From contig NC_052162.1 in the NCBI RefSeq assembly GCF_902713615.1, positions 110,511,811 to 110,575,810 on the forward strand: 64,000 nucleotides of DNA, in the 5' to 3' direction. Of the stretch, positions 1-64,000 are shown in pieces; position 1 is the first letter of the stretch, and the number at the start of each line of letters is the position of its first letter. A model generated the notes under the pieces. The model was not told the DNA's origin and did not search any database. It saw only the letters and a list, made by a program, of their open reading frames with translations. The position numbers and the translations under genes were made by a program. This DNA is from Scyliorhinus canicula. Lineage: Eukaryota.

Positions 1-305
1 CCACAAAACAGCGCAGAAGAGAGGCCTGCTGCTCCTGCGCCCTCTTCCACCAGTCCTCGGGTGTTCCGCCGGCCGCCATTTTGTCTTTCTTCCCCCGCTT
101 TTCTTGGGGAGCTGCTGCAGCTTTTTCCTTTGCCCCACTTCGGGTGAGCACCATAAATTATGGGGAATGCTCCTCTAGACACCTTCCCCCACCGGGATTT
201 GTTGAAACAGCGCCGTTTGGGGCCCTCAAATCAGCCCAAAAGCCCTTAAATAGCGGGAGCTGCCGAACGTGCGGCTTATCTCCGCATAGCCGCAACCGGA
301 AGTCC
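1..305 (-). mobile_element. L1 5' UTR and start of ORF1 (element continues off the left edge)
   Basis: Minus strand begins ACTTCCGGTTGCGGCTATGC, is CpG-rich, and has AAAATGGCGG with ATG at 79 giving MAAGGTPEDW..AQEQQ..LLRCF. This resembles the ORF1 start of fish/shark L1 as I recall it. Confidence 0.6.
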
Positions 306-2550
306 AGGACCAGGTTAGGTTAAGGAACAGGTGTGTTGGGCAGGTTTTTTACTCGAGGTTTGATTCGACATCGAGGGGTGTGGCGATTTTAATGAGCAAA
401 AAATAGGATTCGTGAGTGCGAAGGAGGTGAGGGATCCAGGTGGGAGATATGTGATTGTGAGCGGGGTATTGGAAGGGGCACCCGTAGTGTTAGTAAATGT
501 GTATGCCCCAAATTGGGATGGTGTGGGTTTTATAAGGGTGTTGCTGGCAGCAATCCCGGATTTGGCCACGCACCAGTTGATCATGGGTGGAGATTTTAAC
601 TGTGTCCTCGAGCCGAGGGTGGATAGGTCGAGCCCCAGGTCGATGGGTAGTGAACGAATGGCAAAGGAGCTGGATGGGGTTTATGGAGAGGATGGGTATG
701 GTGGATCCATGGCGCTTTCAGAAGCCAGGGGGAAGGGAGTATTTCTTCTTTTCACACGTCTATAAGGTGTATTCGAGGATTGATTACTTTGTAGTGAGTC
801 GGGAGATTTTGGTTAGGTGGAAGGGGGAAAGTATGCGGTGATAGTTACCTCGAACCATGCACCCCACTGGCTGGATATTTGGTTCCGTACTGGACGAGAG
901 CAGAGGCCAGAGTGGTTTGACTCGGGATTGTTGGCGGATGGAGGTTTTTGTGAGAAGGTGCGGTTGGCGATTAGGGATTATGTGGAGTTCAATCAGAATG
1001 GGGAGGTGTCAGCGGGCATTTTTTGGGAAGCACTGAAGGCAGAGGTCCGGGGAGAAATTATCTAATTTACGGTTCATATGAATAAGGAAAGGAGGGTGGA
1101 ACGTGACCGTCTATTGAGCGAGATAGTGGAGGTGGACAGGGAATATTCTAGAGTGCCCACCATGGAGGGATTGGCAAGGAGAAAAAGGTGCAGGGGGCAA
1201 TTTGATAGGCTGACAACGGGAGGGCGGTAGGGCAACTGCTTAGGGCAAAAGGGGTGAAGTACCAGTATGGGGAGAAGGCGATCCGGATGCTGGCGCACCA
1301 GCTGCAGAGGCAGGCTGCATCCAGGGAAATATTGAAGATCCGGACTGGGGCTGGGAATGTGGTATCAGAGCCAGGGAAAATAAATGAGGCATTTGAGAGT
1401 ATTACCTGAGACTTCATGAGGCAGACCCAGGAGGAGAGGAGGGGGACATGGGGCGGTTTCTGGACCAGCTGGAATTTCTCCAGGTGGAGGAAACAAAGAT
1501 GCAGGTGTTGGAGGAGCCCCTGGGGCTGAGGGAGGTGCTGGAAAGTATCAGGGGTATGAAGTCGGGAAAGGACCCTGGGCAGGAAGGGTACCCGGCAGAA
1601 TTTTATAAGGAATTTGCAGTGGACCTGGCACCACATCTGTTGGGGAAGTTTAATGAAGCACTAGAGAAGGGGGAGTTGCCGGAGATGATGAAGCAGGTGG
1701 TAATCACATTAATTCCCAAAAAAGGGAAGGGTCCAGTGGAATGCGGGTCGTATAGAACACGGATGTGAAAGTATTGGCTAAGTTGTTGGCGGGGAGGATG
1801 GAGGATTGTGTCCCGGGGTGGATACAGAAGATCAAACAGGCTTCGTGAAGAGCAGGCAGCTCGCGAGTAATATAAGACGGCTGTCGAATGTGGTGATGAA
1901 TCCGTCGAGAGCTCTAGTACTGGAGGTGGTGGTGTCCACGGACGTGGAGAAAGCATTTGACCGGGTGGAGTGGCATTACCTGTTTGAAGTTTTGGGAAGG
2001 TTTGGGTTTGGGCCGAGATTTGTGGCATGGGTGTGCTTGCTGTATGTGGTGCCAAGAGCGAGGGTGAGGACGAATGATATGAGCTCACAAAGCTTTGACT
2101 TGCACAGGGGTATGAGGCAGGGGTGCCCACTGTCACCGCTGCTGTTTGCGCTGGCCATAGAGCCATTGGCGATGGCTCTCCGGGGGTTGGTAGAGTGGCG
2201 GGGATAATGAGGGAACAGAGGGAGCATCGCGTGTCGCTCTATGCCGATGACCTCTTGCTTAATGTTTCGGATCCGTTGGAGAGTATGGGAAGGATTTTGG
2301 GCCTGTTGGGGAGATTTGGAGGGTTCTCGGGATTACAAGCTGAATGTAGGGAAAAGCGAGGTATTCCCGGTGAATGCGCTAGCACAGCAGGCTAATTTAG
2401 GGGATGTGTCATTTACGGTAGCGAGGGAATGGACGCAGCTCCATAAGTGGAACATAACAAAGGTGGTGGAGGAAGCCAGGGAGGATCTGAAGAGGTGGGA
2501 TACACTGCACTTAACGCTGGCGGGGAGGGTCCAAGTGGTGAAAATGAATT
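306..2550 (+). mobile_element. Degenerate L1 ORF2 (endonuclease + reverse transcriptase)
   Basis: EN motifs LVNVYAPN, IMGGDFN, YSRIDYF, SNHAP; RT motifs DVEKAFDRVEW, RGMRQGCPLSPLLFALAIEPL, SLYADD. Many frameshifts and stops. Confidence 0.95.
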
Positions 2551-2599
2551 TGGATGGCCGCTTAGCAAAGGTATTTCCTGGAGGGCAGGGTGCATCCTC

Positions 2600-3730
2600 A
2601 AGGTAAGTATGGTTTGCCCCACAGGAAGGGAGGAACAAAGCACCCCCATCAGAATAGTCACCTGGAATGTCAGGGGACTGATCAACACAGTGAAATGTTC
2701 CAGAGTCTTCGCCCACCTGAAAAGTATAAAGGCCAACATAGTCTTCCTCCAAGAAACGCACCTGAGGGAGAGGGACAGACTGCAGATAAGAAAGGACTGG
2801 TGAGACAGACTTACCAATCATGCCAAGTGGCGAGAGCTTCGGGGTGACCATACTCCTCAAGTAAGAGGACAATGTTTTCTGCGATGAAGATGGTTACAGT
2901 CCGAGGGGGGTGGTGCATTATGATTAGTGTGCCTGGAATGGGCACCAGCGGTCCTTCTTAACATGTCTGCTCCCAACTGGGATGACACAAAATTCATAAA
3001 GAATCCCAGGGGGGAAACCCCCGACATAAACACGCACTGACTCATCATGGGAAGGATGGGGCGGGTCACTTTATCTGCGTACAGGACCCATGGACAGACC
3101 GATCAAACCCCAAATCGAGGGGAAAAATCTAATATGGCGAAAGAACTAGGCACGTTCTTGGAATAGATGGGGGCATTGGACACCTGGAGGTTCACACACT
3201 CGGGGGGTGGGGAATTCTCCTTCTTCTCACAGGTACACAGAGTACTTGCCAGGATCGACTTCTTTGTAGTGGGGAAATCGGTGGTTCGAGCAATAGTAAG
3301 AGCGGAATGCCTCACAATCCTAACCTCCAACCACGCTCCAGACCACATGGATGTGAGATTGGGGATGGTCCGGGCCCAACGACCCCCCCCCCCCACCCCC
3401 CCCCCCCCCCCCCCCCCCCCATGGATGGTCAGGGCCCACCTGACCGATAAGGCCTTTTGCAAAAGAATATCACAGACCATAAACGGATATATTACCAATA
3501 AACAAAAAGTGAGGTCTCACCCTCCACGTGCTGGGAGACGCTGAAAGCCGGGATCAGAGGAGAGATTATCCTTTACAAAATTTGTAGAGACAGGGAAGGG
3601 AGGGTGGCTAGACAAAACCTGGTGAACTCCATACTAGAGGTGCACTGGGAGTAATCCGCAGTCCCTACAGTAGAGCTTCTGCGGGAGAGGACAAAACTGC
3701 AAATTGACTTTGACCTGCTCTCCACGATGC
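2600..3730 (+). mobile_element. Second degenerate L1 ORF2 fragment (endonuclease domain)
   Basis: IVTWNVRGL..IVFLQETHL, ARIDFF, TSNHAP; different subfamily fused directly after the first copy; poly-C tract at ~3383-3420. Confidence 0.9.
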
Positions 3731-4967
3731 CACAAAGTGGCTGTCCTTGGGGTCTCTATACAATGGCTGCTGATTGTTGATTTATATAATCACCTGTGTG
3801 AATATATTGAGTTTTTGAATATATTGTGTTCTCGATCCTTTAGATTCTTAAATCGTGCCTTTCAATTGGTCAAATGTAAAAGTTACTCCATTTTTTTGGG
3901 AAAGGAGACAGGGAAATTTAGGTCACTCAAGTCCTGTCACTTTACTGTTAGTGAAAGGAAATGACTAACTTATGACAATAACGGAATGACTGATCATGTG
4001 ACCAAGTATAAATGGAGCAAAATGTCATCTTAGTCGTGTAAAAAGTACATTTTGTTTGATGAATGTTTGGACTTTTATTGCGCATTCACGAGGATGATGG
4101 ATAGGGAAGAAAGCAACTAGTGTTTTCCTGCCTTGAATTCCTGAGTCATTTCATATAATTGCACTTTGGACTTTATTAGCGAAAGAGAGGATATAATTGG
4201 TGACAACCTTTGCCATGGATTGGTAAATTGATTCAAAGAAAGACATACAGCATGTGATTAAAGGCAGCGCGTGCGCATAGAAACATTGGACCAGACGTGG
4301 ACCATTCGGCCCTTCGAGCCTGCTCCATCATTCTAGAATATCACGGCCGATCCTATTGCTGCATCAAGACCAGGCTGACACACCCCCCCTCCCCCCAAAC
4401 CCCATAGCCATTGCCTCCCTTGTCTGCCCAACACTTATCTAACTCAGTTTTGAATTAATTGAATGACCCAACCTTCACTCCTTTATGGGGAAGAGAGTTT
4501 CCACAGGCGAACGACTCTTTGTGGGAATTGAAAAGCACCCTAATCACAGGTTCTGACCCCGAGTTCTGCCCCATCTCCTCAACAAGAGGACACGCCCTCC
4601 TCGTCTCCACCCTGTCAAATCCCCTCAGAACCGTATTTATTTCAATAGATTCAGATCTCATTCATTTACGCTCCATGTATACAGAACAAATCTCATCCAC
4701 GTTTCTTCATGAGATAAATCCTCCATCCCAGGAATGAGTTAAGTGACCTTGTTTGTTTGTGTTACATCGTTGGCATATGACGACCAGAGTTCCACAGGGA
4801 TCTCTACTGACACTCCCCAACTGCTATTAATTAGCATAATGAAGAAAGTTGCTCATCCACTTGACCAGTGACGTTAGATACGAGGTAACAGTAACGAACG
4901 GATGTGGAAGCAGAAAATTCCAAAGGAGGGAATACGGGTGGCATGTTATCATTATGCGTTCATAGAC

Positions 4968-5318
4968 CTATTCATAAAAGTTACAGTGCAGAAGGAGGCT
5001 ATTCGGCCCATCGAGTCTGTACCGGCTCTTTGATAGAGCACCCTACCCAATCCCACACCTCCACCTTATCCCCATAACCCACTAACACGACCCAACAATA
5101 AGGGCAATTTTAGACACTCAGGGAGATTTTGTAGCATGACCAATCCACCTAACCTGCACATCTTTGGACTGTGGGAGGAAACCGGAGCACCCGTAGTAAA
5201 CCCGCGCACACACGGGGAGAACGTGCAGACTCCGCACAGACAGTGAACCAAGCCGGGAATCGAACCTGGGACACTGGAGCTGTGAAGCAATTGTGCTAAC
5301 CACCATGCTACCGTGCTG
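4968..5318 (-). mobile_element. tRNA-derived SINE (HE1-like)
   Basis: tRNA-like head with B box GGTTCGATTCC, core GTTAGGTGGATTGG, tail CCTTCTGCACTGTAA. Confidence 0.9.
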
Positions 5319-6114
5319 TCAAAGTTGCATAAGCTTATTCTGTATTGGTACTATATGTTTAAAATTAAGGTAATCAGCTGGGGACATGTAACTTCTTCTG
5401 CCATCTGCCTGCTGGTTAGTATGGGGGCTTTGATTGTTACAGTCAAACCAATAGCTCCGATTGCTTTGCTGGGATGAAGGTGGAAGGTATCTCGACTTGG
5501 ACACAATGACAGCGGCTCTAAGTTTAGCGTGAGCAGAGCTTGAAACTCTCAGACTAAAAAAGTGTACGGGTTACAGGTTTGCAACAATTGTGTCGCGAAT
5601 TGTCTGCTTGCTTCTGAGATAAACGAGAGTTGGCCTCTCAGGGCTTAAATTACCACTTACATGTTTTGCATATCGCTTCAGAGAAAATGGCTGTGGCACG
5701 ATTTTTGACCTCACGGTAAAAGCGTCCATACTAATCAAAGAATATGGTAGTGGTCAGAAGAGGTAAATATGCTTTTCAATATTTCGCAAGCTGACCACAA
5801 CTGATCTTGGAGGGAGGCAGCCTCCAGTCCAAAGGATGCATTGAAGATATCAGAATAGGTCACAATACAACATTCATTTGCCTTAATCTTAAAACTACTG
5901 TGGCAAAATAGAGTAATCTCATGCATCTCATCATAGCAACATGGCTCACTAACTGCGCTTTGTTTTTAATTCTCTCCTCCCAAAAGACGCATCCTTCAGC
6001 CAAATAAGGAACTCCAGCAGCTTCCAGGACCAGAGCTAAATTTGTTGTCCTGGAAGTCCACTGATTCGGTCCCGGCGTCTCTGAAATGGAGAAACCCGCC
6101 CCACTGTGTTTTGG

Positions 6115-6680
6115 CCTCAGCTACTTTCTGTGATAGAGAATTCCACCGGCCGAACACTCTATAAGAAGACATTTCTCCTCATCTCCGACCTAAACGGTCT
6201 GTCCTGTTTCCTTAGACTGCGGCCCCTGGTTCTGGGCACCACCACTATCGGGAACATCCTTCCTGCATCTACCCTGTCTAGTCCTGTTGGAATTATATAG
6301 GTTTCTATAAGATCACTACACGTTCTTGTGAACTTCTGCGAATGCAATTCGAACTGTCTCAATCTCTCCTCACACTTCACTCCCACCAACCCAGGAATCA
6401 GTCTGGTAAACGTTCGCTGCACTCTCTCTATAGCAAGAAAATGCTTCCTCAGATAAAGGGACCAAAACTGCTCACAATATTCCAAGTGTGGTCTAACCAA
6501 GGCCCTGTAAAATTGCAGCAAGACATGCCCAATCCTACACTCGAATCACCCCGCTTTGAAGGGCAACATACCATTTGTCTCTTTACCTCCTGCTGTACTT
6601 GCATGCTTACCTTCAGCAACTGTTGCACAAGGAGACCCACGTATTGTTGCACTTTCCCCTCTCCCAATTTATGGCTATAG
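6115..6680 (-). mobile_element. CR1 LINE 3' fragment
   Basis: [31 protein letters not shown], the CR1 ORF2 C-terminus. Confidence 0.9.
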
Positions 6681-7226
6681 AGATAGCAATCTGCTTTTCA
6701 CGTTGGCTGCCATATGGAGCATTGATCAGTTCAGCACACATAATTCTCTTCAAATGCAGACATTAGCCAAAATGTACCTATCTCTGGATTGTCAGAAATC
6801 TGGTTCACGATACATGTCGAAAGCGGGCAAGGGCCTGCTTTGTTGATCGTGCTTGGACTTTGCAGTGAAGTTCTGATTTGTGATGGATGTTTGGAATGTC
6901 CCCAGCTCCTTCCTAGGCTTCTTCTTTTGTGAGCTGGGGTCCATATTTGGTGCAGTTCTGATGTACCTGCCTGAATAGTTATTCACATAATCTTTGAAGA
7001 ATTATAGCCTCGACCCCATCCTGGCACACAGCCACCACCCGCCACGCACTCACACTGATACACCCGACTCCTCCTGATCCACATGACCTGCTACTCCCAA
7101 TTGTCACCGGACCAACCCTCTAGAACATTTGATAAACCTTAATGCCCCCTAAATCCTGACTCCGCCTGACCCGACTACACCCACTCAACCCCTCACCGAC
7201 CAAATCCAACTACCATGACGATTCTT

Positions 7227-7573
7227 GGAATAGAATAGAATAGAATTCTACAGTGAAGAAGGAGGCTTTTCAGCCCATTGAGTCTGCAATGACCCTCTGA
7301 AAGAGCACTCTATCTAGGCCCACTTCCCCCACGCTATGTCCGTAAACCCACCTAACCTACACATCTTTGAACACTAAGGGACAATTCATCATGGTCATTC
7401 CACCTAACGTACACATCTTTGGACTGTGGGTGGAAACCGAAGCACCTGGAAGAAACCCACGCAGACAAGGGGAAAATGTACAGAATCCACACAGACAGTC
7501 ACCCAAGGCCGGAATAGAATTCGGATCCCTGATGCTATGAGGCAGCGGAGTTAACTACTGTGCCACCATGCCG
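7227..7573 (-). mobile_element. HE1-like SINE
   Basis: Same head/core/tail as 4968-5318; (ATAGA)n tail on the plus strand. Confidence 0.85.
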
Positions 7574-8364
7574 CTTGTTCCCATGTGACAACTTGAGTCA
7601 ACTTGACGAACGTCTACCACCTGACAAGAGCCCACGGTCGACCTGAGTATTCCCCTGGCATTGCCAGATTCTGACGCACCTCCCCAAACACCCACTGCAC
7701 AGCTACTCAACTCACCCACCTGCCACTTTCTCCACAATCCATCTCACATAACTGCCCATTCTAGATATCTGCCACTTCTTCCATTTTTCCCTCAACCCCA
7801 TGCCATATTAATATTAATTGTGGTCACTGGACAAGTTGTCCACACACTAGGAGGGGCATGGTGAAACATTGGTTCGCAGGTTAAAAATTGAGCCGCCCAA
7901 GCCTTTGCTGGTAACTGTACACGTCACCCCCCACCCCGCCCCCCTCCCCCAGCAACCCCACTGCTAACATTTAGGATCTGCATATTTAATCTACTGCCAT
8001 CAACTCTGAACTGCACTGAGGACACATTGCACCCACTAAACTTGCAATCCTTCAGGCACAGCAATTGAAGCGGTGATTAAATAGAGTTGCTGAAATTGAT
8101 TAGTGAAATATACAGCGTGATTACAAATAGTAAGCTAAATTCGGCACACATTAGCTAAGCAAGGTGCAATTTTATTATTTGCAGTCTAGAGGAATGAAAT
8201 GCAATCATATTGAAACTTCACACTCGTAAAGGAGCTTGACAGGGTCAACGCTGAGAGATTATTCCCATTGCTTGGGAATCTAACACAAGGGGGCAGCAAC
8301 TGAGGAGAAGGAACCGGTCATCTCAGACATCACTTCGGAGAAATGTATTAACTCAACTGGTTGT

Positions 8365-9511
8365 GTTACCCTTGGGTCTGTATCGATTGGGTAGGCAGTG
8401 TTTTATAGGCAGAAAATCGATTTGGGACAGGAGTATTGGCAGGTTCCTTTAAAGCCCAGAGCTAATAGACATCTGTCTTTGTGACAGGAAGGGCATTGTA
8501 CCTGTGTGAAGTGATGCTGTCATATTTAAAAATGCACCAGCTACATTTCAACAATTCATACATCAAATATTGGCTAGGGTTCTTAACTGCGTGGTCTATT
8601 TGGCCGACGAGGTAGTTTACAGTGACACACGGAATGTGCATGCAGGACAATTTGAGTAGTTATTCAAATAACTGCGGTTGGCCGATTTAGTCATCAACTT
8701 GGCCAACAGTGAGATTGCCAAAGCAAAAATGACCTACCTGAACACAGTGTGACAGGGACAAGTTGTACTCAGAACAGCTAATGGTAAGGGCGTTACTAGA
8801 TGTTCATGCTTCCAAAATGAAACGGGAGATTATGAGGTTCCCTGGGATGTTTACATTCTGGAGAGAATTTGTGCTTAACTTTAGAACCATAATGGTAAGT
8901 TTGATGACTGTATTACAAGAGTGTTTGGACCTTGAAAGTGAAAGGAAAGAAATCTCTCCTGCTTGTTGAAGTATAAGAACTGTTCTATTGTTCTAAACCC
9001 AGTGAATGCCTGACACATCCTCAGCTGTGAGCCTGAAATGATGCTAAGTCTGCAGAGAAGGTACACAATCCTGCCAGACAAAACCATCTCAAGCCTAGAA
9101 AGGAAGAAGTCCTAAAACGAAAGTCTGAAGTTCATAAAAATATTGACTGGAAGTCACCCCAGTGCAACAGGATCCTTATACTTCCGTTTTTATTAATAGT
9201 TTCTTTCCATCTCCACCACCCTTTCCCCTCTGTATTGTTTGTCTGTGCGTGTGCTTAGAGAGAGTGGGGTGAGTTAGGAGGGCTGTTGGGAAAGGGATAG
9301 TAGCTAGTCATTTACATCTTCTATTTGATTATAACGCTGTACATAATAAAAGGTTTATTTGCGTTTTAACGTTAAACGCCTAATGACTGTCGTTTATTGG
9401 GTTCTTCCAAGGATCTCAGGTATTTTAAACAAAATCTCATTTCACCTGTGTTGCGACTTCAGGCTAAGTGGGACTGGAATTGATTACACGCTAGCCCAGG
9501 GTGTCGTGACA
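8365..9511 (+). mobile_element. Gypsy remnant: RT fragment (8365-8763) joined to an LTR (~8764-9511)
   Basis: Decayed KIDL..YWQVPL, NAPATFQ, VYLAD(D), LVINLANSE motifs. The LTR part has AATAAA near 9345, ends GTCGTGACA and is homologous to 46470-47995 in the opposite orientation. Confidence 0.75.
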
Positions 9512-9539
9512 CAAGGGATATGTGGGTGCATCAATTAAG

Positions 9540-10080
9540 GGATATGAATACTGTGTCTACAAGAGCAAGTCAGAGATCAGTAAACCTGTGGCAAGTAACT
9601 CACCTCCTGACTCCCCAAGTACGTCCAATGCAAGGTACAAGGCAAGAGTGTGATAGAATACTCTCCACTTGCCTGGATGAGTGCAGCTCCAACAACACTC
9701 AAGAGGTTTGATGCCTTCGAGGTCAAAACCGTCCCGCTTGATTGACACCACATCCACAAACATTCACTCCCTCCATCACCGATGCACAGTGGCAGCCGTG
9801 TGTACCATCTACAAGATGCACTGCAGGAATTTGCCACGGTCCCTTAGACAGCACCTTCCAAACCCATGACCGCTACCATCTAGAAGAACATTGGCAGCAG
9901 ATACCTGGAAACCCCACCACCTGGAGGTTGCCCTCCAAGTCTCTCACCATCCTGACTTGGAAATTCATCGGCCTTTCCTTCACTGTCTCTGGGTCAAAAT
10001 CCTGTAATCTTCCCCTGCCCCCGGCCCCACAGCACTCTGGATGTACCTACACCTCAGGCACTGCAGTGGTTCAAGAAGGC
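9540..10080 (+). mobile_element. CR1-group LINE 3' fragment
   Basis: HSLHHRCTVAAVCTIYKMHC..LRQHLPNP; related pieces on the minus strand at ~25130-25280 and ~52715-53900. Confidence 0.75.
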
Positions 10081-10089
10081 AGGTCAAAT

Positions 10090-10397
10090 TGGCAGCACGG
10101 TAGCACAAGAGGCTTCACAGTGTCACGGTCCCAGGTTTGAGTCCCCGCTGAGACACTGTCTGTGCAGAGTCTGCACGTTCTCCACGTGCTTGCGTAGGTT
10201 TCCTCTGGGTGCTCCGGTTTCCTCCCACAGTCCAAAGTCGTGCAAGTTTGGAGAATTGGCCAAGCTAAATTTCCCTTAGTGTCTAAAAAGGTTAGGAGGG
10301 GTTATTGGGTTATGGGGATAGGGTTGAAGTGAGGGCTTAAGTAGGTCGGTGCAGACTCAATGGGCCTTCTTCTTCACTGCATGCTCTATGTTCTATG
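10090..10397 (+). mobile_element. HE1-like SINE
   Basis: GGCAGCACGGTAGCA head, conserved core, (TTCTATG)n tail. Confidence 0.85.
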
Positions 10398-11032
10398 TCA
10401 CCACCAACTCCTCAAAGACATCGATAGTGGGACAATAAATGCTGGTCTCAATAGTGACAGTGAAATCTCATGAATGAAGTTTAAAAATGAGAATCGGGTA
10501 AGGAATGGATTTAAAGCTCAAGGTTATTCATTGTGGTATTGAAAGGCGGGGCAAGCTGGTGGGCCACAATGCCCACTCCTGATCCTATTTCTTTTCACAC
10601 AGTGCAGAATCTTGGAGTGAAACTGTGTCATGTCCCCTTTACTACAAGAAGGTGTGTGCCCCTCTTTGATACGTTTCCACACAGTAAAACCAACCTCAAA
10701 ACCCTTTGGCGATTTAAAAATAACTTATTGTGATCTGTTTCTTCATTCATGGGATGTGGACTCCCTGGGTCAGCATTTCTCGCCTGTCCCCAATTGCCCT
10801 TCAACTGAATAACTTGCTCGGCCTTTTAAGAGTCAACCACATTGTAGTAACTCTGAAGGCATAGGTAGGCCAAACCAGCTAAGTATGGCAGATCTCCTTT
10901 CCAAAACGTCTTGAGTGAACCTGTTGTTTTAGTTTCGTTATCACGATCGTTTCATGATCATCATCAGGCTTTTAATCTCGGATTTTATTGGATTTTATAG
11001 AAGCCTATTTGGCTTCGAACCCGAGTAAATTA

Positions 11033-11545
11033 GAATCCAATTAGAATCCCTACAGTGCAGAAGGAAGCCATTCAGTCCATCGAGTCCGCACTGATCCTCA
11101 GAAAGTGCACCCGACCCCCACAACCCAAAGATGTACAGGGTAGGTGGATTGGCCACGCTAAATTGCCCCTTGATTGAAAAAAAAAGGAAGTGCAGCCTAC
11201 CTGGGTCCACTCCCCCACCCTATCACCGTAGCCTCGCAACCCCACCTAACCTGTACATATTTAGGCACTAATGGGCAATTTTCTGCATGGTCAATCCACC
11301 TAACCTGCACATATGGGGACACCAAAGGGCAATTTTCTGTATGACCAATCCACCTAACCTGCTCATCTTTGGGCACTGAGGCAAGTTTTAGCATAGCCAA
11401 TCCACCTAATCGCACATCTTCAAACACTAAGGGGCAATTTAGCATAGCCAATCCAAATGACCTGCACATCTTTGAACGCTAAGGGGCAATATTTAGCACG
11501 GCCATCCCACCTAACGTGCACATCTTTGGATACTAAGGGGCAATT
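11033..11545 (-). mobile_element. HE1-like SINE with an internal ~50-bp segment tandemly amplified
   Basis: About six diverged copies of CCACCTAACCTGCACATCTTTGGACACTAAGGGGCAATTTAGCATGGCCAAT between 11241 and 11545. Confidence 0.85.
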
Positions 11546-12462
11546 TTAAATTCTTATTTTTATTCTTCTTTTATTAACTAATTACTTTAAGTGGACAGGA
11601 TCCTCTGGGCGACCAGGAGGCTTAGAATCGCAACTAAGGATGAGCTTATGGTCTGCACTGTCCAAGTTTCTCCTCTAGGGGCCACCAAAAGCTGGAAATT
11701 TATGAAACATCAGAGTGAGTGACGCAACCATCGGTGATCATTCTGAAGCTGATAAAAGGCAAAGTGTTATGATCCGTGATGAGAATCTGATTATTTGCAA
11801 TGTATAAAACTATGAGAGAAAGATGTCTGCACTATCGGATGATAACACAGACCAAAGGTATATTTTATGTCAAAACATACTTTAATTTAAACACAGAATT
11901 AACAACATGAACAACAAAGTAATATATTTACAATCAACAGTTCTTAAATCAAAGAAGGAAATCTAACTTACTTCCTAAATCTGCCAATAAATATTCCAAT
12001 TATCAAACCAATAAAACTCAAATACGACTAATAAGTAAAGTTAACAACCAGGTTTTGCCTGTTTTTCTTTGTGCACTTTCCTCGGAGAGAAAGTTTTTCA
12101 AGAACAAACTGAAAACAATTCTTCTCAGACTGAAGTCCTCTGGAAAACTGACCACAGAAAGGACGGGCTTCTCCCCTTAATAACATTATTCTTACCCACA
12201 GAATAAGGTATTATTCTGTCTTCTCCCACTAAGATATCCCAAGATCTGTTTAGCCAGGACCAAATACAATTCCTCATAAATTAACTACAACCCAAGGACC
12301 TTCAAACCAAAACAATATTCCATCAGCCAGCTATTTGTAAAGAAGTAAATGGTAAAAATTAATGATTATCTCACTTTGACAATCCCTTAATCACATATTT
12401 AGCAGACATAGTTTCTAAATCTTATCCAGGTTTTTAAATATTATTATTACAAGAAATATAAA

Positions 12463-12795
12463 TGATGTGGAGATGCCAGCATTGGACTGGGGTGAGCACA
12501 GTAAGAAGTCTTACAACATCAGGTTAAAATCCAACAGGTTTGTTTTGAATCACTAGCTTTCGGAGCGCTGCTACTTCCTCAGTACCCAGTCTGCCACTCC
12601 TGTTGTTCGAATTCAGGATTCCGTCGGTCACGGGCGGTGGAAGGTGTAGGAGTTCTTTGGTGGTATTCCGTATGATTTGATCCAAATTGCGGAGCGTATT
12701 CTGCGATACCTCTGAGGAAGGAGCAGTGCTCCGAAAGCTAGTGATTCAAAACAAACCTGTTCGACTTTAACTTGGTGTTGTGAGACATCTTACTG
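12463..12795 (-). mobile_element. Penelope-like terminal inverted repeat (arms 12499-12582 and 12712-12795) enclosing a 129-bp R2 retrotransposon fragment
   Basis: Arms match the PLE terminus at 43155-43272. The spacer translates on minus to VSQNTLRNLDQIIRNTTKELLHLPPPVTDGILNSNNRSGRLG. Diverged TSD AAGAAATATAAA/AACAAACATAAA. Confidence 0.8.
12712..12742 (+). ncRNA. Minimal PLE-type hammerhead ribozyme motif
   Basis: CTGAGGA-A-GGAGC AGT GCTCC-GAAA-GCTAG: CUGANGA core, stem II, GAAA. Mirror copy on minus at ~12552-12582. Confidence 0.6.
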
Positions 12796-13272
12796 AACAA
12801 ACATAAAATATAACAATTTCTTATGCTCATCGCAAAGGTTTATTGCAATTATTACAAAGCGCAGAATTTTAAATCTGTGGCTTGTAATTTCTTCATTCAT
12901 GGTGAGGACATCTGGTCGTTGATGTATCAACAAATTTCCAAAATAAAATAACGTAGTTTTGCAATTTAAAGAATGAGAAAAATTATTGGAGTGCATTTGG
13001 CTTGGAATGCACAAAAAAACCCAAACATCATTCACCCCAATCATGTTACTGCAGTGTATGCTCCACATGGACAACCTCTCTCTCATTCTATTTTGTGACG
13101 CCATACTGGGCGTTCATTCTCACCTGGGCCAAATCGGGTGGCCCTTAAAGACACTAATCAAAAAGAAATATACTGCAGATGTTATTTGTATGAAATAACA
13201 TAGAACATGCTGCAAATATTCAGCCGGTCTATACGCATCTGTGGAGCAAACAATAGGGTTGACCAGTCTCAG

Positions 13273-13578
13273 TCATAGAATCATAGAATTTACAGTGCAG
13301 AAGGAGGCCATTCAGCCCATCTAGCATGCACCGGCCCTTGGCAAGAGCACCCTATTCAAGCCCACACCTCCACCCTATCCTCGTAACCCCACCCAACCTT
13401 TTTGGCCACTATGGGCAATTTAGCATGGCCAATCCACCTAACCTGCACACCCGGAGGAAACCCATGTAGACACGGGGATAACATGCAGACTCCACACAGA
13501 CAGTGACCCAAGCCGGTAATCGAACCTGGGAGCCTGGAGCTGTGAAGAAGCTGTGCTAACCACTGTGCTGCCATGCTA
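13273..13578 (-). mobile_element. HE1-like SINE
   Basis: Head/core/tail as other copies, with an internal deletion. Confidence 0.85.
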
Positions 13579-16500
13579 CTCAGTTCGGAAGAAAGTTCAG
13601 AAGAGTTAAATTGTACCTCTGCTCCTCCGCATGTGCTCTTTGACCTGTTAAGTACTTCCAACACATTCCATTTTATTTTGCAAATAAAGACATAAATGTA
13701 TGATATTCGCCACATCTATGGCAAGGCCTATATTTTGTTCACACTCTGAGACATAAAGCATGCCCAAAATTTCCCATTGGTTATTTAGGTCATTATACAA
13801 TCTGAATGACTTCCAGCGGATGCAATCAGCCTCCATTATAATTTGAAGGCTTCTTCTTTTAGAGACATACTTCTTGTTGTACTGTGACAACATTTACACT
13901 TTTCAATATTTTCCTAATATCAGTGTGGCATACTGTGAAAAACATTTGTGCGTGCGTTTAGTGCTGTATGAGAATCCAAATAGTTTGAAATTTGTACGGC
14001 TGTGAGAGAAGACTACTAAATCATAGGAGTGATGACACTGACCAATAGGTATCTTTTATCGTAAAACAAACTTTAAGTTAAACACAGAATTAACCATATG
14101 AACAACAAAGAAATGGCTTCACAACAAATAGTTTAAAAGTTCTGAAATAAAAAGGAAAAAACTTGAACTCACTATCTACACTATCTATTGCAATTACGCA
14201 ACCCAATACTGTTAAAATGCTACTTATAAATAAAGTTAACAATCAGGATTACTGCTTCCCTGTGCAGACGTTTGGAGGGAGACCTGTTCAGGAATAACCT
14301 GAAAATCCTTCTGTTTCGTCAGACGCTTGTGTTCAATTTAAAATCTCATTGCAGACTGTAAAACTACAGGCAGTCCTGGCTCCTCACTGCTCACTGGCTG
14401 ATCATTGCTCGGCACACCAGCGAGGGCCGAAGGGCCTGTTCTGTGCTGTACTGTTCTATGTTCTATGTTCTCACATTAATGACATCATCTGTATCCAAAG
14501 CATGAGGCATTCCTCAGTCTTCTCCAAACTAAGATGTCCCATGACCTACTTAGCTAAGATGAAACAGAATCCCTCATAAATTATCCACACACCAGATATC
14601 CTCCAAAATCAAAACAATGTTCCATAAGTCATCTCTCTGCAAACAAGTAAAAGGTTAAAATTAATGATCCCCTCAAATTTATAATACTGTAATCACAGTT
14701 TTAGCAGACATTCAGTCTGTATTTCAACCCATGGTTTTTAATAACATCGCTGCAACAACATATAAAATATTTTTTCCAATTAAGAGGCAATTTAGCGTGG
14801 CTAATGCACTTACCCTGCACATCTTTCGTTGTGGGGGTGAGACCCACTCAGACACGGGGTGAGATATAACAATTTCCTACATTCATCACACCTCCATCCT
14901 TAAATAAATGAACCAACAGAATGCAAAGATGGCTTCATTTTCCAAAGCCCTTTCAACTTTAAACACTACTCATGACTAAACACCACTATTACACTATATG
15001 ATACATATATCATCATATTTATGCATGCAAATTTAAATATCAGTATACTCCACGTAAGTTTATTATTTCCCAGCGTTTAATGTTCCATTCTTCTCACACA
15101 TCTCAAAGTAGTTATAAAGCAGCTGCAATCATGATTTCTCTTTCTGCTACATGTATAATTTCAAGTTAAATGGTTGTAGCCATAAACCCCATCTAAACAG
15201 ACTTGCAATTCGATCTTTAAACTTCTCCAAAAACTTCAATGGATTATGGTCTGTATAAACAATTCTCTCTGATGAATTGTTAGCAACATAAATGTTAAAA
15301 TGTCAAATTGTTGCAATGTCAATACTACACTCAACATCTCCTTTTTAATGGTCAAATACTTTTTTTGGTAACCATTTAGTTTTCTGGTAAAATAAACAAC
15401 AGGGATGGGATTCTCCATTTGCCGATGCCGAAAGCACGAAACGCAAGTGGGTGGAGACAGGTTCCGACACCAAAACCGCAGCGGGCACTGATCTGATGCC
15501 AAATCGTCATTCTCTGTCACCTCGACAGTGACGCCAATGCATACCGAACGCATGTACAGCAAACACCATTTGCAAATCATTAGCGGATCTAACCCAGTAT
15601 TCTACAGGGCCTCTGTCAATCTCCTCTTCTGATTGGCTGAGTTCCTAATGGTGAGGTTCACTTGTGCTTCTAAAAATCGTGAAACTGGTGTGGTGGCTGA
15701 TGAAGGAACGAGAGGAGCTGGGACACAGAGAGGAGAGACTGTGGGCTGTCGGGCCAAACACTGACTGGGCTGGCTAGGTTGGGGGGTCTCTGCAAGGGCC
15801 GGGGGAGGGGTTTAATGGGGAGCAGGCTGAGTAGCCGGGATGACCACCCCCCTCCCCCCCCACAGGAATTGGGCGGTGCCCAGGCATGAACCGCCATTAC
15901 TATGACCATCTTGCTGCACACCCACCGATTACCCGCCTTGGCCCCTGGTTCTGCAGACTGACACTGGCCATAGGGGTGCCCCCAACCCTCCAGCCTCCGC
16001 CATCACCCCCCCCCACAACAACTCCCCTCCCCCAGCAGCCCGGGTAGGCATGGGTGGCCACACAATGTGCGCACCCATCTCACACAGAATGCCCTTATTG
16101 ACTCCACGTTTACCAACTATGGGTGGAGAGGGGATGTCTGGCCAGGGGCACGATCACTGCATCCCAGCCCCACACCCCCTAACTCCGGGCTGGGGTGCAG
16201 TAACAGTGGGCCTGGTCCATGGGATAGTGGAAGATGGCAACCCGCTCTTCGATGAGCTCTGGTGCTCCGCATCGTTTGGCAACATCTGACTCCTGCCCAC
16301 AACAGCACTTTCCACAGTCCATGTAGGAGCTTTCCGCAGTCCACATTGCAAGCTGGCCATTCCATCACATGGTGCCATAGAATCCTGGGGGTGACGGTGG
16401 TGTAGATGGCCGGGAGAGGGTTTGGTATAGAGCCCAGGCCAGCCAGTGTGTCCGTCCATCCCCACTCCCCTCCCAACATCTGCCCATTGTCCAACCCCGA

Positions 16501-17306
16501 CCATCCCAACACTCATACCCTTCTGACAGAGCACCAAGGCAGGTTGTAAGAGTGATAAAAAGTGTTTAATGTGAATGAATATATACAGACTTGTGTCCCA
16601 GCACCTATAACTAAAATGTGCCCTGCACCCATGCCAACTCAACTGATGTCGAACGTTCTTTCCTTACGGGTCCCAATGCTAGCTGGTTCCACAGAAGGTA
16701 CAGCAGGAGTGGAAACAGCCTGCTGTGATTTCTGCCCTGCGACCTAGGTCCCCGTTGGCATGCACCGTCTTGTATCACCATGCCTGGATGGACCGACTGC
16801 TCCTCATGTGGTGTGGTGCCACCTTGTTCGGCCTGCTGCCCATCAGATCCATCAGGGCAGGAGGGTAGGAGTCCAAGGTGCTACAACGTTCCTGCACCTC
16901 CCCTGTGGGAGTCGGGCACCATCACCACCTCCTCTCTCGGGGTTCCCTATGGCCCCCGGCTACTCCATGGGACAGGGGTGCAAGTGGAGCTATCCCCTGA
17001 AGCTCCACTGCCACCTGGCACTGCCAGTCTTGGAGGCCCGCTCTGGTCTCGACCAGAGTCTGCACGTTCACGGCCTTGGAACACAGGGAGTAGACCATCC
17101 CCATCTGGGAATACACCACATAACACATTGACTGTGCCACCACCTTCTAGGTGTGGGTCACATCAGCCAGTGACTATGCCACTGCCCTCTGGGGTTGGGC
17201 CACCTCCCTCTGTGTCTGCACCACATCAGCCAGTGCCTGGGCAATTCCGCCAACATTCCCAGCCATGGCCTGCTGTTACTGGGCCACACTCAGAAGCGTT
17301 GCTACA

Positions 17307-18183
17307 GGAGCTGAAAACGAAGTGGGAGGGGGAACTGGGGGAACAGATCGAAGACGGGACATGGGCTGATGCCCTGGAGAGGGTAAATTCTTCCTCCTCA
17401 TGTGCGCGGCTTAGCCTCATCCAATTCAAGGTGCTGCATAGGGCCCACATGACTGGGACGAGGATGAGTAGGTTCTTTGGGGGTGAAGATAGGTGTACCA
17501 GGTGCTCAGGGAGTCCAGCGAACCATGCCCATATGTTCTGGGCATGCCCGGCATTGGAGGAGTTCTGGAAGTGGGTGGCGAGGACAGTGTCAAGGGTGGT
17601 GGGATCCAGGGTCAAGCCAGGATGGGGACTCGCGATCTTTGGGGTTGGGGTAGAGCCGGGAGTGCAGGAGGCGAAAGAGGCCGGTGTGCTGGCCTTTGCA
17701 TCCCTAGTAGCCCGGCGAAGGATTTTGCTACAGTGGAAGGACGCGAGGCCCCCAAGCTTGGAGACCTGGATCAATGACATGGCGGGCTTCATTAAGCTTG
17801 AGAAGGTTAAATTCGCCCTGAGAGGATCGGTGCAAGGGTTCTTTAAACGGTGGCAACCTTTCCTCGACTTTCTGGCTCAACGATAGGGTACTGGGACAGT
17901 AGCAGCAGCAACCCGGGGGGGTGGGGGGGGGGGGGGGAGACGACGTTGATTATGTTGGCTTATTTTATTTAAATTTGATTTATCTAATTTTAATTTATGG
18001 TTAAGTTCTCTTGTTTGGGGGTGGGGTGGGTGGGGGGAGTGTGATACATGTGATGTTACGGTATGGGGGGAATTGTGGGTGTTGTGGGGCTGTTAGTTGC
18101 ATATTACTGCTTTTTGCTATACTTGTTGTTATATTTTTATATTTTCTGTAAAAAATTCCAATAAACATTATTTTTTTTTAAAA
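17307..18183 (+). mobile_element. Young 5'-truncated L1 (ORF2 C-terminus, 3' UTR, tail)
   Basis: Open frame to 17886 with LIQFKVLHR, CTRC..H.FWAC zinc knuckle, FFKRWQPF; AATAAA and T/A tail; perfect 15-bp TSD AGAAGCGTTGCTACA (17292-17306, 18184-18198). Confidence 0.95.
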
Positions 18184-18607
18184 AGAAGCGTTGCTACAAT
18201 GTCCAGGTGGTTCTGGCCTCAGCCAGTGCCTTTACAGGATGTCCCAGGCCTTGTACATGCTGATCCATAGCCAAGACCGTCGCCCCCAATGACTCCACCG
18301 CGGACGCCACCCATGCGGTGTTGGCCTGGGTGGCACGCTTTGTCGGCACCACCTCTGCACGTGATTGCACTCCTCCAACTGCACCTGCAGATGTGGATGC
18401 ATGCCATCAACTCCTCATGCAGTCCCTGGCTCTGCGACTACATCTCCACTATAGATGGAACTATCTGTTCAAGAAGCCCGAGGCCTGTCTGGACAGCAGC
18501 TAGTTCATGGGGTCGGCCTGCCCTCCGACCGTCCGCCCACTCGGGTCCCGTACCTCCACCTGATGTACCAGATCACCTGTGTAGTGAGCACCAGATAGTG
18601 TCCCAGG

Positions 18608-19259
18608 CAGCGCCGGCCCTAGGGTTGCTGGCGCCCCGGGCAAGCTGAACTTCGGCGCCCTTGGGGGGGGGGGGGGGGTTGAGGGGGGGGGGGGCCGAGG
18701 GGGGGGGCCAAGGGGCGGGGGGGCGGACCCGAGGGGGGGGCGGGGGGCGGACCCGAGGGGGGGGCGGGGGGCGGACCCAAGGGGGGGGCGGGGGGCGGAC
18801 CCGAGGGGGGGGCAGACCCGAGGGGGGGGCAGACCCAAGGGGGGGCGGACCCGAGGGGGGGCGGACCTGAGGGGGGGGCGGAGCTGAGGAGGGGGCGGAC
18901 CCGAGGGGGGGGCGGACCCGAGGGGGGGCGGACCCGAGGGGGGGGGCGGGACCTGAGGGAGGTGTGCGGGACCTGAGGAAGGGGTGCGGGGGGGACCGGG
19001 GGGGACAGGGGAGGGGAACCGGGGGGGGGGGCGGACCGAGGGGGGGGGGGGGCGGGGGGAGCGGACCGAGCGGGGGGGGGGGCGGACCGAGGGGGGGCGG
19101 ACCGAGCGGGGGGGGCCGCCCTGGGGGAGGGCGGCCACCGCGCATGCACTGGTTGGCACCTGCCCAACTGCGCATGCGCGGGATCCAAGTCTCTGGCACC
19201 CCCTAGCACATGGCGCTCCGGGCGACTGCCCGAGTTGCCGGTGCCTTGAGCCGGCCCTG
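18608..19259. mobile_element. hAT-type MITE with internal G-rich minisatellite
   Basis: Imperfect TIRs CAGCGCCGGCCCTAGG / CCTTGAGCCGGCCCTG; perfect 8-bp TSD GTCCCAGG (18600-18607, 19260-19267); interior (GGCGGACCCGAGGGGGG)n. Confidence 0.9.
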
Positions 19260-19749
19260 GTCCCAGGAGCCTCTTCTCTAACATGCCCAACTGTGTGTTT
19301 GGGATGATTGAGGGGTTTGGAGTTAAATGTGACAGAAAACCACTGTCATTCTCTGACCCGAGCTCCGGGGTCTCCTGAGTCTCAGGAGGAGGGCTGGAAT
19401 CCGGGCTGCCTTTCTCATCACTGCTCCACTCATGGGGGGCTCCGGCTGTGGCATCCGCTGGGGACAGGGGATGCCAGATCAACCCGCCCCATCTCCAGTA
19501 GGTCCTGCAAGACATAAAACAAGATGCATGATTAGACCACGAGCTGGGGAGGAGTGGTGGTGGGTTTCAGGGTGGTGGCGTGGGGGAGTGTGGTGTAGGG
19601 TGAGGGTGGTCTGGGGTGTAGGTGGTGTAGGGTGAGGGTGTTGTGAGGGTGCGGGTGGTTTGGGGGTTGAAGGTGGTGAGGGGGTGAGGTTGGTATGGGG
19701 GAGGTTGACACATGTGTCATGGGGAACTGCAACTAAGCGGGGTCTCACT

Positions 19750-20360
19750 TCCTTGCCCTCAATCGAGCTCCACCTAGACAATCTCCCAGCCGCTGACCAC
19801 ATTCAGGACCCTATGCTCAGCCATGATGAAGAGCCGCAAGTCCGGCAGTCGCCCTCCTGTCTTCTCCCGCTCCCGGCAGTTGTGCGTCGCCTTCTCCGGG
19901 GGAGGGGGGGGAGGGGGGGGGGGGACGGGACACAGAAGACAACAATCTGACTCATGCAGCCCAGGGAGTGGGCAACTGATGTCCTCAGTGGCCAGGGCAC
20001 CCAGCCATGGCTACCGGTATGGGAACTGGCAGAGGGTGCAGGGTGGGGGATCTGCTTCCCTCCAGATGGGGGGGTTGGTCAGGTTATGGGTCTGTGGGAC
20101 GGGGGTTACTGCCAGGGGCACACTCACCCTGGCCGCCCTGAGGAGGTCCTGCAGTTCTTCCAGCGCTGCAGGCTGGTCCAGACTACATTGCCCATGGCGC
20201 TGATGGCCTCTGCTACCTGCGCCTACGCACGATGAATGGTGGCCGACAACCTTCTTCCCGGGCGGGGTATAAGGTCACCCTCCTCTCCTCCACAGCGCCC
20301 AGGAGAGTTTCCAGCCCGGTGTCTGTGAGATGTGGGGATGCACACCTTGCTGTCAGCTTG
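19750..20360 (-). pseudogene. Harbinger Myb/SANT-like (trihelix) gene remnant, spliced
   Basis: LETLLGAVEERRVTLYP..AEAISAMG..LQDLLRAAR followed by a GTGAGT donor at ~20128; next exon with ERE.TGGG.PDLR; frameshifted. Confidence 0.75.
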
Positions 20361-21374
20361 TTGGCTGGGATGCTGTGTGTGAGGAGTGATATGTGCATAT
20401 GCGGCTGCAGCTTGTCAGCCTTCTGAATGTCAATCGTGAAACCGGTGAACCTGGCACCATTTATAATTAGAATCGATTGTGTTCCACGTGGAGAGCTGGT
20501 GCTAGCCCCTCAACAGTAGCAGGATTGGTCCAGGTGGGGTGCCAGTTTTCTGTCGTGTAAATCCACGGATTCTGCGTTGGCGTCTCAGAATCGGAGAATC
20601 CCATCGCAGGTCTTTCTCTACCTTCATATTCTTCTTGCAACAGTCTAGCACCAACACCCACATCGCTCACATTAATGGCCTCCTTAAATCACTTGTCATA
20701 ATTTGGTGTCACCAAAACTGGTTTGATGGTTAACACAGGTTTCAGATTGTCCAAGGTCACCTGACCTACTGACATAGTTGGTCTGATTGTCACTTCAACT
20801 CCACATTCCTTTCTACCCCGATAAACATTTCTTTTAAAAATATCTATGTACCTTTGCCTTAAAAAAACATTCAAGCACTGTCTGAGATAAAGATCCTCAT
20901 CTGTTATAAATTGTGACCCTTTACTTTAAAACAGTCACCCCTTGGTCTAAATTCTGCAATTATTCCCACATCTACCCAGTCTAGACCCTTCAGGATCTTA
21001 TAGGTTTCAGTCCTATCACCACTTACTCCAGTAGCACAAGCCTGGCCTGACCAACATTTCCTCATAAAATAATTCTCCCATTTCAAGTATTAGTCGGGTA
21101 AACTTTCTGTCAACTGCAGCCAGCGCTTTTGCATCCTGCCTTGAATAAGGAGAGCAATTCTCCAATACCAATAATTGAAGGTAATGAGATCCTTCCATAA
21201 GAAGTGATGCAAATGCTGCAATAAAGTAACTCCAGTTCCTGCCTTATAATGAGATGTCCTGGGTTATATCTTATCATCCATGAGCGTTCAGTCTTTTCTC
21301 TGTGTTGGTAGTGCCTGACAAATCTGGAAAATGTTTTGAGTGAACTTTAATTTTGTTCTTCATTATATTTCAGG

Positions 21375-21702
21375 CGCCAGAGTGGTTAGCATTGCTGCCT
21401 CACAATGTCAGGGACCCGGGTTCGATTCTGGCCATGGGTAGCTGCCTGTGTGCAGTTCGCACGTTCTCCCTGCGTCTGCATGGGTTTCCTCCGCTATGGC
21501 TTCCTGAAACAATCCAAAGGTATCCAGGTTAGCTGGATTGACCATGATCAATTGCCCCTTACTGTCCAAATATGTGCAGATTAGGTGGGAATACCGGGTT
21601 ACAGGGATTGGGCAGGGGTATGGGCCTCGATAAAGTGCTCTTTTGGAAGTTGGTGCAGCTCGATGGCCGAATGGCCTCCTTCTGCACTGTAATGATTCCA
21701 TG
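21375..21702 (+). mobile_element. HE1-like SINE
   Basis: GTGGTTAGCA..GGTTCGATTC head, tail CCTTCTGCACTGTAA. Confidence 0.85.
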
Positions 21703-22059
21703 GGACTGGTCCTGAATTTGCCGATTTCACCATTTTTAATGTGACTTTCTTACTTCATTAACAGTCTCCACGAAAAGTCAAAATATTAAATCTTGTCTTG
21801 CATTTTTTTTCTCTGTAAGTAGAATATAATTTGACATTGAGAGAAAAAAATCGAATTCAACTGGCAATTTAACCTGATATCACCAGTAATACGTGTGACA
21901 ATTGGCCACCATGCTGAAGGTGAGCTGACCCATTTCGCAATCTAATTTAATTTGCCAAGCCTCAGAGCATGGTCCTATAGAGGAGAATCCTGGATTAATT
22001 AATCACCAAGAGAGCTGAAAGTAGGTAGAGTAGGCAAATCACGGGAAAAAAGAAAGAGT

Positions 22060-23730
22060 GAGTACAAAGAGAGTTAATGACAGGGACAGAATGAGGCAGA
22101 CAGAAATGCAAAGAGAAATACACTCTCACACTCGCGCAGGCACACAGACAAACACCTACACATGCCAAGCCCCCATATATACACACAGACAAATACACTG
22201 TTCCCCCCACATATACACACAGACAAGCACACCATTCCACCACATATACACATAAAGACACAAATAGATACATCAACCACCTCTCCCCATCCACACATAG
22301 ACACACACAAACAAACAAGCACACCAAACCCCCATCCACACACACACACACACACACATATCAGGCTCCCATAGATACGCAGAAAGACACACACACAAAC
22401 ACACCATCCCCCCCCCCCCCCAAATATACACACAGACACAACTACACCAAATCCTCCATCCACACAACAGACACAAACTCACACATAAAGGAAGCCCCAA
22501 CAGAAACACACAGAGACACAAACAAATACACCAAACCACTAGGGGGGGCCTCACGGTAGCATGGTGGTTAGCATCAATGCTTCACAGCTCCAGGGTCCCA
22601 GGTTCGATTCCCGGCTGGGTCACTGTCTGTGTGGAGTCTGCACGTCCTCCCCGTGTGTGCGTGGGTTTCCTCCGGGTGCTCCGGTTTCCTCCCACAGTCC
22701 AAAGATGTGCGGGTTAGGTGGATTGGCCATGCTAAATTGCCCGTAGTGTAAGGTTAATGGGGGGATTGTTGGGTTACTGGTATACGGGTTACGTGGGTTT
22801 AAGTAGGGTGATCATTGCTCGGAACAACATCGAGGGCCAAAGGGCCTGTTCTGTGCTGTACTGTTCTATGTTCTATGTTCTATCCACACACAGAGGTACA
22901 TACTGAGACACCCACATACATACATACACACACACACACAAAAATACACCAAATCCCCATCTACACACAGACAAATACAGACACAAATACACCAAATCCC
23001 CATCCACACATGCAGATACTAATACAGACAAACACATACATGCACCAAGCCCCCACATACACACACACCATTCCTCCACATATTGACAAATAAATATGCC
23101 AAACTCCCAACCACACACACACACACAACCACAAATCAAGTTCCACATACATACAAGACACGCACACAAACATGTCATTCCCCCTACATTTACACACACA
23201 CACACAAACAAGCTCCTATATATACGCACAGATACATATGCACAAATACACCAAACCCCCATCCATACACACAGGCATACACAGTGAGACCCACACACCG
23301 ACACAAATAAATATACCAAATCCCCATTCACACACATACAAACAGACAAACACATACATACACCATTCCCCCACATCTACACACAGACATAAATAAATGC
23401 CAAACCCCCATCCACACAGACACGCACACACAAACGCACCATTCCCGCCTAATATACACGCAATAACACAAACAAATATACAAACCCCATGCACACACAT
23501 ACACATGACTAATCATTCCAGGATTGGTGTTGTTTGTATATTCCATATGAAAATGGAACTTTCCAATTCCAGCATAATTACCCCACTCTCTCGGTCTCTC
23601 TCCCCCTCTCACTCTCTGTTTCTCACCTTCCAGATCATGGAGGCGGAGAGAGACAGGCAGAGAGATAGAGAGAAAGGCAGAGAGGCAGGCGGACGGAGAG
23701 ACACGCAGACCGAGCGAGAGAGAGCTTGAG
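22060..23730. repeat. Degenerate CA-rich / GA-rich low-complexity minisatellite
   Basis: Recurrent ACACACAGACA..AAATACACCAAACCCCCATCCAC units. Confidence 0.9.
22543..22882 (+). mobile_element. Young HE1-like SINE inserted in the CA-rich tract
   Basis: CpG-rich full-length copy with (TGTTCTA)n tail. Confidence 0.9.
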
Positions 23731-24774
23731 ATAAATCCCATTTTCAGTCATCCAGCGTTCTTCTGGGTATGAAGTGGTTGTTTGGCCTCCCCGCCATTGG
23801 TTAAATTCTGTCCTTCAAACATTTCCCATTGAAGAGCGAGTTCAAATTCCAGTATTCATTGACAGGTTTTCTCTCTCTCCCTCAGTGAGATGTCCATACA
23901 CTCTCAAATATCTATCAGTCCTGATCCTTTGAGGAAACAACTGCACACTGACTGGAAACTGTCTGCCCCCCTCTGCTGTGAGACATCTGTACATTACCTG
24001 GTGTTATTCGGTCTCCATCCCTGTCGGAGAATTTTGCATTGATTTGGTTTTTCTCTTTTCCACAAGATAATCTGAGTCTCAGGCACAGAACAATCGTTCA
24101 GTGACCAAGGCATAAGGAGAGCCCAGCTAAAGTGATAGACCTCAGCAGCTGACTCTGCCCAACACATAGAATCAGGTGGCATTTATAGAGTGTAGTTACA
24201 TAGGTAAGGATATTGTTTACATTGGACCATGTCTGTTCTAAATTGTTACATTAAACAAGTTACGTATGTGCACCCAGGCAGAAGCATTATCTGCCCTATA
24301 TTTTTCTATAGATCCGTCCTTAACCTCCCTACTTGGTGCCAGACCCTCTTAATGTGTCTGGTCCTAAGATCAAGTTAGAAAAACATGTTTGTGAATCTTT
24401 GTGCCGACTGTTGTAGATTGTGTCTTAGAACAACTATTTAAGGTCACTGAAATCTGAACATGTTACTTGTCACTTGTGCTAACTGCTGTAGGTGCTGCCA
24501 TGTCAGCTTTTAGCTGACATCTTTATGAAAATTGCTTTAGTACACTGTACTACAAGAGGGCAACACAGTGACGCAGGTCACTGCCTGTGAGGAGTTCACA
24601 CATTCTTCCCGTGTCTGCGTGGGTCTCACGCGCACAACCCAAAAGATGTGCAAGTTAGGTGGATTGGCCACGCTAAATTGCCCCTTAATTGGAAAAAAAA
24701 AGAATTGTGTAATCTAATTTTTTTAAGTGTACTGTACTACACTATGCAGATTCAAAATCCCTTAGAATAAGTGT

Positions 24775-24947
24775 TAATTAATAATAATCGCTTGTCACAA
24801 ATAGGCTTCAATGAACTTACTGTGAAAAGCCCCTAGTCGTCACATTCTGGCGCTGTTTGGGGAGGCTGGTACGGGAATTGAACCCGCACTGCTGCCTTGT
24901 TCTGCATTACAAGCCAGCTGTTTAGCCCACTGTGCTAAACCAGCCCC
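24775..24947 (-). mobile_element. Second, short SINE family
   Basis: AGGCTTCAATGAA.TTACTGTGAAAAGCCCCTAGTCG core; also at 32257-32605, 32409-32590 and 33048-33160. Confidence 0.8.
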
Positions 24948-25438
24948 TCCTAATATCCTAATAGATTGTTGTTAATCATTTGTCTTCCCAGAACATGCAC
25001 CTTCTCAGTTTGCCCTCCATCCCACACTCTCTCTCAGAGACATTTCTGTGCACTCTCGTGTCCCACTCCCTCTCACCGGCAACATACTTGAACATTGATT
25101 GGAGTCTTTCAGTCGTCTCTCCAATTTTCAGATTTTGCCCCAGCAACAGTGAAGGAATGGTAATATGGTTCCAAGCCAGGATGAGTCTGTGGCCTGAATA
25201 GGGAACTTGCAGGTGGTGGTGTTCCCATGCGTCTGCTGTCCTTGTCCTTCCAGAGGTCATGGGTTTGGAAGAGTTTTGGCGAATTTCTAATGATGGGGAC
25301 AGAAGAGGAATCGTTTTCCATTCTGTCCACTTACGGTGTTTGTTCAGATGTTCTCCTGTGAATATTGAGCTAGAGTTTTGGGCCATGGAGTGTAGATTTG
25401 ACTCTGAATATTGAATCTTTTGGATACAGACAGCAGGT

Positions 25439-25480
25439 AATCAAGCTCACAACAACAGATTGTCTGTTACTGACTTTATT
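25439..25480 (-). terminator. Candidate poly(A) site of ZNF-A
   Basis: AATAAA (25480-25475) followed by TTGTGAGCTTGATT; same arrangement at 53940-53982. Confidence 0.45.
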
Positions 25481-28298
25481 GACAGCGCTGCAATAATGGG
25501 GTATAGTTACCCGATACGGAGAACAGAGGTAATACAGTGAATTCAGAGCTCTCTTCTCCTTAGCTCTGATCAAATGGTGGATACAGTGGCAGTATTTGTA
25601 TTCAACTTGTTCACTATATTAGTGATCTGACATTATTCACACCATAATCACAAGGCTTTCTGTACATTGTTCTGAGTGTGAGCACAAGGCTGTGTCACTA
25701 TCACACCCAGATACCATTTTCTTGTTCCATATCTCCATCCAAAAAGCAGCTCTTTACACATCCCCATTTCTATACAGTTGCAGCAGACAGGAACAAGAAT
25801 GCGAGGCTCATTAATACACAGCCCATTTCACAAAAGCAAAGGTTCCACTGGGAGAAAGGTTCAGATATTCTCCATTGTAGACAAAATGCAGAGACAGGAG
25901 AGATTTACATTTGCATAGCGCCTTTCACAAACACGGGATTCCCCAAAGTGTTTTAAGCCAGAGAAGCACTGTTGAGGCCCGTCACTGTCATAGTGCAGGA
26001 AATCTAACAGTCAATTTGCACGCAGGCAGATCCCACAAGCAGCCATGCGATAATTACCAAATTACCCCTTTTGTGATTGAAGGGTAAATATTAACAGGAC
26101 ACAGGGAATAACTCCCTGGCTGTCATCGAAATAGTGCCACGGGTTAGTTAACATCCGCCAAAGCAGACAAAAAATATCTAGTTCTCTATTTCTTTGTTCG
26201 GTAATTTTGCCCATCCCCAATTGCCCTTGAACTGAGTGGCTTGCTGGGGCCATTTCGAAGGGCAGTTAAGAGTCAGCCACGTTGCTGTGGGTCCGGTGTC
26301 CCATGTAGGCCAGACCGAGGTAAGGACAGCAGATTTACTTTCCCTATAGGGACATTAGTGAACCAGATGGGAGTTTTTACGACAACCAATGATCACTTTT
26401 AGTTTTTAATTCCAGATTTATTAACTAAACTTAACTTAACTAAATTTAACCCATGACCCCACGGTATTAACCTGTGCAGGATTACTAGTCCAGTGACATC
26501 ACCATCACCTCTGCCCCTCCAATCCCCTCCCTCCCCGACGGAGTGATAGCAGGTCTGGAGGTGCAGCTCACCGTACTGCACAGGAGTAGTGGCCTTGATT
26601 GTTGTGTTCCGGTCTCCCAGGTGAAATTTAAACTGGAACCTTGATACCCTGAGGCGAGAGTGCTACCCGCTGAGCCATGGCTGAAACCAGTGTGTCGCAG
26701 GACACAGCAGCTTAAACCTGTGCCATCAGCTACAGTGTTTCGTTGAATACAGTTATTTAACAGAGATCAATTTGAACCAGATTTACAGGCTTGATGCTCT
26801 GTTAGCACATTGAAGGGAAGGGACACGTGCAAAATCCAAGAGCTGAGAGTGATAAGCAGACTGAGTTTTGTTCTTCTTCCCTGGTTGACAAAGCTGGGAG
26901 AGGCTCTCTGGGCTGTATGGGGAAGCTGGGACTTGTCTACCAGAGTAATGGTAGGTGTGGGAACAGAAATAACCTAGTGTGAGAAGGGAGAAAAGGCCCA
27001 GAAAAGGATCATACATCAATCAGTCTCATAATGGAGAAATTAAGAATGTGTTTACCCTGAAACTGATTCCTTTCTGGGATATGCTGACGTGTCCCTAACA
27101 ATGAACCGAGTCGAAAGTTCTGCCTCACCTAAGAGTTTAGGAATATAGCAACAGGAGGAGGCCATTCAATCCATAAAGAGTGCTCCAGAGTTCAGTTGGA
27201 TCCTGTTTATCACTGACCTCACCACCACTTTCCCGCCCCATCTCCAGTGTCATTAGTCTCCAGAAATCTGTAGATTTCTATCCTGAACACCCTCACCCTC
27301 TAAGTGAAGGAATTCCTCCTCATCTCAATCTTAAATGGCCTACCTCTTTATCCTGGGAATGTGTCCCTGGTTCTGCAGGAGGGTGTGGTGGAAACATCCT
27401 ATCTATATCCACCCTGCCGCACGTTTTGAGTCAAAGAGGTCTAGAGCACAGAAAAGACCTTCGGTCCTTTGTGTCTGCACCAGTCAAAAACAACCACCTA
27501 TTTATTCTAATCCCATTTTCCAGCACTTGGCCCACAGGCTTGTATGCCTTGACATCGCAAATGCACATCTAAACACTTTTTGAGTATCATGAGGGTCTCT
27601 GCCTCCATCACCCTTTCAGGCAGCGAATTCCAAACTCCTACCACCTCTGGTGAAAACGTTTTCTCTCACATCCCCTCTAAACCTCCTGCCCCTTACATTA
27701 AATCTATCCCCCCCCTGGTCATTAATCCTTCCACCAAGGATTCTTGTCTACCCTATGTGGCAAGATGTCCTCCCTTGGATAAGGAGATGAAAACTACATA
27801 GAATATTCCAGATGTGGTTTCACCGAGGCTCTAGGCAATTGCAGTGAGACATCCTTATTCCGCTACTCAAATACTGTTACAGTAAAGGCAATTTGTCTTC
27901 CTAATTGACTGCTGAACCTGCATGGCACCCTTTAGTGGCTCATGAACAAGGACACCCAGGTCACTTTGGACTCCAACACGTCCCAACCATTCACCATTTA
28001 AGAAACATTCCGACTTTCTATTTTTCCAAGCAAAGTTGAGAATAATACAAATGATAATAATAATGATAATGCCATGGTGGCTGTCACCATGCCGCTATCC
28101 TCCTCCCTGTTACTCTGCATTGTCTGCAGATCGGACTCCAGCTGAGGGTCCTCGAGCTACAGGCACTCATCATGAATAACATTATCCGGGAATCACAATC
28201 TTCCCCACAACTGCCCCCAGCTCTGCCTTGAGCTCTAAACTCAGGCCCCGTTAGATTCATCAGGAAGAAACAAAGGGCATGACTCACAACCCCTGCCG

Positions 28299-29228
28299 TC
28301 ACGCATGCACGTGCTGATGTCTCAGCAAGTGGGACGATCGCGTGAATCCCTTCCCGCATATAGAGCAGGTGAACGGCCTCTCACTGGTGTGCACCCGTTG
28401 ATGCCTCAGCAGGTTTGACGATCGATTAAATCCTTTCCCACACACGGTGCAGGTGAAGGGCCTCTCTCCGCTGTGTGTGCGCTGGTGGGTCAGCAGGTTG
28501 GAAGACAGGGTGAATCCCTTCCCACACACCGAACAGATGAACGGTCTCTCCCCGGTGTGAATGCGCCGGTGTATCAGCAGGTCCTTTGGGCTTTTGAAGC
28601 TCTTCTCACAGTCGGAACATTTAAAAGCTCTCTTATCAAAGTGAACCAGTTGGTGTGTCAGAAGGTGAGATGAATTAGAGAATCCCTTCCCACACACGGA
28701 GCAGCAATAAGGCCTCTCCCCGGTGTGAACTCGCTGGTGTGTCCGGAGATTAGATGACTGGATGAATGCCTTTCCACAGGCGGAGCAGGTGAACAATCTC
28801 TCTCCAGTGTGAACTCGCTGGTGTGTCCGAAGGTTGGACGCATGGGTGAATCCCTTCCCGCACACCAAGCAGACGTACGGCCTCTCCCCGGTGTGAATTC
28901 GTTTGTGCTGAATGAGGTGAGACGACTGTCTGAATCGCTTGTCACATTGAAAGCAACAGAACGGCCTTTCATCAGTGTGAACAAGCTGGTGTTTGATTAG
29001 ATCGGCAGAGATTTTAAAGCAATCACCACAGTAAGTGCATTTAAAGGGCCTCTCGTCGCTGTGAACCCGCTGGTGCAACTGGAGGCTGGACGACAAAGTG
29101 AATCCTTTCCCACACAGGGGGCAGGTGAATGGCCTCTCCCCAGTGTGACTGCGCCGGTGAGTTTCCAGCTGGGAGGGATAACTGAATCCCTTCCCACAGT
29201 CCCCGCATTTGCATGGTTTATCCATCAT
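28299..29228 (-). CDS. C2H2 zinc-finger protein ZNF-A, 11 fingers, no effector domain, 309 aa
   Basis: Intact ORF of 11 CxxC..HxxxH fingers with TGERPF linkers; acceptor CTTTTACAG at 29582 upstream. Confidence 0.92.
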
Positions 29229-30351
29229 GCAGGAGTCCTTGCGTCGCTACAGGTTCCACAAACAAAAAAGTAGAAGCCTTGTTCCCAAACACTGGTTTGG
29301 TCTTTCTCCGCTGAGAATGGTGCAATGCTGTGCAACTGGTAAAGTTGTTTCCACAGTCAGTGCACTGGAATACTCTCACTCAAGTGTGAGTGTATGTCTT
29401 TCGGTACCTCTCCAGTCACATTGATGTTTGAAATTAATTCCACAGACAGAATATGAATTCTTCCTTCCAGAATCAATGGCTGATGATATTCTGGCCCCAA
29501 TGAATCGAGTGACTCAGGAAAATCTTGAGACCTGATGTTGGCTCTGAATTTTCCACCTGCAAGTCCTCTCCTCCGAAAATCCTGTAAAAGGAATGCCCAA
29601 ATATCATCACTCAATATCATAGAATCCTTACAGTGCAGAGGACGGCATTCGGCCCATCGAACCGTACCAACCTTACAACGGAGCACCTTACCTAGACAAC
29701 CTCCCCATCCCCGTAAGTCCTCCCAATCTTTTGGACACTATGGGGCAATTTTTGCATTTTTTTATTGGTTCAAGGGATGTGGGCGTTGCTGGCTCAGCCA
29801 GCATTTGTTACCCTGTCCTGAGGCAATTTAAGAGTCAATAACATTGCTGTGAATCTAGTGTCACATGTGGGCCAGACCGAGTAATGACAACAGATTTCCT
29901 AAAGGACATTAGTGAACCAGATGGGTTTTTATGACAATTGACAATGGTTTCATGGTCACCTTTTAGACTTTTAATTCCAGATTTTTTTTTATTGAATTCA
30001 AATCTCATGACGGGATTCAAACCCGGGTCCCTAGACCATGACTCTGGGTCTCTGGATTACTAGTCCAGCGATAATACCACTATTCCATTGCCTCCAACGT
30101 GCACATCTTTGGACTGTGGGTGGAAAACGGAGCAGGCAGACCCGAGAGAATGTGTAAACTCCAAACAGGTAGTCACCCAAGATCGGAATTGAACCCGGGC
30201 CCTGTGACACAGCCGTGCTCACCATTGTTCCACCATGCGCCCGATACAAGATAGAAATTCAGAACAGTATTTTCTACCCTCTCTTATTCCCAACCAAAGC
30301 TCGAAATTTTCTGCCCCATTCAACCCTCTGACTCCTCCCCGAGCTGAAATC

Positions 30352-30835
30352 CTTCAGAGTCATGAATACCGCCCAGTCCATCACACGAACCTGCCTCCCA
30401 TCCATTGATTCCATCTACACCTCCCACTGCCGGGGGAAAGCAGGCAGCATAATCAAGGATCCCTCCCACCCGGCTTACTCACTTTTCCAACTTCTTCCAT
30501 CGGGCAGGAGATTCAGAAGTCTGAGAACACGGACGAACAGACTCAAAAACAGCTTCTTCCCCACTGTCACCAGACTCCTAAATGACCCTCTTATGGACTG
30601 ACCTCATTAACACTACACCCATGTCTGCTTCATCCGATGCCAATGCTTATGTAGTACATTGTATATATTGTGTTGCCCTATTATGTATTCTCATGTATTT
30701 TCTTGAATTCTGTTTAATTCCCTTTTCTTCCCATGTACTGAATGATCTGTTGAGCTGCTTGCAGAAAAATACTTTTCACTGTACCTCGGTACACGTGACA
30801 ATAAACAAATCCAATCCAATCCAATCCAATCCAAA
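30352..30835 (+). mobile_element. Rex1/Babar-type LINE 3' end in the ZNF-A intron
   Basis: IIKDPSHP.YSLFQLLPSGRRFRSLRTRTNRLKNSFFP; AATAAA and (CCAAT)n tail. Confidence 0.85.
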
Positions 30836-31589
30836 ATCCAAATCTACTGCACCACCTCCACAATTACTGCCCTCTACTCCCATCAACCCGACCAGGTTTC
30901 ACCTGTCCCTCCACTCTTCCTGCAGTCCGCTCCTGTGCACAGACACAAGAGTAAAATTAACGAGGCAATTTTTTTTTTGAAAGCCGAAAGTTCTGCCTAA
31001 CCTAAGGGGGTACGAACATAGGAATAGGAGGGGACTTAGCCCATCGAGCCTGCTCCACCGTTCAATTAGACCCTGGCTTATCTGCAAATCATCCCCACCA
31101 TTTCCACATCCTCAAATGTCATTAGTCTCCAGAAATCTGTCACTTTCTATCCTGAACCTACTCAACGGTTGAGCTTCCACAGCCCTCTGGAGTAGAGATT
31201 TCACCAAGGTTCACCACCCTCCAAATGAAGAAATTCTTCCTCATCTCAAATGGCCTGCCCCTGTACCATGGGACTGTGTCCCCTCGCTCTAAACTGACCA
31301 ACAGGAGAAACATCCTGTCTACGTCCACATTGTCACGCCCTGTAGGAATGATGTAGGTTCCAATGAATTACCTCTCATTCCTCGAAACTCGGGGGACTAT
31401 AGGCCCAGTTTACCAAATCTCGAGAAATCCTCTGCCCCACCTGATTGAAATCCAAAACCTATAGCCGATCTCCATTTATTTTCTTCCCCCAGGGTTCTCA
31501 CATCCTTCCTTTGTGCCTGCGTTCAGCTCCTGTGCCGGAGACTCGAGTAATGTCAATGAGATCATTTTTTTCACTCCTGGTCACAGGGA

Positions 31590-32020
31590 CCTTGAAGCCC
31601 CGCCCACTCCTCCTGTGCACTCTCCAAGATGGCCGGGCCTTTGACCTCGATCCCCCCCTTTCCCTTACCAAGATGGCGGTCGCCCACTCGGTCAGGGCGG
31701 CTGCTCCCTCCGCGCCTGAAAGAGCGGTGGAAAGGCTGAGCCGACGGGCTCTCATTCGAGGCTCGAAGCCGACACTGGGCGTTGAGTAACCCTCGCTGCC
31801 GTCACGGACTTCCTCCTGCCCGTCCCGCCCCACCCCCCGCTCGCAACCACCGACAGCCTCCTCCAGCTCAGCCTGTCAGGACCGCAGGACAGCAGGGCCT
31901 TGCGCTTGCGCAAAGGGACTCCCGGAGTGGCGCCGGCGCTCTGAGGCTCCAGGGGTCACTGATAGGCACCTTCCAGCGCGCGCGGTGCTCTGGGCAAAGC
32001 GGCCGCCATTGACTGACCCC
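31590..32020 (-). promoter_or_regulatory. CpG-island promoter and non-coding exon 1 of ZNF-A
   Basis: CpG-rich; YY1-like AAGATGGC(C/G)G at 31626 and 31670; NRF1-like TTGCGCTTGCGCAA at 31900; GC boxes; donor TTG|GTAAGG at 31668. Confidence 0.7.
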
Positions 32021-32094
32021 CATTGATCCACGAAGCACTATATTTTCTGTCAGCCGAACATCAGTCAAAACAACAGATAGAATCGATCAGTCGT

Positions 32095-32730
32095 AGGGCA
32101 GCATGGTAGCACACTGGTTATCATTGCTGCCTCATAGCTTTAAGGACCCGGGTACAATTCCAATCTTAGGTGACTGCTTGTGTGGAGTTTGGCATTCTAC
32201 CTGGATTCTACGTGGGTTTCCTCCGGGTAGTCAGGTTTCTGCCCAGGGTCCAAAGATAATAATAATAATCACTTAGTAGGCTTCAATGAAGTTACTGTGA
32301 AAAGCCCCTAGTCGCCACATTCTGGCACCTGTTTGGGTAGGCCGGTACGGAAATTTAACCCGCGCTGCTGGCCTTGTTCTGCATTACAAACCAGCTGTTT
32401 AGCCCACTGGGCTGATTTAGCTCACTGGGCTAAAGCGTTGGCTTTTCAAGCAGGCCAGCAGCACGGTTCGATTCCCGTATCAGCCTCCCAGGACAGGCAC
32501 CGGAATGTGGCGACTAGGGGCTTTTCACAGTAACTTCATTGAAGCCTACTCGTGACAATAAGCGATTTTCATTTTCATTTTATTTCATTTCACTGTGCTA
32601 AACCAGATGTGCAGATTAGGTAGGGTTTTGGGAATGAGGAGATGGGGTGCGCCGAGGCAGGGTACTCTTTCAGAGGGTCTCTGTAGACTTGATGGGCCAA
32701 ATGGCCTCTTTCTGTACTCTCGGGATTCTA
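32095..32730 (+). mobile_element. Triple-nested SINEs (HE1-like > short SINE minus > short SINE plus)
   Basis: HE1 core is broken at CAAAGAT and resumes at AGATGTGCAG; the inner pair is inverted with CACTG duplicated. Confidence 0.8.
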
Positions 32731-33659
32731 TGAGATACAAACGGATTTAAATACGTCTTTTTAAAAATTAATTCATTGAACGTAGGCGTCGCTGGCTAGG
32801 CCAGTGTTTATTGCCCATCCCTAATTGACCTACAACTAAGTGTCTTGCTGTGCCATTTCAATGCTGTAGATCTGGACTCAGACGGAGGCCAGACCAGTAA
32901 GGATAGCCGATTTATTTCCCTAAAGGGCATTGGTGAAAGAGATGAGTTTTTAATGATAATGGTTTCATGGCCATCATTAGGCTTTTAATTCCAGATTTTC
33001 ACTAAATTCACATTTTACCATCTGCCTTGATGGGATACTAACCCAGGTGAAATGAAAAATGAAAATGAAAATCGCTTATTGTCACGAGTAGGCTGCAATG
33101 AAGTTACTGTGAAAAGCCCCTAGTCGCCACATTCTGGCGCCTGTCCGGGGAGGCTGGTACTTGTAGCTGTAGATTGTACCTTGACCAATGAATTTTACTT
33201 GCGGCAGCATGGTGACTGCGGGTTCAGCTCATGATTTAGCCCCATCCTGTTCCCTGGCCATCTGTTGTTTTTCAAGACCCTCACTTCCGCTGTCTTTTGC
33301 TCTCCCTTACTCCCATTTCTCTTATCTCAGTTGGTTCCCTTGTCTGACTGGGCGCAGGATGCTGGAGCTGCTGATACAAACTGCTTATTAAGCTGGCTGT
33401 ATTATTGCTGACCACGTTATTTCTATCTGATTCTGTCTGTTTTAGGAATATGGTCAAGTTAGCTAGCTTAAATCCCATCATACATTGCAGCCACTACTAT
33501 TAGCAAGAGTTTAAATGTTTGTTACTACTATGTTCTAAGAATACATGTTTAATAGTTAATAATGATAACTGGATATTCTTGCTATGATTAGTTTCAATCC
33601 TCAATAAAGTAACTTATGTGGAACTATTCTAGTGTTATCCTAGCTATCCAATTTTAAGG

Positions 33660-34290
33660 GGTCTCATCTCAGAACTCCCCCCACTCTTTCACAAATAACC
33701 TTTGATTCCCTTGCCGAAAAATAATCTACCTGCCTCCGCCTTAATGATATTCAATGACACCTCACTTGTACCACCTTCTGAGACAGAGTTCCAAAGTCAC
33801 ACAACCCTCTGATGAAAATCTTTCCTCACTTCTATCCCCAAAGGGCAAATCCTCATTTTAAAACAGTGTCCCCCTAGTCCTGGACTCACCCACAAGAAGA
33901 AATGTCAATTCCACATCCACCCTGTTGATCTTATGTACTTTGATCAAATCACCCCTCACTCCCAAACGCCAGTAGAAACAAGTCCGGTCCACCTAAACCT
34001 TTCCTCAAAGCACAACCCGCTCATTCCAGATATCAATCTGGTAAACATCCTCTGAACCACCGCCAACAAATTTACATCCTTCCTTAAATAAGGAGACCAA
34101 AGCTACACATTGTATTCAAGATGCGGTCTTACCAATGCCCTATGTAACTGAAGTATCACATCCTTACCTTACATTCAATTCCTCTCATAATAAAGGATAG
34201 CATTCCATTAGCATGTACCGGCAAACTAACTTTCTGTGACTCATGCACTAGAACACCCAGATCCGTCTACATCTCAGAATTCTGCAGTCA
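33660..34290 (-). mobile_element. CR1 LINE 3' fragment
   Basis: TCCTTAAATAAGGAGACCAAA and other CR1 3' ORF2 motifs shared with 6115-6680. Confidence 0.8.
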
Positions 34291-34559
34291 GTCAGGGAAG
34301 CTAAGGTTACAAGAAGTATAATGGTTAATGGGAACCAAAGCAGCAGGTCAGCCTGTGAGGAAAAGATAGAGGTTAATAGGATGAACAGACAGTCTAATGA
34401 CGACAGAGGGGAAAGGAAATGTAAAAATTCAAAATAGAAGGTGACTGTTGGAGTGAAAGCTGGGGATGAGGCTGAGTGTTATCAAAGATTAATAAAGGAG
34501 GTCAGAATGTGTGAAAGGCATAGTGCACAAGAGAACCCTGCAAGGGAAAGATGAGTCAG

Positions 34560-36890
34560 GAGGACATATTTTAAAAACCTTGTGCCTAAATGCACGCAGT
34601 ATTCAGAATAAGTTCAATGAGCTGTTAACACAAATAGTGACAAATGGGTATGGTTTGGTGGGGATTACTGAAACATGGTTGCAGGGGGACCAGGATTGGG
34701 AGTTAAATGTCCAAGAGTAGGCAGTATTTTCAAAGGATAGACAGGATAGAACAGGAGGTGGAGTTGCTTTATTGGTTAAAGGTGACATCAAAGCTGAATT
34801 AAGAAATGATATTGGCACTGAGGGCCAAACTGTTGAATCGATCTGGATGGAAACAAGGAAGTCAAGGAAGATAAAGACTATAGCATACCACACTACGAAA
34901 GCTAGTAGTAAACTGGAGGACTGGGAGAACTTTATGATTCAGTAAAAGGCTACTAAAAATAAAATTGAAAGAGCAAAGATGAATTACTAAAGGAAATTAG
35001 CAGAAAACATAAACACTGATACCAAAAGTTTCCATAAGTATATAAAGAAGAGAACAGCTAAAATAAATGTTGGCCCTTTAGAGGACAATACTGTTGAGGT
35101 AATAATGGGGAACACAGAGACCGCGGAGATTTTGAACTAATATTTTGCCTCTGTCTTCACGGTAAAGGATAATAAAACATTTCCAAAAACTAGTTAATGC
35201 AGAGGATGTATTGGTCATGGTATTTCAGATCCCTGGATTCTGGAAAGGCCCCAGTGGATTGGAAACACGCTAATGTGACACACCTATTCAAAAAGGGAGA
35301 GAGGCAAAAAGTAGGAAACTATAGACTGGTTAGTGGGGAACTTGCTGGAGTCGATCATTAAGGAGGAGATGACTGAACATTTGGAAAGACAAAGCTCAAT
35401 CCACCATTGTCAGCATGGTTGTATGAAGGACAAGTCATTTTCACAAATGTGCTTGAGTTCTTGAGGACGTAACTAGCAAGGTGGATAATGGGGAACCTGT
35501 GGATGTGGTGTATCTAGACTTCCAGAAGGCATTTGACAAGGTGCCGCATAAAAGACTGATCCAGAAGGTGCGATCGCAGAGGATTGGGGGTAGAGTATTA
35601 GGTTGGATTGAGGATTGGCTAACTGACAGAAAGCAGATGGTTGGGATAAATGGGTCCTTCTCTGGCTGGTGAACTGTAACTAGTGGGGTCAGTCCTTGGA
35701 CCTCAACTGTTTACAATCAATATAAATGACCTGCAACAAGGGATCGAGTGTGTTGTAGCAAAATTTGCGGATGGTACTAAAATAGGTGAGAAAGCAGGCA
35801 GTGAAGAGGAGATTAAAATGTTACAGATGGATATAGATAGGCTAGGAGATTGGGCCAAAATTTGGCAGATGGAGTTTAACGTAGATAACTGTGAAGTTAT
35901 CTATTTTGGCCAAAAAGTAAAAAGGCAAATTATTATCTAAATGAAAAACATTTGTCTGTGCAGAGATCTGGGTGCCTTTGTTCATGAATCGCAGAAAGTT
36001 GGTGTGCAGGTACAGCATGTAATTAAACAGGCAAATCAATGTTAGTGTTTATTGCAAAAGGACAAGAACAAAAGGAGTATAAAAGTAAGGAAGTGTTGTT
36101 GCAATAGTATAGGGTGTTGGTGAGACCACATCTGGAGTATTGTGTCCAGTTTTGGTCTCCTTATTTGAAGAAGGATGGGGTGGCATTGGAGGCAGTTGAG
36201 AGGAGGTTCACCAGATTGATTCCTGGGATGAAAGGATTGACATAAGAGGAGACATTAAATAGTTTGGGCTTATACTCGCTGAAGTTTAGAAGGATGAGAG
36301 GGGATCTGATTGAGGTGTATAACATACTAAAAGGGATTAATAAAGTAAATATAGACCAAATTGCCCCCTTGTGAGGCAGTCCAAAATGAGAAGTCACAGA
36401 TATAGTTTTTTTGATATATATTTTGAGTACCCAATTCTTTTTTTTCCAATTAAGGGGCAATTGAGCAGGGCCAATTCAGCTACCCTGCATATCTTTTTGG
36501 GTTGTGGGGGTGAGACCCACAGACACAGAGAAAATGTGCAAACTCCATACGGACAGCGACCCGGGGCCGGGATCAAGCCCGGGTCCTCAGCACTGTGAGG
36601 CAGTAGTGCATGTTTGAGAGGCAGTAGATTTAGAACTGAGATGAGGAGGAACTACTTCTCGCAAAGGGTAGTGAATTTGTGGCACTTGCTGCCCCATAGT
36701 GTGGTGGAATCAGAATCATTAAATGGTTTCAAGAAGGAGAAAGATATATTTCTGATTTTAAAAAACAGGTTAAAAGGGTATGGGCAACAGGTGGGAAGGT
36801 GGATTTGAGAGCAGGAAGAGATCAGCCATGATCTGATTGAATGACAGCTCGAAGGTTGAATTGCCTACTTCTACCCCTAATTGCTATGTT
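34560..36890 (+). mobile_element. Degenerate CR1 LINE (EN + RT), with a SINE at ~36410-36610
   Basis: LCLNARSI..VGITETWL; VDVVYLDFQKAFDKVPH; GSVLGPQLF; KFADGTK; LVRPHLEYC. Confidence 0.92.
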
Positions 36891-37313
36891 CCTTGTATTT
36901 AAGTCATGCTGTGCTTTTTTATTCTTCCTGCCAAAGTGAGCAACTTCACATTTTCCCCAGAGTATACTCCACCCATCAGATTTTTGCCCTCTCACTCAAC
37001 ATATCTATCTCCATCTGCAGCCTCTTGTCCTCTTCACAGCATATTTCCCTACCTATCCTCGTCTTCTCTGCAAAATTAGCTGGCATGCCTTCACTCCCCT
37101 CATCGAATGGGATGTTACTTGCTCAACTCTGAATATCATCCAGTTCTTGCTGCATTTGCACATGGACTGCTTCAGCAAATGCTCCTGAACATTGTGGCAA
37201 TCAGCAAACATCCCGGCTTCTGACCTTATAATGGAAGAAAGGCCATTGATGAAGCATGGTTGGGCCTAGTCCCTGTGGAAAGCATGAACAATATTTATCA
37301 ATATCAATATCAC

Positions 37314-37660
37314 TAGAATCTCATACAATCCCTACAGTGCAGGAGACCATTCGGCCCATCGAGTCTGCACTTAAACTTTCTGAAAAATCACTCTACCCAT
37401 GTCCACGTCCCCATCCACCCCACCCTGTTTACGGAACTCCATAACCTGACCTGCACATCCCTAGTCACCAAGGGAAATTTTGCATGGCCAATCCACCTAA
37501 CCTGCAAACATTTGGACATGTGGGAGGACACCGGAGCACGTGGAGGAAACCCACACACCCATGGGGAGAACATACAAACACCACACAGGCAGTCACCTAA
37601 GGCCGGAATTGAACCCAAGTCCCTAGCGAGGTAAGGCAACTGTGCTAACCACCGTGCCAC
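37314..37660 (-). mobile_element. HE1-like SINE
   Basis: Head/core/tail as other copies. Confidence 0.85.
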
Positions 37661-39037
37661 TCTAAAGGTAGATTAGACAGATTAGCTAGACATCATCACA
37701 TTTCTGGATGTGAAAGCTTGCCCTGTGCAGAACTGGCTGCTGTGTCATCCACTGCAATGACTGCATTTAGAAAAATATACTTTATTGGCTGGAAAGCATT
37801 TTGGGAAAGGGGTGCTCATGAAGAGTGCTGTATAAATGCAAGTCTTTTTGCTTTGTTCAGTCAGGTTTAAATGATTTGAAGTGAGTTCTGATCCAGGAAT
37901 TTGAAATAATCAGCAGTTTCTTTCAGAAGTTTTGAATGGTTTCTTTTGGGAGCTTTGAAATAGAAACTCTCGTCTTCAACTGGGGAAGAGCAGAATGGGT
38001 CCATGTCCTTAAAATTAGAGCATCTGCCATCTTGGACTGAAATCAGGAAGAAGCACAAGTGGCGTTGTGGTATTCTCTGGAGGATGTTGAAGAAGTCCTG
38101 ACAACTTGCAGATTCATCTTTTAACAACAGGTTGGAACTGAGTTCCAAAATGGAGTCCCCTATGGTCATGTTGAATTTGTGCTGCAATAGAATACACTTT
38201 AATTTTGGTAGTTGAGCACAGCTTTCCCCAAAAGGGGAAGGATCGGGGAATCATTGCAAGTGTCTATAATCAAGTTGTCTGGAAGGAACCAGGAAAGTCT
38301 GTGGCATAACTTAAAGGCGCAGACTTGCTCAAGACTCATTCTTCTTCGACCTACAACTAATGAAATTAACAACCTCAGAGAAAAGAAACAGGTGTTCACT
38401 CTGCTCATTTCACAGGCAAAATATCCAAGGATTAGACGCAAGTGATTTCCTCAATTCCATTCATGGAAGGTAGCCATCGTTGGGCAACGCCAGCATTTGT
38501 TGCCCATCCCGAATATCTTTCCTCAGTCATTTCAGAAGGGCAGTTGCTGGTTTTGCAGCTCAGTTAGCTGGACAGCTGGTTTGTTTTGCAGAACAAGGTT
38601 CAACAGCGCGGGTTCAATACCGGTACCAGCTGAGGTTATCCATGAAGGCTCTTCCGCCTTCTCAACCTTGCCCCTCACCTGGGGTGTGGTGATCAGGTTA
38701 AGTCACCACCAGTCAGCTCTCACTCTCAAAGGGGAATGTAGCCTGTGGTCCTCTGGGATTATGACAATTTTTTTTACTTACTTACATTGCTGCTCGAGTC
38801 TGGAGTCACATGTAGGCCACACGAGGCACGAATTAGGTGTACATTAGGGAGACTAGCTCCTAATTTCAGATTTTAATAATTGAATTTAAATTCCACCAGC
38901 TGCCTTGGTGAGTTCTGACCCCATGACCTCAGGGCATTAACCTGGGCCTTTAGATTACAAGTTCAACAACACGACCACGACACCACCATCCATTGATTTA
39001 TTTTTTCCTCGTATGCAGAATTTTAATCTCCATCCAG

Positions 39038-50355: not shown

Positions 50356-52437
50356 ATGGGCCAAATGGCCTCCTTCTGCACTGCAGGGATTCTATAATTT
50401 TATTCAATTAAAGGTGATATTTAAATATCAGTCTATCCAGGGGAGACACTTGAAAAGTGGTAATGTCACTGGACTAGCAATCTAAAGGCCCAGAGTGATG
50501 TTCTGGGGACATGAGTTCAAACCTACTAGAGCAACAAAATATCAATGAATGAAATCTGGAATCAAAAGCAAGTCTTGGGAATAATGACCCATCCACTGTC
50601 GGAAAAATCCATCTGGTTCACTAATGTCCTTTATGGAAGAAAATCTGCCGCTCTTACTGGATCTTACATGACCCAGAGACACTGCCTCTCTGACATTAAG
50701 CCCCCTTGGTTCAGGGTCAAAGAGGGATGGGGCAACAAATAAGCTGGCCTTGCCAGTGATGCCTACATGCCATGAAAGAATGTTTGATTAACCCACACAA
50801 GATGGCATAGAGGTACTGTCACTGGACGAGTAATTCAGAGACCCAGGGTAATGCTCTGGGGACCCAGGTTCCAATTTAAGCACGGATGATGAAATTGGAA
50901 TTGAATGAAAATCGGTAATGAAAAATCTAATGGTGACTCAAATCCCAACTGGCTAATTAATGCCCTTGAAGGAAAGATATATGCCGTCCTTACCTGTGTG
51001 GACTACATGTGACTCCAGATCCACAGCAAGGTGAATACCCTCAGGGATGAAATGCCCTCTGATGCAAGCTATTCAATTCAAGGGCAATTAGGGATAAGCA
51101 GCAAATACTGGCACGTCCAATGAATAAAAAATAAAAGTGTCCGTTTATTGTGGTGTATACATTATGAATCCAACGAAGCTGCTCCAGTGCTCATTGTAAA
51201 GTCAGTATGTGCTGTTGTTTCATCACCAACGATCACATCTGCCTTCATTTCCGGCCTGTCTTCCTGCTCAGCCAGGGTTTACTTGAGTCAACTTCCTGTG
51301 GTCAGAGTTCAGTTAAACGACCTCCCGGGCTGCCTGTGCTTGATGGCTGCATTGGTTACTCAAGCCATAGTTTAATGTCAAAACATTTTAAAAAGCCCAT
51401 TTATTTTCTGAAACATTTTGGCTTTCGGTTTTCTGCAACATATTTCAGGAAAGATGTATTGGTCTTGGAGATGTGCAGGATAGGTGGGTCGGCCATTCTA
51501 GAAAAATGCCCCTTTGTGTCCAAACATGTGCAGGTTAGGTGGAATTACAGGGTGGGTTCCGGGGATAAGGTGGGAGGGTGGGCCTAAATGGGATGCTCTT
51601 TTGGAGGGTCGGTGCAGATTTGATGGGATGAATGGCCTCCTTCTGCACTGTAGGGATTCTATGGTGTTGCTCAGACTCACAAGGTTTAATAGTTGCATCA
51701 GCGTAAGATAAAGGCAAAACACAAACTCAAAATGCTGCATAAAGTCACCAGGCAGAATTCTATGGAGACAGAAATAGAGCCATTCTTATTCATTCACAGA
51801 TGTGGGCTTCGCTGGCTCGGCCATCATTTACTGCCCATCCCTAATTGCCCCTGAGAAGGTGATGGGTGAGCTGCCTTCTTGAACCGCTGTCATCCATGTT
51901 GTGTAGGTAACACCCAAGTACTGTTAAGGAGGGAGTTCCATGCTAAAACCTTGAATATGTTCAAGAGGCGGCTAGATATAGCACTTGGGGAGAATGGGAT
52001 CAAAGGCTATGGAGAGAAAGGATTAGGCTATTGAGTTGGATGATCAGCCATGATTGTGATGAATGGCGGAGCAGGTTCAAAGGACCAAAAGGCCTTCTAT
52101 TTAGGCTGCTTGGTGGTGCAGTGGTTAGCACTGCTGCCTCACGGCGCCGAGGTCCCAGGTTCGATCCCGGCTCTGGGTCACTTTCCATCTGGAGTTTGCA
52201 CATTCTCCCCGTGTTCGCATGGGTTTCGCCCCCAGATCCCAAAGATGTGCAGGGTAGGTGGATTGACCATGCTAAATTGCCCCTTAATTGTAAAAAATGA
52301 ATTGAGTTCCTTAAATTTGTAACAAAATAGGCCTCCTCCTGCTCCAATCTTCTATGTATCTATGTATGTATTATGACCTGTAAAACTGAAGGAACAGTAC
52401 AGTAGCACACTTGCTTCACAGCTCCAGAGTCCCAGCT

Positions 52438-53269
52438 TGGGTCACTGTCTTGTGGAGTCTGCACATACTCTCTGGGTCTGCGTGTGTTTCCTCCAGGTGC
52501 TCCGGTTTCCTGCCACAGTCCAAAGATGTGCAGGTTAAGTGGATTGGCCATGATAAATTTCCCTTTGTGTCCAAAAAGATGGGGTGGGGTTACTGGGCAA
52601 TGGGGATAGGGTGGAGCTGTGGGCTTGGTAGGGTGCTCTTTCCAAGGGCCGGTGCAGACTCAATGGGCCGAATGGCCTCCTTCTGCACTGTAAATTCTAT
52701 GAGTACATGAACAGCAGATATATTTCCAAGTCGGGTGGTGAGTGACTTGGAGGGGACCTCCAGGTGGTGGTGTTCCCAGGCTGCCCGTGTCCTACTAGAT
52801 GTGGGTTGTGGGTTTGAAAGGTGCTGTCTAAGGAACCTTGGGGAGTTGCTGCATGGGTCACTGTCTTGTGGAGTCTGCACATACTCTCTGGGTCTGCGTG
52901 TGTTTCCTCCAGGTGCTCCGGTTTCCTGCCACAGTCCAAAGATGTGCAGGTTAAGTGGATTGGCCATGATAAATTTCCCTTTGTGTCCAAAAAGATGGGG
53001 TGGGGTTACTGGGCAATGGGGATAGGGTGGAGCTGTGGGCTTGGTAGGGTGCTCTTTCCAAGGGCCGGTGCAGACTCAATGGGCCGAATGGCCTCCTTCT
53101 GCACTGTAAATTCTATGAGTACATGAACAGCAGATATATTTCCAAGTCGGGTGGTGAGTGACTTGGAGGGGACCTCCAGGTGGTGGTGTTCCCAGGCTGC
53201 CCGTGTCCTACTAGATGTGGGTTGTGGGTTTGAAAGGTGCTGTCTAAGGAACCTTGGGGAGTTGCTGCA
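52438..53269 (+). repeat. Apparently exact 416-bp tandem duplication (SINE body + LINE fragment)
   Basis: 52438-52853 matches 52854-53269; duplicate ORF ends are offset by 416 (52710/53126). Confidence 0.95.
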
Positions 53270-53939
53270 GCGCATCTAGTCGATGGTAGGCATGGCTGCC
53301 ACTGTTCATCGGTGGTGGAGGGATCTAATTTTTCTGGAACGGGTAGCAAGCAAGCGGGGCTGCTTTGTTGAGCTTCTTGAGTGTTGTTGGAGTTGCACTC
53401 ATCCAGGCAAGTGATCATATTCCATTACACTCCTGACTTGTGCCTTGTAGATGGTGGGTAGGTTTTAGGGAGTCAGGAGGGGAGTTACTGGGGCGGCAAG
53501 TGGCACAGTGGTTAATACTGCAGCCTATGGCGCTGAGGACCTGGGTTTGATTCCCGGCCCTGGGTCACTGTCTGTGTTGAGTTTGCACATTCTCCCTGTG
53601 TGTGCGTGGGTTTCACCCCCACGACCCAAAGATGTGTAGGTTGGGTGGATTGGCCATGCTAAATTGCCCCTTAATTGGACAAAAATATAATTGGATACTC
53701 TAAATTTTACAAAAAACGAGGGGAATTACTCACCACAGGATTCCTAGCATCTGACCTGCTTTTGTAGCCATAGTATTTATATGGCTAGTCCAGTTCGGTT
53801 TCTGGTCAATGGTAACCCCCAGGATGTTGATTGTGGGGAATTCAGCTATGTTAATACTAATGAATGTCAAGGGTTAGAGTCTCTCCAGTTGGCGATGGTC
53901 ATTACATTGAGCCTGATGACAAGGTTACACATAGCAGAT

Positions 53940-53982
53940 AATCAAGCTCACAAGAATGCAAACTGTCTCTCCAGGGTTTATT
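53940..53982 (-). terminator. Candidate poly(A) site of ZNF-C
   Basis: AATAAA (53982-53977) followed by TTGTGAGCTTGATT, homologous to 25439-25480. Confidence 0.45.
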
Positions 53983-56143
53983 AAGAGTGAGTAGAACTAC
54001 ACTGGGTCCACAGACAATCTTCACAAATCTGTTCCAATGGATAAAGCGGTCAAAGTGGACTCTTCCTGTCAGCGAGTTTGGATCATGCTCAGGCGTAGGG
54101 ACTGATTGGACCTGACCGTTGGCTGCCTTAGCTCCTGCTAATCTCTCACGTTGGATTGGATCAGAAGCACCGATCCATCTGGTTATCACCTGCTACACGG
54201 TCTGCGAGCTTAGAATTAATGTCACCACCCAGACGTTGTGCCTTTGTCTGGCATTTCACCCATTAACACAGGGGCTCAGTGAAGCTTCAGTGATCAGAGG
54301 ACAGAGCACATTGTTCAACTGAATAAAATCCCATTGTACTTCGGCAGCCTTTTAAGGAAGTCACGGGCAATTCCAGGAGGGTATTCAGAATAAACTCCTT
54401 TCCCCAGGGAGTGGTCAGAACAGGGAAATCGCTCATCAACTCATGGTTGAGGTGATTAATATTGTTGCTTTCCAGTGAAAGTTAGGTAAATGGTTACGAG
54501 TCAAAGCAACAGGAGGACATTTTGAAGGGTTTAAATGAAGTCGGGTGGGAGGAGGCTCATCTAGAGAACAATGAGAGGAGATGGTGGCATAGTATTATGC
54601 CGCTGGACTAGCTCAGTTAGCTGGACAGCTGCTTTGTGATGCAGAGAGAGGCCAACCATGCGGGTTTAATTCCTGTACCGGCTGAGGTATTCATGAAGGC
54701 CCCGCACCTTCTCAACCTCACCCCTCACCTGTGTTATAGTGATCCTCAGGTTCAATCACCACCAGCCAGCTCTCCCCCTCAAAGGGGAAAGCAGCCCATG
54801 GTCATCTGGGACTATGGCAACTTTTACTTGAATACAGACATACTCTTCTGAGGGAAATGCCACCACAGCACGAGCTGGTGGGATTTGAATTCAGTGAATA
54901 AATCTGGAATGATAAAGCTACTCTCAGAAACCCATCTGGTTCACCTTTGTCCCCTTTAGGGAAGGAAATGTGCCATCCCTACCAGGTCTGTCCAACACGT
55001 GACTTTGCAGCAACACGGTTGGCTCTTAACTGCCCTTCTGCAAGGGGCACTCAATTCAAGGGCAATTGGGAATGGGCAATAAATTCTGCCCTTACCAGAG
55101 AAACCCATGAAAGAATCAACACAGGAAATTAGTGAGTTGTGTCAGTCTGTTTCTATGCTGCGGATTTCAATTATTTCATGAGTTAACATACATAATTCAC
55201 AAGAAGGGAATAATAAAAACGGGTCTTTTTTTACTAACTTGCCATAGAAAGAGTGCAATGAAGGTTCACCAAATTAATACCTGCGATGGAGGGATTGTCT
55301 TCTAAGGAAAGAGTATGGCACAGTGGTTTAGACTGCTGCCTCACATCGCCAGGGGCCCGGGTTCGATTCCAGCCTTGGGTGACTGTGGAGTTTTCACGTT
55401 CTCCCCATGTCAGTGGGGGTTTCCCCCACAGTCCAAAGATGTGGTTAGGTTGATTGCCACAGTAGGTGTCCAAAGGTGCGCAGGTTAGGTGGGGTTCCGG
55501 GGATAGAACAGGCGGAGTGAGCCTAGGTAGGTAAGAAGGTGGGTGCAGACTCAATGGGCCAAGTGGCCTCCTTATGCACTGTAGGGATCCTATGGATTCT
55601 AAATAGACTGAGCCTTTATTCTCTGTGGTTTAAAAAAATGAGAGGTGATCTCATTCAAATGTACCAAATTCCTGCAAGGCACGACAGGCTAGATGCAGGA
55701 AGAAGGGTTCCCTTGGCTGGGGTTGTGGGGCTGGGGTTGCCTGGTGGGGCAGGGTGGGTGGTCTTTAACCAGGTTGCACAGTCTCAGGATAAGGGGCAGG
55801 TCAGCTAGACTCAGTTGAGGAATTTCTTCACTGAGGGGTGATGAATCTTTGAATTGTCTGTCCCAGGGAGCTGTAGAGAGTCAGTCATTGAATGTATTTC
55901 AGACTGAGTTCAATAGAATTGGGCATATTAAAAATATCAGGGATAGTACAGGAAATTAGTGTTGAAGTGGAAGATCATCCACAATCTCATTGAATGGTGG
56001 ATTGGGCTCGGAAGGTTGAATGGCAGAGTGAGCTCGAAAGGCTGAATGGCCTACTCCTGCTCCTATTTCTTGTGTTTGAAAGACTGCATAACACCGAATT
56101 TGTAAAAGCTCCAATTCGCCCCAGCTATCAACAGGACCCTGCG

Positions 56144-57346
56144 CTACTCAACAGTGTGAACTGACTGGTGCTTTTGCAGGTTACAGGCCTTTTTGAAACT
56201 CTTCCCGCAGTCAGAGCACTTAAACAGCGTTGGCGCGTGGACTCGCTGGTGGCTCTGCAGGTTCGATGACTGGGTGAATCCCTTCCCGCACACAGAGCAG
56301 GTGAACGGCCTATCCCCGGTGTGAACCCGCTGGTGAGTCACTAAAACCCATTGCCGTTTGAAGCCCCTCCCACAGTCCAGGCACTTGAACGGCCTCTCAT
56401 CAGTGTGGACCCGCTGGTGCGTTAGCAGGTTGGATGAACGAGAGAATCCCTTCCCGCACTCAGAGCAGGTGAATGGCCTCTCCCCGCTGTGGACCCGCTG
56501 GTGTGTGCGCAGGTTGGATGCCTGGGTGAAACCCTTCCCGCACTCGGGACAGGTGAACGGCCTCTCCCCGGTGTGAACCCTCTGGTGTATCAGCAAAGGG
56601 GTCGACTGAGTGAATCCCTTCCCGCAGATGGAGCAGGTGAAGGTTCGCTCCAAGGCATGATCATGTCGGTGTCCCTTCAGCCTTCGGGAGCTGCTGAAAC
56701 TCATCCCACATTCAGAGCATTTGAAACGTCTCTCATCACTGTGAACTTGCTTGTGCTTCACGAGATGGGTTAACCGGCAGTACCCCTTCCCACAGATGGA
56801 GCAGATGAAGGGCCTCTCCCCGGTGTGGACACGCTGGTGCGCCAGCAGGTTAAAGGATCGACTGAATCCTTTCCCGCACTGACAGCAAGTGAACGGCCTG
56901 AGCCTGGTGTGCAGGTGGCGGTGCTGCTGCAGTTCCTGGAGGCTCTTGAAGCTCTTTCTACAGTCGGAACATCCAAATGGTCGCTCAGCTGTGTGAGCCA
57001 GCTGGTGCCGTGCCAGATTCTGTGCGCATTTAAAGGTCTTCCCACAGCCAGAGCATCGAAATGGCCGCTCCTCGGTGTGAACAAGCTGGTGCGACCGCAA
57101 GTGGGACAGGTAAACAAATCGCTTCCCGCACAAGGAGCAGGAGTGCTTGTTATTCCCGATCTGATCCCGACTAGCCTGCAACTCAGGCGACGAACCGTCG
57201 TCTCCCGTTTCGCCGGGCGACATCTCCCCGGCACAATGCTCCACATGTCTCTTTGTGATAGATGAGTCAGCAGATCCACTTGGGAAACATGGCTGTGGCT
57301 GATCGGTGCTGCTGCTGCTACCGCCGCTGCTCACTTCCCCTTCCAT
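56144..57346 (-). CDS. C2H2 zinc-finger protein ZNF-C, 12 fingers, Ser/Gly-rich N-terminus, 400 aa
   Basis: Intact ORF with 12 fingers and TGERPF linkers; acceptor TTCCAGCAG at ~57382-57390. Confidence 0.93.
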   Translation of the reverse strand: MEGEVSSGGSSSSTDQPQPCFPSGSADSSITKRHVEHCAGEMSPGETGDDGSSPELQASRDQIGNNKHSCSLCGKRFVYLSHLRSHQLVHTEERPFRCSGCGKTFKCAQNLARHQLAHTAERPFGCSDCRKSFKSLQELQQHRHLHTRLRPFTCCQCGKGFSRSFNLLAHQRVHTGERPFICSICGKGYCRLTHLVKHKQVHSDERRFKCSECGMSFSSSRRLKGHRHDHALERTFTCSICGKGFTQSTPLLIHQRVHTGERPFTCPECGKGFTQASNLRTHQRVHSGERPFTCSECGKGFSRSSNLLTHQRVHTDERPFKCLDCGRGFKRQWVLVTHQRVHTGDRPFTCSVCGKGFTQSSNLQSHQRVHAPTLFKCSDCGKSFKKACNLQKHQSVHTVE

Positions 57347-57679
57347 TCGCAGAGACCAATGACATTGAAGACCCTGACGAACTGCTGGAACAGGCTTGGG
57401 GTTGCGGCTAGGTGGGGTGGCCAGGGAGGCAGCTGAAGCTGAGTGGCTTGCTCCTGCGATCCCACTGAACTCAGGTCAAAGATTGTGGGGGAAGGAGGGT
57501 GGAGGTGTAAGCAAGAATTTTCAGGATTGAACACTAAATCTAATATTACGGATGGAATAGGTGAGGGGGATGCAAAGTTTGTGGAGGCAGGTGGCGAGGA
57601 TAATGTGGCAGAGTTGAGGTTTCAGCTCGGTAACCTTCCGTGAGAACATGTAAACCCAGAACATGTTGGTGATCACAGG

Positions 57680-58070
57680 GGCAGAGCTGGGGCATCAATG
57701 GCGGCCAGTCCCACCCATAATCCCCCGCGCTGCGGGAAACGGCCTATATCGGAGATCGGCAGGCCATTGAGCGAGCGACGCGGGCTGGAAAATCGGCTTG
57801 ATCGCGGAGGGAGGGACATATATAAAATCAATCCATCCGAACCGCAGCGTTCAAGCGCCTGCCCGCCCGTGCAGGTTCCTCCCTCGGCAGCCTCACCGTA
57901 CCTTGCAATGGCCGCTGGCACCCCGATGATTGACGGCTGCTCCGACCAATAGGGGAGCTCGGAGGACCGAGCTGGGAGGACTGGCAGCCTCTATCTACTG
58001 GGCGGGGCTGAGGGCGGTCCCTCGGCCAATCACTGCAGGCGGAGAGGGCGGGGCTATTCTCCAGGTTGCT
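57680..58070 (-). promoter_or_regulatory. CpG promoter and short non-coding exon 1 of ZNF-C
   Basis: CpG-rich; CCAAT at 57946 and 58026; GC boxes; donors AAG|GTACGG and ACG|GTGAGG at ~57896-57901. Confidence 0.7.
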
Positions 58071-58198
58071 CAGGGAGCAGCAGGAGGGGAGTTTGGCAAT
58101 GCTACGGTGGGTCGTGATGATGGGAGCGAGAGACTTGGAGTGTTAGACTGTAGAAGTCACCTTGTCCCATTAGTCCATGAATAGGTCTGAGAGAGCCT

Positions 58199-58805
58199 CC
58201 ATAGAATCATTGGAGAAGGAGGCCATCCGCCCCATTGGGTGTGCACCGACCCTCCGAAAGTGAACCCTGCCCAGCACAACCTCCTCCCCCACCCCTCCCG
58301 CGCCCTATCCCCATGACTCCACCTACCTGGCATATCTTTGGTGACTAAGGGGCAATTTATCATGGCCAATCCACCTAACCTGCGTATCTTTGGACTGTGG
58401 AAAGAAACCGGAGCACATGAAGAAACCCACACGGATACGGGGAGAACATGCAAACTCCACCCGAGACAGTCACCTAAAGCTGAAATCGAACCCTGGCTCT
58501 AGCGGTGTGAGGCAGCTGTGCGAACCATTGCGCTACTGTGCCACTCTCATTTCAGCTATTTCAATATTGGATGAATCACATTTTTAAAAAATAAATTTAG
58601 AGTACCCAATTAATTTGTCCAATTAAGGGGCAATTTAGCTTGGCCAATCCACTACCTTGCACATCTTTTAGGTTGCGGGGGTGAGAACAACGCAGGCACG
58701 GGGAGAATGTGAAAACTCCACACGGACAGTGACCCAGGACCAGGGATCGAACCCGAGCCCTCAATGGCATGATGCAGCTGTGCTAACCACGACACCACCA
58801 TGCAG
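58199..58805 (-). mobile_element. Two adjacent HE1-like SINEs
   Basis: GGCCAATCCAC core twice, each with a tRNA-like head. Confidence 0.85.
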
Positions 58806-59769
58806 CCAAGAAATATAAGAATCACACATAATAATCAACTCCAGTGCTCACTATTTCTGTGTGTCTTTGCCGACAAGATCAAGATGTTGAAAGGTATGGA
58901 TAAAGTAGACGTGGAGTGGATGCTTCCTCTTCTGGGGCATTCTGGAACACCAAAGAGTCGTGAATCTGTGGAATTCGCTACTCCAGAATGCAGTGGATGC
59001 TGGGGTAATCAGTAAATTTGAGGAGGAGTTAGACAGGTTTTAAATGAGTAATGGGTTGAAGGGCGACGGAGAATGGGCAGGACAGTGGATTTGAAGCCAT
59101 GATGAGATCAGTCATGATCATATTGAATGGTGCAGCAGGCTCGAGAGGCTAAATTCCCTACTCCTGCTCTCAGGTCTTCTGTTCTAAGAAAGAACTATTC
59201 TGTCTAATTCCACCTTCCAACTCTTGGCCTGTAGCCTTTTAAGTAACAGCACCTCAAACACAAATTTGGTGTTCTTGATTGATACGGGAATTTCTTGATT
59301 AATAAAGGGGATCAGGGGTTTTGGGGAGAAAGCAGGAGGATGGGGATGAGGAAAATATCAGCGATGATCGAATAGTGGAGCACAAGCAATAGGCCAAATG
59401 GCCTAATTCTGCTCCTATATATTTATGGTCTTATGGTCATAGAGTTTTCCAACAAAGCAAGAGGTCCTTCAGCCCATTGTGTCTGCGCCAGCCATTATGC
59501 ACCTGTCTATTCCAATCCTATTCCCCAGCACTTGGTCCAGTGTTTCACGTGCTCATCTCAATGCTTCTTAAATGTTGTGAGGGTTCCTGCCTCTACCACC
59601 CTTTCAAACAGTGAGTTCCAGATTTCCCACCACCCTCTGGGTGAAGCAGCTTTTCCCCTCCAAATCTCCTGCTCCTTACCTGAAATCTATTCCCACCCCC
59701 TGGTTACTGACCCCTCCACGAAGGGGAAAAGGTTCTCCTTATCTCCCCCATCGATGTCCCTCATAATTT

Positions 59770-60724
59770 TGGACACATTAACAGCAACTTGGACAAATGT
59801 GGATTTATTTGGCAATGGCAGCAAAAAAAAGTGTTAAAGGCCACATCCTGCTGTAGCCATCTGGGATGGCCACTTCCAGATTACAAAATGGACGCTCGCA
59901 AAGAATGTAAGGGAACTGTGGACAATGTGAGGAAACCAAGCAGGCACAGAGCCAGCATGCATATTGGAGAGACAGCTCCCAGACGGAATTGAAACTATAG
60001 ATCAATTAGCATATTGATGGCCCATCTCCGGGAACAAAGGAAAGACACTCAAGCAACCGATACTGTTCCAGACATCCCGGCACCAGTTCCCCAAACCAAA
60101 AGCACAAACAAAGCCAGGCCAACGGCCACCTAAGACATGCACAGCCATCAGGGAACCCACCCCTTTATTGGTCAAGATCGATAACAGTGATTGAGAAACG
60201 AGCCAATTAATTGGGGCCAAGTTTAAGGCCCGCCTAAAAGTGCGTGAAGTCCCTCCAGGTATAAGAAGAAACCCCCACAAGAGAATCGCTCTCTTGGACT
60301 TGGCTCTCAAAGTGGAGAGACCCATCCACCAGCTGCACCAGAAGCAAGTAAGTCCAAGGTCAACGCTCGCTACCAGAAGGACGACCGTAGCTGTTCTCCT
60401 GTTACCTCTTCGAACCCAACAACCTCAGATCCGATAACCGGCCATTGTTCCTCTGACTGAGTGGGAACTGAAGTTAAGTATAGGCGTTAGCGTTAGAGAT
60501 AGTTTAGTTTCTAGTACTTTATGCATGAGTAGATCTTACTGTGTGTGTAAATAAATAGTATTGACTTTGAACTAACTGGTGTATTGGCTCTTTGATCAGT
60601 AATCGGGTTTGAACCTTGTGGCGGTATCGAAAGATACCTGGCGACTCTCAGTGTAAACATAATTAGGATTAAGGAAGGCGACCATATTGACTGCCATATT
60701 TAGAACCAAGTAAATATAGAAACA
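59770..60724 (+). mobile_element. 5' LTR of the endogenous retrovirus
   Basis: TATAAG near 60260, AATAAA at 60550, ends AAACA just before the PBS; left boundary approximate. Confidence 0.8.
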
Positions 60725-60729
60725 TTTAC

Positions 60730-60747
60730 TGGCGACTCTGGTGAGAC
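60730..60747 (+). promoter_or_regulatory. Primer binding site, tRNA-Arg(TCT)
   Basis: TGGCGACTCTGGTGAGAC is 17/18 complementary to the 3' end of vertebrate tRNA-Arg-TCT as recalled (TGGCGACTCTGGTGGGAC). Confidence 0.75.
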
Positions 60748-61036
60748 TCAACCTAGAAGTAGCCTAGTCACTCCGAGAGAACCCAAATTTGAATTAGAAT
60801 CCAATTGGAAAAAGAAAAACCACAAGCGTAAGACCAATACTGATCAAACCTCCAAGATTCGGAAGTTATTTGCATACGTACTAACAGGGATATAAGCTAA
60901 ACCTGAGACATTTTGTTGCATAAAACTGTCGGGAGTTTTGTAGGCCGGAAAATAGCGTAAGCCGGACCTGTGTTTACATCACCACTTTATCACCCCCTGT
61001 TCCAAATTCAGTAGAAACCCAGAGATAGCGATAAAA

Positions 61037-62758
61037 ATGGCAATGAAGGCAATGGAACGCCTTATGAACCCCCATGAATTTGAGGTCGCAGCGACCAGTA
61101 GAGTAGGATAGTGTCTCGTATGGGAAGAGGAAATAAGAAAGTACTTCAAAGGGAAAGGATGGCCCCTTTGGAGCGAATTCTGTGCGTATGATGATACAGG
61201 CCCCGGAAGTATAGGGCATACTTGGTGGGAGAACCTGACAGAGATTCATAAGAAGAGCTTAGGGAAAGCTCGCAAGCCGATGGCAATTGTGTCCTGCTTG
61301 GTGGCACAATTGCGAGGCACAGAGGAGGTCGTGAGGACGCTCCGCATAGAGATTGAAGAGAGAGATAAGAATAGTCAAGAAGACGTGAGGGAGTATGAGA
61401 AAGAAAACAGAGAACTGAGAGAGCAGTTAGTGGCGAGGGACAAGGTGATGGAGGATGTCAAATGGGCACACCAATCTTGTCTCGCCCATTTGAGCAGCTT
61501 TCAGTCCCAATACGACAAAGCCTACCAAGACACGTAACGTGCGGTCTTGGTAAGACAGGAAACAGAACAAATTGAGCAGTTACAAAAACAGTGTAATGAT
61601 TTAAAAGCAGCCCTACAAGCACTCCACACTTCCACGACGGAACAAAGGCAGAGCTCGGTAGATCACGCAAAGTGCCGGAAGCAAATTGCAGAACTGCAAT
61701 CTCTGCTTTCTGTTCAGAATTGGTTCCAGAGAACATTTGGACCCCAATTAGACCAAGAAAATGGCCCCGACTGGCAGGAGTTAAACGAGACTGCCCATAG
61801 ATATGTACATGGCACATGTATACAGGACAAGCCCCAGAAACGAAAAGCGCCCCAACTGCACAGGCAGAACACACCCCTATGAACCCTGTAATCACACAGT
61901 GCAGGGCTACAGCAGAAGGAAACCCAGATTTCCTATACACCACCCCATTAACCGCCACTCAATTACGGGACGCGTGTGAGAAGATAACACCGTTCCTACC
62001 CATAGCGGAACCCCACCATTACTTTACAAGGGTAAAACAACAGCCGACCATGTGCAGCCTGGATGAAAAGGAGCAAGTGAAGCTCCCAGTTTTGAGCCTC
62101 AACCCCTCAGTCGTGGCAGCCCTTCCCGACCCACATAATGTAGGAGGAGGCACACACCAAGAAATGCACACAGCAATCCTGGACGCGATCGGCTATAACA
62201 AAGGAGACCCCGTAGAAGGCCTGAACAAGCATAAGCAAAAGAAGACAGAGCACCCCACAGCGTTTGCTGGACGCTTGTGGATGCATTTTATTGCAGTGTT
62301 CGGAGAGTTAGCCCGCGCCCATTTGTCCCCAGATAATATGGCCAAATGGACCCGCATCCTAGTCTCTCATGCGACAGAGGCAGGACAAAGAGCTTGCCCC
62401 AATTACGACCCCTCAGACGAAGCCCACAACGAGAAATGGGTTTTGAAAAGATTGTCCCGTGCTTGGGAGCAGTCTATCCAAGGTAAATCTGCCTATGGTA
62501 AAGCAGAGGAAGAGCAGGCAGACATGCATCCAGTTAGGACGCACCAGAACCCCGCATGGGTAAATGAGGGAAGGAACAGCCCACAGCAGACCAAAGTGTT
62601 ATAATTGCGGCCAATTAGGACACTTTGCACGAGAGTGCAATGCGCCCCAGAAGCAGCAGAGAAACCAGCAGACAGGCACCCTAAATGAGAATAGGGCAAA
62701 GCCAATCCACAGTATTAGCTCCCGTGCTGATAGCACAGATATGAACGGCACCGACTGA
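61037..62758 (+). pseudogene. gag: ERV gag (coiled-coil N-terminal half, CCHC knuckle), disrupted
   Basis: ATG at 61037; stops at 61109 and 61535, frameshifts at ~61860 and ~62590; [14 protein letters not shown]; TGA at 62756-62758. Confidence 0.85.
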
Positions 62759-64000
62759 TGGTGTTCAAACTCCCCAACATGGGTCTGCAACACCCTTTGG
62801 GACAAATCTGGTAGACGGGTAGTGGCAGGCACAGTCCAGGGACACCCCATGGAATTTCTTTGAGATACAGGAGGGTCCCGTACTACGATAAATTCCTCCA
62901 CAATGTTTCAGCAAGGCATATGGCCCACCACAGACACCATTACTCTCAGTGGTTTTACAGGGCACTTACAGCAGGGACACATCACAGCCCCTGTAGCCAT
63001 TCAGATAGGGAACATTAAAACTAAACACCCTGTAGTTCTGGTCGACCTACTACAGGCAGCCGAACACATTTTAGGTATTGATTTTATGAGCTCCCACAAT
63101 CTATCATTCGATCCGGTAAATAAATGTGTGTGGAAAATGGCAAAGGCCACACAAGCCCCCGCTACACTCACAGTTGGAGACTATGAAAATAGAATTAGCG
63201 CAGTAGGGGACTTCTGGTTCGACCCTCGAGCCATTAGTTGGAACAAAGAAGTTAGGGAAGACCTGCAGCGACACAAAGCAGCATTTGCACAGCACAAACA
63301 CGACTGTGGAAAGATCGCTGGCTTAGTAAATATTACAGGCCCTGACCCCAGACACCAAAAGCAGTACCGTTTTCCCCAAGAAGCGGAGCGAGAAATCTCA
63401 AAAGTTATACAGAGTCTGCTTGATCAAGGCGTACTGCGATCAGTAGCCTCCACAAATAATGCACCAAATTGGCCTGTGAGGAACCCGATGGATCGTGGCG
63501 ACTGACCATCGATTATCAGGAACTGAACAAAGTAACCCCAGTCGCAGCCCCTACCGTAGCCATGAGTCCTGAGACCAAGCTCAAACAGGGACTGCAGTCA
63601 AAGAAAATTTTGGTTTAGGACATTAGCAACAGCTTTTGGGCCATTCCATTCGATAAAGCGTGCCAATATAAATTCACTTTCACCTTCCAGGGCCAACAAT
63701 ACACGTGGACGTGCTTTCCACAACTCCCCCTCCATTTTCCACCGACAGCTGGGGAATGGATTAGCTAAATTTTCCCGACAATATGTCTGGTCCAATATGT
63801 AGATGACTTGCTACTACAGACAGGCACTAAGAAAAATCACATTTTGCTTCTTGATGAATTATTAGGACTCCTTCAACAAATTGGCTGCAAAGTGAACCCC
63901 AAAAAGGCCCAGATACTCCAGGAAAAAGTGATTTACTTAGGAACAGTGATCACACATGGAAAACACGAGATCGAGCAGAAACAAATTGACTCGATCGTCA
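62759..64000 (+). pseudogene. pol: ERV pro-pol (protease + RT), disrupted, runs off the right edge
   Basis: FL*DTGGSRT, ILGIDFM, KQYRFP, WRLTIDY.ELNKVTP, DISNSFWAIP, FQGQQYTWTC, YVDD at 63796-63807. Confidence 0.92.

What the first reader, a model, noticed from the sequence alone, without database searches (positions are those of the whole stretch)
12463..12795. R2 retrotransposon fragment captured between two inverted hammerhead-bearing Penelope termini
Seen: two 84-bp inverted arms (12499-12582, 12712-12795) of the PLE terminus. Both stop at the same base, the C of the CUGANGA core, and enclose a 129-bp CpG-rich spacer unrelated to the PLE at 43155. On minus the spacer is stop-free: VSQNTLRNLDQIIRNTTKELLHLPPPVTDGILNSNNRSGRLG. 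Established knowledge: this fits the R2 post-RT motif LDxxIRxxVKxWLHLPxxxxDGILYSxxxDGGLG; R2 normally lives in 28S rDNA; PLE termini carry minimal hammerheads and form inverted ends. Inference: the PLE RT switched template onto R2 RNA in the same sense and integrated it with a ~12-bp TSD. If many PLE palindromes carry different foreign spacers, this is a ribozyme-flanked capture cassette that archives pieces of other RNAs. Such a cassette could yield hairpin or small RNAs from either strand.
Basis: partly seen in the sequence, partly recalled or inferred. Interest (0 to 1): 0.85.

Follow-up and report, generated by a model that had tools for sequence, protein, structure and literature searches.

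The report
R2 fragment inside twin Penelope insertion
A 345-bp fossil in a shark zinc-finger gene cluster is one Penelope-type retrotransposon insertion, made of two tiny head-to-head end copies that trapped 129 bases of another retrotransposon (R2) between them; it is a tidy record of how the Penelope enzyme works, not a working RNA-capture device.

Summary
Arms 12499-12582 and 12712-12795 are 84-nt inverted repeats, 90% complementary. Both stop at C3 of CUGAGGA. The 129-nt spacer is stop-free on the minus strand.

The spacer is R2-derived. It hits solved vertebrate R2 proteins at E~1e-6 and a catshark protein at 86% identity. A bamboo-shark relative hits R2 at E~3e-85.

The arms are 3' termini of a very abundant Penelope-like element (PLE). 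A longer copy at 43152-44720 carries the GIY-YIG endonuclease.

The left arm has a 36-nt "tail". Its outer end is the family's distal terminus; the right arm's outer end is the proximal one. This matches the published PLE signature of two reverse-transcription start sites, a one-sided tail, extension of both target strands and AT-rich targets. A 10/12 duplication abuts both ends.

Best reading: one old integration primed on both strands, in which the left cDNA jumped onto R2 RNA.

The "ribozyme-flanked capture cassette" idea is not supported. Both hammerheads lack the helix I 5' strand, Rfam finds none, and the other head-to-head junctions listed are direct.

Capture of unrelated sequence between PLE repeats is already published for rotifers.

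This scan has also flagged, unchecked, 18S-PLE and exon-PLE chimeras elsewhere in this genome.

The parts
12451..12462 (.). Left copy of the putative 12-bp target-site duplication (AAGAAATATAAA) in an AT-rich target
   Evidence: An anchored comparison with 12796-12807 gives 10/12 matches at zero offset. An unanchored local alignment is not better than shuffles, so this is only moderately significant.
12463..12498 (-). PLE 'tail': the 36-nt extension present on the left arm only. Its outer end is the family's distal 3' terminus.
   Evidence: It is homologous to 43152-43187. The family's commonest 3' boundary is at 43155 and at 12462-12464 (591 and 318+143+83 contigs in X1). A one-sided 30-40-bp tail is a published PLE signature (PMC8557442, PMC11167929, PMC3846280).
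12499..12582 (-). Left arm: PLE 3' terminus, sense on the minus strand. It runs from C3 of CUGAGGA (12582) to the proximal terminus position (12499). The hammerhead core is present but the helix I 5' strand is absent, and helix II carries a G>T change at 12573.
12583..12711 (-). 129-nt fragment of an R2 retrotransposon ORF (43 codons, post-RT region), sense on the minus strand and co-linear with the left arm
   Evidence: PDB phmmer hits R2 proteins 9nl3_A, 9dou_A (R2Tg) and 9nl2_A at E 1e-6 to 1e-3. The best hit among 1.84 billion representatives is P0001 at 86% identity, E 2.4e-13, from Scyliorhinus torazame. Relative P0006 has RVT_1 and hits R2 structures at E 3e-85. Family contigs align to exactly 12583/5-12712 and then run on as unlike sequence.
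12712..12795 (+). Right arm: PLE 3' terminus, sense on the plus strand. It runs from C3 (12712) to the family's proximal 3' terminus (12795). It has no tail and lacks the helix I 5' strand.
   Evidence: The family's second 3' boundary is at 43187/43189, which corresponds to 12795 (173+125 contigs in X1).
12796..12807 (.). Right copy of the putative target-site duplication (AACAAACATAAA)
43152..44720 (-). Reference copy of the same PLE superfamily: 5'-truncated, with an RT C-terminal region plus a GIY-YIG endonuclease ORF (43419-44702), an intact min-hammerhead and a tail-bearing 3' terminus (43152-43270)
   Evidence: The ORF sequence has two Cys between the GIY-like VVY and YIG motifs. There is a weak PDB hit to the GIY-YIG endonuclease II. 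Atlas neighbours are GIY-YIG/HTH_animal/RVT_1 clusters at 0.96. The terminus aligns to both arms.

Best explanation
This is one old insertion made by a Penelope-like element (PLE) reverse transcriptase/endonuclease at an AT-rich site. It was primed on both target strands and carries a template-jump capture of R2 RNA.

Proposed sequence of events:
1. The plus-strand 3'-OH on the left primed cDNA at the distal reverse-transcription (RT) start site, which gives the tail and the left arm.
2. The minus-strand 3'-OH on the right primed cDNA at the proximal start site, which gives the right arm.
3. Both cDNAs ran to the same template position, C3 of the hammerhead core. This was probably the 5' end of a short PLE RNA.
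4. The left cDNA then jumped end-to-end onto an R2 RNA fragment and copied 129 nt.
5. Its 3' end met the 3' end of the right cDNA, with a 1-nt overlap, and each strand was completed on the other.

The product is a dead fossil. It has two ribozyme-incompetent PLE mini-copies, a non-functional 43-codon R2 piece and a 12-bp duplication. If transcribed it would fold into a long hairpin.

Shown: the anatomy, the identity of the parts, the two canonical termini and the reality of the junction. Inferred: the order of events, that the donor was RNA, and the cause of the shared C3 end.
For: Geometry:
- On each side the target strand's 3' end is joined to the antisense of a canonical PLE terminus. The left end falls at the family's commonest 3' boundary and the right end at its second boundary, 43187/9, which corresponds to 12795.
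- This is what Frangieh et al. 2024 (PMC11167929) report in vitro: two adjacent internal RT start sites with the tail between them, both target strands cleaved and extended, and AT-rich targets.
- The one-sided 36-nt tail and the head-to-head 5'-truncated copies are published PLE signatures (PMC8557442; PMC3846280).

Single event:
- A 10/12 duplication abuts both ends.
- Both arms share subfamily-specific states against the 43-kb copy, and each carries about 4 private changes. This fits one source and equal age.

R2 capture:
- The spacer is R2.
- It is antisense on the strand that continues the left cDNA.
- R2-family contigs align to 12583-12712, so there is no filler and the right junction has 1 nt of overlap.

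Shared C3 end:
- Of the other head-to-head junctions the tool listed (its best-supported; about 300 more were not shown), nearly all have one arm ending 0-6 nt upstream of C3. Letters between the arms include C, CAC, TCAC and ATTCAC; 11 of the 12 listed are <=6 nt. All 9 opposite-strand joints shown have partner ends at 43265-43277.

Precedent and reality:
- Capture of unrelated sequence between PLE terminal repeats with duplications is published (PMC3846280).
- The locus is present in runs from three studies.
Against: - The duplication is imperfect and lies in AT-rich DNA. An unanchored alignment is no better than shuffles.
- Family depth falls only gradually across C3 (1.80M, 1.12M, 0.55M, 0.35M per 10-nt bin), so C3 is not the dominant 5' end of all copies.
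- The junction hot spot rests on the few best-supported joints that the tool lists. For the second species it may be inflated because alignments stop near 43277 through divergence.
- No pile-up of RNA read starts was seen at C3 (oligo-dT library).
- The donor R2 nucleotide sequence could not be fetched, so microhomology at the jump sites and an RNA versus DNA origin are untested.
- No empty site was seen.
Confidence: 0.65

Rival explanations
1. Two-step origin. A spacer-less head-to-head PLE palindrome formed first. Later its fragile centre broke and was repaired by end joining, which captured a piece of R2 DNA or cDNA as filler.
For: Both arms end at the same base, as expected for the centre of a perfect palindrome. 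Direct head-to-head junctions without a spacer are common in this family. The R2 piece lacks the R2 3' end, so it was not made by R2's own integration.
Against: Centre breaks usually remove sequence, yet here both arms are intact to the same nucleotide and there is no filler beyond R2. The directly joined pairs listed are asymmetric: one arm ends near C3 and the other is much shorter. No perfect palindrome centred on C3 was seen. The co-linear sense orientation and 1-nt overlap fit a polymerase jump.
Confidence: 0.15
2. A single cDNA with snap-back. One cDNA (tail, arm, R2) folded back and copied itself to make the second arm, rather than a second independent priming on the other target strand.
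For: Self-priming and palindromic inverted junctions have been proposed for PLEs (PMC3846280). This reading explains identical inner ends without needing a defined RNA 5' end.
Against: The right arm stops exactly at the family's canonical proximal terminus and lacks the tail. A self-copy should have run on through the tail. The cDNA 3' end (ACCT) and the required landing site (TACC) share no complementarity (sequence). Landing exactly at the PLE/R2 junction would be a coincidence.
Confidence: 0.12
3. One reading: a ribozyme-flanked capture cassette that archives foreign RNAs and yields processed hairpin or small RNAs.
For: The transcript would fold into a very stable hairpin (-153 kcal/mol, z -14). 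At family level, PLE termini show strand-specific A>G changes in RNA, consistent with double-stranded RNA in vivo. Unchecked notes report two other PLE chimeras in this genome.
Against: Both hammerheads lack the helix I 5' strand, and one has a broken helix II pair. Rfam finds no hammerhead. Most of the other arm pairs listed hold nothing foreign. The arms have decayed by about 4-5% each with no sign of constraint. This is a single locus.
Confidence: 0.03
4. Assembly artefact that joins PLE repeats to an R2 read.
For: PLE inverted and tandem structures are known to cause misassemblies (PMC8557442).
Against: An independent 121-nt contig with 2 differences bridges the left junction. Junction-spanning 31-mers are present in runs from three studies, and a ~0.2 share is present in a second species.
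Confidence: 0.02

Closest known systems
Unrelated sequences or host genes captured between Penelope pseudo-LTRs with target-site duplications (Adineta vaga; Arkhipova, Yushenova & Rodriguez 2013, PMC3846280)
   Same: Foreign sequence is framed by PLE terminal repeats and bounded by a short duplication. An inverted pLTR carries a one-sided ~31-bp tail. Template jumps and self-priming were proposed as the cause.
   Different: Here the framing repeats are two minimal inverted termini (84 and 120 nt) truncated at the same nucleotide. The captured piece is only 129 nt, from the ORF of another retrotransposon (R2). The host is a shark.
PLE integration mechanism defined in vitro for Poseidon of Anolis carolinensis (Frangieh et al. 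2024, PMC11167929)
   Same: There are two adjacent internal RT start sites with the tail between them. Both target strands are cleaved and extended. The target is AT-rich. The hammerhead lies about 55-90 nt upstream of the start sites.
   Different: That work did not report template jumps to foreign RNA or head-to-head product resolution. This locus is a genomic fossil, not an assay, so the order of events is inferred.
LINE-1 template-switch chimeras (U6/L1-type chimeric retrocopies), L1 twin priming, and R2 end-to-end template jumping
   Same: A foreign RNA is fused in sense to the 5' end of a 5'-truncated retroelement copy within one duplication-flanked insertion. Priming from both nicks gives inverted segments.
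   Different: The enzyme family differs (GIY-YIG PLE, not APE- or RLE-type LINE). Initiation is internal rather than poly(A)-dependent. Both inverted segments here start at canonical 3' start sites, whereas L1 twin priming starts one segment internally at random.
PLE minimal hammerhead ribozymes (Cervera & de la Pena 2014, PMC4209133)
   Same: The family terminus has CUGANGA, the extra nucleotide between A9 and 10.1, the G10.1-C11.1 pair, GAAA, a palindromic 15.2-16.2 (AGCU) with no real helix III, and H17 = A or C.
   Different: In both arms of this locus the motif is cut at C3, so helix I cannot form. These are relics, not ribozymes.

Membership tests
Penelope-like element (EN+ PLE) insertion | [quoted passage not shown] | tested here: met
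   The longer copy's ORF 43419-44702(-) reads VVY-LIRCRKGC-PEAW-YIGET...H...H. There is a weak PDB hit to the GIY-YIG endonuclease II. Atlas neighbours carry GIY-YIG/HTH_animal/RVT_1 at 0.96. Pfam itself gave no hit.
Penelope-like element (EN+ PLE) insertion | A 30-40-bp 'tail' at only one end; two alternative 3' termini | tested here: met
   The 36-nt tail 12463-12498 is on the left arm only. Family 3' boundaries lie at 43155 and 43187/9.
Penelope-like element (EN+ PLE) insertion | An inverted 5'-truncated copy adjacent, head to head | tested here: met
   Many further head-to-head junctions occur in the family.
Penelope-like element (EN+ PLE) insertion | Short target-site duplication in an AT-rich target | tested here: inconclusive
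   10/12 anchored match, but AT-rich context and no empty site available.
PLE minimal hammerhead ribozyme (min-HHR) | Core CUGANGA, extra nucleotide after A9, G10.1-C11.1, GAAA, palindromic 15.2-16.2, H17 | tested here: met
   Read by eye from the alignment against the criteria in PMC4209133. Met in the 43-kb copy and in both arms from C3 onward.
PLE minimal hammerhead ribozyme (min-HHR) | Helix I formed by sequence 5' of C3 pairing with sequence 3' of the cleavage site | tested here: not met
   Both arms start at C3. The replacing sequences (GGGUA on the left, UACCU on the right) do not pair with GUGAUUC. The family sequence upstream of C3, ending CAUUCAC, is absent.
Rfam hammerhead families | Covariance-model match | tested here: not met
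   No match at gathering score or at E<=10. This is expected for motifs without helix III.
R2 retrotransposon | Sequence homology to the R2 ORF | tested here: met
R2 retrotransposon | An element with RT and RLE domains, its own 3' UTR, inserted at the 28S rDNA target site | tested here: not met
   Only 43 codons from the post-RT region are present. The flanks are PLE arms inside a C2H2 zinc-finger cluster. This is a fragment, not an R2 insertion.
Template-switch chimeric retrocopy | Foreign RNA in sense, fused without filler to the 5' end of the retroelement copy, inside one duplication-flanked insertion | tested here: met
   Orientation. R2-family contigs align to 12583-12712 with 0-1 nt overlap. 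The duplication is only 10/12. An RNA origin of the donor is not testable here.

The most novel reading that the evidence does not exclude
In sharks, PLE template RNAs may have a defined 5' end at the edge of the hammerhead core (C3, -6..0). When the reverse transcriptase runs off this end it jumps. Usually it lands on the partner cDNA, which gives the family's head-to-head pairs. Occasionally it lands on neighbouring RNAs.

The captured RNAs seen so far are an R2 co-transcript here and an 18S rRNA in an unchecked note. Both are nucleolar, which would place PLE reverse transcription at or near the nucleolus. Such chimeras would then be a fossil record of the RNAs around the PLE RNP.
Probability: 0.15. 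Interest if true: 0.6.

Novelty: new member of a known kind. Interest (0 to 1): 0.4.

Why it matters
PLE integration is the least understood retrotransposition mechanism, and its first in vitro system dates from 2024. This locus is a compact natural product that shows several of the in vitro features together in a vertebrate genome:
- both target strands were used;
- each of the two RT start sites was used once;
- the tail is on one side only;
- the target is AT-rich and has a short duplication.

It also adds two things that the in vitro work did not address. Both cDNAs end at the same nucleotide next to the ribozyme core, and there is a jump onto a foreign RNA.

It gives a concrete rule that can be searched for genome-wide: inverted mini-termini whose inner ends lie at C3. 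That search would measure how often PLEs capture other RNAs.

The locus has no evident function for the host.

Tried and rejected
- Pfam on the 73-aa frame and on the 43-aa spacer peptide gave no family. The motif lies outside RVT_1.
- Pfam on the 427-aa PLE ORF gave nothing even at E<=10. Identity was established by motif inspection, the atlas and the literature instead.
- Rfam at gathering score and at E<=10 found no hammerhead.
- The HMMER alignment to R2 appeared to run into the arms (query residues 8-62). I rejected this: only 2/4 and 2/8 arm-encoded residues match, and R2-family DNA contigs stop at the spacer ends.
- Fetching the catshark R2 donor DNA failed because the sample file is too large. 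Junction microhomology with the donor therefore could not be examined.
- C3 as the hammerhead cleavage site is rejected. The predicted cut is 29 nt downstream, after GCUA.
- C3 as the dominant 5' end of all family copies is not supported by the gradual depth profile.
- RNA 5' ends at C3 or at the cut site: no pile-up, but the run was an oligo-dT library, which is weak evidence.
- Presence in the second species is only suggested by 3-4 shared 31-mers.
- An unanchored local alignment of the flanks for a duplication was not significant. Only the anchored 12-mer is suggestive.
- Two literature searches failed on term syntax.

Full report
OBSERVATION

- The repeat finder returns one strong inverted pair, 12499-12582 and 12712-12795. 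It is 84 nt long, 90% complementary, with 129 nt between the arms.
- A 35-mer from the arm is expected 0.00 times by chance in the window.
- The spacer has 9 CpG and a CpG o/e of 1.12, against 0.39 in the flanks.
- The spacer has no BLAST similarity to the element at 43141-44720.
- On the minus strand, one frame is open from 12745 to 12527.
- An alignment of both arms with the intact copy at 43 kb shows that both arms lose homology at exactly the C of CTGAGGA.
- One detail was added. On the left, homology to the element's end continues for 36 more bases (12463-12498), which the right arm lacks.

THE SPACER IS R2

Pfam finds nothing in the peptide. Other searches are clear.
- phmmer against PDB sequences finds only R2 proteins: 9nl3_A and 9dou_A (R2Tg) at E~1e-6 and 9nl2_A at 1e-3. 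The convincing part of each alignment coincides with the spacer.
- A full HMMER scan of 1.84 billion representatives gives 7 hits. The best is 86% identical over all 43 residues, E 2.4e-13.
- That best hit is a Scyliorhinus torazame protein. Two other hits are from Chiloscyllium punctatum.
- The longer hits have RVT_1 upstream of the matched stretch, and some have a restriction-like-endonuclease-type motif downstream.
- One of them, P0006, matches solved vertebrate R2 proteins at E~3e-85, against 1e-39 for Bombyx R2 and 1e-12 for LINE-1.
- In public DNA runs of the species, the spacer bins have word depths of about 20-470, against 5-7 for single-copy flanks.
- Contigs 87-91% identical to the spacer align to exactly 12583/5-12712 and then run on as unlike sequence.

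The spacer is therefore a piece of a moderately repeated R2 family. It fills the gap between the arms with no extra bases, and the C at 12712 is shared with the right arm.

THE ARMS ARE PENELOPE-LIKE TERMINI

- The copy at 43152-44720 (minus strand) has a 427-codon ORF. Its layout, VVY-LIRCRKGC-PEAW-YIGET...H...H, puts two Cys between the GIY-like VVY and YIG motifs. The literature gives this as the PLE endonuclease hallmark.
- The PDB gives a weak hit to a GIY-YIG endonuclease.
- Atlas neighbours are GIY-YIG/HTH_animal/RVT_1 clusters at 0.96.
- The terminus is extremely abundant in two shark species, with summed word depths of 10^5-10^6.

THE HAMMERHEAD

Rfam finds no hammerhead at gathering score or at E<=10.

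The motif does meet every criterion that Cervera & de la Pena 2014 give for PLE minimal hammerheads:
- CUGANGA;
- an extra nucleotide after A9;
- G10.1-C11.1, in a GGAGC/GCUCC helix II;
- GAAA;
- a palindromic AGCU in place of helix III;
- H17 = A or C.

The family sequence upstream of C3 ends in CATTCAC (loose-end consensus). This can pair with GUGA after the predicted cut.

Both arms here begin at C3. Helix I therefore cannot form, and the replacing sequences do not pair. The left arm also has a helix II mismatch at 12573. The arms are ribozyme relics.

The breakpoint is 29 nt upstream of the predicted cleavage site, so it is not a ribozyme cut.

FIT TO KNOWN PLE BIOLOGY

- Craig et al. 2021 describe an inverted 5'-truncated copy next to PLE insertions, and a 30-40-bp tail that is often present at one end only.
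- Arkhipova et al. [quoted passage not shown]
- Frangieh et al. 2024 show in vitro that a PLE protein cleaves and extends both target strands. It starts reverse transcription at two adjacent internal sites, with the tail lying between them, and it prefers AT-rich DNA.

Laying public contigs and reads on the intact terminus gives two family-wide 3' boundaries. One is at 43155 (591 contigs in X1, 967 in X16, 888 RNA reads). The other is at 43187/43189 (173+125, 330 and 86+198).

The left arm's outer end is the distal boundary. The right arm's outer end (12795) corresponds to the proximal one.

On the left, the plus strand continues from the target into antisense PLE. On the right, the minus strand does the same. 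Each target 3' end is thus joined to a canonical start site, which is the geometry of priming on both strands.

The flanks abutting the two ends are AAGAAATATAAA and AACAAACATAAA, a 10/12 match. This is suggestive but not decisive in AT-rich DNA.

THE R2 JUMP AND THE SHARED BREAKPOINT

R2 is antisense on the plus strand. The left, tail-bearing cDNA is therefore the one that continued on R2 RNA.

Two independent cDNAs stopping at one nucleotide argues for a defined template end. Support comes from the other head-to-head junctions of the family.
- With this locus as reference, the best-supported joints link an antisense arm cut at variable positions directly to a sense arm. The letters between them include C, CAC, TCAC and ATTCAC, which are 1-6 nt of the PLE's own upstream sequence. 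Of the 12 listed, 11 are <=6 nt.
- With the intact copy as reference, all 9 opposite-strand joints shown have one end at 43265-43277, around C3 at 43270.

There are caveats.
- Only the best-supported joints are listed.
- Alignments in the second species may stop near 43277 through divergence.
- Family depth declines gradually across C3, so C3 is a hot spot for inverted junctions and not for all truncations.
- No RNA read-start pile-up was seen, though the library was oligo-dT.
- An Inr-like TCATTC with its A at -6 is noted only as a lead.

SNAP-BACK AND TWO-STEP ALTERNATIVES

Snap-back self-copying is less likely, for three reasons.
- The right arm ends at the canonical proximal site and lacks the tail.
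- There is no complementarity for the fold-back.
- Landing exactly at the PLE/R2 junction would be a coincidence.

A two-step origin, with a break at a palindrome centre and filler capture, cannot be excluded. It would require insertion with no loss of sequence. The directly joined pairs listed are asymmetric, not perfect palindromes.

AGE AND REALITY

- The arms differ at 8 of 84 positions. Polarised by the 43-kb copy, about four changes are private to each arm. Both arms share subfamily states. This fits one source and about 4-5% decay per arm.
- A contig with 2 differences bridges the left junction.
- Junction-spanning 31-mers occur in runs from three studies of the species.
- A second species holds 0.20-0.27 of these words, the same share as for the whole locus (0.23). 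This tentatively indicates an orthologous, old insertion.

THE FUNCTIONAL IDEA

- The transcript would fold into a long hairpin (-153 kcal/mol, z -14).
- At family level, RNA reads show strand-specific A>G and T>C changes at many terminus positions, in 20-50% of reads. The same positions show under 3% in DNA. This fits A-to-I editing of double-stranded RNA formed by inverted copies.
- That is a property of any inverted repeat, and it was not shown for this locus.
- With incompetent ribozymes, neutral-looking decay and mostly spacer-less pairs elsewhere, a dedicated 'capture cassette' is not supported.

Unchecked notes of this scan report an 18S-PLE chimera and an exon-PLE chimera in the same genome. 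Occasional capture may therefore recur. I did not verify those notes.

VERDICT

This is a real and well-resolved chimeric PLE insertion containing an R2 ORF fragment. It is a new member of a known kind, since capture between PLE repeats is published. Its mechanistic interest is moderate: it is an in vivo fossil that matches the recent in vitro model and points to a defined template end at C3.

Noticed in passing
window 43192-43269 (PLE terminus, family level): In the raw RNA run X23, many positions show strand-specific A>G (reads on -) or T>C (reads on +) in 20-50% of reads. The DNA runs show under 3% at the same positions. Examples are 43192, 43193, 43202, 43205, 43215, 43216 and 43269 for A>G, and 43213, 43214, 43233, 43246 and 43247 for T>C. 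This looks like A-to-I hyper-editing of double-stranded RNA formed by inverted PLE copies.
   Followed up: partly
window 43155 and 43187-43189 (equivalent to 12463 and 12795): The PLE family has two discrete 3' termini about 33 nt apart, in roughly a 2:1 contig ratio, in both species and in RNA reads. This is the genomic counterpart of the two RT start sites reported for an Anolis PLE.
   Followed up: yes
window 43265-43277 (around C3 at 43270): Head-to-head PLE junctions in public contigs have one arm ending within a few bases of C3. An initiator-like TCATTC motif lies just upstream, with its A at -6. [quoted passage not shown]
   Followed up: partly
window 12208-12459: The left flank of the insertion is itself a moderately repeated sequence, with word depth 100-2300 against 5-7 for single copy. 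It is probably an older transposable element into which the PLE inserted.
   Followed up: no
window 12615-12712: A 434-nt contig of run X8 (guessed to be RNA, depth 60) matches the spacer with 14 differences. If X8 really is RNA, an R2-family copy is expressed in this species.
   Followed up: no
window 43419-44702 (-): The ORF of the 5'-truncated PLE copy starts in host repeat sequence: a duplicated ...IHSDWLEDLPLT... segment from the CCAAT-type array. It runs in frame into the PLE RT C-terminus and the GIY-YIG domain.
   Followed up: no
window 28299-29228, 39323-40063, 56144-57346 (all -): Three long ORFs are tandem C2H2 zinc-finger arrays. The window lies in a zinc-finger gene cluster.
   Followed up: no
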